A stretch of DNA of 52,348 bases from Desulfosporosinus sp. UBA5188 (GTDB taxonomy: Bacteria > Bacillota > Desulfitobacteriia > Desulfitobacteriales > Desulfitobacteriaceae). This document shows, in pieces, positions 1-52,348 of the stretch. The notes beneath the pieces were generated by a model that saw only the letters and a list, made by a program, of their open reading frames with translations, was not told where the DNA came from and did no database searches. Made by a program: the position numbers and the translations under genes. Position 1 is the first letter of the stretch. Each line of letters starts with the position of its first letter. The stretch lies in contig DHWG01000069.1 of assembly GCA_002413075.1 (NCBI GenBank), positions 2,119 through 54,466 of the forward strand. Reading direction: 5' to 3'.

Positions 1-155
1 AAGATTACAAATAGAACAGACCCCAAGGCGGGTAGAAACCCTAATATACAAAGCCACCCAACAGTTTTCGCTGGAGCTCTGTTTTCTAAGAGGATCACTT
101 TCCCAATTAACATCACCTGAAGGAAGCTTAATAACAACAGAATATTCCATATCAT
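1..155 (-). CDS. cls: Cardiolipin synthase, 5' end (runs off window)
   Basis: Not in ORF track. Manual translation from ATG at 155: MIWNILLLLSFLQVMLIGKVILLENRAPAKTVGWLCILGFLPALGSVLFVI, matching the ENRxPxxTxxWL..P..G N-terminal membrane segment of Cls; RBS-like AAGGCGGTG upstream. Confidence 0.75.
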   Translation of the reverse strand, partial: MIWNILLLLSFLQVMLIGKVILLENRAPAKTVGWLCILGFLPALGSVLFVI

Positions 156-189
156 AACCCATCACCGCCTTATCTTCCGCGCATAGTTA

Positions 190-228
190 ATACTAGTTAA
201 TTGACTCAATACAACGTTTAACTAGTAT
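190..228. terminator. Inverted repeat downstream of cobD, probable terminator
   Basis: ATACTAGTTAA (190-200) / TTAACTAGTAT (218-228); no clear U-tract. Confidence 0.5.
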
Positions 229-272
229 GCACGTCTTCGGCTGATTTAAACTCTATAACAAAGAGGAGCAAT

Positions 273-1358
273 TTATTGCTCCTCTTTGTTATAATAGGTT
301 TTTAAGCCGTCAATAAGCCGCTGCATGACGAAGATGTCTTTAATGGCAACCCGAATGAATTGACCCTGAAGTCCTGTAAAATTTGCACAGTCACGCACAA
401 GAATCCCAAGCCGTCCAAGATGTTGGATGAGTTCTTTTGACGTATGATTTAAAATTTCGATCAGAGCGAAATTTACAGTAGTAGGCCATAGCCGTAAGTG
501 TTTGAAAGCATAAAGCCTAAATTCCTGATAAAAGAACGATTTACTCTCACTAAGTTTTATCCGAACGTCCGTTGCAAACTTCAAATTATTAAGGGCCGCA
601 ATCCCTGCGTGCTGTGCAAGAACATTTACCGACCAAGGATCTCTGTATTGCTCGAAAGTATCAAGTAAAGACTTATGTGCAAACACTGTGCCCAAACGCA
701 AACCTGGCAAACTGTAAAACTTCGTCAAGGAGTATAAAACAATGAGGTGTTCGTTCGTTTCTAGATCAGTGCGAGCCGACTGGCGTAGCTCGTCGGGGAG
801 AAAATCAAGAAAAGACTCATCGAAGAGAATTCGACAGCCTAGTTCTTTAGTCAGTCGAAGGATTCGTGCAAACAGATCTTTAGCAAGGTAACTACCCGTC
901 GGATTATGGGGGGAACAGAGAAAAAGCAAGTCACACCCCTGAAGGAATTCTCTCCACAGTGCTTCATCCCATTGCATGTACTTGGTCCAACCTTCAGGGC
1001 CTAGAGGTATATAGCTTACTTCAGCCCCTACAGAACGCGCTGCCCGTTCGTACTCACTAAAGGTCGGGAGTGGGATGGCCACTTTTTTCGGTTTTAACGC
1101 TTGTACGATCGTGAAGATTAAGTCACCGGCCCCATTTCCTACCATGATCGAATCGGTCGGTATTTGAAGATGGTTGGAAAGTGATTGTCTTAAGGCGTAG
1201 CTCTCAGGATCTGGATAGTTAACAATATCTACCAATCCCTGTTGAATAGAAGCCCAAACCTCTGGTGGTGGTCCAAACGGATTAATATTTGCCGAAAGGT
1301 CGATAAATGTGGCCAAACTATATAATTCTTGCGCTCTTCGTAGATTACCGCCGTGCAT
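273..1358 (-). CDS. cobD: L-threonine-O-3-phosphate decarboxylase
   Basis: N-terminal HGGN, DLSANINPFG, PLP lysine motif SLTKFYSLPGLRLG; last gene of cob operon next to pduX. Confidence 0.92.
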   Translation of the reverse strand: MHGGNLRRAQELYSLATFIDLSANINPFGPPPEVWASIQQGLVDIVNYPDPESYALRQSLSNHLQIPTDSIMVGNGAGDLIFTIVQALKPKKVAIPLPTFSEYERAARSVGAEVSYIPLGPEGWTKYMQWDEALWREFLQGCDLLFLCSPHNPTGSYLAKDLFARILRLTKELGCRILFDESFLDFLPDELRQSARTDLETNEHLIVLYSLTKFYSLPGLRLGTVFAHKSLLDTFEQYRDPWSVNVLAQHAGIAALNNLKFATDVRIKLSESKSFFYQEFRLYAFKHLRLWPTTVNFALIEILNHTSKELIQHLGRLGILVRDCANFTGLQGQFIRVAIKDIFVMQRLIDGLKTYYNKEEQ

Positions 1359-1362
1359 GCTT

Positions 1363-2283
1363 TCACCCCGTATTTTCAGTTACTGCCGTCTTTGTTATCA
1401 TGATTCCGCCAGAATGGCTGTGGAAGAGATCAAGGTACGCAGGTATAAATCTTTGACGTGCTTCATGTCGCAGGTTTTTGCATGCCTCCTGCCTGGAGAA
1501 GCTATCTAAGGGGAAGACTCCCGCTAGCAGTGTACCACTATGGGCAGAAACGACCCCGAGTCCTCCCTTCTTAAGGACCCAGGTCACGAAGGACTCAAAC
1601 TGCATTTTCCGATTGATCTCCAAATTGCATCGTGCACTGATTGTCCCAGCTACCGCTAATTTTTCTAAATCGATTTGAGCTATACCTTCAAGCGCTAAGA
1701 GATAGGCCCTAGCAATTTCGCCTTCATAACGGCGATAATGTTCCGTTAATCCGGGTCTAGCATTAAAGATTCTTGTATCGATCGCTCCACCCCAATCTAA
1801 AGCGAGAAAGAGCGCGGGGACCGAAGGGCCGAGCATACGATGCTTATGCCTTACCACATGTTCTATCTCCGTAATTCCTGGGAACATGACACTGTCGCTC
1901 GGCTCAATCCGTAAAGCTAAATCTGCCAAGCGCTCAGGAACGGGATCTTCTCCTAAGGCAATCAAGGCGGCTGCAGCTACGGCAGTAATGTCAGCGGTTG
2001 AGCTGGCCATTCCTTTCCCCTCTGGAAGCTGCTCTAGAAATTCCACCTTACCGCTTAAGTCTGGAAGGCCTAAATCTTCCTGGAGCAATTCCAGCACCTG
2101 TAAAGCTTTTGTTTTGTGGAGAGGAAGATCCCAACCTGTGGCGTTCATGTTCAGAGACACCCTAACTTCAGAAAAACGATCAATCGGACAATCCACCAGA
2201 AAGGGGATTCCGTTTCTAGCCCCTTGTACCCATTCTCCACACGTCCCAGGACATCTGACCAACCCTATCGTGCGGTCCATCAT
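1363..2283 (-). CDS. pduX: L-threonine kinase (GHMP family)
   Basis: CPGTCGEWVQG, PEGKGMASSTADI (GHMP loop), AHSGTL; adjacent to cobD. Confidence 0.9.
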   Translation of the reverse strand: MMDRTIGLVRCPGTCGEWVQGARNGIPFLVDCPIDRFSEVRVSLNMNATGWDLPLHKTKALQVLELLQEDLGLPDLSGKVEFLEQLPEGKGMASSTADITAVAAAALIALGEDPVPERLADLALRIEPSDSVMFPGITEIEHVVRHKHRMLGPSVPALFLALDWGGAIDTRIFNARPGLTEHYRRYEGEIARAYLLALEGIAQIDLEKLAVAGTISARCNLEINRKMQFESFVTWVLKKGGLGVVSAHSGTLLAGVFPLDSFSRQEACKNLRHEARQRFIPAYLDLFHSHSGGIMITKTAVTENTG

Positions 2284-3656
2284 ACGTCAATTCTCCTAGA
2301 ACGTGATGAAAACCAATTCTCAAGTAACTCAGATTGTCCTGAAAAATGCAGATGAAGATAGGAGGCAACGATATTATCCTGGGCATATCCCTCCATCCGA
2401 GCCGATTGATCCCCTTTAAACAACTCATAGGCGGGCGGAAATTCTTGATCAAAGATGACGCGTGAATAATGAAATTCATGCCCTTGAACCGTTGTGCCTC
2501 GTGGGCCTAAAAAAGTATCTTCATGCAAAACTCCTCGTCGATATCCTATGCCCTGTAAGCGTGTTGTCATTTCTGCTTTCATGGGAATGAGACCAGCTAA
2601 GGGGAATTCTCTTCCTTCAAAATCCGTGATAGACCTACCTAGGTACATATACCCTCCACATTCTGCATAGACCGGTTTACCACTTGCCGCATAAGAGCGA
2701 AGGGAGTCCAGGAAGGTAAGGTTTTTACTCAAACGGTTAAGATGCAGCTCTGGAAATCCCCCTCCGATGAAAATACCGTCAAGGTCAGGTGGGAGTGTCA
2801 TGTCGTGCAAAGGGCTAAATGGTACAACTATGAAATTCATGCGTTTGGCCAAGTCTAATGCATCTTGATAGTAAAAAAGAAAGGCCTCATCCAGTGCCAA
2901 GCCTAACCTGAATTTATTCTCTTGAACCTTCGGTTGAGACGATCTTGGGACCAAGAAAGATTCGTCGAGATCGGGGGCACCGAGCATAATTCGTTCAACT
3001 TGCTCCAAATCGATGTGTTTAGAAACAAGCTGTGAGAGCGTATCAATAAAGCCCTCTAAGAGTCCACCTTCTCCCACCGGAACCAATCCCAAATGTCGCT
3101 CTGGAAGGTGTAGCGCCGCTTCTTTTGGGAGAACTCCGAGGACAGGAATCTGAATTTCATTGAGGGCCTCTCTGAGTATCTTTTCCTGGGCAGAAGATTT
3201 TACGCGGTTAAGGATAACGCCTTGAAGATTTACTGCAGGATCATAAGTATTAAATCCGTGAACTAAGGCGGCTACGCTGCGTGACATCGAGGACGCATCA
3301 ACAATGAGAATAATGGGAGCCTGAAGGAGTTTAGCCACATCAGCGGTACTTCCAAAGCCAGCGGTTCCGCTCATACCATCAAACATGCCCATGACACCCT
3401 CAATCACGGCCCAACGCTCCCCAATATTTTGAGCAAAGACCGAAGGGAGCTGCTCACCGAGAAGCCAGCGATCAAGATTGCGGGACGCCAACCCCGTCGC
3501 TGCAGCATGGTAACTAGGGTCGATGTAATCTGGACCCACCTTGTACCCTTGGATTGACCGCTTCCGTTTTTTCAAAGCCGCCATTAGGCCAGTAGCTAGC
3601 GTTGTTTTTCCAACGCCACTATGCGTTCCCGCTATGACAAGACGAGGAATCTTCAT
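2280..3656 (-). CDS. cbiA: Cobyrinate a,c-diamide synthase
   Basis: SGVGKTT, KVGPDYIDP, IEGVMG, GATase YAECGG, GHEFHYS. Confidence 0.95.
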   Translation of the reverse strand: MKIPRLVIAGTHSGVGKTTLATGLMAALKKRKRSIQGYKVGPDYIDPSYHAAATGLASRNLDRWLLGEQLPSVFAQNIGERWAVIEGVMGMFDGMSGTAGFGSTADVAKLLQAPIILIVDASSMSRSVAALVHGFNTYDPAVNLQGVILNRVKSSAQEKILREALNEIQIPVLGVLPKEAALHLPERHLGLVPVGEGGLLEGFIDTLSQLVSKHIDLEQVERIMLGAPDLDESFLVPRSSQPKVQENKFRLGLALDEAFLFYYQDALDLAKRMNFIVVPFSPLHDMTLPPDLDGIFIGGGFPELHLNRLSKNLTFLDSLRSYAASGKPVYAECGGYMYLGRSITDFEGREFPLAGLIPMKAEMTTRLQGIGYRRGVLHEDTFLGPRGTTVQGHEFHYSRVIFDQEFPPAYELFKGDQSARMEGYAQDNIVASYLHLHFSGQSELLENWFSSRSRRIDV

Positions 3657-3679
3657 GCTGTTCTCCCTCCTTTAAAAGT

Positions 3680-4618
3680 TCAGACCACGAAAGCTATTAT
3701 AAGAGCTGGCAAAAGCGATAACCAGGTTGCAGTACGCACCAGAGAACGACAATGAGCAATGTCCGAGGCGTTCACAGGATGCAGCAAATCTCCCATTTCT
3801 GCCCGGTGATGAGGCTGACCCTCATAAACATTGATGCCGCCTAGACGAACGCCTAGTAACCCAGCGACAACACTTTCCGGATGACCGCCGTTTGGACTGG
3901 GATGACCTGAAGCATCCCGTTTCCATATTCGATAAGACTGGAGAACCGGCATCTGCCTCAGCCAGCCTGCTATCAGTAAAAGAAGGACCGATAATCGTGC
4001 TGGCACGTAATTCGCCCAATCATCCGTTCGGGCAGAGAACCAACCAAACTCCTCATAGCGATCGTTTCGGTAACCGATCATCGAATCCAGCGTACTAATT
4101 GCTTTGAACGCCATCGCTAGAGGAGCGCCCCCAAGTGCAGCATATAAAAGTGGCGATAAGATCCCATCGACGAAGTTTTCGGCGAGAGTTTCGATCGTTC
4201 CTCTGACAATCTCACCTTCAGTAAGATTGTCAGTATCTCTACTAACCAACCAAGAAAGACGATGCCGAGCCTCACTTAAATCGTCGTTTTTTAGAGGGAT
4301 TATAACACTTTGTCCCGCATCTAAAAGCGATTTACCGGCCAAGGAAGTAAAGATAAAATAAGCACTCACACCTAGACCCAAGACAGGATGAATCGCACTT
4401 GCTCCAAAAACTGTAGCCCACGTGAGTAGATAAGTTCCTCCGACTACCAGGCAGGTTAGAAGCACTCCACTGCGGCGACGTGCCACTGCAGTTCCCAGAT
4501 TAAGGTGACGCTCTAGATAGGCAATGACGTTTCCAATGCCCACGACAGGATGGGGCCAGCGTCGGGGATCCCCCAGGAGTTGGTCGAGAAGAAATCCGAT
4601 CAGTACAGAATACATCAT
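3680..4618 (-). CDS. cbiB: Adenosylcobinamide-phosphate synthase
   Basis: GDP..WPHPV, VSRDT, ETLAEN, LDSMIGY, HPSPNGG. Confidence 0.95.
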   Translation of the reverse strand: MMYSVLIGFLLDQLLGDPRRWPHPVVGIGNVIAYLERHLNLGTAVARRRSGVLLTCLVVGGTYLLTWATVFGASAIHPVLGLGVSAYFIFTSLAGKSLLDAGQSVIIPLKNDDLSEARHRLSWLVSRDTDNLTEGEIVRGTIETLAENFVDGILSPLLYAALGGAPLAMAFKAISTLDSMIGYRNDRYEEFGWFSARTDDWANYVPARLSVLLLLIAGWLRQMPVLQSYRIWKRDASGHPSPNGGHPESVVAGLLGVRLGGINVYEGQPHHRAEMGDLLHPVNASDIAHCRSLVRTATWLSLLPALIIAFVV

Positions 4619-4619
4619 G

Positions 4620-6170
4620 TTAATTTACCCGGTCGGAGCCTAACCCCATTATAGTACGAACACGTTCAATATCCACACTTTGGCGGACCAAATCCGCTAA
4701 CTCATTAAACGCCGATTCACGAAGCGCTGCCTGTGAAAGTGACGCTTCTACTGGTCTGAGCTGGCCTCTGCGCTGCCAAAGCCATATCAAGAGTGCCGTC
4801 CGTAAACCGTCATTATCAAAGATCCCATGTAAGTACGTTCCATACGAGTTACCCGCTTGCAAACCATCTGTGTAGGAGACTCCATTCGAGGTCAAGTTGA
4901 ACAACGGCGACTGTCCTTTGTCCATTGTGGAGCGCCCCATATGAATCTCATAACCTACAACTGATTCTCCGGTACAAGCGGTAAAAAAGCCTTGCTCTGC
5001 AAGAATCGTCCCCTTACTCTGAACGGTATGTTTCTGTGGCTCAAATTCTGTGACCATCGGCAAAATACCGAGCCCAATCATCTCTTCAAGCTCTGACTCT
5101 GTATGCAATGGATCCATCACTAAGCGTCCCATCATCTGGTACCCTCCGCAAATCCCAATCAGTGGAACCTCTTGCTCACAAAGTGCCTGAACCTGCGCCC
5201 CTAAACCGCTCTCATGAAGAAAACGTAAATCGGCAAGGGTATTTTTACTGCCTGGCAGGATCACAAGATCTGGTTTCCCTAGATTCGCAACCTCACTAAC
5301 ATAGCGCACAGAGACATCCGTTTCATCCTGAAGCGCATCAAAGTCTGTAAAGTTAGAAAGATACGGGAATCGAATGACCGCAATGTCCAATTGTTCTGAG
5401 GAGGAAACGGAGGGTTTCTCATCGGCTTCACTGATGGCTACAGAATCTTCATCAGGAATGCGTATTTTAAAATAGGGGACGACTCCAAGCACTGGAATGC
5501 CTGTTCTTTCTTCCATAAAGTCTAAAGCCGGTTGAAGAAGCGCCAGTTCACCACGAAACTTATTAAAAATAATTCCTTTAATCAAAGCTCGTTCCTCGGG
5601 TTCTACTAATTCCAAGGTCCCCACAACAGCAGCTAAAGCCCCACCGCGGTCGATGTCTGCTACCAACAGCACGGGTGAATTGGCCTCCAAAGCCACTCGC
5701 ATATTGACAATGTCGTTCGATTTAAGATTAACTTCTGCGGGACTCCCAGCCCCTTCAATCACGACGACCTCGAAGTCATCGAGCAGCCCATGCAGGGCAT
5801 CCTTTACAAACGGCCAGGTCATTCGTTGATATTCACCGTGATAACGCAAGGCCGTCACATTTCCCTGAGACTGACCCATAATGACGACTTGGGAACCTGT
5901 AGGACCACTTGGTTTTAGTAAAATGGGGTTCATACGCACTTCAGGCTCAACTCCTGCTGCTTGAGCCTGAACCACCTGTGCTCTCCCCATCTCTCCACCT
6001 GTTGCTGTCACATAAGAGTTAAGGGCCATATTCTGCGCTTTAAAGGGACTGACTAGATAACCTTCTTGGTAAAATATCCTGCAAAACGCAGCAGCCAGAA
6101 CGCTTTTTCCAACACTGGAAGAGGTCCCTTGGATCATGAGTTTTGCAGCGACCTTTTTATTAGAAGACAC
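4620..6170 (-). CDS. cbiP: Cobyric acid synthase; start probably GTG 6170 or ATG 6176
   Basis: QGTSSSVGKS, PFKAQNMALNS, EGAGSPAEVN, GICGGYQM, GTYLHG; GGAGGT lies 6 nt before GTG 6170. Confidence 0.95.
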   Translation of the reverse strand: MSSNKKVAAKLMIQGTSSSVGKSVLAAAFCRIFYQEGYLVSPFKAQNMALNSYVTATGGEMGRAQVVQAQAAGVEPEVRMNPILLKPSGPTGSQVVIMGQSQGNVTALRYHGEYQRMTWPFVKDALHGLLDDFEVVVIEGAGSPAEVNLKSNDIVNMRVALEANSPVLLVADIDRGGALAAVVGTLELVEPEERALIKGIIFNKFRGELALLQPALDFMEERTGIPVLGVVPYFKIRIPDEDSVAISEADEKPSVSSSEQLDIAVIRFPYLSNFTDFDALQDETDVSVRYVSEVANLGKPDLVILPGSKNTLADLRFLHESGLGAQVQALCEQEVPLIGICGGYQMMGRLVMDPLHTESELEEMIGLGILPMVTEFEPQKHTVQSKGTILAEQGFFTACTGESVVGYEIHMGRSTMDKGQSPLFNLTSNGVSYTDGLQAGNSYGTYLHGIFDNDGLRTALLIWLWQRRGQLRPVEASLSQAALRESAFNELADLVRQSVDIERVRTIMGLGSDRVN

Positions 6171-6195
6171 AATCATACCTCCACTTCCTAAAATG

Positions 6196-6834
6196 CTAGA
6201 GAGCAAGTTGCTTTAAAGCGGTATAAATTAACGCATTAACTACCGTCGCTGCGAGTGGGCTTCCCCCACGCGTTCCTAGTACCGTAATTGACGGCAGGGA
6301 TTGACGTTCCCACAGTAAATCCTTCGACTCTTTAGCCCCGACAAAACCGACCGGTATACCTATAATCAAGGCAGGACGTGTTTCTGGATTCTCCGCTAAA
6401 CGTAAGACTTCAAGCAAGGCAGTTGGCGCATTACCAATCGCTACAATCGATCCCCGTAGACTCTCTGGATGCATTCGAAAGGCTGTCATTGAGCGGGTTA
6501 TACCCCATTCTTTGGCCTGTTCAGCAACTCCAGGGGCATTAAGAAAACTTTGCACGGTTCCGCCCAAAGATTTAAGTTTTTCTTTAGCAATACCTGCCCG
6601 AACCATCTCAACATCTGTAATGACGTTCGCACCCTCTTTCAGAGCCTTGAGCCCGCAAGCGATCGCCTGAGAATGAATCGCTATGGCTTGTTCTAGAGAT
6701 GGATCTCCACTAGTATGAATCAATCGTTCCACGACGGGGAATTCATCCTCTGCCCATAGGCGGGTTAAACCTGCCCGAATAATGCACATACTTTGTGTCT
6801 CGATTTGTCCCGGATCGAAGATGAATTCGGTCAT
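6196..6834 (-). CDS. cbiC: Cobalt-precorrin-8 methylmutase
   Basis: RLIHTSGD, IGNAPTAL, PVGFVGAKESK, RGGS. Confidence 0.95.
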   Translation of the reverse strand: MTEFIFDPGQIETQSMCIIRAGLTRLWAEDEFPVVERLIHTSGDPSLEQAIAIHSQAIACGLKALKEGANVITDVEMVRAGIAKEKLKSLGGTVQSFLNAPGVAEQAKEWGITRSMTAFRMHPESLRGSIVAIGNAPTALLEVLRLAENPETRPALIIGIPVGFVGAKESKDLLWERQSLPSITVLGTRGGSPLAATVVNALIYTALKQLAL

Positions 6835-7199
6835 GCTTTCACGGCCTCCTTGATTCGAAGGCTAGCCAGCTTCGCGATACCGTCATCCGCTCCCAACTCT
6901 TGTGTGAATATAATTTCAACGTTCGGATGTTGTTCGCGAATTTCACGCAATTCTTCATGGATATCCACGGTCACGTGAATTCCTCGAAAAAGAAAAAGCG
7001 GCATCACGACAATCCGCAAGGCACCTTCCAAAATTTTTGCTTCTACCGCTTCAGGAAGACTGGGTTTGCCATGAGCCATATATGCTGGCGTTACGGTTTC
7101 TCCCAAAATGTGACTCACCTTTTGAGCGACGTCCAATAGTCCTTGGTTTGCCTCTGCACGACGGCTACCGTGTCCTAAAATTATGATCTCTGATTTCAT
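6831..7199 (-). CDS. cbiX: Sirohydrochlorin cobaltochelatase, short single-domain CbiX
   Basis: GHGSR and PLFLFRGIHVTVDI His motifs; 122 aa; inside cbi operon. Confidence 0.85.
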   Translation of the reverse strand: MKSEIIILGHGSRRAEANQGLLDVAQKVSHILGETVTPAYMAHGKPSLPEAVEAKILEGALRIVVMPLFLFRGIHVTVDIHEELREIREQHPNVEIIFTQELGADDGIAKLASLRIKEAVKA

Positions 7200-7954
7200 A
7201 GTATCTCCTCCAAATGCTTAATAAACTGGGATAGTGAACTATCTTGCCCATCAGTCATCGGTCGTTTTAGAATAACTAACGGAATGTTTAAATGTTGGCA
7301 GGCTTGCACTTTTTCAAGGGTTCCTCCCACTTTGCCACTCTCTTTGGTGACCACAACGTCGATCTTCAATTGCTTACACATCGCTTCATCCCACTCTTGG
7401 GAAAAAGGTCCTTGTGCCGCTATGATTTGATTGGGTTTAAAACCTAAGTGTTCACAACGTGCTAACACCTCAGAGGTGGGTAGAACGCGAATAAAGAGAT
7501 TTTTTTCTTGCGAAGAAAGAAGTGATACCCACTCAGGCAAGACATTGCTTCCAGTCGTGAGCAAGATACGTTGCCCTAGCTCTGCAGCGATAAGTGCTGC
7601 ATTAGCAATGTTAGCGGCCCAATGAATCAGGGGATGATTTTCCAGTTCTAGCGAAGAACGGTGCCATGGCAGGTAAGGTATTGATCGTTCTTCGCAGGCC
7701 GCTTTTGCGAGTTCTTTCACCCGTAATGCGTAGGGATGGGTGGCATCCACAATGGCTGCAAACCCTCCATCCACTAAAAGTTCTACCATACTCTGAGCAT
7801 CCATGGCTCCAGAACGTACTTGGAGACCTTGTTCTTGAGCTAAATCTGCACCATAAGAGGTCAGTGTTGAAACTAGAATATCATGACCACGTCTCTTTAG
7901 GGCAGCCGCTAGTTCTCGGCCATCCTCTGTACCGGCCAGGACTAAGAGTTTCAC
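7196..7954 (-). CDS. cbiJ: Cobalt-precorrin-6A reductase
   Basis: LAGTEDG, DATHPYA, LTTGS, QGPFS, VTKESG. Confidence 0.95.
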   Translation of the reverse strand: MKLLVLAGTEDGRELAAALKRRGHDILVSTLTSYGADLAQEQGLQVRSGAMDAQSMVELLVDGGFAAIVDATHPYALRVKELAKAACEERSIPYLPWHRSSLELENHPLIHWAANIANAALIAAELGQRILLTTGSNVLPEWVSLLSSQEKNLFIRVLPTSEVLARCEHLGFKPNQIIAAQGPFSQEWDEAMCKQLKIDVVVTKESGKVGGTLEKVQACQHLNIPLVILKRPMTDGQDSSLSQFIKHLEEIL

Positions 7955-8775
7955 AGCATGTACCCTCGAGGAGTCACCATATAAGGTCCGAGCATACGAG
8001 TTTGAGAGTTCCCGATAATTACGGTGGTCAGCATGTCTATTGGATGATTGGTGAAATCAGCAAGGGTCGTGATTTGTACGCTGGAATCCTCACCCCGTAG
8101 TGCCTCACGAACAAGGCCAACTGGGGTTTCTGGACTACGGAAGCGCAGAAGGATCTCACGTGTCGTCTCAATGTGTTGCGTACGGGTTTTACTTTTCGGA
8201 TTATAAATAGCCAGGATAAAATCTCCTTCAGCAGCTAAGCGCACACGTTTCTCAATGACGTCCCAAGGGGTTAAGAGATCACTTAGGCTTATCACGGCAA
8301 AGTCGTGCATTAAAGGGGCCCCAAGCATGGAAGCCGCTGCACTGGCCGCGGTAACTCCCGGAATGATCTCTAGAGGAAGGTCAAGAAGACCTTCTTGATC
8401 AAGGCACTCAATTAGAATACCCGCCATACCGTAAACCCCAGCATCTCCACTACTAATAACGGCGACACGGTGGCCCTCGGCGGCTAAACGTATTCCTTCT
8501 CGGCAACGGTCAATTTCTTGACGCATGCCAGTCGCTACAATTTGTTGATGCGTTAATAACGGTCGAATAAGTTCTATGTAGGTTTTATAGCCAACGATGA
8601 ATTCGGCTTCATTTAAGACTGACTGAACCCGTGCGGTCATATGTTCAGGGTCTCCGGGCCCGATGCCCACGACAAAGAGTTTTCCAGACTGATTGCTACT
8701 GTGACCCCCCGCCCCTTGAACTTGGACAGAATTAGCTGTCCCTTTTGAGTTCCCAGCAAGCTCGCTGCTTCGCAT
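7951..8775 (-). CDS. cbiH: Cobalt-precorrin-3B C17-methyltransferase
   Basis: GIGPGD, SSGDAGVYGMAG, ISLSDLLTPW, TPRGY; start uncertain because it overlaps cbiG. Confidence 0.93.
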   Translation of the reverse strand: MRSSELAGNSKGTANSVQVQGAGGHSSNQSGKLFVVGIGPGDPEHMTARVQSVLNEAEFIVGYKTYIELIRPLLTHQQIVATGMRQEIDRCREGIRLAAEGHRVAVISSGDAGVYGMAGILIECLDQEGLLDLPLEIIPGVTAASAAASMLGAPLMHDFAVISLSDLLTPWDVIEKRVRLAAEGDFILAIYNPKSKTRTQHIETTREILLRFRSPETPVGLVREALRGEDSSVQITTLADFTNHPIDMLTTVIIGNSQTRMLGPYMVTPRGYML

Positions 8776-9779
8776 ACACCATCTACTCCTATCTTTTCTT
8801 TCACAAAGTTAGATCGACTTAACTGTTGTTTTTCGATGACCGCTTGAAGTTCTATTGCTGGAAAGGTTTGAAACGGGACCCGCAGGTACTTAGCCGCTTC
8901 AATCAGACCAACTTCATCAGCTTTAAGATCAATACTATAGATCCCGCACACTGCCTTAAGGGATGCCCCGATCTGCTCAACAGCCGTCTCGATTCCCGCT
9001 AAGACAGCCTCAGTGGAAATTCCTCGACGGCAGCCAACCCCAACACTCAAAATAGGTGGAACCAAATATAGGAGATCCGCCTTAATAGTTCGGTCCGGAA
9101 ATGCGCTTATAATCACATTGGCTTTTTCTTTCTCTTTGTCTGGTAAGAAATGATAATGCTCATCGTTCACCCAAGCGACTTCAGCGTTCAAGGGGTAACT
9201 GGTCCAAACATCGAGAGAATCTTGTTCTAAAAGTAAACGATTGACCGTTGGCAAATGGTCTATAGGTTCAACTTTCCAACCATACCTGCGAGCGTACTCA
9301 TCAGGAGCCACTAAGCCCCGAACATCAGTCGCTGTCGTAATAACCGCTTGAGCCCCAATCTGACACGCTAGATGATTTGCCCAAGCGTTTGCGCCACCTA
9401 AATGCCCGGAAAGTAAAGGAATAATGAACTTACCTTCCTCATCTAAGACAAGCACGGCTGGGTCTCGATCTTTGCCTTGGAGAAGTGAAGCAATTTGGCG
9501 TACCACAATTCCTGTAGCCATGACGAAAATGAGCACAGAATGTTGCTGCCATAGTCTCGGGACGATATCCGCCAAACGCTGAAACACATGCAATTCAGGT
9601 TGGAAATCTCCTTGACCTTCACCCTGGTTCTTGTTTGAACAGACTGTCCTTTCGTGACTATAGAACGCTTGAGCAACTGTGTCCGGAAGCCCCTCTCCAA
9701 TACGCCGCGCTGTGGCCAGCCCTCGGTCGGTTAATGTTATCAAAGCGATCGTTGCCTTTGTTTTTCCGTTGATGGTCAC
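8637..9779 (-). CDS. cbiG: Cobalt-precorrin-5A hydrolase
   Basis: MATGIVVR, DPAVLVLD, LSGHLGGAN, ITTATD, GVGCRRG, GVCEAA. Confidence 0.95.
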   Translation of the reverse strand: MTINGKTKATIALITLTDRGLATARRIGEGLPDTVAQAFYSHERTVCSNKNQGEGQGDFQPELHVFQRLADIVPRLWQQHSVLIFVMATGIVVRQIASLLQGKDRDPAVLVLDEEGKFIIPLLSGHLGGANAWANHLACQIGAQAVITTATDVRGLVAPDEYARRYGWKVEPIDHLPTVNRLLLEQDSLDVWTSYPLNAEVAWVNDEHYHFLPDKEKEKANVIISAFPDRTIKADLLYLVPPILSVGVGCRRGISTEAVLAGIETAVEQIGASLKAVCGIYSIDLKADEVGLIEAAKYLRVPFQTFPAIELQAVIEKQQLSRSNFVKEKIGVDGVCEAASLLGTQKGQLILSKFKGRGVTVAISLENSLSWASGPETLNI

Positions 9780-10564
9780 TTTTCAGTGCCTTGCCGATAT
9801 TCGTGTGTAAAAGTAGGGTCATAGAGCTTTGAACGAGCGTATCCGTTCACCGGGTCTAAGAAATCGCCCACAAGAATTTGCGCCTGTTTACGAATTCCTG
9901 CAACCTTAACTTTTTCTACGATCGTTTCTAAGGTCCCCAGAAGGACCTCTTCATCTGGCCAACTTGCTTTCGCGATCACGGCAATGGGGGTAGCGGCAGG
10001 GTAGCCGCCTTCCAGCAATGCTTCGACGACAGCACCCATATCCTGAACACTTAGGAAAATCGCCATGCTCGCTTGATGCTTGGCTAAGTTTGCCAACGCT
10101 TCACGCTCTGGTACGGGGGTGCGTCCAGCCATGCGAGTAAGAATCAAGGTCTGACTGATATCTGGTAATGTAAACTCCCGTTTAATGGCTGCTGCAGCTG
10201 CAAAAACCGAGCTGACCCCTGGAATGACCGTATACGGAATAGATTCCTTGTCCAAATGGTCGAATTGTTCCTTGACTGCCCCGTACATACTAGGATCTCC
10301 CGTATGGAGACGAACAATAGTTTCCCCTTGTCTTGTTCCCTCATCCATCAAAGCGAGAACCTCTTCGAGCGTAAGGTGAGCACTGTCATGAACAGGTGTT
10401 TCCGGACGACAAAGTTTGAGTAGTGTCGGGTTAACTAAAGATCCGGCGTAAATCACTCGGTCCGCATTTTCCAGTGCACGGGACCCTTTAACCGTTATCA
10501 GTTCTGGATCACCTGGACCAGCTCCTACGAAGATTACTTTACCGTTAGCTTTTTTCTGGCTCAC
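9776..10564 (-). CDS. cbiF: Cobalt-precorrin-4 C11-methyltransferase
   Basis: GAGPGDPELITVKG, YAGSLV, RLHTGDPSMYG, SKLYD; start moved to GTG 10564 behind GGGAGG. Confidence 0.95.
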   Translation of the reverse strand: MSQKKANGKVIFVGAGPGDPELITVKGSRALENADRVIYAGSLVNPTLLKLCRPETPVHDSAHLTLEEVLALMDEGTRQGETIVRLHTGDPSMYGAVKEQFDHLDKESIPYTVIPGVSSVFAAAAAIKREFTLPDISQTLILTRMAGRTPVPEREALANLAKHQASMAIFLSVQDMGAVVEALLEGGYPAATPIAVIAKASWPDEEVLLGTLETIVEKVKVAGIRKQAQILVGDFLDPVNGYARSKLYDPTFTHEYRQGTEK

Positions 10565-11282
10565 TATTTTCCCTCCCCAACAAATCTTTTTTGACGAGTA
10601 ATAAACTGAGATAATCAATTTTTTCAGAGGTGAAATCCTGAGGTTTAGGTTCCCATCGGATTTTCTCACCAACTTGTCCCAGGCGGGTTAACAAGACTGC
10701 TTTTCTCCCACGTTCTTCGAGGTGCGTCAAAATCTCAGGTAGTCTTCGAGAGACTTTCATTAAGACTAAATTGGGGAAGTCGAGGAACTCTCCAACATCT
10801 TCAGTACTTGGCAAAATCAGGAGGGGCTCATCTCCTGTGGCAAGAGGCAAGTTAATTCTAGCTGCCGCTGCAGACATAGCCGTAATCCCAGGAACAGTTT
10901 CGATACACTCCTGAGGTAGCTCCTCTTGAAGAATGTTCAGAAGATAACTATAGGTACTATACAGAGAAGGATCTCCCAGCGTGATAAAGGCGACGGATTT
11001 TCCCTGTTTCAGTTCAGCTAAGAGAGTTTGTGCCCCAGTTTGCCAAGCCTTAGCTAAAATCTGCTTATCGGCAGTCATGGGCATTTCTAGTTCGATTAGG
11101 CGGACCTTGGAGGGACAATGAATTTTGGCTATGTCCCAGGCGACACTTTCTCGATCAAGCTTGGATTTAGGAATGGCGACAATATCCACCGCTTGTAAAA
11201 CATCGACAGCTTGCAGAGTCAAGAGACGTGGATCACCAGGACCGACCCCTACTCCGTAGAACTTCCCCCATGCTATAGTCAT
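10545..11282 (-). CDS. cbiL: Cobalt-factor II C20-methyltransferase
   Basis: GVGPGDPRLLT, TLGDPSLYSTY, VLMK; start moved to ATG 11282 behind AAGGAG. Confidence 0.93.
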   Translation of the reverse strand: MTIAWGKFYGVGVGPGDPRLLTLQAVDVLQAVDIVAIPKSKLDRESVAWDIAKIHCPSKVRLIELEMPMTADKQILAKAWQTGAQTLLAELKQGKSVAFITLGDPSLYSTYSYLLNILQEELPQECIETVPGITAMSAAAARINLPLATGDEPLLILPSTEDVGEFLDFPNLVLMKVSRRLPEILTHLEERGRKAVLLTRLGQVGEKIRWEPKPQDFTSEKIDYLSLLLVKKDLLGRENSEPEKS

Positions 11283-12511
11283 AACACTTCTCCTTTTCGT
11301 GCCGATATTATAAAGATAGGATTCAACGCTTGTGCCATATGAAGTGTTTGTACGGCTTTCCATCGAACCGCTTGAATAGAAACGGTATCGATATCTTCGA
11401 AATTTAGCTCTGTAAGCAGTTTTAAGCCTTGAGCCACTGTTTCGATCGTAACTGCCGTGATCACAATTCTCCCCCCCTTAACCAGGGGAACGGTTTCCAA
11501 TATCTCTGATAAACGCCCATTACTCCCACCAATAATACACACATCCAGTGAAGGAAGCTTCCCAAAGACATCAGGTGCAGTTCCTGGAATCAGTTGGAGA
11601 TTTTTAACGCAAAACTTGCGTTGATTGGAAAGAATTAGTTCCTGAGCCTCTGAATTATGTTCAATTGCATAAACTAAGCCTTCAGAAGCCAGACCTGCAG
11701 CTTCTATACTAATGCTTCCCGTACCAGCTCCAATATCTACGACGCGATCATATTTTGAAATTTGGGCTTTGGCCAGTACTTGCACACGAATTTCCGCCTT
11801 GGTCATGGGAACCTTTCCCCGCAGAAACTCTTCGTCTGGAATCCCAATTCTGCACCCAGTACTTTGTTTGGTGGATTGCGTGTTACTCTGAATAGTATTT
11901 TGCGGATACAGGATAACAATGGCATTCTTTAACACTGTTTTATCCCGAGCCAAATGCTCTGCATCCATTGTTTCCCAAAATTCCTCTGGATAAGCAAGGG
12001 CATTTCCGATCGATATCTGGGGATTTTTGCCGCGCTTTAAATAGAGTTGCGCGATTTTCTGAGGAGTATTTTCCCCACCGGTTAAAACCGCAGTGAGACA
12101 AGTTATGCTTTCAGGAAGTACGGATAACTCTCGACCATGTACACTAACAAAAGTTGCCTCCTGCCAAGGAATTTCAGCTCTCGCAAAAGCAAATTGAAGA
12201 GAACTGATCCCAGGATAGACGTCCATTCTCTGCTCCGGAAATTCTTTTTTAAGTCGGGGTAAAAAACTGAAAAATCCAGGGTCCCCAGAGACAAGAACCC
12301 CGACAACCTTCTCCTCCACAAGTGCGTTTCTGATCACTGAAATACTGCTGGCTAGATCTCCAGATAGAGTATACTGAAGTCCTGTAAAATCGGGAAAGAG
12401 TTGGAGAGCTCTAGATCCCCCTATTAATATTTCGCAGTTCTTTACAAGTTCAGTAATTGCCGGCGGCAACCATTCCGGTCTGCCAGGACCGATTCCGATC
12501 ACCTGTAACAT
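11279..12511 (-). CDS. cbiET: Fused cobalt-precorrin-7 C5-methyltransferase / 6B C15-methyltransferase-decarboxylase
   Basis: N-domain GIGPG, SGDPGFF, SVHGR; C-domain PMTKAEIR, DIGAGTGSIS, ALNPI; start moved to ATG 12511. Confidence 0.93.
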   Translation of the reverse strand: MLQVIGIGPGRPEWLPPAITELVKNCEILIGGSRALQLFPDFTGLQYTLSGDLASSISVIRNALVEEKVVGVLVSGDPGFFSFLPRLKKEFPEQRMDVYPGISSLQFAFARAEIPWQEATFVSVHGRELSVLPESITCLTAVLTGGENTPQKIAQLYLKRGKNPQISIGNALAYPEEFWETMDAEHLARDKTVLKNAIVILYPQNTIQSNTQSTKQSTGCRIGIPDEEFLRGKVPMTKAEIRVQVLAKAQISKYDRVVDIGAGTGSISIEAAGLASEGLVYAIEHNSEAQELILSNQRKFCVKNLQLIPGTAPDVFGKLPSLDVCIIGGSNGRLSEILETVPLVKGGRIVITAVTIETVAQGLKLLTELNFEDIDTVSIQAVRWKAVQTLHMAQALNPIFIISARKGEVL

Positions 12512-12576
12512 AAATAACCTTCTTCCCTGAATTTTCGTAAGCTTCAAGAAACAACTGTATTCTAATAGTTGGGTAA

Positions 12577-12605
12577 ACAAAAATACGAACCAGAGCGGTT
12601 CGTAT
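12577..12605 (-). terminator. Riboswitch-associated intrinsic terminator (expression platform)
   Basis: Minus strand ATACGAACC-gctct-GGTTCGTAT followed by TTTTG, between riboswitch and cbiET. Confidence 0.75.
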
Positions 12606-12658
12606 GGTTTACCCTAAATAAACACACACATCACCTATTGCCCGTAGGTTTGTGATAT

Positions 12659-12809
12659 TTCTCAAGGCAGGTTTCCTGGCTTCAAATCATCATTCTCTTC
12701 CCGCAGTGACTCTGGGTATAAGAGAACTCCTTGTTTACAGTGGCGGGACCGCGTCGGACGTTCGCCGACTTCCCCTTTTATATCCTCTATCGCAGAGGAA
12801 CCTTGAGAA
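12659..12809 (-). promoter_or_regulatory. Cobalamin riboswitch upstream of cbiET operon
   Basis: Minus strand AAGGTTCC..AAAAGGGGAAGTCGG..GCGGTCCCGCCACTGTAA..GGGAAG..B12 box AAGCCAGGAAACCTGCC; closing stem TTCTCAAGG/CCTTGAGAA. Confidence 0.92.
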
Positions 12810-12982
12810 TCTTTGTATTTAATTAATTTTATGATCATCTATAAACTCATAATCTATTATTTGTGTATTATAACTTAAATCTCTCTTTTTAGAAAGGACT
12901 TTTAGGAATCCGTGCAATATTATATATTTATCGCTTAATTTTGGTTTTCATCTAACTCAAGTAAATGCTCATATTGCCAATC

Positions 12983-13012
12983 AAAAAACAGCACTCAACG
13001 AATGCCGTTTTT
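12983..13012 (-). terminator. Intrinsic terminator after cbiD
   Basis: Minus strand AAAAACGGCATTC-gtt-GAGTGCTG followed by TTTTTT. Confidence 0.75.
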
Positions 13013-13051
13013 GTCATGATTAATAGATTTGCACTCATTACACCATTGTGT

Positions 13052-14191
13052 TTACAATTCTAATTTCGGTTCCACGGACCACACCCAGCCTTGTTCCTCC
13101 ACAATCTTACGAGCTTCCAAATCCCAGCCAACGGGTTGGCCGTTCAATAACGTCATGATTGTTCCAATGCTAAGACTCCCATAAGTGAACGACTGAGCTC
13201 TTTCACTTGCTAGGTATGCTAGGTAATGAAGCAATTTTTGCTCACCAATCAGCAAGAGCTCTTTGGTGGCCCCTTCAGTCGTTGGAAACTCTGCCAGATG
13301 CTTTAATGTGTCTACGTCTACGCCAGCTAATGCAGCATGAGCCAGTAAGATTTCCATTCTGGCATCTGCGACACGATTATGGGTATGGAAAATACCCCCG
13401 GAAATCTTGATAAGCTTTCCTATATGCCCTAATAAAATAACCTGTTTTATCCCGCGATAGGCGGCTTCCTCCAAGAGATAGCCTACAAAGTTACTCATCT
13501 GTATCACGGCCTCGGCCGGGACCATAAAGCGCTCCGTTGCCACTCTATACCCATAGTGTCCTGGGGTGAGTACAATGGTTTTATGCCCATAGGCTACGGC
13601 TTGGTCCAACTCTGGTAGGATGGAGGTTTTAAACGCTTCCTCGGACATCGGCCGAACTATTCCGCTTGTACCAAGGATAGAAATTCCCCCCTTAATCCCC
13701 AATCTGGGATTAAGGGTGCGTAAGGCTGCAGTTTCTCCGTCGGGAACTTCGATGATAATTTCGAGTTCTGCTTTTGGGAAGACCTCCCGAACCGCTTCAA
13801 GGATCATACTCCTTGGTACCGGATTAATGGCACTTTCTCCAACCGAGAGCGCCAATCCTTTTTTGGTCACGGTCCCAACCCCTTGCCCCCCCAGGATGTG
13901 GACCTCTCCTTGTGGGGAAATATAACGCGCAATCGCCTGAATCTCAAGGCCATGCGTAATATCCGCATCATCTCCGCCGTCTTTCAGAATACTTGCCCTA
14001 GCCTCTGGATATCCAGCCTTCCCTCCATGGATTGGCATCGTTAAGCGTGCAGAATTTGGTAGTGTAATCTCTACTTGCACGGCTAAACTGTCCCCTTTAA
14101 GTAGTAGACAGGCAACTTTAGCAGCACCAGCGGCACAACTACCCGTAGTATATCCTTCGCGCCAAGTATGTCGATCTTTATCTCGTGCCAT
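13052..14191 (-). CDS. cbiD: Cobalt-precorrin-5B C1-methyltransferase
   Basis: GYTTGSCAA, KDGGDDADITHG, AINPVP, LGIKGGISILGTSGIVRPMS, GHIGKL. Confidence 0.96.
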   Translation of the reverse strand: MARDKDRHTWREGYTTGSCAAGAAKVACLLLKGDSLAVQVEITLPNSARLTMPIHGGKAGYPEARASILKDGGDDADITHGLEIQAIARYISPQGEVHILGGQGVGTVTKKGLALSVGESAINPVPRSMILEAVREVFPKAELEIIIEVPDGETAALRTLNPRLGIKGGISILGTSGIVRPMSEEAFKTSILPELDQAVAYGHKTIVLTPGHYGYRVATERFMVPAEAVIQMSNFVGYLLEEAAYRGIKQVILLGHIGKLIKISGGIFHTHNRVADARMEILLAHAALAGVDVDTLKHLAEFPTTEGATKELLLIGEQKLLHYLAYLASERAQSFTYGSLSIGTIMTLLNGQPVGWDLEARKIVEEQGWVWSVEPKLEL

Positions 14192-14241
14192 AGTTTCTCT
14201 CCCGTTATCACTTTTATTGAAAGAATTAATCGTTCATAGAA

Positions 14242-14270
14242 AGTATAAATCATGTGGTGCCTTAGTTCAA
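14242..14270 (-). promoter_or_regulatory. Putative sigma-A promoter for cbiD
   Basis: TTGAAC (14270-14265), 17 bp spacer, TATACT (14247-14242). Confidence 0.6.
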
Positions 14271-14301
14271 CTAAAACTGTACAATCTCATATTATGAGGG
14301 A

Positions 14302-15114
14302 TTATAATACCCCTAGGTGCAGTTTGAATCGAACAAAAAACGCCGACGTTAGTAACAGGATAAAGAAAGCTATTGCGCAGGAATCCTTGAAAGAAAATCT
14401 AATTTGACGCATCGATGTCGAAGTTCTCGTCAAGCCGTATCCTCTGTTAAGCATAGCCATTGATAATGAATTAGCCATCAGAATAGAATTGATGAACATA
14501 GGAATCATCAGGGGTAAATGCGATCGAATAGAGCCAATAATCCCCTTATTATTAAATCTTACGCCTCGCGCTTTTTGGGCCTCTATGATTAGTTGGCGTT
14601 TTTTATCCAAGGTCGGAATGAATCGTATTGCCGTTGTCAGCATCATGGTTATCTCAACAGGAACCTTCATCATTTGAAAGAATTGGATAAAATCATCTAT
14701 AGACGTGGTCAAAGTCAACACAGAAGAAGCAATCATCATACTAACAAGGCGAAAGGTAAACGTAGTACCCATTAGAAAGCCACCCACTGTTGCCCCTAAG
14801 CGGTTTCCAGGTAGCACATAAAAAAGAATTGCTTGGTTAGACGCCTGACCAAAACGCTCAGGTGCAAACGTAAATCCTGTGATTAAAATAATCGTTATTA
14901 TGATAGGAATCAAGGGAGCCACCATTCTCCCGATTTTCTGCAGAGATATTTTCATCCAGAAGGCAAGTAATCCGGTCAAAGTTACGATAAAAAGTTGATA
15001 TAAAGGGTCTTGGAATATAAATGAAAGTATAATGAGCCCTAAGAATCCATACATTTTGACTCGTATGTCGAGTCGATGGAGCAAGGTGTCGCCTGGTATA
15101 TACTCTATAGACAT
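14302..15114 (-). CDS. ecfT: ECF transporter transmembrane T component
   Basis: LHRLDIRVK, AIRFIP, AQKARG and NRGY coupling-helix Arg motifs. Confidence 0.92.
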   Translation of the reverse strand: MSIEYIPGDTLLHRLDIRVKMYGFLGLIILSFIFQDPLYQLFIVTLTGLLAFWMKISLQKIGRMVAPLIPIIITIILITGFTFAPERFGQASNQAILFYVLPGNRLGATVGGFLMGTTFTFRLVSMMIASSVLTLTTSIDDFIQFFQMMKVPVEITMMLTTAIRFIPTLDKKRQLIIEAQKARGVRFNNKGIIGSIRSHLPLMIPMFINSILMANSLSMAMLNRGYGLTRTSTSMRQIRFSFKDSCAIAFFILLLTSAFFVRFKLHLGVL

Positions 15115-16982
15115 CCTGGCTTCTCCTCACTTTCGAACATCGCAGTAAACTCACTTGCTTCTATAAAGGTTTCATGCTCTAGAATATCCGTCAATTGTAT
15201 GGAGAGTCCACATAGTTGGGGGGGTAATATGGCAGCGTCGAGAAGAATTTGTTCGTTAGTAAAAACATCTTGAGGTGCACCATCTAACAAAATCTCGCCG
15301 TCTTTCAAGACAATCACCCTCTTAGCATATTGAGCCACTAAATCCATATCATGACTGATCATAATAATTGTGGTTCCTGCAGCGTGTAGTTTGCGAATCA
15401 ATCCCATCATTGTCTGAACGCCTGTCCAGTCTGACCCAGTGGTTGGCTCGTCAATAATAAGCAGTTTGGGCTTTAATACAAGTATTGAAGCGACGGCAAT
15501 CATTTGCCGTTCTCCTTTGCCCAAACTAAACGGATGAACGCTGCGGTATCTTTCTAAGCCAGTATAGTTAAGGACCTGATCGACTCGTTCTTTGATTTCT
15601 TTTCCTTTAAAACCTGCGTTTTTAAGGCCAAATTCGAGTTCTTTTTCGACAGTCGTGGAGAAAATTTGATGATCAGGATTTTGAAAGACGTATCCAATCG
15701 TTTTGGATAAATATGAGGTATCATACTGTAAGGTATTCATGCCCTCAACGATGACCTCTCCACAGGTTGGTTTTAAAAGTCCATTAAAATGTTTCGCTAA
15801 GGTCGTTTTTCCAGCACCGTTTTGCCCAATGAACGCCACGAATTGGCCAACTTCAATCGTCATATTTATCCCTCTCAAAGCAGACTGACCTGGGCTATAC
15901 TGATAAATTAGATCATTCACTTGAACAGCGATTGCTTTCTCAGACCAGTTCATTACCTGCTTCAGAACGTGCTCATCGCCCTGCTCATTCCCTTGCCAAT
16001 GTCCGTATTTGGGTAACAATGTTCGAATCAATTCTACTGCAGATGGGATATCTAATGGGATTTGAGCCAAGGAAATCCACCGCTTTTCATAGAAATACCA
16101 ACCGATTAGGCTGACCGGTATGGGCTTTATTCCAAACTTTCGCAAAAGAAGAATGTTACGAAAGAGTTCACTTGGAACGCCTCTCCAAACCACTTCACCT
16201 TGGTTCAGTACGACGACTTCATCAGCCTTTCTAATCACTTCTTGGCTGGAGTGTTCCACCAATACAATCGTAAGGTCCTTATTCCGTCGCAAATCGTCTA
16301 ACGTTTCATAGATCTCTAATCGTCCCAGCGGATCAAGTTCTGAGGTCGGTTCGTCGAGTACCAAGATACCCGGTTCCATCACGAGAACACCCGCAATCGC
16401 TAAGCGTTGTTTTTCTCCACCAGAGAGTGCCTCCGTTAAGCGTCGATTGTACCCTTTAAGACGAACTTTTTCTAAGGCCTCATTGACTCGTTGTTTAATC
16501 TCGTTGAATGGGACCAAGAAATTGCGGGGACCAAATGCGGTATCTTCCTCAACGGTGCGACCAATAATTTGGGTCTCGGGATCCTGTAGGACAAGTCCGA
16601 TAACCTTGGACATCGACTGGATTGAGGTTCTTCCTACATTCTTCCCAGCGACACACACCTGCCCTGTTAGTTTTCCCTCCAGAAGTTGGGGAATAAGGCC
16701 GTTCAGACATAAGCTCAAGGTCGTTTTACCCGCCCCTGTGGACCCCATTAGGACCATGAATTTCCCTTTTTTCACAGTTAAGCTTACATTTCTCAAGCTT
16801 GGTTCCACTGAGTTCGGATAACGATAGGAGACATTATTGAGATCAATCGCATTTTTATCCAATCGTAAGACTCCCACTTCTTCAAGTGGGAGTGGGCCCC
16901 CGTACTCTGCTTCGGTGGGGGTAGACTCCCCCACCGAAGTCTCGATGTTCAACTTTAGTTGAACGAGTTCACTATGTTCCAC
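15105..16982 (-). CDS. ECF transporter duplicated ATPase (fused A-A'), with a 38-codon insertion at its 5' end; start GTG 16982, alternative TTG 16862
   Basis: Two Walker A (GSTGAGKT, GQNGAGKT), QDPE/QNPD Q-loops, LSGGEKQR and LGKGERQ signatures, two DEPT Walker B. Confidence 0.92.
   Translation of the reverse strand: MEHSELVQLKLNIETSVGESTPTEAEYGGPLPLEEVGVLRLDKNAIDLNNVSYRYPNSVEPSLRNVSLTVKKGKFMVLMGSTGAGKTTLSLCLNGLIPQLLEGKLTGQVCVAGKNVGRTSIQSMSKVIGLVLQDPETQIIGRTVEEDTAFGPRNFLVPFNEIKQRVNEALEKVRLKGYNRRLTEALSGGEKQRLAIAGVLVMEPGILVLDEPTSELDPLGRLEIYETLDDLRRNKDLTIVLVEHSSQEVIRKADEVVVLNQGEVVWRGVPSELFRNILLLRKFGIKPIPVSLIGWYFYEKRWISLAQIPLDIPSAVELIRTLLPKYGHWQGNEQGDEHVLKQVMNWSEKAIAVQVNDLIYQYSPGQSALRGINMTIEVGQFVAFIGQNGAGKTTLAKHFNGLLKPTCGEVIVEGMNTLQYDTSYLSKTIGYVFQNPDHQIFSTTVEKELEFGLKNAGFKGKEIKERVDQVLNYTGLERYRSVHPFSLGKGERQMIAVASILVLKPKLLIIDEPTTGSDWTGVQTMMGLIRKLHAAGTTIIMISHDMDLVAQYAKRVIVLKDGEILLDGAPQDVFTNEQILLDAAILPPQLCGLSIQLTDILEHETFIEASEFTAMFESEEKPGCL
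16859..16972 (+). mobile_element. 114-bp non-autonomous IS200/IS605-type miniature element (PATE-like)
   Basis: Three inverted repeats (16870-16893, 16910-16939, 16947-16964); preceded by TTTAT (16854-16858); ends GTTCAC; AAGA and GATG sit directly 5' of the first and last hairpins; deleting it leaves a normal-length ATPase N-terminus. Confidence 0.75.
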
Positions 16983-16999
16983 GGTTTTCACCTCATAAC

Positions 17000-17515
17000 C
17001 TATATGAGCCGACTGCCCTTAATTGCTTTGTAGGCTACTGCCGAAATAATAACATTGAGAGCTGCTCCTACGACAAGAAAAGGCATTAGACCCAGAACGC
17101 CTCCCATACCCATAATTGGAAGCATAGCGAAGGCGGATACAACCCCATTAAGGATAATTGCAACGATGACTGCAGGAATTAAACCAAGCTTCTCATTAAC
17201 CCAGCGATAGGTCACCGCCCAGATAGCCATTTGTAAAGCAATATACAGATGGATCGGAATGGTCATAGGGAATCCAATCACTGCTGCTGTCAGCAAATGT
17301 CCAAAAGCAATAACGATGGCTCCAGTTAGTCCACCAAAGGCCAGAGCACAGAAAAAGCCAGGTGCTGAATCCATACCAATGGTTCCAACAGGACTTGGGA
17401 TCTTAATGAGGGCTCCGACTGCACTTAGGGCAATAAAAATAGCCATAATAGATAGTCTCTTGACCTTCCAAGCAGAGAGTTTTATGTCCTGTTGTTCTGT
17501 TCCTAGATGATTCAT
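17000..17515 (-). CDS. cblT: ECF S component, alpha-ribazole transporter
   Basis: Hydrophobic 171 aa with AIFIALSAVG, IKIPSPVGTIGMDSAPGF, GHLLTA..GFP; next to cblS under a B12 riboswitch. Confidence 0.82.
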   Translation of the reverse strand: MNHLGTEQQDIKLSAWKVKRLSIMAIFIALSAVGALIKIPSPVGTIGMDSAPGFFCALAFGGLTGAIVIAFGHLLTAAVIGFPMTIPIHLYIALQMAIWAVTYRWVNEKLGLIPAVIVAIILNGVVSAFAMLPIMGMGGVLGLMPFLVVGAALNVIISAVAYKAIKGSRLI

Positions 17516-17528
17516 AGAATATTCCTCC

Positions 17529-18281
17529 TCATATTTTGTACAATTTACCGATCTTTGTTAAAGGTAAATTTGGAAAACAAGAAAACTTCTGATCGAAATC
17601 CGAGAACGATGACGATGAAAAAATCAGACACGTAGACGGGCCAGCTGATTTATCTAAATTAAGAGTACAGCGAGGATCAACTCGCAAACGGGTGTCTACA
17701 GTAGAGGCAAGTTGGTCTGCTTCCCAACGTATTCCTCTTGAACCGACTGGAACTATGTCATGAATACTTGAAATCCCTAAGAGGTTCTGAATCGCTTTCA
17801 CGGGTACAATTTCTGGATCCTCTGGATTGTTAAGCTCAGGGCCTACTTTAGGAAACCCTAAACAATAGATCTCATCTCCCGGTTGAGCCGTTCCTATCCG
17901 TAACTTGTTTTTCTCAGCCACACCAATCACACTGATCCCCAGACCTGTTTGTTGCGTAAGCATGTTTTTTTCCGTGCTGATGGCCATAGGTAGTGTTATT
18001 AATCCAGCTGATTCTAGTTCATCGTTCACCCCCCTTAATAATTCTTCCCCGGTGGGGTACGGCTCATTCGAAATCGCAACGGTCAGCATCTGAGGCACAG
18101 CCCCTGTGGCAAGGACTTCCAACAAAGCAACTCGTGCGGTTAACTTTCCTGTAATGAACCATGAAATCTTGAGCGCATCTAATTCCTTCATACCAATTGC
18201 GCCACAGGAATCGCACGAAGCCACCAAATACTGAGCGTTGTTTATTAAAACGACCTCAACATCCCGACCAAGATATCCCAA
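17529..18281 (-). CDS. cblS: Alpha-ribazole kinase (PurM/AIR synthase-like fold)
   Basis: RD..CDSCGAIGMKELD, ARVALLEVLATGA, STEKN, PKVG, PVGSRGI, KSAGPST. Confidence 0.82.
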   Translation of the reverse strand: MGYLGRDVEVVLINNAQYLVASCDSCGAIGMKELDALKISWFITGKLTARVALLEVLATGAVPQMLTVAISNEPYPTGEELLRGVNDELESAGLITLPMAISTEKNMLTQQTGLGISVIGVAEKNKLRIGTAQPGDEIYCLGFPKVGPELNNPEDPEIVPVKAIQNLLGISSIHDIVPVGSRGIRWEADQLASTVDTRLRVDPRCTLNLDKSAGPSTCLIFSSSSFSDFDQKFSCFPNLPLTKIGKLYKI

Positions 18282-18312
18282 TCATTTCACCCCCATTACT
18301 CATAAGGTACAT

Positions 18313-18379
18313 AAAAAAGCTCATAGTCTAATTTTCATTATCAACTTCGCCGTTGATATGAAAACCGACCATGAACTTT
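18313..18379 (-). terminator. Long hairpin plus U-tract, expression platform of second riboswitch
   Basis: Minus strand AAAGTTCATGGTC..TTTTCATATCAAC-ggcgaa-GTTGATAATGAAAA..GACTATGAGC followed by TTTTTT. Confidence 0.7.
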
Positions 18380-18402
18380 ACCTTAATTCATGACTTACTT
18401 AG

Positions 18403-18552
18403 GTTACCGGCAGGTCTCCTGACTTAGTATCATCGACTGAATGCGCCTTCCCGGTTTCCCAGTGGCAGTGCAACAGTCTCCTCTTTACAGTGGTGGGTCC
18501 GTCTGGGATTTTAACCCAGTTCCCTATTCTCCCTTTGAAGGGCACCTGTAAC
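18403..18552 (-). promoter_or_regulatory. Cobalamin riboswitch upstream of cblS-cblT-ECF operon
   Basis: Minus strand AGGTGCCC..AATAGGGAACTGGGTTAAAATCCCAG..CCCACCACTGTAA..GCCACTGGGAAACCGGGAAGGC..AAGTCAGGAGACCTGCC. Confidence 0.95.
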
Positions 18553-18574
18553 AAACCAATATTCAGTTATATTT

Positions 18575-18603
18575 ATAATAATGCAATTGAAGTTGAATTA
18601 CAA
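18575..18603 (-). promoter_or_regulatory. Putative sigma-A promoter for riboswitch/cblS operon
   Basis: TTGTAA (18603-18598), 17 bp spacer, TATTAT (18580-18575), just upstream of aptamer. Confidence 0.5.
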
Positions 18604-19026
18604 GGAAATTTTATCGTTATTATCCGATTCTTTTTCAGATGTGACCTGCTTTTTCCACAGCTTATATTGTTCTAGATCCTCACTGACTTGGGAAATAATG
18701 AAGCCAGCCACCGCCGCGTCATCGACCAAGCCCGCAAAGGGAATATAATCGAAGATTGCGTCCAAAGGAGAAACAAAATAGACAATCCCTAAGATGATCA
18801 TGAGGAGCGATCGCGTAGGCATTTCCTTATAGTTCCCGTTAATCCAATCTCTGAACACGCCAAATAACAGCTGTAGCTTATCCCAAGTTTCACCCAATGC
18901 ACCTCGGTGTGTTGTAGCCTTTAGCAGAGCCTTATTGAGAAGTCCTAATGATTTTTTCTTATCCTCGAGATATTGGCTAGCCTTCGCTTTAAAGGGTGCC
19001 AATCTTCTAGTTTCTAGCTTGTCCAT
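18598..19026 (-). CDS. YkvA/DUF1232 family small membrane protein
   Basis: YFVSPLDAIFDYIPFAGLVDDA motif; start moved to ATG 19026 behind GAGGAG. Confidence 0.85.
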   Translation of the reverse strand: MDKLETRRLAPFKAKASQYLEDKKKSLGLLNKALLKATTHRGALGETWDKLQLLFGVFRDWINGNYKEMPTRSLLMIILGIVYFVSPLDAIFDYIPFAGLVDDAAVAGFIISQVSEDLEQYKLWKKQVTSEKESDNNDKISL

Positions 19027-19066
19027 GTTATTGGCTCCTCTCCAGCATAAAAAGTGTTTGTAGGCC

Positions 19067-19903
19067 TTAAGTTTGCTTAATCCAATTATCATTCCCTTTA
19101 TAGCGGTTTCTTATTTCAGACAGTTCTTTACGACGGTGGCCAAATTCTTCAACTTGTGCCCTCAACCAGACCTGAAAATGCCTTGTTAACGCTTCTTTTT
19201 CAAAACGTTTACCAGCTGTTCCAAAATTCCATATAAGCCCTTTTTCTGAAGAGCAAATAATCGCTTCTTGACCACAAAGAGGACAAACCGCACGATTTGG
19301 CTCAGGAAACTTCCAAATATCAGACCAACAGGTGGGACATTCACCCGTTTCCAGTTGACGAGGATCTCGGAATAAGGACGCACCCATTGCACGAATGCGT
19401 TCGAATGATTTCTCATTTGATAAAGCCTCACCAGGCAGTGCTCCCAAAAATATGTGGGCATCTTTAACATCAAAACCTAGAAAACGGGCATTGGCAATCA
19501 GTGCAGATAAAGTATACCCTTCCCACCCCTTAATGCCAGTAGTACCAATAATCACACAGGGTTTCCCCCAAAGCACATCAATCTGTTGAGCGAGCGCTAT
19601 AATCCGATCTCCAAACAACTTTATTATGGCCGCTGGACCGAGAGCATAGCAAGGCGCAGACAAAATAATTCCATCCGCTTCTTTTATTTTGTCCAACAAG
19701 AAATATAAATCATCGTTCAGTGGGCAACGCTGATCAGGAGCTAAGCAAGTATAACAAGCTCTGCAGGGCTGAAGATTCAATTCCGGCAGTCGGATGAGTT
19801 CCAGCTTATACTCTTCTCCAATTGAAGCAGCTGCCTCTTTAATCAGGATCTCTCCATTAGCCATTCTCCTTTGTGAGGCCACTAATCCTAAAATCTTTTT
19901 CAT
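19067..19903 (-). CDS. Iron-sulfur flavoprotein / NADPH-dependent FMN reductase family protein with C-terminal CxxC..CxxC
   Basis: CRACYTC-x5-C cluster motif, ADGIILSAPCY, C-terminal CPTC..CPLC. Confidence 0.8.
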   Translation of the reverse strand: MKKILGLVASQRRMANGEILIKEAAASIGEEYKLELIRLPELNLQPCRACYTCLAPDQRCPLNDDLYFLLDKIKEADGIILSAPCYALGPAAIIKLFGDRIIALAQQIDVLWGKPCVIIGTTGIKGWEGYTLSALIANARFLGFDVKDAHIFLGALPGEALSNEKSFERIRAMGASLFRDPRQLETGECPTCWSDIWKFPEPNRAVCPLCGQEAIICSSEKGLIWNFGTAGKRFEKEALTRHFQVWLRAQVEEFGHRRKELSEIRNRYKGNDNWIKQT

Positions 19904-19945
19904 TCTTCTCTATTTCCACCCTCTCATCGTATGACATCAAAGTCA

Positions 19946-20518
19946 TCAAGCTGATTCGCATTTTTTGCTCAGCAGCCCAGCAGAGGCAATAAACTTCAAG
20001 GCATCTTCCGAAGAAACATCGAGCCGTTGCACGGTCTCTTCGGGTACAAGAATCAGATTGCCCGCTCATTGCATTGATTGCATTAAGTAGACAGCCACGT
20101 AACCCTTTGGAATAAAGGTGCTTTCTTCATCATTGGTGAGAAATCCCAATAGTTTCAGTCCATTGGACATATCGACCAAGACTAACCGAGAAAAGCCCTT
20201 TTTGTTCCCTGAAAAAGAATTCACGGTGTCTTTTATAATCCCATAGATACTACCGAACAGTGGCACTTTAATGAAGATCTTATCCAGATAATTGATTAAT
20301 CCGTTCGTCAACCAGTTTGAGGCTAGTAACCCTACTAGGAAAATCACGGCAAGGGTAACAATCACCCCAAAACCAGGAAAATATAAGCCAGCATGCTCCA
20401 GTAACCCTTTAAATAACCCATCCGTGATTAAAAACATCTTATATAGAATATAAAAGGTAATAGCTATAGGTGTTAGAACAAAGAGGCCCTTTAGAAAGAT
20501 TCCAATAAATTTTTTCAA
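19946..20518 (-). pseudogene. DUF502 family membrane protein interrupted by in-frame TGA at 20066-20068
   Basis: Frame continues past the TGA as AGNLILVPEETVQRLDVSSEDALKFIASAGL, a DUF502-like C-terminus, to a stop at 19946. Confidence 0.8.
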
Positions 20519-23500
20519 ATTCCTATTCCCCCAATTTTCAATCGCTTGGCACGATCTGTCATGCTACGGAGCCAAAGTCTGATTTCATTAGTGACTAGCT
20601 TCTTATCCAACCTCCATTGCCAATTTCCATAGATCGTTCCAGGCACATTCATTCTGGCTTCCTCGCCCAAACCTAAGATATCTTGCATAGGTAGGATAAC
20701 CCACACCGCTTGACTCATATAGACCTGTTCAATTAATCTGCGGCATGCCTCTTTACTTGACATATTTTGGTTCGCAGCGTTACCTACCGTGGTTTCAACA
20801 TCTTCTAGATTTCTTTCATACCAACCTAATAAAGTATTATTATCATGAGTTCCAGAATAATAAACAAAATTTGTTTCATGGTTATTTTCTATCTCTGCCA
20901 ACGGTGTGAATTGAAGTACCTTCATTCCTGGATAGCCCAAAATCTGTATTAATACGTTGACTTCAGGTGTTATCTCACCCAAGTCCTCGAGGATAAAAGA
21001 GCATTTCCCAAAGGCTTCAAACATGATTTCAAAGAATTTTTTTCCTGGTCCTTTAGTCCAACGACCCTTTTCTGCCGTTTCTTCGCCAGCGCTAACCTCC
21101 CAATACGCCTCAAAACCTCGGAAATGATCCAGACGAATGTAGTCAAACATCTTTAGCCCTAACTGAATTCGCTTTTTCCACCAAGCAAACTGAGTACCTT
21201 CTAGTGCATCCCAGTCATAGACAGGATTCCCCCATAACTGGCCGGTCTTACTAAAATAGTCTGGGGGTACTCCTGCCTTTTTAGCAGGTCGACCCTGTTC
21301 ATCTAAGACAAAAAGGTGGCGGTTCACCCAGACATCACAGCTATCAGCAGCGGCAAAATGGGGTAAATCTCCAATCAGCTGAACTCCTTTGGATTTGGCA
21401 TAAGTTTTAAGTTGATTCCATTCATAAAAAAAAGTATATTGTAAGAATTCAATAAAACCTATCTTGTCTTGGAGAAGTACCCGATACTCGGATAATTTTT
21501 CGATCTCACGGGAAGCAATCGCTTGCTCCCAATCATACCATGGAACCTCTTTAAAATGAGCCTTTAAAACCCTGAATAGACTATAATCATTAAGCCATTC
21601 TATATTTAGAGTTTTAAATTTTGAGAAATTCTCCTGCGAAAGATACGTTAACTGTGAAGAAACATCTGAACTGAGCGGCTTAACTTCCAGCTTCTCCAGG
21701 AATTTCTGATAAGCTTCATAAAGTAGATCACGTTTTAACTCTTTATAAGCTAGGAACAATAAACTTTTTCTTAGACCGAAGGTACTTACTGTTTCAGCTT
21801 TACAACGCGTCTCGTCTGAATTTAATAAACCCTCCTCAATCATATGGTCGAGACTGATCAGCGCTGTGTTTCCGGCGAAGACTGATTCACTTTGATACGG
21901 ACACTCCCCCACTCCCGCAGGATTTAAGGGTAATACCTGCCACAGAGATTGACCTGATTCTGCCAAAAAATCCACAAATTCATAGGCCTCTTTCCCTAAA
22001 TCACCGAGACCCCAAGTAGATGGTAAAGAACTGATATGTAATAATATCCCACACGAACGATCAAGGGCCAAATTATTAGGGAGGTTTTTTTTCCGTAACA
22101 GAGCTCTCCCACTGAGCGCATTGATTGGCAATGCACTTAAAGTATCTGGACCAAGCCTTTCTCCATTGATTAAGTCAATCACAAAAGAGGAGGGCTGCAG
22201 CTTTACAGTGAGATTCACGGTTTTTGTTTCCCTTGAATGACGATTGATCAGAATGGTGATTTCTTCCTCATCCCCTTTTCGGGTGAAACCATAAACATCT
22301 GGAGCGAAATAGAACGACTTAAAATCTCCCGTTTGTAGCACTTCATACTCAGCATGCATTCGCAAAATTCGACGATACCAAACCATAATTTCTTGATCTT
22401 CTTGGCCCCATGGATAGGTCCCTCGATTATAAGGGTCTGCATAGCCTTCCACACCGGCTTCATCTCCATAATAAATACAAGGAACCCCTGGAAAGGTTAC
22501 TTGAACCAAACTAAATAGCTTGAGCCTTTGCACCGCCAATTGCCGAGCATTCAGGGGAAGCCGAAAAACTCTTTGCGCCGTTTTTGTTAGACTCTTTTCT
22601 GCTGGCGCCTCTCCTAAAAGGGTCAAAATACGTATCGTATCATGACTGCCGATTAAGTTCATGGCGGCATAGAAATTTTCACGAGGATAATTTTCAAATA
22701 AACTCATGACCTCATCATGAACGACGCTGGAATCGCTTTGTCCAAGCATAAAACTGAGGAAACTAGCGCGGAACGGATAGTTCATCGTCGAATCCAATTC
22801 ATTGCCTAAGAAATATTCGCGTTGTTTACTAAAACTCACTTTATTCGAAGCATCTTCCCACACTTCTCCGATCAGAACAGCCTTCGGGCGGATGGTCTTA
22901 ATCGCTTGTCTCAGTTCTTGAATGAACTCATCTGGAAGTTCATCGGCCACATCCAACCGCCACCCAGCAACTCCAAGGTTCAGCCATTTACTGATCACAC
23001 TATCTTCCAAACCAAAGATAAACTGCCTATACGATGGGTTCATTTCATTGACCTCAGGAAGCGTATCAACCCCCCACCATGATTCATACTCTTCGTGGTT
23101 AGCTTTAAACTTATACCAGCTAAAATAAGGTGAATCAGCCGATTGGTAGGCACCAACCCCCGGGAAATTGCCATATCTGTTAAAATAGAGACTGTCACTG
23201 CCGGTATGGCTGAATACGCCATCTAGGATGATAGAGATACCAAATTGTCTTGCAGTATCAATTAATTGTTCAAAAATATCCTCGTCTCCATACATAGGAT
23301 CGATCCGTTGATAATCTGCTGTATCATATTTGTGATTACTGGGAGCGTCAAAAATAGGATTAAAATATAGGATGCTTATGCCTAATTGTTTCAGGTAAGG
23401 TAACTTTTTAATGACCCCCCCCAGCGTTCCACCAAAAAAATCCCAATCGGTCACTCTGCCCTCCTCGTCCTTAATATAGATCGGCAGATCAGACCAATTG

Positions 23501-24039
23501 GCGTGCAACAGCGCATTTCTTCTGGGATAGGTTGAGAACCCGTTTTCGTGGTCGTTATAAAAACGATCGACAAATATTTGATACATTACCCCTCGTTTAT
23601 ACCACTCAGGCACAAATACCTGTTTATGTACAGTAATTTGATAGGAAGGAGGTTCTTGCTTACTAAGCGTACCCTCCCCACCGAGCCTTTTAAGGTTATT
23701 GCCATAATAATAAGTCACAGACCCTGCCCGAATCACAAAATAGTACCAGATAAGACCGGGGATGTCGGGCACTTTATAGTTCGCCTCAAATAACATCCCA
23801 TTTTCAACGGGCTGAGGGGTCGATTCTCCAGCTGATGCTACACCACTTTTTTCGCTAGTTTGATGTAATGAAAGAGCTATTTCATGGTCTGTTGCCCAGA
23901 GACGAAGAACACAGGTTTCAATGGGTTCAACCGAAAATGTTCTCAAACGGAATGTTATCTCCTGTCCACACGTCACCGCACCAAAGGGTTCGCGGTAAAA
24001 CAAATCGTGCGAATTATGATACGCCTTAAACACGCTCAT
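20515..24039 (-). CDS. Fused GH13 neopullulanase/debranching-like hydrolase and GH77 4-alpha-glucanotransferase (MalQ)
   Basis: GH13: SNHKYD, GWRLDVADE, IGEVW, GSHDT. GH77: GILLHISSLP, GVPPDYFS..GQLWGNP, RLDHFRG, EDLG, GTHDN, RMNVPG..NW. Confidence 0.9.
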   Translation of the reverse strand: MSVFKAYHNSHDLFYREPFGAVTCGQEITFRLRTFSVEPIETCVLRLWATDHEIALSLHQTSEKSGVASAGESTPQPVENGMLFEANYKVPDIPGLIWYYFVIRAGSVTYYYGNNLKRLGGEGTLSKQEPPSYQITVHKQVFVPEWYKRGVMYQIFVDRFYNDHENGFSTYPRRNALLHANWSDLPIYIKDEEGRVTDWDFFGGTLGGVIKKLPYLKQLGISILYFNPIFDAPSNHKYDTADYQRIDPMYGDEDIFEQLIDTARQFGISIILDGVFSHTGSDSLYFNRYGNFPGVGAYQSADSPYFSWYKFKANHEEYESWWGVDTLPEVNEMNPSYRQFIFGLEDSVISKWLNLGVAGWRLDVADELPDEFIQELRQAIKTIRPKAVLIGEVWEDASNKVSFSKQREYFLGNELDSTMNYPFRASFLSFMLGQSDSSVVHDEVMSLFENYPRENFYAAMNLIGSHDTIRILTLLGEAPAEKSLTKTAQRVFRLPLNARQLAVQRLKLFSLVQVTFPGVPCIYYGDEAGVEGYADPYNRGTYPWGQEDQEIMVWYRRILRMHAEYEVLQTGDFKSFYFAPDVYGFTRKGDEEEITILINRHSRETKTVNLTVKLQPSSFVIDLINGERLGPDTLSALPINALSGRALLRKKNLPNNLALDRSCGILLHISSLPSTWGLGDLGKEAYEFVDFLAESGQSLWQVLPLNPAGVGECPYQSESVFAGNTALISLDHMIEEGLLNSDETRCKAETVSTFGLRKSLLFLAYKELKRDLLYEAYQKFLEKLEVKPLSSDVSSQLTYLSQENFSKFKTLNIEWLNDYSLFRVLKAHFKEVPWYDWEQAIASREIEKLSEYRVLLQDKIGFIEFLQYTFFYEWNQLKTYAKSKGVQLIGDLPHFAAADSCDVWVNRHLFVLDEQGRPAKKAGVPPDYFSKTGQLWGNPVYDWDALEGTQFAWWKKRIQLGLKMFDYIRLDHFRGFEAYWEVSAGEETAEKGRWTKGPGKKFFEIMFEAFGKCSFILEDLGEITPEVNVLIQILGYPGMKVLQFTPLAEIENNHETNFVYYSGTHDNNTLLGWYERNLEDVETTVGNAANQNMSSKEACRRLIEQVYMSQAVWVILPMQDILGLGEEARMNVPGTIYGNWQWRLDKKLVTNEIRLWLRSMTDRAKRLKIGGIGI

Positions 24040-25466
24040 AATAAGGACTCATAGATTTTGATATAAGCATTAGCCGATCTGTCCCAACTGAAATCGCCTT
24101 TCAAAGCATTCTGACGGATCGTTTCCCATACCACTTTATCTTCTTGGTATATTTCCACTGCCCGTTCCACCGCAAACAATAATTCATGAGCATTATAATT
24201 GGCAAAATTAAAGCCATTACCAACGCCAGTCATGTTATTATAGGGTATAACGGTGTCTTTTAACCCACCAGTTTCCCGAACGATTGGAACCGTCCCATAA
24301 CGCATGGCGATCATCTGAGAAATACCGCACGGTTCAAAACGGGAAGGCATCAATAACATGTCTGCCCCTCCATAAATTTCATGGGCTAATCTATCCGAGA
24401 ATTCTAATTTAATTGCCAGGTTTTCAGGATATTTTGTGGCAAAATAACGCAAAATTTCTTCATAGCGATGGTCACCTGTTCCGAGGATCACCATCTGAAC
24501 ACCCAACGCAAGTATGTCTGTCATAACGTGGACTAATAGATCCACGCCTTTCTGATCTACGAGACGAGATACCATCGCCAGTAGTGCTTGATCTCCTCGT
24601 ACAGGAAGTCCGACAACGCTTAGTAGATGCTTTTTATTTTCCTTTTTAGCATACGCAAAATTGCCAGTTGGCATGACCAGGTAAGGATCCTTCATGGGAT
24701 CATAAACCTCATAGTCAATGCCATTAAGGATGCCCGTAAGAGAATCCTGTCTTTTTCTTAAAAGCCCATCAAGATTTTCTCCATAATAGGGATTTTTAAT
24801 TTCCTCTGCATACGTCGGACTGACTGTCGTAATCCTATCTGCATAAAGCAAAGCAGCCTTCATAAAATTGACGGCACCATGAAATTCCAAAGTGTTTTCC
24901 GTAAAATATTCCATTCCAAGTCCCACAATATCGCTGAGAACTTCCTGAGAAAAAACCCCCTGATATTTAAGGTTGTGAATTGTAAATAGAGTTTTTATCG
25001 GATAATATAGGGGCTCTTGGCTATAAAATTTTTTAAGCATTAAGGGGATTAAGGCCGTATGCCAATCCTGACAATGGATGATATCTGGTTTGAATCCTGG
25101 TATGTGCAGCAAACTTTCCAGAGCCGCACGGGAAAAAAAGGCAAATCTCTCTGCATCATCGAATTCCCCATAAATACTGGGCCGTGAAAAATAATATTCA
25201 TTGTCGATAAAATAATAATGAACCCCTTGATACACCATCTCGTCCAAGCCGCAATATTGTTGACGCCAAGCAACTGGAACATCAAAATGGGCCAAATGTG
25301 TCATCTCTTTTTGAAAGTGGTCGGCAATGGTACTGTACTTCGGCAGAATAACGCGTACATCGACGCCTTGTTTATGCAAGAAGGCAGGTAATGAACCCAT
25401 TACTTCACCCAAACCACCTGTTTTAACAAAAGGATCCGCTTCTGCAGTCACAAAAACCAGTTTCAT
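24036..25466 (-). CDS. glgA: Glycogen synthase
   Basis: KTGGLG, DWH, TVSPTYA, PSRFEPCG, TGGLKDT. Confidence 0.96.
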   Translation of the reverse strand: MKLVFVTAEADPFVKTGGLGEVMGSLPAFLHKQGVDVRVILPKYSTIADHFQKEMTHLAHFDVPVAWRQQYCGLDEMVYQGVHYYFIDNEYYFSRPSIYGEFDDAERFAFFSRAALESLLHIPGFKPDIIHCQDWHTALIPLMLKKFYSQEPLYYPIKTLFTIHNLKYQGVFSQEVLSDIVGLGMEYFTENTLEFHGAVNFMKAALLYADRITTVSPTYAEEIKNPYYGENLDGLLRKRQDSLTGILNGIDYEVYDPMKDPYLVMPTGNFAYAKKENKKHLLSVVGLPVRGDQALLAMVSRLVDQKGVDLLVHVMTDILALGVQMVILGTGDHRYEEILRYFATKYPENLAIKLEFSDRLAHEIYGGADMLLMPSRFEPCGISQMIAMRYGTVPIVRETGGLKDTVIPYNNMTGVGNGFNFANYNAHELLFAVERAVEIYQEDKVVWETIRQNALKGDFSWDRSANAYIKIYESLL

Positions 25467-25486
25467 ACTCAACCGCCTTTCAACTA

Positions 25487-26611
25487 TTAGATCACAGTAC
25501 TTTTAAAGACCACTAAAGGACTATTCGAACTCCCTTTTAAGACGTTTTCTCCGTTTACCTTGACAAATTTATCTAGAATTGCATAGGTCGTTTGAGCATG
25601 CGCATAAATATGGCATTTAGGCATGATGATGCTATTCCTAATTCGGCATCCTTCCTCAACAACTACGCCACGAAATATAATTGAGTTAGACACTTCACCC
25701 GCAATCGTGCACCCACTAGCAATCAAGGAGTTACTGACTTTGGCTTGTGACGTGTACCTGGTTGGAGGATTATCCACAATTTTTGTATGGATGCGATCTT
25801 CCCCTAACCATAATTTTTCTCGGACTTCACAATCTAAAAGATCCATACTTCTATGAAAATAATCCTTAACTGTGCGGATCGGCCAAAATATCGAATCCGT
25901 TGGCGCGCCGTAGATTTTTAGGACTTGCAAATTTGTCGTTAAAATATCCATTAAGTCCAAACACCCAATGGATCTATACTTGTCAATAATATTCAACAAA
26001 AGCTCGCGCCGAATGATCAACATGTTTACAAAATGAGGGTGAGGTGTCTCTACGCTTTCAAGACTACTTTGGGCCATAATATGAGACACTTTCTGATTGT
26101 CATCCATTTCAAGTTGCCTCTCATGGATCAAATCACCCATGTGATCACACTCTTTATATATCAAGGTAGCGTCTGCCTGTTTTTCCTTATGAAATTCCAG
26201 GGACTCCGTAAAATTCATATTGAATATTTGATTACCATTACTAATGACGACATTCTCACTAAAATCCTTTTGTAAATACTCTAGATTACGTTGCAGATCT
26301 TTAATACAAAACGTGTGATTATCGCCTTCCAACCCATGCATGACTCCGGGCAAGATAAACATTCCACCATTTTTACGTTCTAGAAACCAGTCTTTTCCAG
26401 CTCCTAAGTGATCCAGCAGCGGTCTATATTGGTGCGGAGTCACTAATCCGATCGTACTAATGCCCGAATTCACCATACTAGATAACGCAAAATCGAGAAT
26501 TCTATATCTTCCCCCAAAGGGAACAGCTGCTATCGGCCTATTTAGAGCCAGACCCTGCAAGCTGTCAGATCCGCTATTAGCAAAAATAATTCCTATAGCG
26601 TTTGACATCAT
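25487..26611 (-). CDS. glgD: ADP-glucose pyrophosphorylase subunit GlgD
   Basis: PFGGRYRILDF.LS without the GGxGxRL motif; follows glgC. Confidence 0.9.
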   Translation of the reverse strand: MMSNAIGIIFANSGSDSLQGLALNRPIAAVPFGGRYRILDFALSSMVNSGISTIGLVTPHQYRPLLDHLGAGKDWFLERKNGGMFILPGVMHGLEGDNHTFCIKDLQRNLEYLQKDFSENVVISNGNQIFNMNFTESLEFHKEKQADATLIYKECDHMGDLIHERQLEMDDNQKVSHIMAQSSLESVETPHPHFVNMLIIRRELLLNIIDKYRSIGCLDLMDILTTNLQVLKIYGAPTDSIFWPIRTVKDYFHRSMDLLDCEVREKLWLGEDRIHTKIVDNPPTRYTSQAKVSNSLIASGCTIAGEVSNSIIFRGVVVEEGCRIRNSIIMPKCHIYAHAQTTYAILDKFVKVNGENVLKGSSNSPLVVFKSTVI

Positions 26612-26635
26612 TTTATCCTCCTTTCTAAAAACGGC

Positions 26636-27832
26636 TCATCGAGTTCTGTAAACATTTTCACCGGCTTCGATCCTCGAACCCATAGGGATTATATGGTAAT
26701 CTTCAATAACCGTTATTCCTTCTTGTTCCGGTGTGCTTTGCCCTTCAGCACCGACAATACATTGACCAAGTATTTCTGCTTTTTCCCCAATAATTGTTTT
26801 ATTTATGATCGATCCATCATGAACTTTTGCATAGGGTAATAAAATTGAATCTTTTATTTGTACTCCTTTCCCTACATAAACCCCAGATGCAAGGATTGAA
26901 TTGCTCACATTCCCATGAACAATACATCCGTTACAAACAAGACTGTTCTCTATTTTGGCTGCGGATCCCATAAAGTGGGGGGGGAAAATATCTTCATTCG
27001 AGAATATGCGGAACTTTGGATCGAAAACATTCAGGAAGTGTCCCTCTCTTAAGGACTCCATATTAGCATGATAATAGCTTTCAATAGTACCTACGTCTCG
27101 CCAATAACCTTGAAAATTGTAAGCATAGACTCTTGCTCCATCTCCAAGTTGCTGAGGAATAATATTTTTACCGAAGTCATTTTCAGAGTGAAAATTTTCG
27201 TCATCCTCAATGAGGGCTTGTTTTAGAGTTGCCCAGTTAAAAATATAGACGCCCATTGAAGCAAGATTACTGTCAGATTGAAGCGGTTTTTCTTTAAAAT
27301 CCGTTACCCGTTCATCTTTATCGACAGTCAAGATCCCAAACCGCGATGCTTCCTCTTGCGGAACTTGAATCGTTGCAATGGTAATCTCTGAATTTTTCTG
27401 TTTATGAAACTTTAACATCAGGTTGTAATCCATTTTATACACATGATCCCCTGATAAAATAATCACATATTTAGGATTGTAGAAATTTATAAATTCATAA
27501 TTTTGGAAAACGGCATTGGCTGTACCGTTATACCAACTTCCTTCTGAATTGCCAAGGAAGGGGGGAAGAATGTGAACCCCACCACTGAAAGGATTATCTA
27601 AGTCCCAAGCTGAACCTAAACCAATATATGAATTAAGTAGAAAAGGCTTATATTGGATAAGAATACCGACCGTGTTAATGTTTGAATAGGTGCAATTACT
27701 CAAGCTAAAGTCTATGATTCTATACTTACCACAAAAGGAAACTGCCGGTTTAGCTCGATTACGAGTTAAACCACCAAGTCTACTCCCTTGCCCACCTGCT
27801 AAAAGCAGTGCTACACATTCCGGTTGTTTCAA
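26636..27832 (-). CDS. glgC: Glucose-1-phosphate adenylyltransferase
   Basis: LAGGQGSRL, RAKPAV, GTANAV, SGDHVYKMDY, WRDVGT. Confidence 0.96.
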   Translation of the reverse strand: MKQPECVALLLAGGQGSRLGGLTRNRAKPAVSFCGKYRIIDFSLSNCTYSNINTVGILIQYKPFLLNSYIGLGSAWDLDNPFSGGVHILPPFLGNSEGSWYNGTANAVFQNYEFINFYNPKYVIILSGDHVYKMDYNLMLKFHKQKNSEITIATIQVPQEEASRFGILTVDKDERVTDFKEKPLQSDSNLASMGVYIFNWATLKQALIEDDENFHSENDFGKNIIPQQLGDGARVYAYNFQGYWRDVGTIESYYHANMESLREGHFLNVFDPKFRIFSNEDIFPPHFMGSAAKIENSLVCNGCIVHGNVSNSILASGVYVGKGVQIKDSILLPYAKVHDGSIINKTIIGEKAEILGQCIVGAEGQSTPEQEGITVIEDYHIIPMGSRIEAGENVYRTR

Positions 27833-27891
27833 CGCAGCTCACCTTCCTCACAAATATTTATCTGTTATAAACAATTTAGTATGAACTATTG

Positions 27892-30324
27892 TTAATTAAT
27901 GGTCCGATATCTGACCTTCCAAATCCAATCTGCATATTCTCTAATAGTTCTATCACTTGAGAATCTTCCTGAGTTGGCAATATTGACTAAGGACATTGCA
28001 TTCCAATCTTTTTGATTCAGATGAAGTGTTTGAAGCTTGTCATGCATTTCAAGATATGAGTGAAAATCTCTTAAAACAAAGAATTCATCGTTATAGATCA
28101 TCAGAGAATCGAACAGAACTCTGAATTCCCCCCCCATATTATCGAAAAAACCACTGTTTAATTGATTGACACATGTGCGTATATCACAGTTAGCGTGGTA
28201 TTCATCCCATGATTTATATCCGCCATTTGAAGTGTAGCTCATAACCTGTTCCGCTGTAAGCCCAAAGATGAAGATATTATCGTCACCGACCGCATCCTTA
28301 ATTTCTACATTGGCTCCATCTAAGGTTCCTAAGGTTATGGCACCATTCATCATAAACTTCATATTTCCGGTCCCTGAAGCCTCTTTACTTGCGGTAGATA
28401 TCTGTTCACTAATGTCTGCAGCAGGATAAATCAGCTCGGCTTGAGTCACATTGAAATTCTCAATGAAGATGACTTTAAGTTTTTGATTAACGATAGGATC
28501 ATGCTCTATTTTCTGACTTAGTGCATTAATAATCTTAATAACAATTTTAGCATAATGATACCCTGGTGCCGCTTTTCCACCGAATATAAAGGTTTGCGAC
28601 CCCCTCAATGAATCTGGGTCGTCCAGAGCCTTATTGTATAAGTGCATGATCTTTAGCACATTCAGTAATTGTCTTTTGTAGGCATGTATTCTCTTCACTT
28701 GAACATCAAAAATCGACATAGGGTCAAGAACAACCCCCTGTTTGATCTTTACCCTTTCAGCCAAGCGACATTTGTTTTCATATTTCACGTTGGCCATCTG
28801 TTCCAAGAAACTGGAATCATTTTTGAACACTTGAAGTTTCTTGAGTTCTCCTGCATCTTCCTTCCAATTAGGACCAATTGCTTCCGTTATGAGGCGAGAT
28901 AATTTGGGATTAGCGGCTAAGAGAAATCTCCTGTAATTAACACCATTTGTTTTATTGTTAAATTTATAACCAAAAATGCGGTAATAATCTTTAAAAATCA
29001 CATCTTTAAGTATTTTTGTGTGTAATTGCGCAACGCCATTCACAGACGAACTCCCGATAATGGCCAAATGGGCCATATAGACATACCCATCTTTGAGAAT
29101 TTCAGTGTTGTTAATCACTTTTCCATCATCCATAAATCTTGCGGTTAAATCTTCCTTGAATCTCCGATCTATTTCCTCTATAATCTGATAAATCCTTGGT
29201 AATAGTCCTTTGAGAAGATCAATCGACCATTTTTCCATAGCTTCCGGCATAATGGTATGATTTGTAAAGGATACAGTGTTCACCGTGATATTCCAGGCCT
29301 CATCCCAGCCCATTCCTTCTTCATCAATTAAGAGACGCATCAGCTCAGGGATACACAAAACTGGATGAGTGTCATTAATATGAACAGAAACTCGTCGTGA
29401 GAAATCATGTAACGAACTTGAACGATTTCTTTTTTTATAACTTCTTATAATGGAGCCCAACCCAGCGGCAACAAAAAAGTATTCTTGCTTAAGCCTTAAC
29501 TCTCTTCCAGCTAGACTACTATCATCAGGATAAAGAATATAGGAAATCGATTCAACCTCAGATTTATTGCTTGTCGCTTGATTATATTCTCCACGATTGA
29601 AACAGGCTAAATCAAGCTCGCCACAAGTAGTTTCTGCACTCCATAACCTTAAGTTGTTAATATACAAGAGATTATCATAGCTCATAATGGGGACATCATA
29701 GGGGACTGCAAGCACTGATTCATAGTTCTCGTGTATAAAGGATGTTTTCCCCTCAATAACCTTTGTTCTGACTGACCCTCTAAATTTTACAACAATGGCC
29801 TTATCTGGTTTCCTTATTTCCCACGGATAACCATTTTTGAGCCAATTATCGGCTACTTCAACCTGATTGCCAGCTACGATTTTCTGTTCAAATAAACCAT
29901 ATTTATAACGAATTCCATTACCATGTCCCTCAATTCCTAAGAATGCCATTGAGTCTAAGAAACACGCTGCCAATCTTCCTAAACCCCCATTACCTAAGCC
30001 AGGGTCTACTTCTTGTTCTAAGAGGTCATCAAGATTGATACTTAACTCTGACAAACCCGCTCTCACGAGTTCCTCTATTTTAAAGTTCACCAAATAATTG
30101 TGAAGAAGTTTACCAATCAGAAACTCCATAGAAAAATAAAAAATCTGTTTTCCCTGAGCCATGGATTTTTTGTTCATGGTCCGGTAATAACTCATTTTTT
30201 CTTTCAACAGTGCGACTAGTGCAACAAATTTATCCCATTGAGTCGCTTCATCTAACGTAATACCTTCCCCTTCAATCAATTTCATGATATAGGCTTCCTT
30301 GAAACTTTCTTTATCTATAAACAT
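27892..30324 (-). CDS. glgP: Glycogen/starch phosphorylase
   Basis: GLGNGGLGRLAACFLDS, NDTHP, KRIHAYKRQ, PLP motif EASGTGNMKF; start moved to ATG 30324 behind GGAGG. Confidence 0.96.
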   Translation of the reverse strand: MFIDKESFKEAYIMKLIEGEGITLDEATQWDKFVALVALLKEKMSYYRTMNKKSMAQGKQIFYFSMEFLIGKLLHNYLVNFKIEELVRAGLSELSINLDDLLEQEVDPGLGNGGLGRLAACFLDSMAFLGIEGHGNGIRYKYGLFEQKIVAGNQVEVADNWLKNGYPWEIRKPDKAIVVKFRGSVRTKVIEGKTSFIHENYESVLAVPYDVPIMSYDNLLYINNLRLWSAETTCGELDLACFNRGEYNQATSNKSEVESISYILYPDDSSLAGRELRLKQEYFFVAAGLGSIIRSYKKRNRSSSLHDFSRRVSVHINDTHPVLCIPELMRLLIDEEGMGWDEAWNITVNTVSFTNHTIMPEAMEKWSIDLLKGLLPRIYQIIEEIDRRFKEDLTARFMDDGKVINNTEILKDGYVYMAHLAIIGSSSVNGVAQLHTKILKDVIFKDYYRIFGYKFNNKTNGVNYRRFLLAANPKLSRLITEAIGPNWKEDAGELKKLQVFKNDSSFLEQMANVKYENKCRLAERVKIKQGVVLDPMSIFDVQVKRIHAYKRQLLNVLKIMHLYNKALDDPDSLRGSQTFIFGGKAAPGYHYAKIVIKIINALSQKIEHDPIVNQKLKVIFIENFNVTQAELIYPAADISEQISTASKEASGTGNMKFMMNGAITLGTLDGANVEIKDAVGDDNIFIFGLTAEQVMSYTSNGGYKSWDEYHANCDIRTCVNQLNSGFFDNMGGEFRVLFDSLMIYNDEFFVLRDFHSYLEMHDKLQTLHLNQKDWNAMSLVNIANSGRFSSDRTIREYADWIWKVRYRTIN

Positions 30325-30654
30325 ACTGCTTGTTTCCTCCAATACTTAACTTACTATTCAACAAAGGTTTTAATATGACATAAAACCGTGTTGAAACTGA
30401 TGATCAAGAAAGCTCTTGTTCATATATGGTAGCAACCGATTTACTCTGTCGGTTACACTCTGTAGATTACTTTACCTATTCTCCTATGCAAAGGAAAATA
30501 CCTTCATAGATATCTTGATATTTATATGAATCAACGATCAAACCTGTAACATTTAACACACTTCAAGCGTAATAAGGTTGTAGGGTTATAAAAAACAGCC
30601 CGATAACGTTATTATATTTATTGGCTGTAATATTATTCAAAAGGAGGAAATGAT

Positions 30655-30852
30655 ATGACGAAACGCTTGTATCGATCTAGCTTGGATAAACAACTTGGTG
30701 GCGTCTGCGGAGGGATTGCTGAATATTTTGAACTTGACCCCAGTCTCGTCAGGATCGGCGCTATTCTACTTCTCCTAGTCGCAGGCACCGGATTTTTAGC
30801 CTATCTTGTTGCCTGGTTTATCGTCCCCCTGGATACTAACAAGGAATATTAA
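30655..30852 (+). CDS. PspC domain small membrane protein
   Basis: KRLYRS..DKQLGGVCGGIAEYF.LDP..VR; strong AAGGAGG RBS. Confidence 0.92.
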   Translation: MTKRLYRSSLDKQLGGVCGGIAEYFELDPSLVRIGAILLLLVAGTGFLAYLVAWFIVPLDTNKEY

Positions 30853-30880
30853 GGATGATTAATAACTTTTCTGTGTACAT

Positions 30881-30930
30881 AAGGATATAGCGCCTGGTCC
30901 AGAGCACTCTGAACTAGGCGCTATATCTTT
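30881..30930. terminator. Bidirectional terminator between PspC gene and ABC exporter
   Basis: GATATAGCGCCT..AGGCGCTATATC long stem between convergent genes. Confidence 0.8.
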
Positions 30931-30961
30931 ATAACTATCCTAATCAATTACGTTATTGAGG

Positions 30962-32692
30962 CTACAATGTTCCCTGTTGCATCATAAACATCTTATGATA
31001 AAGTCCCTCTGTTCGTAAAAGTTCTGCATGTCTACCTCTTTCAACAATTATTCCGCTGTGCAGGACTAAAATAAGGTCGGCATCTTGAATGGTTGAGAGC
31101 CGATGAGCAATCGCAATCGTCGTTCGGCCTTGTCGCATCTTTTCAAGAGCGGTTTTAATCGCTTCCTCCGTTTCCGTATCGACACTTGCCGTCGCCTCAT
31201 CTAAGACTAGTATTTTGGGATTACCTGCTATTGTACGAGCAAAACAAATGAGTTGACGCTGCCCACTCGACAATGTAGCCCCTCGTTCTCCAATCGGCTC
31301 TTCGAAGCCTTGTGGAAGTTTTAGAATAAATTCATCGGCTTGCACAAATGAAGCCGCTTCACCGACTTGCTTCTCACTCACAGTTGGTCTTGAAAGGGAA
31401 ATATTTTTGGCAATATTTCCGACAAACAAAAAGGGATCTTGGGCCACAAGGCCAACTTTAGTACGTAGCTCATCTTCGGAGAACTCAGTTAATGGTACTG
31501 AGTCTATAAGAATTTCCCCACGCGTTACAGAATAGAAACGCATGAGGAGATTCGCGACGGTACTTTTTCCACTTCCAGTATGCCCTACCAGAGCAACGGT
31601 CTGCCCTGAATAGGCCGTAAAACTGACGTTCTTTAAGACGTCTTGCCCACCGTCATACGAAAAACTAACATTCTTAAATTCAATTTGTCCGTCAAGGATC
31701 GATGCAGCTCCAACATCGTTCACAGCACGAGTCAGGCGGCGATCATCTAATAGTTCAAAAACTCGTTCAGCTGCAACCAGGGATTGTTGAAACTGTGACA
31801 ATCGTTGCATCATCATATTAACGGGCTCAAAGAAGCGATCCAGGTAGTTGATAAAGGCATAGAGCACCCCAATTTGGATCGGCCCCTGTAACGACTGAAT
31901 TCCAAAGAAGTTTAAAACAAGGACTAGGGCAAAGGTATAAATCACATCAACGGCCGGACGAACAAACAGGCTTTCCAATCGAATATTGGTCATGTTTGAT
32001 TGATAGTAAGCATTATTAATCCCTGCAAACTCTTCTTTGAAGCGTTTTTCCTGACGCATAGCTTGCACGATATTCATCCCTTGGATGGATTCATTCAATT
32101 TGGAATTGAGACGACTCAGTTCTTTGCGCATGATTCGATACACTTTTGTACTAACCCCTCGATACACAACCATTAAACCGAGAATTGCCGGAAGCAAGGC
32201 AAGGCAAAAGGTCGCCAAACGCACATCCAAGCTAAACATGGCAATAAAGACGCCAATCAAAAAGACGAAATTTTGGACAAGTGCGGCAAGAACCCCCACA
32301 AACAACTCTTTAATCGCTTCAGTATCATTCGTAATTCTGGAAACCAAAGCCCCCGTCGGAGTTTTGTCGAAAACCACGAGTCCCAGGCGTTGAACATGTT
32401 TGAAGACATCAACTCGTAATGCTTGAATCACTTTGAGGGCAATTCGATTAAAACTGACTAATTGATAATAGTGTAGGCCTACTGATAGAAAATGAAGCCC
32501 CAAATAGCCTCCTCCAAGAAGCCATAAAGCTTGCTGGTCAAAGGAGCGAGGCACCAGATGGCGATCGAGAAATATTTTAACTAAGATCGGACCAATGACA
32601 TCCGCAAACGTAGCAAATACTAGGACCATAGAGGCTATACTTAACGCTTTGTAATGGGGTTTAAGGTATCTAAGTAAACGCCGGATGACCAT
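30962..32692 (-). CDS. Heterodimeric ABC exporter subunit, YheH/BmrD-like
   Basis: TMD plus NBD; SRITNDTE, GHTGSGKST, LSSGQRQ, DEATA, AHRLST. Confidence 0.88.
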   Translation of the reverse strand: MVIRRLLRYLKPHYKALSIASMVLVFATFADVIGPILVKIFLDRHLVPRSFDQQALWLLGGGYLGLHFLSVGLHYYQLVSFNRIALKVIQALRVDVFKHVQRLGLVVFDKTPTGALVSRITNDTEAIKELFVGVLAALVQNFVFLIGVFIAMFSLDVRLATFCLALLPAILGLMVVYRGVSTKVYRIMRKELSRLNSKLNESIQGMNIVQAMRQEKRFKEEFAGINNAYYQSNMTNIRLESLFVRPAVDVIYTFALVLVLNFFGIQSLQGPIQIGVLYAFINYLDRFFEPVNMMMQRLSQFQQSLVAAERVFELLDDRRLTRAVNDVGAASILDGQIEFKNVSFSYDGGQDVLKNVSFTAYSGQTVALVGHTGSGKSTVANLLMRFYSVTRGEILIDSVPLTEFSEDELRTKVGLVAQDPFLFVGNIAKNISLSRPTVSEKQVGEAASFVQADEFILKLPQGFEEPIGERGATLSSGQRQLICFARTIAGNPKILVLDEATASVDTETEEAIKTALEKMRQGRTTIAIAHRLSTIQDADLILVLHSGIIVERGRHAELLRTEGLYHKMFMMQQGTL

Positions 32693-32693
32693 A

Positions 32694-34445
32694 TTACGCT
32701 CCCCCTCCCTCAAGCAGTGACTCTAACTGCTGACTTCGATAAGTGGAAGCATACCATCCCTCAATGATCATGAGTTCGGCATGAGAGCCACGCTCAATAA
32801 TGATCCCGTTGTGAAGGACAATGATCAAGTCCGCATGTTCAACAGCACTCAAACGATGTGAGGAAATAAGGGTTGTTTTTTGAGTTCTTGTTTCCTTTAG
32901 ACCTTGTAAAATTGTTTTTTCTGTCTTCGCGTCCACCGCAGACAGAGAATCATCGAGAATAAGAATTTCCGGTTTGAGTAATAGCGCTCTGGCAATTGAT
33001 ATTCGCTGTTTTTGCCCTCCAGAAAGGGTTACCCCCCGATCCCCGACCATGGTGCCGTATTGTTCTTCAAAACGTAGGATATCCTGGTGAATGGCTGCGA
33101 TTTCAGCGACAGCCTTGATTTCCTCCAGCGTGGCTTCTGGTTTACCAAAAGCTATGTTCTGCGCAATTAAAGTAGAAAATAGAAAGTTATCCTGAGGAAC
33201 ATACCCAATCGAAGACCGTAGGGCTCCAAGTGTTACATTATATATCGAGTTTCCACCAATACGGAGATCCCCTTTTGAAAGATCAAATTCTCGCATGAGC
33301 ATTCGGAAAAATGTTGTTTTCCCACTTCCAGTCTTTCCCACAATCCCTAAAGTTTGACCAGGTTTGACAGCAACGTCAATTTCTTTAAGAACCAGTTTGT
33401 GCGCTCCTGGATAAGTAAATGAAGCCCCCTGATACGCCACTTCTCCACTGGGGACTCGATCCGTTACTCCGTCCCGTTCGACGATCTCATGTTTAATGGT
33501 CAGTAGCGTATTCACCCGGTCATAGGATGCCCTTCCACGTTCTAGGATGTTGAAGAGCCACCCAAACGCCAGCATTGGCCAGATAAACGCTCCCAGATAA
33601 ATCGTAAACTGAGTTAGCTGTCCAAAGCTTAGACTTCCGTTCACCACTTCTTTCGCACCAAAGGAGATGGCGAGGAAAAATGAAATCCCTATAATCAATT
33701 GGATCGTCGGTTCAAAAAGCGCATCCACTTTCGCAACCGCAAAATTCTTCTCCACCACGTCCGCTGATAACGTGCGAAAGGCTTTTTTCTCTGCTTCTTC
33801 CTCACCAAAGGCTCTAACGACTCTGACCCCAGAGATGTTCTCCAACACTTTGTTATTGAGATCAGAAAAGGCCGCCTGTGCTTTATGAAACCTTTTATGT
33901 AGAAGTGTGCCATAATAGCTGGTCGACCAGGCCATCAAGGGCATAGGCAATAAGGTAATAAGGGTAAGTTTCCAACTGATAAAATAGGCCATTGAGAAAA
34001 CAACCAGACTCCCTGTCGTCAGAGAATCAACTAGGGTTAACACACCCACCCCTGCCGTCATCTCAATCGCTTGAATATCGTTTGTGGCATGCGCCATTAG
34101 ATCTCCCGTTCGGTGTTGCTGATAAAATTGCGGAGACAAGCGGGTGAAATGCTCAAAAAGTTGTTTCCGTAACAACCTCCCCAGCCGACTGGAGGCCCCG
34201 AAAATCGTTAAACGCCAAGCATACCGCAAGCCGTAAACCAGTAGCGTCGCACTTAATAGAAGTAAACTCCACTTGAACAAGATTCCCTCGGTCATATTCC
34301 TCTTGCCAACTCCGTCCACGATGACCCCAACGGCATAGGGAGGAAATAGATTGATTAGGGCTACTAATAACAAAACAAAAATACCCATGCTATAGCTTTT
34401 TTTCTCTAATCTAAAAAACCACATTAACTCCCTAAAAAGACGCAT
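32694..34445 (-). CDS. Heterodimeric ABC exporter subunit, YheI/BmrC-like, degenerate site
   Basis: TGDLMAHATND, GKTGSGKT, LSGGQKQR, degenerate Walker B LDDSLSAVD; start moved to ATG 34445. Confidence 0.88.
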   Translation of the reverse strand: MRLFRELMWFFRLEKKSYSMGIFVLLLVALINLFPPYAVGVIVDGVGKRNMTEGILFKWSLLLLSATLLVYGLRYAWRLTIFGASSRLGRLLRKQLFEHFTRLSPQFYQQHRTGDLMAHATNDIQAIEMTAGVGVLTLVDSLTTGSLVVFSMAYFISWKLTLITLLPMPLMAWSTSYYGTLLHKRFHKAQAAFSDLNNKVLENISGVRVVRAFGEEEAEKKAFRTLSADVVEKNFAVAKVDALFEPTIQLIIGISFFLAISFGAKEVVNGSLSFGQLTQFTIYLGAFIWPMLAFGWLFNILERGRASYDRVNTLLTIKHEIVERDGVTDRVPSGEVAYQGASFTYPGAHKLVLKEIDVAVKPGQTLGIVGKTGSGKTTFFRMLMREFDLSKGDLRIGGNSIYNVTLGALRSSIGYVPQDNFLFSTLIAQNIAFGKPEATLEEIKAVAEIAAIHQDILRFEEQYGTMVGDRGVTLSGGQKQRISIARALLLKPEILILDDSLSAVDAKTEKTILQGLKETRTQKTTLISSHRLSAVEHADLIIVLHNGIIIERGSHAELMIIEGWYASTYRSQQLESLLEGGGA

Positions 34446-34514
34446 GAAATCTCCTCTCAAAGCTGTTGGGACGTTCAAATACGCGACGTCTTGCTAGCAC
34501 TCATCATGTTACGA

Positions 34515-34523
34515 ATTATATCA
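34515..34523 (-). promoter_or_regulatory. Extended -10 for ABC exporter operon
   Basis: Minus strand TGATATAAT about 70 nt upstream of start. Confidence 0.5.
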
Positions 34524-34560
34524 TAAGACTTCTGTCTTTTTCTAGATTTAAGAATCGTCT

Positions 34561-34610
34561 AAAAAGTAATAAGCGCCTTCAGCATATCAAACTGCTGAGG
34601 GCGCTTATTA
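34561..34610 (-). terminator. Intrinsic terminator after 49-aa ORF
   Basis: TAATAAGCGCCCTCAGCA..TGCTGAAGGCGCTTATTA followed by CTTTTT. Confidence 0.85.
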
Positions 34611-34613
34611 AAG

Positions 34614-34763
34614 TTACTTTATCATATTATTTGTGGTTGCACAGGACTCGGGGGGAGATTGTGTCGCCTTCATTTTACAATCCTCGCAGACCTTTAAACC
34701 ATGGTCCTCATATAAATCCTCGTTCGGAATTTCAACGTTACACCTTGCACACTTAGCCATCAT
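34614..34763 (-). CDS. 49-aa putative zinc-binding small protein
   Basis: Below ORF-track cutoff. MMAKCARCNVEIPNEDLYEDHGLKVCEDCKMKATQSPPESCATTNNMIK; RBS AAAGGAGA; immediate terminator. Confidence 0.8.
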   Translation of the reverse strand: MMAKCARCNVEIPNEDLYEDHGLKVCEDCKMKATQSPPESCATTNNMIK

Positions 34764-34884
34764 AATTTTATCTCCTTTAATAGTTTTTCATTAATGATAT
34801 ATAATCGTTTTCTTAACATATCTCAATATTGCTTAAGCTATACCGTGAAAATACCTTTGCCTAAAATTGACACCCAGACTTTTC

Positions 34885-34913
34885 TTGATTGAACATAGTT
34901 GTTTTGTTATACT
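34885..34913 (+). promoter_or_regulatory. Putative sigma-A promoter for phosphodiester glycosidase operon
   Basis: TTGATT, 17 bp spacer, TATACT with TG extension. Confidence 0.55.
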
Positions 34914-34989
34914 TAGCAGAGTTATTGTAAAATATCGTTGTCCAATGTCAACGTTAGCTCATAACTGAAAGAAGGAGAAAGAAAGTTTT

Positions 34990-35955
34990 ATGAAAAAAAA
35001 GAGTACTATCAGAATAAAAATGGTTCTAGCTTTTATAGGCTATAACCTCATTTTTGCGTCAATACTTGCTCCCTTTGTCCTTTTTTGGGGACCCTTCGAA
35101 TCTCTCAAAGCCGTTGCTGTTGGGGCCGTTGCTACTTCCCGACATCCTCAGGTTGTACAGTTTTTTTTATCTCAAGCAGAGATAGATCGGATTATGAACC
35201 TTAATGCTGAACAAGGCGTGAACGTCGGACAAATAATCAGTAGCAACAAAGTAATTTCCGATACAGGTACAGGTATCACCATTGAAGATATCAAGGGCAC
35301 AAGTTTCAAGGGTAAGGTCATGTTAATCAAAGATCCAAAACGCGTTAAATTAGCCGTGACCAAAGAAATTGGTGTCACAGGAGAACGTGTTAGCGATCTG
35401 GTTAAGGACACGGGAGCCATTGCCGGAATCAATGCTGGCGGTTTCTATGACCCCAACGGTAAAGGAAACGGAGCGTTCCCAGACGGTTTAACCATGCATG
35501 ACGGACAACTCGTCCATAACAACGTCGGTGACAAGGCGGTCAACATTGTCGGGTTTGACGACAAAGGAAAATTAATCCTCGGTGAGATGACAGCTCAACA
35601 ATTAAAAGCGAAAAATATGAGTGAAGTGGTTGCTTTTGGACCTAATCTTATTGTCGAGGGGAAATCTGTGATTAAAGGAGATGGCGGTTGGGGTATTGCC
35701 CCTCGGACAGGCATAGGACAAATGGCCGATGGGACCGTTATTTTTGTCGTCATCGATGGACGTCAACCCACGTGGAGTATTGGCGCAAATTTACGAGACC
35801 TGATGAATGTCTTTGAAGATTATCATGCAGTAAACGCTGTTAATCTCGATGGCGGTTCTTCCTCTGAACTCGTCTATAACGGCAAGGTAATGAATCGTCT
35901 ATGGAATATCTTCGGTGAACGCTATATTCCTACAGCCTTTGTTGTTACGCCATAA
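34990..35955 (+). CDS. Membrane-anchored phosphodiester glycosidase (NAGPA/DUF2233) family protein
   Basis: AGINAGGF, GPNL, APRTGIG, IDGRQ, NAVNLDGGSS; N-terminal TM helix. Confidence 0.88.
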   Translation: MKKKSTIRIKMVLAFIGYNLIFASILAPFVLFWGPFESLKAVAVGAVATSRHPQVVQFFLSQAEIDRIMNLNAEQGVNVGQIISSNKVISDTGTGITIEDIKGTSFKGKVMLIKDPKRVKLAVTKEIGVTGERVSDLVKDTGAIAGINAGGFYDPNGKGNGAFPDGLTMHDGQLVHNNVGDKAVNIVGFDDKGKLILGEMTAQQLKAKNMSEVVAFGPNLIVEGKSVIKGDGGWGIAPRTGIGQMADGTVIFVVIDGRQPTWSIGANLRDLMNVFEDYHAVNAVNLDGGSSSELVYNGKVMNRLWNIFGERYIPTAFVVTP

Positions 35956-35983
35956 ATCTTTCTAAGAAAGGAGCAATCATCTC

Positions 35984-37198
35984 ATGCGAACACTGCGCAT
36001 CATATTAGTTTGGACATTAGTTTCGCTATTATTACAAGGTGGAGGGTATTTTGTTTTGAACAAAAAAGTTCAAGCAGTGATGACACCTGTCTCAAATGAA
36101 CCCATTACCCTTAACCTCACAGCGACAATCCCTGGTTCAAACCTTCAAAATATCCAAATATCCTCTGCCAAGGATTATTTAGCCTATACTGAAAATGGCA
36201 CGCTCAAAATTTATAATCTTGTACAGGGCAAGCAAGTTTTTGAAAAAAAATCGCCCTCTACTACGGATAAGACATTGGGGGTCCTTACCTACCAATGGTT
36301 GCCAGACCGAAATACCTTACTTTATTTTTATGCTAAGAAAAATCCCAATGAGGTAACCAATGTTACCGTGTATCCTAAAGCCACTGTTAAGACTCCTGTT
36401 ATAAAAACAGAAGATCCCAATCAAAAAATTGACAAAGTGATTCCTGTTGAACCTAGAACTGAAAAAAAATATGGAAATCCGCAACTCACAGAATTGTATT
36501 CACTTGAGCTACCAGAAAGTAAGGATGATACCACCCTTCCAGATGATCGGTTTAACCAATCAATTGACAATTTACCCAAAGGTGGAAAAATTGAAAACTT
36601 GGTTTTCTCAACCTCTTCTAATTTGATTTATCTCACCGTAAAAAACGAATCTACGCAACTACTGATGGAAATAGATGTCATGAAAAACGTACGTACTCTG
36701 AATAAATCAGGAGAGGCTATCGATAATATGGCTGCCTCTGATCGCTATGGAACACTTTATATTGACAGTAAAGTTGGCAATACCCATCAAGTTATTGCGT
36801 TGGATGGCACCAAACGACGAATCATCTCTAAAAAGCTGAATGATAGTATCTTAGGCATTAGAGATGGTAAGGTCTATATAGGTGAAGTCATCAACGATGA
36901 ACTCGTAAAGATCACATCCACGTCAGACCGCGCAGAGTTAACCGATAATCCTACTCTGAAAACTGAATGGGAAGGCGTAATTCCCTTTAAGGATGTTCGC
37001 ATGCTCATCGGTTCAAAAGGCCAGGTCATTGTCTATAATAATCAAGCAGCGTATATTGTTACTGCTGGTCAATTAGAGGAAGTTAAATTACAGGGAGATG
37101 AAAATTATGTCTCTTTTGATGGCGCAGAACTTATACAACTGACCGAACAAGGCACTTCGACACTTGTGGGACTGCGTCCCCTCAAGCCACAGAAATAA
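35984..37198 (+). CDS. Membrane-anchored/exported hypothetical protein, beta-rich
   Basis: 404-aa ORF, AAGGAG RBS, N-terminal hydrophobic helix, no motif recognised. Confidence 0.75.
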   Translation: MRTLRIILVWTLVSLLLQGGGYFVLNKKVQAVMTPVSNEPITLNLTATIPGSNLQNIQISSAKDYLAYTENGTLKIYNLVQGKQVFEKKSPSTTDKTLGVLTYQWLPDRNTLLYFYAKKNPNEVTNVTVYPKATVKTPVIKTEDPNQKIDKVIPVEPRTEKKYGNPQLTELYSLELPESKDDTTLPDDRFNQSIDNLPKGGKIENLVFSTSSNLIYLTVKNESTQLLMEIDVMKNVRTLNKSGEAIDNMAASDRYGTLYIDSKVGNTHQVIALDGTKRRIISKKLNDSILGIRDGKVYIGEVINDELVKITSTSDRAELTDNPTLKTEWEGVIPFKDVRMLIGSKGQVIVYNNQAAYIVTAGQLEEVKLQGDENYVSFDGAELIQLTEQGTSTLVGLRPLKPQK

Positions 37199-37240
37199 TG
37201 ACGTGTAGAGCGCTTACCAAAAACTTATAGACGGTACACC

Positions 37241-37288
37241 AAAAAGGGATAGGCATTCATAGAAGACTATGTAACGCCTATCCCTTTT
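37241..37288. terminator. Bidirectional terminator
   Basis: AAAAGGGATAGGC..GCCTATCCCTTTT between convergent genes. Confidence 0.85.
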
Positions 37289-37310
37289 ATCCTCTTCAAG
37301 CACTCTTAAA

Positions 37311-37679
37311 CTAACCAACCAGATTTATTGGCATCGTTTCCCCTGACAAGGCCTTTATTAAGTTGGCTTGAGTCACTTCATTGTGTGAAGCATGCCACAA
37401 AACTTTCCGTTTGCTCATAAGAAGTACTTGAGGGGATTGATGTTTTATCCCTAACTCCTCAGTTGCTTGGTTAGAAATCTGTCGGGACTCAAGCACTTTG
37501 ATCATGCCTACCAAAACTTCGTCCGAACTTTCCTTAATAAAATTTTGCACCTCACCCCAAGCACGCCTGCTCGTGGGACAGGTCGTACTATGTTTGAATA
37601 GTATGACCTGTCGTTGCTCAGATTCGTCCATAATTTGTCTCAATTGTTGAGGAGATGTAATTTCCTTGAATACCGCCAT
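37311..37679 (-). CDS. ytxJ: Monothiol bacilliredoxin BrxC/YtxJ family
   Basis: FKHSTTCPTS, IKHQSPQ, WHASH motifs. Confidence 0.88.
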   Translation of the reverse strand: MAVFKEITSPQQLRQIMDESEQRQVILFKHSTTCPTSRRAWGEVQNFIKESSDEVLVGMIKVLESRQISNQATEELGIKHQSPQVLLMSKRKVLWHASHNEVTQANLIKALSGETMPINLVG

Positions 37680-37754
37680 CGTTTCTCCGCCTTTCTTATG
37701 TTCATGTTATTATAACAAGAACATACCAGTTTTATCGTCAAGTCTTACATTTTT

Positions 37755-38683
37755 TTATTGCCGATCCACTTTTATCAACTGGGGATTAATCACTTGTAAT
37801 ACACTTAATGCGGGTGATAAGACCGCTAAAATACCACCAAGGACCACAAAAACGCCCCCTACACCTTGTAAAAGGGTTAGTTGTTCATCAAGTAAAATAA
37901 CGGCGATAAGAACGGTCAGCACGGGCTCCAGCGTGCTAATGATTGATGCGGAAATCGCTCCTATTTGTTTCATACCATGAAAAAATGTTAACATTGCTAC
38001 AATAGTGGAGAAAAAGGCGATACCCCCGATTCCTAACCATGTGTTCCAAGCGAGGTTCCAAGTGGCCCCACTCACGGTTAGCCCTATAACTCCGTAAGTC
38101 AGAGCAGCCGACGTAGAAATCACCGTAATAGTCACTAACGGTGTTGTTGTCTGTAATACATGATTCCCTATGATAACGTAAGTTGCATAAAACAACGCAG
38201 ATCCTAGCGCAAGGGCAACCCCAAAAAGGTTAATGTCCTTCATCGCAACGCCCAACACCAAAGCCAAGCCAAATGTTGAGAGCATCAATCCAAAAAGTTT
38301 AAATCTGGATAATCTTTCTTGCTTTGTCAAAATGGCAATAACCGTAACAATCATCGGATAAGCAATAGTAAAGCAGCCAATGAAGCAGGAATATAACGCA
38401 CCGAGGATAAGTAAAATCCCGCCATTAAAGAATAGCATACTCCCCCCATGCCCCATAAAATGAGCCATGTTTTAAGTGGGAGTCTAGGAAATCCTTCTCG
38501 CCAAATAGTGATGAACCAGAAAAAAAGTGCTGCGATCGTAAATCGAACAAATAATACCGTAGAAAGACCCGCACCTCCAGCAAATACCTACTTTCCCAAT
38601 ATAGGGTATAAACTGAATCCAAATGTGGAAATAAGGATTAATAGAACGCCAAATCCAATCGGATTATTTTTCCCATTATTCAA
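37755..38683 (-). pseudogene. EamA/DMT transporter pseudogene
   Basis: Start TTG 38683 (MNNGKNNPIGFGVLLILISTFGFS..), in-frame TAG at 38588-38590, frameshift near 38364 joining ..ASLAALLL to AYPMIV; C-half has ASIISTLEPV. Confidence 0.85.
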
Positions 38684-38804
38684 GCACAGTCTCCCATTTC
38701 TATAGTTATATTTTGCATCTTTAGACAAAGGACAGCCAATTTTTATCAGTCCATCTCAAACGTTCAGCCTTAATATATAATACCACAAGATTCGGTCAGT
38801 TTAA

Positions 38805-38841
38805 CTAAAAGGGATTAAGCATTATGCTTAATCCCTTTTAG
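38805..38841. terminator. Intrinsic terminator after ABC importer operon
   Basis: CTAAAAGGGATTAAGCA-tta-TGCTTAATCCCTTTTAG perfect inverted repeat. Confidence 0.88.
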
Positions 38842-38844
38842 TAT

Positions 38845-39849
38845 CTATCTAACGTTCTTTAGCGAAATTTCTGCAAATTTCTTTGTTACCACTTTTTCAT
38901 AAGGTGCGATCTTATCTAACTCCCCGGCATCCTTAATGATTTGTTGAAGAAGATAGAAATCTTTTTCACTAAGCACAGGGTCTGTTTTCCAACTGTTCTG
39001 TTCTTGATAATGTTTAACTGAGCTCACCAGGACCTCATCATTTTCTCCCGGGAATTGAGGCTTAATAGCCTTAGCAATTTCCTCTGGAGTATGATTTGCT
39101 ACCCAACGTTGGCCTTTATAGATTGCATTGGTAAACTTCTGAAGAAGCTGTGGATTGCTATCAATGGTACTTTTCTTGGTAAAATATGCCGTATATGGAA
39201 CTTCACCGCTTTCCTTGCCTAGAGAAGCTACGATATAGGCTTTGCCCTCCTTGACCATACTCGAGGCCGTCGGCTCAAAAATAATGGCGTAGTCACCTTG
39301 CCCGCCTATAAAAGCACCAGGCATCGCTGCAAATTGCATAGAGGTATCGATGAAGACATCTTTCCCTGTCGTAAGACCATTTTTACTCAATACATACTGG
39401 AGGACAATTGCAGGCATTCCACCTTTACGTCCACCAATAACTGTTTTTCCTTTGAGATCACTCCATTTGAAATTAGGATTGGCTTTTCGACCCATGAGGA
39501 ACGTACCATCACCATTTGTGAGTTGAGCAAATACCACACTATGATCCTCTTTGCCTTGGTTATAGACATAGACACTAGCCTCAGGTCCGGCGAAACCGAT
39601 ATCAGCTTGCCCTGACAACACAGCGGTCATGACCTTATCTGCGCCTGCACCATTGGTCAGTTCGATATCAAGACCTTCTTCCTTAAAGAACCCTTGAGTG
39701 ATTGCAACATACTGCGGAGCATAGAAAATGGAGTGAGTCACCTCAGATAGTTTAACTTTTGTGAGACTAGTTTGTTTACTACAACCTGATAGCACCAAAG
39801 ACAGCCCTAATATTAACACGATAAGTATCAGCACAAACTTTTTTTTCAT
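38845..39849 (-). CDS. ABC importer substrate-binding lipoprotein, NMT1/SsuA/THI5 (YtlA-like)
   Basis: Lipobox LSGC, SEVTHSIFYAPQYVA, GRKGGMP, FEPTAS. Confidence 0.85.
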   Translation of the reverse strand: MKKKFVLILIVLILGLSLVLSGCSKQTSLTKVKLSEVTHSIFYAPQYVAITQGFFKEEGLDIELTNGAGADKVMTAVLSGQADIGFAGPEASVYVYNQGKEDHSVVFAQLTNGDGTFLMGRKANPNFKWSDLKGKTVIGGRKGGMPAIVLQYVLSKNGLTTGKDVFIDTSMQFAAMPGAFIGGQGDYAIIFEPTASSMVKEGKAYIVASLGKESGEVPYTAYFTKKSTIDSNPQLLQKFTNAIYKGQRWVANHTPEEIAKAIKPQFPGENDEVLVSSVKHYQEQNSWKTDPVLSEKDFYLLQQIIKDAGELDKIAPYEKVVTKKFAEISLKNVR

Positions 39850-39909
39850 AATAGTTATCCTCCTCTTAATTTGGTTTCTCTATAATTTGATGGGGTTATG
39901 ATTTCGTCG

Positions 39910-40752
39910 TTAAACTTTATTCTTTAATAATAGTTTTTCAAGTAAAACCACCCCCTGATACATAACCGTCGCTGCAATACCCAAAATAATGACACTGGTC
40001 ATCACTAGGTCCAATTTAAAAACTTGGCCGCCGTAAACGATGAGATAACCCAAACCGGCTTTGGAAACTAAAAACTCTCCGACGATGACTCCGACCCAAG
40101 ATAACCCAACGTTAATTTTTAGGGCATTAATAAATGTTGGAGCCGACGCTGGAAGTATCACTTTCGTCAGAACCTGAAACTTTGTGCCGCCGAAGGTCTG
40201 GACGAGCTTGATCTTATCTTCATCGATCGCTAGAAACCCATTTAAGACCTCCAGAGTCGTGACAATGAGTGAAATAGCCAAGGTCATGACAATGATGACC
40301 GCCGGACCTGCCCCAATCCAGACGATAAACACCGGACCAAGCGCAATCTTTGGCAAACTGTTAAGGACGACTAAGTAAGGTTCTAAAACTTTATATAGAA
40401 ATTTTGACCACCATAAGATAATTGCAATCATCGTTCCTAAGAGTGTCCCCAGGACAAAGGCGACGATTGCTTCAAGACAGGTTATACCGATGTGGTGAAG
40501 CAATACCCCCTCCTCATACAACCGAATCATTGTTTTTATGATCCGGGTTGGCTGGCTGGTGATAAATGGATCTACGAGCTTGGCATTAGCGCATAGCTCC
40601 CAAAGTCCTAAAGCAACGACCACAATCATGAATTGAATGATACGAATATATATTTTTTCCATCCTAACACGCCGTAAGTATCCAATATGTTCTAGAGATT
40701 GGTCGGATGCTTTAGTTCCGTGAGGCCTATTCTCTTGTCCTTGTTTAGACAT
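39910..40752 (-). CDS. ABC importer permease, SsuC/TauC (YtlD-like)
   Basis: LNSLPKIALGP, SWVGVIVGEF, GLGYLI; start moved to ATG 40752. Confidence 0.88.
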   Translation of the reverse strand: MSKQGQENRPHGTKASDQSLEHIGYLRRVRMEKIYIRIIQFMIVVVALGLWELCANAKLVDPFITSQPTRIIKTMIRLYEEGVLLHHIGITCLEAIVAFVLGTLLGTMIAIILWWSKFLYKVLEPYLVVLNSLPKIALGPVFIVWIGAGPAVIIVMTLAISLIVTTLEVLNGFLAIDEDKIKLVQTFGGTKFQVLTKVILPASAPTFINALKINVGLSWVGVIVGEFLVSKAGLGYLIVYGGQVFKLDLVMTSVIILGIAATVMYQGVVLLEKLLLKNKV

Positions 40753-41515
40753 GAACATCCAGCCCCTTCCAAAGCTCTTGAAAATATACCTGGAACTCGG
40801 GTGTCTCTCGCGAGGATAAGGGTGTCCTGTTCTCACAACTTAATTGTATTTTATAAATATTCTTAATGGTTCCAGGTCGCTTTGACAAGAGAATAACCCG
40901 GTCTGACATACTGATACTCTCTGCAATATCATGAGTTACCAATAGAGCAGTTTTGTGTTCCTGTTTAATGATGGTATAGATATCATCATTGACCACGAGT
41001 CTGGTTTGATAATCTAAGGCAGAAAAGGCTTCATCAAGCAGAAGAATCTCAGGGTCGGTCATAAGGGTGCGTATAAGAGCGACTCTTTGCCTCATCCCGC
41101 CCGATAGCTGGTTAGGATATTTATCTTTGAATTCGAAAAGGCCATACGTTCTAAGTAGTTTTAAGGCCCGATCTTTCGCCTCAGGCGTTACAAGCTTCCT
41201 GATCTCGAGACCTAGCATGACATTTTGGTAAATAGTTCTCCAGTCAAACAGATGATCTTTTTGCAACATATATCCAATTTTTCGTGAAGTACCCGTAACC
41301 TTTTCCCCAGAAAGTAAGACAGTTCCAGCAGTAGCAGGAAATAGTCCTGATATAATTGATAATAGGGTGGATTTACCGCACCCGCTCGGGCCCACAATGC
41401 TGACAAACTCTCCATTTCGGATTGAAAAATTTATGTTTTCTAGAGCCGTTATTTCCCCATTGAGGGATTGGTATTTCATGCCTACATTCTGTACCTCAAC
41501 AATCACTTCATTCAA
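40745..41515 (-). CDS. ABC importer ATPase, SsuB/TauB (YtlC-like)
   Basis: GPSGCGKST, LSGGMRQR, DEAFSALD, VTHD; start moved to TTG 41515 behind GGGGAG. Confidence 0.9.
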   Translation of the reverse strand: MNEVIVEVQNVGMKYQSLNGEITALENINFSIRNGEFVSIVGPSGCGKSTLLSIISGLFPATAGTVLLSGEKVTGTSRKIGYMLQKDHLFDWRTIYQNVMLGLEIRKLVTPEAKDRALKLLRTYGLFEFKDKYPNQLSGGMRQRVALIRTLMTDPEILLLDEAFSALDYQTRLVVNDDIYTIIKQEHKTALLVTHDIAESISMSDRVILLSKRPGTIKNIYKIQLSCENRTPLSSRETPEFQVYFQELWKGLDVHV

Positions 41516-41623
41516 TGGCGCTCCCCCCAAAAGCATCTTAGCTGTTATAGTGTATTGAAAGATGCCTCAATCCGTGAGCGATTCTTCCCAGATGTATCAA
41601 TCAAAATGTTAATGTAAAAATAA

Positions 41624-41674
41624 TAAGTCATTAATAGCCCCCCGAAAACAGTTCGAGGGGCTATTAATGACTTA
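41624..41674. terminator. Long inverted repeat after dinB, probable terminator
   Basis: TAAGTCATTAATAGCCCC..GGGGCTATTAATGACTTA. Confidence 0.75.
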
Positions 41675-41697
41675 GAGTAATTTTGTTTGGAGATATT

Positions 41698-42864
41698 TCA
41701 CAATAGTTTAGCCCTAGTAATACTCATTTCTCCATATTTCTCTTTCACTAAATCCATGACCTTAGTGAGGTTTTCACGATCTTGTGTCAGTTCAGCAAAC
41801 AAAGAAAGTTGACTTTCTTCTTTATCTGTCAAGTTACTCAGTGTCACACCCATTAATCTAACAGGTTGCCTTAATTCTACCTCCCGTAACAATTGACAAA
41901 CTTCTCTGTAAATTACATCATCAAGATTACTAGCCTGTGTTAAAGTATGAGATCGAGAGATTGTCTTAAAATCACTAAACCGGACTTTCAAGCTGATTGT
42001 TTTCCCCTTAAGTGACTCTTTACGTGCACTTCGTCCCACATCCACAGATAGTTTCAGTAATACGGTCTCTAGAAGATCGCGATCAGCAATATCGTTGGCG
42101 AACGTCGTCTCGCGACCGATAGATTGAACGACTCTATCACTGGTCACTGGCCGCTCATCAGTCCCCCGAGCCAATAAATATAGCTGACTTCCTATAACCC
42201 CAAGCAGCTTAGTTAAGTAACCCTGCTCTAAGTTCCGCAAGTCCCTCACCGTTCTAATATTTAGGGTGTGCAATTGCTCTGCCGTCTTTTTCCCAACTCC
42301 CCAAATTCTTTCCACTGACAGCGGGTCCAGAAACTCCTGTATTCTGTCCGGCTGAACAACGACGAATCCATCAGGTTTACGGAGGTCCGAGGCAATCTTC
42401 GCCAGGAACTTATTACAGGCCAAACCAACAGAAGCCGTTAAGTTAAGTTCCAGTTGGATCCGGCGTTTAATGAGTTGAGCAATTTTCTCAGCAGGCCCAA
42501 ATAAGCTTAGAGACCCTGTAACGTCTAAAAAAGCCTCATCCAAAGAAAGTGGCTCTACCATAGGCGTATAAGTTAAAAATATCTGCTGGATTTGTTGCGA
42601 CACTGCCCGATACTTAGGAATGTTTACGGGTAATAAAACTGCGTGAGGACAGCGACGATAAACCTCCGCCATGGGCATTGCAGAGTGAATTCCAAATTTG
42701 CGCGCTTCATAAGAGGCAGCCGAAACAACACTCCGGCTGTTAAGACTGCCCCCTACCACTACGGGTATACCCTGCAGGGACGGGTCGTCCCGCTGCTCTA
42801 CAGAAGCGAAAAAGGCATCCATATCTACATGCAGTATTTTACGCAAATTCGTCCAAGCGTCCAT
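41698..42864 (-). CDS. dinB: DNA polymerase IV (Y family)
   Basis: HVDMDAFFASVE, SYEARKFG, SLDEAFLD, AKIASD..KP, clamp motif QLSLF. Confidence 0.95.
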   Translation of the reverse strand: MDAWTNLRKILHVDMDAFFASVEQRDDPSLQGIPVVVGGSLNSRSVVSAASYEARKFGIHSAMPMAEVYRRCPHAVLLPVNIPKYRAVSQQIQQIFLTYTPMVEPLSLDEAFLDVTGSLSLFGPAEKIAQLIKRRIQLELNLTASVGLACNKFLAKIASDLRKPDGFVVVQPDRIQEFLDPLSVERIWGVGKKTAEQLHTLNIRTVRDLRNLEQGYLTKLLGVIGSQLYLLARGTDERPVTSDRVVQSIGRETTFANDIADRDLLETVLLKLSVDVGRSARKESLKGKTISLKVRFSDFKTISRSHTLTQASNLDDVIYREVCQLLREVELRQPVRLMGVTLSNLTDKEESQLSLFAELTQDRENLTKVMDLVKEKYGEMSITRAKLL

Positions 42865-42875
42865 TATTCCCTCAA

Positions 42876-43199
42876 TTACTTAGTATCAATTTTAATCCCT
42901 TCTTGTGAAGGGCAAGCCGTATTCGTTAAGTCAATCTCCGCAGATAATTGACTCCAGGAAGCCTCTTCAAGCTTGGTATTCTCGAGGAGAAGTACAAGGT
43001 CTGATCTTCCGTAATAAGCTGGAGCCCCTTCTTTGTTTTTCGTAACAAGTACGACTGGGACTCCATTAAAGGTAGGTATCAAGGCTTTGATCACCATATT
43101 GGCATCCGTTGCATTGTGCAAGACAGCCGGCTGGACGGAAACAACGGCAATCTTTTTACCTTGTTCAGTAATAATAGCACTCTCAAATTGACTCTTCAC
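42876..43199 (-). CDS. Hypothetical protein
   Basis: 107-aa ORF with AGGAGA RBS, 11 bp upstream of dinB. Confidence 0.7.
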   Translation of the reverse strand: MKSQFESAIITEQGKKIAVVSVQPAVLHNATDANMVIKALIPTFNGVPVVLVTKNKEGAPAYYGRSDLVLLLENTKLEEASWSQLSAEIDLTNTACPSQEGIKIDTK

Positions 43200-43260
43200 A
43201 AAATCATCTCCTATTTGTTAATCAAACATCTCTTTTTTAAAATTCGACAAACACCGACGG

Positions 43261-46200
43261 TTATCCTCTGAAGTAATTCACCCCACCCGTGAAAATAGGT
43301 TGATACTGATTTCCAGGAACATTAATAGCGACGCTCTTTCCAGTTCTTTCAGAATGAGCCATTTTTCCTAGAATACGTCCATCCGGGCTAGTAATTCCTT
43401 CGATGGCCTCGTAAGAACCATTGGGATTATAGAGAATATCATTGCTTGAGTTACCGTCTAGATCGACATATTGGGTAGCAATTTGTCCCTTATTCATCAA
43501 CGTCTGGATCACTTCGTGAGAAGCAACAAAACGTCCCTCTCCATGTGAGATTGGTACGGTATGAACTTCTCCTAATTCAACCCCGCTAAACCAAGGTGAT
43601 AAGGAGGAAACTAGTTTAGTTTGGACCATGCAGGAAACGTGACGCCCTATGGTGTTATACGTGAGGGTCGGAGAATCTTCGGTTGTATCCATTATTTCAC
43701 CATACGGAACTAAACCTAATTTTATTAGTGCTTGAAATCCATTGCAAATTCCGAGCATTAATCCATCGCGCTGGTTTATGAGATTTAATACCGCTTCTTT
43801 TATCCTAGGATTTCTGAACATAGTTGCTATAAATTTTCCTGAACCGTCCGGTTCATCCCCAGCACTGAAACCACCTGGTAACATAACGATTTGGGACTGC
43901 TCGATCCTTTGAACGATCTTTTTAATAGACTGTTCGACATCAGCAGCATTTAAGTTTCTGATCACTAAGGTTTCAACGACGCCACCCGCTTTCTCAAAAG
44001 CCCTAGCCGAATCATATTCACAGTTAGTACCAGGAAATACTGGAATAAAGATTCTGGGCTTAGCTACTTTGACGGACGGCTTTTTAGTATTGCGTAAATC
44101 ATAACGATACACTGCCGGCTCAGAAAATTTTTCCGTCTGAGTAGGAAAAATCTTCTCAAGTGGCTTTTCCCAGGCTTCTAACGCACTATTCAGTTCAATA
44201 TCAACGCCATTAACCGTGATCACGGGTCTTTCCTGAGTATGTCCAAGCAGTTGATACTCAACCTCACTGAAAACGTCTTTTAGATTCGCAGCTTCATCGA
44301 TTTCCAAGACGATAGAACCATAGTCAGCTGTGAACAAACGTCGAATATCTGACTGATTGTTCAGAGCTAACCCTATTCGGTTACCAAACGCCATTTTACT
44401 GAGAGCCGCAGCTAGTCCGCCCATCCTAACAGTGTGTGTTGCTAAGACTTTTCGGGAATCAATCAACTCATTAATCTTTATATAATTATTCATGAGACGC
44501 TCAAAGTTAGGGACTTCATAATCATCCCGCTCGGCCGATACCAAGACGACCTGACTACCGATCCGTTTAAACTCTTGCGAGATAACCTGATCAGCATGGG
44601 TAACATTGACAGCAAAGGCCACTAACGTTGGAGGAACCTTCAAATCCATGAAGGTACCCGACATGCTGTCTTTGCCCCCGATGGCTGGGATTCCTAGTAT
44701 TTTCTGAGCATAGAAAGCCCCGAGTAAAGCGCTGAAAGGTTTCCCCCACTTTTCTGGATCGGTCCCCAAACTTTCAAAATATTCTTGCAGGGTAAGCCGT
44801 ACTTTGCCATAATCCCCACCCAAGGCGACAATCTTGGTGACAGCATCTACGACAGCATATAAGGCACCGTGAAACGGACTCCATAATGCCAACTGAGGAT
44901 TATAGCCATAAGTCATTACGGTCGCAGTATTTGTATCACCCGACAACACCGGAATTTTTGCCACCATACCTTCAGCCGGGGTCGTTTGATATTTACCACC
45001 CAAAGGCATCAATACGGAGGACATTCCGATACTACCGTCAAACCTCTCTACTAAGCCCTTCTGGCTACAGACGTTTAGATCTGCCAAATTGGCCAACCAA
45101 GCCTTCTTAATCAGGGAAGCCTCTTCAGTCCCCAAGGCTAAAATCTGCTCGATAGTTTCTGACAACCTCTTGAAGTAGTTACTCTGGGTATTAGGCGAAG
45201 TTACAAGAACGTTCGTTTTTTGTTGAACGCCATTGGTATTGAGAAACTCCCTGCTAACATCAACAATAGCTTGCCCACGCCAAATCATTTTAAGCCGAGG
45301 TCTAGAAGTAACCCTGGCTACTAAAGTAGCTTCCAAGTTCTCCTGCTGAGCATACCTGACGAACGTCTGCAAGTCTTCGGCTGAAATCACCACGGCCATA
45401 CGTTCCTGAGATTCAGAAATCGCCAGTTCGGTTCCGTCCAGACCATCGTACTTTTTAGGAACAGCGTCCATGTTGATTTCTAAGCCATCCGTTAATTCAC
45501 CGATGGCTACGGCAACGCCACCTGCCCCGAAATCATTACACCGCTTAATGAGTATACTAACGTTCGGGTTGCGAAAAAGCCTTTGGATTTTGCGTTCTGT
45601 CGGAGGATTTCCTTTTTGCACTTCCGCTCCGCAAGTTAGTAACGACTCACGAGTGTGTCCTTTAGAAGAGCCTGTAGCACCGCCACACCCATCGCGGCCT
45701 GTTCTTCCGCCGACCAAAACGACAACATCACCCGGTTCGGGGACTTTACGCACCACGTTTTTACGAGGAGCAGCCGCAATCACCGCCCCGATTTCCATCC
45801 GTTTGGCCACAAACCCTTCATCATATATTTCCGTCACTTGTCCAGTGGCAATTCCAATTTGATTCCCGTAGGAACTGTAGCCCGCCGCGGCACCTCTACT
45901 TATCTTTCTCTGAGGTAACTTACCTGATAACGTCTCTTGTAGTTTTGCCCTTGGGTCCCCACTCCCTGTTACACGCATAGCTTGGTAGACGTAAGTGCGT
46001 CCTGACAATGGATCACGTATAGCGCCACCCAAACAAGTGGCAGCCCCTCCAAAAGGTTCAATTTCTGTCGGATGATTATGGGTTTCATTCTTAAACATGA
46101 CCAGCCACTCTTCATATTGACCGTCGATATCGACCTCCACGACAATACTACAGGCATTGATCTCATCCGATTCATCGAGATCTGTTAAGACCCCTCTTTT

Positions 46201-47070
46201 CTTCAGTTCTTTCATCCCTAAAACACCGATATCCATCAGACAGACATTTCTATTAGAAGGATTCTTGCCATAGACATAATTTCTAGAAGCTAGGTATTCC
46301 TGGTAAGCCGAGGTAATGGGTCGCGTAAAATGTCCTTCCGTAAAAGACACCTTTTCAATATGAGTATTAAAAGTCGTATGGCGGCAATGATCCGACCAGT
46401 AAGTATCGATCACTCTGATCTCAGTAATCGTCGGATTCCGTTGCTCCGTATCCCTGAAATACCCCTGGCAGAACGCTAAATCCTCGTAACTCATCGCTAA
46501 ACCAGTCTCTTGAAAGAACTCTTTCAACTCGACTGGAGATTTCAGTATAAAACGATCAATAATCTCTACATTAGGTGGGATGAATAGCTCCAATTCCAGA
46601 CTTTCTGGCTTTTCAAGGGAAGCCTCCCGAGCTTCAACTGGGTTAATGCAATAAGCTTTCACTTTCCGAAAATCCACAGTAGAAAGTTGGCCCTTAAGAA
46701 CGATCACTTTAGCTGTCGCAATATTCGGTCGATCTTTCTGGGTTAAAATCTGGACACATTGGGCCGCCGAATCCGCCCGTTGATCATATTGACCAGGCAG
46801 ATATTCCATTGCAAAAACTAGATCATTCGGTGAAAGTTTCAGTTCGTCTTCAAAAACCCGATCCAGTGGAGGCTCTACAAAAATAATTGGGAGAGACTCA
46901 GCAAATTCTTCATTGGTTATACCAGAGATATCATAACGGTTTATGACTCTTAATCCTTCTAATCCTTGAATACCCATGTTCTCCAATAAATCGTTATAGA
47001 GCCCCTTAGCTTCAATGTCATAACCCGGCCTTTTTTCGACGTAAATTCGTTTGATTGCTTGTACTCCCAT
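43261..47070 (-). CDS. purL: Phosphoribosylformylglycinamidine synthase, large fused clostridial type
   Basis: YWSDHCRH, KNETHNHPTEIEPFGGAAT, DFGAGG, GGKDSMS, glutaminase FPGTNCE, LGICNGFQ, SHGEG, HSER. Confidence 0.96.
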   Translation of the reverse strand: MGVQAIKRIYVEKRPGYDIEAKGLYNDLLENMGIQGLEGLRVINRYDISGITNEEFAESLPIIFVEPPLDRVFEDELKLSPNDLVFAMEYLPGQYDQRADSAAQCVQILTQKDRPNIATAKVIVLKGQLSTVDFRKVKAYCINPVEAREASLEKPESLELELFIPPNVEIIDRFILKSPVELKEFFQETGLAMSYEDLAFCQGYFRDTEQRNPTITEIRVIDTYWSDHCRHTTFNTHIEKVSFTEGHFTRPITSAYQEYLASRNYVYGKNPSNRNVCLMDIGVLGMKELKKRGVLTDLDESDEINACSIVVEVDIDGQYEEWLVMFKNETHNHPTEIEPFGGAATCLGGAIRDPLSGRTYVYQAMRVTGSGDPRAKLQETLSGKLPQRKISRGAAAGYSSYGNQIGIATGQVTEIYDEGFVAKRMEIGAVIAAAPRKNVVRKVPEPGDVVVLVGGRTGRDGCGGATGSSKGHTRESLLTCGAEVQKGNPPTERKIQRLFRNPNVSILIKRCNDFGAGGVAVAIGELTDGLEINMDAVPKKYDGLDGTELAISESQERMAVVISAEDLQTFVRYAQQENLEATLVARVTSRPRLKMIWRGQAIVDVSREFLNTNGVQQKTNVLVTSPNTQSNYFKRLSETIEQILALGTEEASLIKKAWLANLADLNVCSQKGLVERFDGSIGMSSVLMPLGGKYQTTPAEGMVAKIPVLSGDTNTATVMTYGYNPQLALWSPFHGALYAVVDAVTKIVALGGDYGKVRLTLQEYFESLGTDPEKWGKPFSALLGAFYAQKILGIPAIGGKDSMSGTFMDLKVPPTLVAFAVNVTHADQVISQEFKRIGSQVVLVSAERDDYEVPNFERLMNNYIKINELIDSRKVLATHTVRMGGLAAALSKMAFGNRIGLALNNQSDIRRLFTADYGSIVLEIDEAANLKDVFSEVEYQLLGHTQERPVITVNGVDIELNSALEAWEKPLEKIFPTQTEKFSEPAVYRYDLRNTKKPSVKVAKPRIFIPVFPGTNCEYDSARAFEKAGGVVETLVIRNLNAADVEQSIKKIVQRIEQSQIVMLPGGFSAGDEPDGSGKFIATMFRNPRIKEAVLNLINQRDGLMLGICNGFQALIKLGLVPYGEIMDTTEDSPTLTYNTIGRHVSCMVQTKLVSSLSPWFSGVELGEVHTVPISHGEGRFVASHEVIQTLMNKGQIATQYVDLDGNSSNDILYNPNGSYEAIEGITSPDGRILGKMAHSERTGKSVAINVPGNQYQPIFTGGVNYFRG

Positions 47071-47110
47071 ACCATCCTCCATCAGTTGTTTTTAGATAAT
47101 TAGCATTGGA

Positions 47111-47800
47111 CTAGCATTTCAAGGTGTCTGCCCAATTAGCCAAGTCGCCACGGAAGTTCTTAGTCAAAGTAACAATCTTGCAATACGGCTGATCCTTGAA
47201 GTGTTCCATGTACGGGACAAAACCGCTTCTCGAGACAGGAATATCAATTTGCCCTGAATGGCCGATGCAAATGACCTTACATGAATCATGGATGCGAGTA
47301 AATATCTTGCGCAATTCCATGAGCGTGAAATTCTGACATTCATCAATGATGATGGTCATGTCTTTTAGATTCGTACCTCTAAGGAATAAAGGGCTCTTAG
47401 GGTAACACCAAATTTTATCCATCACTCGTTTAAGAGTGACTTTTTTACGAAGTGCTTCATTTTCCAAGACTTCCTCATTATAGACACATTGAGTTGGGTT
47501 TTCATTAATCTCCAAGAGAGCATCGATGAGCGGTTGATGATAGATGCTTTCCTTCTCAGATTGTGTACCAGGTCTAAAACCCATTGAGGATTCTTGCACT
47601 GGATTAAATATATAGGTTAGCGGCTTCTTGAAAATCTTAGCGCAAGCCACGGCCAGAGTCGTTTTCCCAGTTCCTGCTTTCGCGTTCACCATGACTAATT
47701 GATAATCAAATATTGCGTTCACATATTCCTGCTGTTCAATCGTTAATTTTGGTGCAAATCCAAACAACAAATTATTCTCAGGTAGTGGCAAAATACTCAC
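47111..47800 (-). CDS. PhoH family ATPase, single-domain and divergent
   Basis: AKAGTGKT, MGFRPG..EK, FLRGTNL, IIDECQN, IGHSGQID. Confidence 0.85.
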   Translation of the reverse strand: MSILPLPENNLLFGFAPKLTIEQQEYVNAIFDYQLVMVNAKAGTGKTTLAVACAKIFKKPLTYIFNPVQESSMGFRPGTQSEKESIYHQPLIDALLEINENPTQCVYNEEVLENEALRKKVTLKRVMDKIWCYPKSPLFLRGTNLKDMTIIIDECQNFTLMELRKIFTRIHDSCKVICIGHSGQIDIPVSRSGFVPYMEHFKDQPYCKIVTLTKNFRGDLANWADTLKC

Positions 47801-47875
47801 CTATCCTTGTAGCGTTTGATGAATCACTAAATTATATCTTATTACATTCTAAGTGAGGATTCAAATGGAGAAAAC

Positions 47876-47906
47876 AAAAAGCTAGAGCGTTCATAGACGA
47901 CCTAGC
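47876..47906 (-). terminator. Weak terminator after dedA
   Basis: GCTAG..CTAGC imperfect stem followed by TTTTT. Confidence 0.4.
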
Positions 47907-47921
47907 AGATTATGTGCATGT

Positions 47922-48557
47922 TTATTTAATTTTACTCCGAATATACGGAACAACCGTGGGAAGTAAAGAAACAAAAACAATCCCAAATATTACATAAGTA
48001 AAATTATCTTTCACCGCTGGAATATTACCAAAGCTATACCCTGTAAACATTAATAACAGGACCCAGGCCGTTCCACCGATTATGTTAAATGAACAAAACT
48101 TCATAAAATTCATCTTACCCACCCCAGCAACAAAAGGCGCGAAAGTCCGTATGATCGGCATAAATCTGGATAGGATGATTGCCTTGCCGCCATGCTTATC
48201 ATAAAAGGCTTGCGTTTTATAGAGGTATTCTTTCTTAATGATGCGGGAATTTCTCATGGCAAGGATCCTATCTCCAAGCATTCTACCAATAAAGTAATTT
48301 AAGGTATTCCCTGTAACCGCTGCGATAATCAGAAGTATCAGAGATAATTTGAAATTCATGGCACCCGAAGCGCCTAAAGCCCCAATAACAAAAAGCAATG
48401 AGTCTCCTGGAAGGAAGGGTGTCACCACAAATCCCGTTTCACTGAAAATAATGATGAAGAGGACTAAATAGGTCCAAGCACCATAGTCCCGAATCATTTC
48501 AACCAAGTGTATATCGATATGCAAGATAAAATCCACTAAACCGTTGATTAATTCCAT
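47922..48557 (-). CDS. dedA: DedA family membrane protein
   Basis: FSETG..PFLPGDSLLF, SRFMPIIRTFAPFVAG; start moved to ATG 48557. Confidence 0.92.
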   Translation of the reverse strand: MELINGLVDFILHIDIHLVEMIRDYGAWTYLVLFIIIFSETGFVVTPFLPGDSLLFVIGALGASGAMNFKLSLILLIIAAVTGNTLNYFIGRMLGDRILAMRNSRIIKKEYLYKTQAFYDKHGGKAIILSRFMPIIRTFAPFVAGVGKMNFMKFCSFNIIGGTAWVLLLMFTGYSFGNIPAVKDNFTYVIFGIVFVSLLPTVVPYIRSKIK

Positions 48558-48665
48558 ATAAGCTCCTTTCACATGATAAAGTGATCAATTTTAGGTCTCT
48601 GAACGTTTTCATTTCTTGATTTTACTCTAATTTTAAGTTTTTATCTAGTGGCATCTGAAACAATT

Positions 48666-50621
48666 TCATTCTTTCGATTTTGGTTTAATGCTTGAGTCTG
48701 CCAATAATTCATCTTGAGGTGCAGGACGATAAGGGACACTCGTGACAAGAATACTTTTTCGGAAAAGCAACATCAGCTTGATCAATTGCCCTGTCTGATT
48801 ATGCAAAATATTATGCCAAAACTTTACTGGAACATATTCCCCAATGGCAAGGGTAATTGTGTCAAAATTTCCATTCTTCTCGATCTTATCAATATAATGC
48901 AATAAATCATGGACTATTGCCCTATAGGGAGACTCAACAATTTCTAAAGGTATTTCCATATGTTGTTCTGCCCAATGCTTTAGAAGTTTTGCCGTTCGAC
49001 TTGGGTCCGAGGCAATATGAACAGCCGTAACTTGTGGAGTTAAGGCATACGCATATTTTAAAGTTTTCAATACAATTAAGTTCAAGTCATAAACAGGTAC
49101 AATCACTTTATTGTGATAATCTGCTAGTTCGAATTGTGATCTCCGACGTCTTAATTTTTTCACGTGATTATGAAAATCGTCTATTGCTTCCGGAGTAATA
49201 TCTAAATTTTGTATTTCTATATGGTACACATAATGGATACCACGGAACATTAAAACGAGGAGGGGCATGATCACAAGAATAATCCAGGCTCCTTGCTTAA
49301 ACTTGGTCGTAATAAAGATAAGTAGGACTATGAATGAAACGATTCCACCAAAACTAAATATAGCAAAATCGTAACGCCACTTGTCGCCTCTTTCCTTCCA
49401 AATATGCTTGGCAAGTCCCGTGCCGGTTAGCGTAAACGAAATAAACACGCCAATTGCGTAAAGGGGAAGCATCGTATGGGTATCTCCATGAAACACTATA
49501 ATTAGGAGACTGGAAACGAGAAACAACGTCCAAATTCCGGCACTATAAACCAAGCTATCCCCTAAGTTTTTGAAATACCTCGGAGTGTAGCCATCTCGTG
49601 CCATTAAACTCAATAAGATGGGTAGTCCTGCATAGGGGGTACTCGAGGCTATGACTAGGATTGCGGCGGCTGTCGCCATCAGAACAAAATAGGGAAGGGT
49701 TTTTCCAAATATGATGAGTCCTAACTGATTGAGAACGGTATTTCCTGTAATTGGAACAATGTGGTAAGAACCCGCTAAAAACGTCAAACCTATCAGACCA
49801 AGAGAAACAATGATGGCCAAAATCAACAAAGTTTTAATAGCCCTCTTTTGAGAAGGCTTTTTGAACGCTGTAACCCCATTGCTCACCGCTTCAAACCCCG
49901 TCAAAGCCGTTGTTCCCCCTGCAAACGCCCGTGCTAAGAGAAACCAAGTCATACCACTTGCTGTGGAGGAAGCAAGTTGCTGTGTTGCCATCGCCGTGGG
50001 TGTTACACCATTAATCAAGATTTCCACTAAGCCAGTTCCAATCAAAAGTGCTAAGGTGGCAATATAAAGATACACAGGGAAGGAAAACAGGCGCGCCGAT
50101 TCCTTTAAGCCACGCAAATTGATCCACGTCATAAACAAAATGACCAAACAGTCTGCTAACACTTTGTGTCCAGATGGAGCTAACCATGGGATAATTCCTG
50201 TCATGTTTTCGATCGCCGAGCTAACACTGACCGCCACGGTCAAAATATAGTCGAGCGTCAAGCTTGCCCCTGCAATAAGACCAAAATTTTCGCCAAGATA
50301 CGCTTTAGCGATGGTGTAAGATCCCCCGCCTTCGGGGTATTTCTGAATCGCTTTACGGTAAACAAGAAAAATGCTGATCACTAGCAGTACGATGGCAAAC
50401 GATATCTTTAAAATATACGCATATCCTACCGTTCCAGCCAGAAGCAGGACATACAAGATCTCGTCAGGAGCATATCCCTCAGAAGAAATAATATCTGAGC
50501 CAAAAACTGGTATTCCTCCGCGAACACCCACTTTCGACTCTTCGGCATTTTGTGAAGAGAGTGGGTGACCGAAGATAAAAGTGCGGAGTTTCAGCGAGAA
50601 AAGTCTGGTAATATTACCCAT
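48666..50621 (-). CDS. APC-family permease, KimA/YdaO-like (probable K+ transporter)
   Basis: SDIISSEGYAPDE, YPEGGGSY, DYILTVAVSVSS, ALTGFEAVSNGV, PLYAIGVF, ESPYR, LHNQT. Confidence 0.8.
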   Translation of the reverse strand: MGNITRLFSLKLRTFIFGHPLSSQNAEESKVGVRGGIPVFGSDIISSEGYAPDEILYVLLLAGTVGYAYILKISFAIVLLVISIFLVYRKAIQKYPEGGGSYTIAKAYLGENFGLIAGASLTLDYILTVAVSVSSAIENMTGIIPWLAPSGHKVLADCLVILFMTWINLRGLKESARLFSFPVYLYIATLALLIGTGLVEILINGVTPTAMATQQLASSTASGMTWFLLARAFAGGTTALTGFEAVSNGVTAFKKPSQKRAIKTLLILAIIVSLGLIGLTFLAGSYHIVPITGNTVLNQLGLIIFGKTLPYFVLMATAAAILVIASSTPYAGLPILLSLMARDGYTPRYFKNLGDSLVYSAGIWTLFLVSSLLIIVFHGDTHTMLPLYAIGVFISFTLTGTGLAKHIWKERGDKWRYDFAIFSFGGIVSFIVLLIFITTKFKQGAWIILVIMPLLVLMFRGIHYVYHIEIQNLDITPEAIDDFHNHVKKLRRRRSQFELADYHNKVIVPVYDLNLIVLKTLKYAYALTPQVTAVHIASDPSRTAKLLKHWAEQHMEIPLEIVESPYRAIVHDLLHYIDKIEKNGNFDTITLAIGEYVPVKFWHNILHNQTGQLIKLMLLFRKSILVTSVPYRPAPQDELLADSSIKPKSKE

Positions 50622-50723
50622 CAGAAATGGCCTTCTTTCTTATCACAGTATCATAAACTTAGTATATACTTTTAAGATGATAATTAGTTCCTATATCAAA
50701 ATTTGCTGTTGCTAGTTCACATC

Positions 50724-51587
50724 TCATTCATTCGTTTTTTTACGATAATACTCATAAGCTACTTCTGTTTTAAAGCCAATATTTTTATAAAGATTAAATG
50801 CATATGCATTCGTACTTTCGACCTCAATCACAATTTTTCGGAGTCCACGCTGTCTTAGTTGTTCTATAATTAAGTGAAGAAGATCATGCCCATATCCCTT
50901 ACTCCGAAATTCGGGTACAATGCCAAAGCCAAAGATTGAGACTTCCTCCCCATCGCGGCTTGATGATCCGATTCCAATAATTTCATCATTCAAGATCCCG
51001 AGGTATTGATCACGAGTACTGGATTTAAAAATATTGGCAATCATCCCTTGAGCATCCTCATAGCTATCATCAAATATTGTCATGCTAACATCGATCAGTC
51101 TCTTAAAATCTTCCTCACTCGGTTTGAGATACTTCAAGCGATTATAGGCCAGTGGCACATACTTTTTGTTATCTAATCTCATAGAATATTCGGTATATTC
51201 GTATTGAGCTGCTAGTTGTTTAACAACATGTTTACCGGTAATTGATTGACTCTCAACGACAAAAAGGACTTCCGGTATTTCATATTTTATGAGTTCTTCC
51301 AAGGCTTTAAATAATAACTTCTTGAAGTATCCCTTACCTCTCTGGGCAGGTAACGTCAAGGCAGTTATTTCAGCTTCATGTTGTGTCGGTACAAACATCG
51401 TCAGCAGGCTGATGAGCTGGTTGCCGTCATACATGAGAAAAATACTACTCATGTCCCGATTATAATTCATCGTTGTATCGACAAATATGCTTCCCTTAAG
51501 GTGATCCTGGTCTTTACAGATCTTCTCTAGGTGATGTACTTGATTCACTACATTCTCACTGTAACCTTTCAATGCTTTTATAATCAA
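50724..51587 (-). CDS. Tandem-domain GNAT acetyltransferase
   Basis: Two acetyl-CoA motifs QRGKGY and FRSKGYG; N..A..LY..GF; AGGAGG RBS. Confidence 0.85.
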   Translation of the reverse strand: MIIKALKGYSENVVNQVHHLEKICKDQDHLKGSIFVDTTMNYNRDMSSIFLMYDGNQLISLLTMFVPTQHEAEITALTLPAQRGKGYFKKLLFKALEELIKYEIPEVLFVVESQSITGKHVVKQLAAQYEYTEYSMRLDNKKYVPLAYNRLKYLKPSEEDFKRLIDVSMTIFDDSYEDAQGMIANIFKSSTRDQYLGILNDEIIGIGSSSRDGEEVSIFGFGIVPEFRSKGYGHDLLHLIIEQLRQRGLRKIVIEVESTNAYAFNLYKNIGFKTEVAYEYYRKKTNE

Positions 51588-51808
51588 ATAAATCCCTCCT
51601 CAGAACGGCATTTTATCCATTCGCATATTACTATAGCAGTAGTTACCGTCATTAACAACGCGAAACCTTTTCGCAGCCTATTTAACTTTAGTTTTTTGCA
51701 TGAAGTCTAAATAACAAGTGGTACTTTTCGAATTTCACCCGAAATAAATACTAATGAATTTTACTCTACTTTTAGGTCAATGTCTACTGGTTTTCCAGGT
51801 CCCTATTC

Positions 51809-51866
51809 CATAGGAAACTTTAAATGGGGCTTCGCAATACTATTGGGAAGCCCTATAGTTTCTTAT
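51809..51866. terminator. Imperfect long hairpin downstream of kdpE remnant
   Basis: ATAGGAAACT..GGGCTTC..GAAGCCC..AGTTTCTTAT. Confidence 0.45.
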
Positions 51867-51933
51867 GATTATAAGAGTGCCTGGCTTTGTACCAAAAGTA
51901 CTAATATATACTAGTCGATACCCTACCCCTGGC

Positions 51934-52140
51934 TCAGTCATGATATGCGGGAACATTGGACCATTCTCTCAGTAGACGAACCACTTCTAGTCCATCGAGA
52001 TCGGGTAATCCTAAGTCTAAGATAACTAGATCCGGTGCGAACATAGCAATCTCGTCAAGGCCTTCCTGACCTGTCCCGACGTCTTTCACAACATACCCAT
52101 GACTGGTTAAAGCCACACGCAAAAAACGCCGTATCTGTGT
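51934..52140 (-). pseudogene. kdpE: KdpE-like response regulator fragment (partial receiver domain)
   Basis: QIRRFLRVALTSHGY..PDLVILDLGLPDLDGLEV..LREWSNVP; lacks N-terminal acidic pocket, conserved Thr/Lys and DNA-binding domain. Confidence 0.8.
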
Positions 52141-52142
52141 AA

Positions 52143-52348
52143 TTAGGCGGTGATCATCGCGGGAACTCTTCCCCAACGAGCTGCGCTCAATAAAACAGGC
52201 AAAAGAAATAGCATTAAAATATTAACGGTTCCAAAAAAGTAACTTATGAGGATAATGACTAAAGAGGTAAATATTATCATAACGATGGAGAATAAATAGG
52301 GTATCAAAGTAAACCCACGCCGTTTAACCTGCGTTCCCGGGAATATGT
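52143..52348 (-). pseudogene. kdpD: Truncated KdpD-like sensor kinase entering from window edge
   Basis: Manual translation ..GFTLIPYLFSIVMIIFTSLVIILISYFFGTVNILMLFLLPVLLSAARWGRVPAMITA*, resembling the first half of the KdpD membrane (DUF4118) domain, stops at 52143. Confidence 0.7.

Follow-up and report, generated by a model that had tools for sequence, protein, structure and literature searches.

We found positions 16859 to 16972 (plus strand) of the window, i.e., the whole 52,348-nucleotide stretch of the Desulfosporosinus sp. UBA5188 genome that was analyzed, to be a 114-bp, gene-less element of the IS200/IS605 type. We consider it quite probable that this transposase-less element was inserted as single-stranded DNA by a TnpA acting in trans and was kept by virtue of a length divisible by three (3n) and an open antisense frame. 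Direct support comes from the repeat family to which it belongs, exact empty alleles, the lack of a target duplication, and compensatory changes in its hairpins, as well as from guide-target covariation, a lagging-template bias, and the confinement of mid-gene copies to the open frame. The interpretation offered by a first-pass annotation of the same DNA was supported overall, with the refinements given below.

The element was delimited by exact empty alleles and a multi-copy alignment. Its ends, CCAATCG... and ...GTTCAC, form no terminal inverted repeats, and 114 bp is too short for a transposase. In the host DNA, it is preceded by the target pentamer TTTAT (16854 to 16858, plus strand; family consensus TTNAT, from the frequencies in 43 copies of the CCA..GT subfamily and the empty site L209/L133) and followed by a conserved T (16973, plus strand) representing position +1 of the target. 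This T was seen in the flanks of the copies, where it followed TTCAC in 102/107, 69/69, and 60/61 copies of three copy sets, and it was ruled out as a part of the element by the exact empty sites, which hold the same T. The TTTAT target of the first-pass annotation therefore stood but was refined to TTNAT/T (the slash marks the insertion point), with a 5′ flank of TTNAT and a conserved T outside the element. At the left end, the guide tetranucleotide AAGA (16867 to 16870, plus strand; NAGA in the family), whose first base covaries with target position −3, is followed by a subterminal hairpin (16871 to 16892, plus strand) that was identified by folding and shows two-sided changes at 3 of its 9 pairs. 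The central hairpin (16910 to 16939, plus strand), also identified by folding, takes extra hairpin modules into its loop in longer variants and is missing from short variants. The right guide tetranucleotide GATG (16944 to 16947, plus strand) was assigned from the alignment and an IS608-like geometry for TCAC (PMC5934647), and it was invariant in 27/27 aligned copies, which had largely been gathered with a pattern containing GATG. The right subterminal hairpin (16947 to 16964, plus strand; from folding) has a TTTA loop and one pair that is A-T in 13/27 copies and G-C in 13/27, and the right-end cleavage motif TTCAC (16968 to 16972, plus strand), taken from the alignment, equals the TEM of ISGst2 (PMC10055086). 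The positions of TTTAT, the element, AAGA, GATG, and TTCAC all agreed with those annotated earlier, and the exact empty sites and the element ends bore out the earlier view that neither a target duplication nor terminal inverted repeats are present.

As single-stranded DNA, the element folds into three hairpins (−31.3 kcal/mol; z, −6.65), and 0 of 200 shuffles folded as well. The three stems were kept by compensatory changes in an alignment of 27 sequences (96.8% of cells were paired, and 8 of 28 pairs showed two-sided changes), with 0 of 500 shuffles scoring as high in a control that is inflated by the kinship of the copies. A known RNA family or omega-RNA was rejected as an identity, the best Rfam match being RAGATH-23 with an E value of 0.28, far below the gathering score; an Rfam scan of eight long-variant loci gave no match. 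In the long variants (142 to 864 bp; L390, L398, L460, L464, L168, and L784), the central stem has modular, nested hairpins within its loop, and some forms of 177, 180, and 243 bp remain 3n and stop-free. In one of these loci, a 525-bp variant is immediately preceded by a Moco riboswitch (L168:1565-1696). Short variants of approximately 67 to 84 bp (L125, L142, L776, and contig C168 of the own genome) have lost most or all of the central hairpin and kept the target and both ends, and one of 84 bp resides in frame within TsaE. We also saw one copy nested in an older copy, just inside the central hairpin of the latter (L009:1438-1614).

The element is repetitive, as the first-pass annotation had expected, with 22 matches in its own genome; of 41 genomes searched, 27 gave matches, as did 23 of the 24 other genomes of the genus, the genomes examined being mostly drafts or metagenome-assembled genomes. 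Counts peaked at 143 for left ends (in G019) and at 124 for right ends (in G021), and the exact right end was present in approximately 880 stored GTDB stretches. The left-end pattern occurred in 43 of 112 genomes of the class and the right-end pattern in 10 of 401 of the phylum, indicating a patchy spread. Most of the named records with the element were from Desulfosporosinus, and others were from Acididesulfobacillus, Desulfotruncus, Clostridiales, and Halanaerobiales; the carriers are related soil and groundwater bacteria in which the element is repeated up to a hundred-fold. A search of plasmids, phages, and viral contigs for the element gave no match. The element also spawns many spurious short gene calls, and of the 184 database representatives, the best 150 were mostly short open reading frames.

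The pairing of guides with targets that the first-pass annotation had taken from IS608 was corroborated at the left end and fits by geometry only at the right end, where GATG matches the cleavage site but does not vary among copies. The first base of the left guide was Watson-Crick complementary to target position −3 in 58/95 copies, against 35.2 ± 3.6 expected (0 of 20,000 permutations), after 13 of 108 copies had been dropped for want of a TNAT at the expected distance; in one subfamily, the count was 29/43 against 13.5 expected. The guide bases A, G, T, and C go with the targets TTTAT, TTCAT, TTAAT, and TTGAT, respectively, a natural retargeting among four targets within one family through a single guide base, but the pairing is loose for G, as copies with this guide followed TTGAT 10 times and TTCAT 9 times in a replicate set. 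In IS608, the corresponding geometry consists of A+16:T−3 and A+17:T−4 pairs plus a preference at target +1 (PMC5934647). G012 is a complete genome whose sequence begins at dnaA and whose GC skew locates the terminus near 2.93 Mb; in it, the top strand of the element lay on the lagging-strand template in 45/66 copies (P = 0.004), and in 44/66 with other terminus positions; the values were 8/12 in G010 and 5/7 in G024 with assumed midpoints. A bias toward the lagging-strand template is a known trait of the IS200/IS605 family (PMC7290912). Since the copies are related, the P values given here overstate their independence.

The host gene (15105 to 16982, minus strand), a fused double ECF-transporter ATPase by profile and homologue evidence, codes on the strand opposite to that of the element, and its frame passes through all 114 bp without a stop, which confirms the stop-free host frame noted earlier. 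The filled allele encodes a 625-aa protein that matches TIGR04520/04521 (fused double ECF ATPase). The ECF substrate-specific (S) component is encoded upstream (17000 to 17515, minus strand; Pfam PF12822) and the ECF T component downstream (14302 to 15114, minus strand; Pfam PF02361). This module of S component, double ATPase, and T component sits among cobalamin genes (cbiD and probable cbiE/T) within positions 11279 to 18281 of the window, a neighborhood that suggests that the substrate is corrinoid-related. Upstream is a 250-aa AIR-synthase-like gene. The conserved host start is the GTG at 16982, after GAGGTG, and the element swaps Asn4 for 39 residues. An insertion inside a transporter gene had been annotated correctly, with the refinement that it falls after codon 3, within a leader that is hypervariable across orthologues and outside the folded ATPase.

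Orthologues of the host gene were located in 19 of the 24 genomes of the genus. The element was absent from 21/21 other orthologous loci aligned, in which the leader ranged from none to approximately 25 residues, and two of these loci (L024 and L029) were colinear with the element-excised allele. The first-pass annotation had predicted that a deletion of the element would leave a normal ATPase and that empty-site orthologues would exist, and such an allele was found: proteins P0057 to P0059 are 587 aa long, begin MEHNKNAIDLNNVSYRY, and show 99.0 to 99.8% identity over 583 residues. Among the 10 members of the 90% cluster of the host protein, 5 were filled and 3 were empty at 99.0 to 99.8% identity (start MEHNKNAIDL), the other two being an empty allele at 97.9% and an unrelated fragment. 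Four sequencing runs agreed with this, as contigs of X7 and X8, from two studies, joined 16858 directly to 16973 with exactly 114 bases absent, and X4 and X6 contained the filled allele, with X4 bridging both junctions and X6 the left one. Positions 16859 to 16972 are thus a polymorphic insertion, with both the filled and the empty allele present in a single species-level cluster. Another exact empty site, TTTAT/T without a target duplication, was found in a different organism (L209 versus L133). In a structure model of the filled protein, residues 1 to 41 had a pLDDT below 50 and the fold began at residue 44, but the insert is missing from 9 of the 10 aligned rows, which makes its low pLDDT weak evidence. 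Two RNA runs contained other copies of the element and not the host gene, so they have no bearing on its expression.

It is conceivable, though we would not expect it, that the element and the mechanism are as described and the inserted peptide is not made, as translation could restart within the element at GGGAG, an 8-nt spacer, and an in-frame TTG (16860 to 16875, minus strand; TTG at 16862), a putative alternative start that would skip the insert and yield a 585-aa protein, making this copy harmless by restart instead of by read-through. The Shine-Dalgarno (SD) sequence and the TTG are in frame with good spacing, gene callers chose four different starts for the filled allele, one database call (P0052) starts at this TTG, and the leader is dispensable and variable in orthologues. 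However, a 10-bp RNA stem encloses the internal SD, the native GAGGTG-N6-GTG start is still in place, and the copy in L006 has CTG where the TTG is expected; nor can a restart account for the mid-gene copies in CbiA, TsaE, and a UvrD-like helicase. As the internal SD-TTG could bypass the insert in this copy, the added 38-aa peptide of the first-pass annotation was overstated.

Only one of the six frames of the element is commonly open, namely antisense phase 1, which was open in 49 of 101 copies, against at most 5 for each other frame. Read in antisense, the target is A/AT NAA, so that an Asn-Lys/Glu/Gln codon pair sets the element in its open frame. In our own gene calls for the own genome, 13.9% of the TTNATT sites belonged to this class and 34.9% were intergenic. 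With genes called by a custom codon model plus homologues, 11 of the 30 copies that were 3n and stop-free resided in frame within genes in the pooled set, compared with 0 of 100 other copies mid-gene (P = 1.9e-8), an enrichment that the first-pass annotation had anticipated. In G019, we scored 69 complete copies and set aside 27 that were truncated or at an edge; 8/14 open copies resided in frame within genes, and 0/55 closed copies were mid-gene; in G075, G070, G069, G041, and G042 (61 copies scored, 37 skipped), the numbers were 3/16 and 0/45. A conservative recount, which drops two weakly supported open cases and adds two closed ones, L443 near a possible start and L395 at 13 codons from the end, gave 9/30 versus 2/100 (P = 2.5e-5). 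Homologues from the own genome span the insertion junction for L385, L386, L390, L752, L758, and L776.

The hosts are unrelated to one another, and the insertions fall mostly in leaders and linkers. Those in the scored genomes include the linker of another ECF ATPase, a UvrD-like helicase, an HD-domain protein, TsaE, a methylase, and the leader of an aldehyde dehydrogenase. A peptide-based protein search yielded 51 of 65 candidates, and the element peptide was an internal insert in approximately 10 unrelated Pfam-named proteins, often in linkers; they include CbiA, GGDEF-EAL and isochorismatase-carrier linkers, an aminotransferase, RecX, and a PrpR-like activator. Miscalled starts probably explain several of the N-terminal occurrences. 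The copies can be viewed as a natural insertion-scanning library of where proteins accept approximately 38 residues. Any closed copy that touched a gene was at its stop codon, apart from one in a decayed response regulator of the own genome. At many host stop codons (L185, L188, L189, L123, L142, L452, and L474), the target overlaps TAA and the element gives TGA at once. Two organisms carry the element in frame at an identical Ile-Asn-Lys site in the N-terminus of an IS605 tnpB (L614:1-115 and L548:1933); in L548, the remainder of tnpB was then lost.

We propose that a TnpA supplied in trans would paste the element in as single-stranded DNA at the TTTAT/T site three codons into the ECF ATPase gene. 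With its 3n length and one stop-free antisense frame, it would add only a disordered 38-residue extension, presumably translated and compatible with the function of the protein, so that the element would persist. Approximately 14% of the target sites (Asn-Lys/Glu/Gln pairs) would place it in its open frame, and purifying selection on the host would remove other coding insertions.

The open frame and 3n length could instead be an element-level adaptation, a translational stealth kept through compensating indels and internal modules of 63/66 bp, but this seems unlikely to us. It would agree with the open variants of 84, 108, 111, 114, 117, 177, 180, and 243 bp, some of which reached 3n through two separate non-3n changes, and with the in-frame share of open copies, 11/30, which fits near-complete tolerance (28.5% expected; P = 0.32). 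On the other hand, closed copies were the most numerous in G019 (55/69), and a general 3n enrichment was not found, as only 48 of 101 mixed, related copies were 3n. In addition, two complete or near-complete genomes with older copies, G012 (66 copies) and G021 (30 of 124 sampled), had 0/66 and 0/30 copies spanned by a gene, and the favored lagging-template orientation would be the closed one for co-directional genes. None of 66 GTDB loci had a copy spanned by a gene, and only 1 of 11 open copies was clearly intragenic in a metagenome and phylum set. Because closed copies are commoner in G019, the older populations have no intragenic copies, and the latter set gave 1/11, we favor tolerance filtered by host selection, and the open frame looks like a side effect of the hairpin sequences, one that enlarges the range of survivable targets. 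Should lineages nevertheless have been selected for a 3n length and an antisense open frame matching the codon phase of the target, which we doubt, this would be the equivalent of IStron splicing at the protein level; insertion at almost any in-phase coding site would be survivable, and the element would offer a natural, precisely excisable, DNA-guide-retargetable peptide tagging, with 28- to 80-residue loops across the proteome.

It is less likely still that the filled alleles are recent deleterious insertions awaiting purge or assembly artifacts. The inserts hardly differ from intergenic copies, one species-level cluster contains both filled and empty alleles, and old populations have no intragenic copies, all as this would predict; however, the filled allele, found in five cluster members of several origins, already shows a Tyr-to-His change, its junctions were bridged in runs X4 and X6, and equally young out-of-frame copies are missing, so selection had time to act.

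The first-pass annotation had expected a tnpA/tnpB insertion sequence (IS) with the same ends, and none was found; what we saw were IS605s that share the terminal motif and have similar hairpins. A profile search of the own assembly, which is 86% complete, gave no TnpA (PF01797) and no TnpB (PF07282). No IS with these ends was present among 80 tnpA, 43 tnpB, and 4 iscB loci, and no such IS adjoined the element in 532 element-bearing loci scanned with 25 TnpA, 5 TnpB, and 2 IscB proteins, a scan that omits L443 to L502 and L745 to L833. Several candidate parents were rejected: the matches in L548 and L614 are the insertions into tnpB itself, the element in L407 merely adjoins an unrelated tnpB, the Y1 gene in L552 is RAYT-like, and the own IscB element has a different hairpin. 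The latter, an IscB gene (RRXRR, HNH) with a HEARO RNA (L245:814-2354, contig C81), also has a right end of TTCAC followed by T, and a copy of the mini-element lies approximately 230 bp away. The IS605s of the genus end in TTCAC or GTCAC, have TTTAA/CC left junctions, and carry hairpins resembling the left hairpin of the element. Regarding the TnpA that we infer, the co-resident IS605s with the same TTCAC end are, by inference only, the best mobilizer candidates. It is very improbable that the element is instead a REP-like unit spread by a RAYT (TnpA-REP): its high copy number, the GTAG in its central loop, the RAYT-like Y1 genes of most genomes, and a long variant 24 bp after a 260-aa RAYT-like Y1 gene that has its own, different flanking repeats (L552:1465-2520) would suit this, but only 1 of approximately 17 RAYT-like loci had a copy nearby, a single one on one side, and the element has polar left and right ends, a 5′ target, and two guides, with GTAG internal and not terminal.

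IS608 and ISDra2 are 1.7 to 1.8 kb in size and autonomous, whereas the element is gene-less and its left and right hairpins differ in sequence. As in these two, the first guide base pairs with target −3 and a second hairpin lies 3′ of the left palindrome, but the preference at target +1 is C in IS608, G in ISDra2, and T in the element (PMC5934647). Group A IStrons are likewise derived from IS605, insert after TTGAT, ATTAT, or TTTAT, and reside in genes without killing them, but they leave via group I intron splicing (PMC4227781), whereas the element would be read as a peptide; an IStron identity was rejected since neither the element nor its long variants gave an Rfam match above the gathering score, and so no group I intron core. 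Classical MITEs (ERIC, Correia, and RUP) are also small, non-autonomous, and sometimes found as in-frame fusions, and they were rejected as an identity by the lack of terminal inverted repeats and of a target duplication. The palindrome-associated transposable elements (PATEs) defined in Haloquadratum (PMC3119063) and the PATE-like ISGst minis of Geobacillus (PMC10055086) share with the element the lack of a transposase, terminal inverted repeats, and target duplication, as well as near-terminal palindromes and a short 5′ targeting sequence; the TTTAT target and TTCAC end are ISGst2 motifs, and TTCAT is an ISGst5 motif (PMC10055086). Apart from a parent with shared ends, every testable PATE feature was present. 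Unlike PATEs and the ISGst minis, one family here has four target variants with matching guides, its parent IS was not found in the loci searched, and it frequently resides in frame in genes, which the available portions of PMC3119063 and PMC10055086 do not mention. PATEs and in-frame palindromes (Rickettsia palindromic elements [RPEs] and REPs) are each already known, and we found no description of this element family or of in-frame PATEs in the open-access literature. RPEs and intragenic GTAG/CGTC REPs are likewise palindromic repeats of approximately 100 to 150 bp that lie in frame in unrelated genes, often in termini or linkers, but polar IS605-type ends and guide-target pairing are not described in the available parts of these sources, where the mobilizer is hypothetical (PMC10969869, PMC3733652, PMC3184786). 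The RPE likeness stated in the first-pass annotation lies in this shared in-frame behavior; the claim of a different transposon class was weakened, as RPE-4 and RPE-6 are classed among the REP-type repeats and RAYTs of the IS200/IS605 family have been put forward as the movers of REPs (PMC3733652). PATEs and REPs have been grouped together as Y1-moved minis (PMC4810608). The origin of RPE-type inserts has been hypothetical so far, and the element ties this phenomenon, in which selfish palindromes are read as peptides, to a solved, assayable transposition mechanism whose mobilization and tolerance are directly testable, as the boundaries, target, guides, and empty alleles are all defined.
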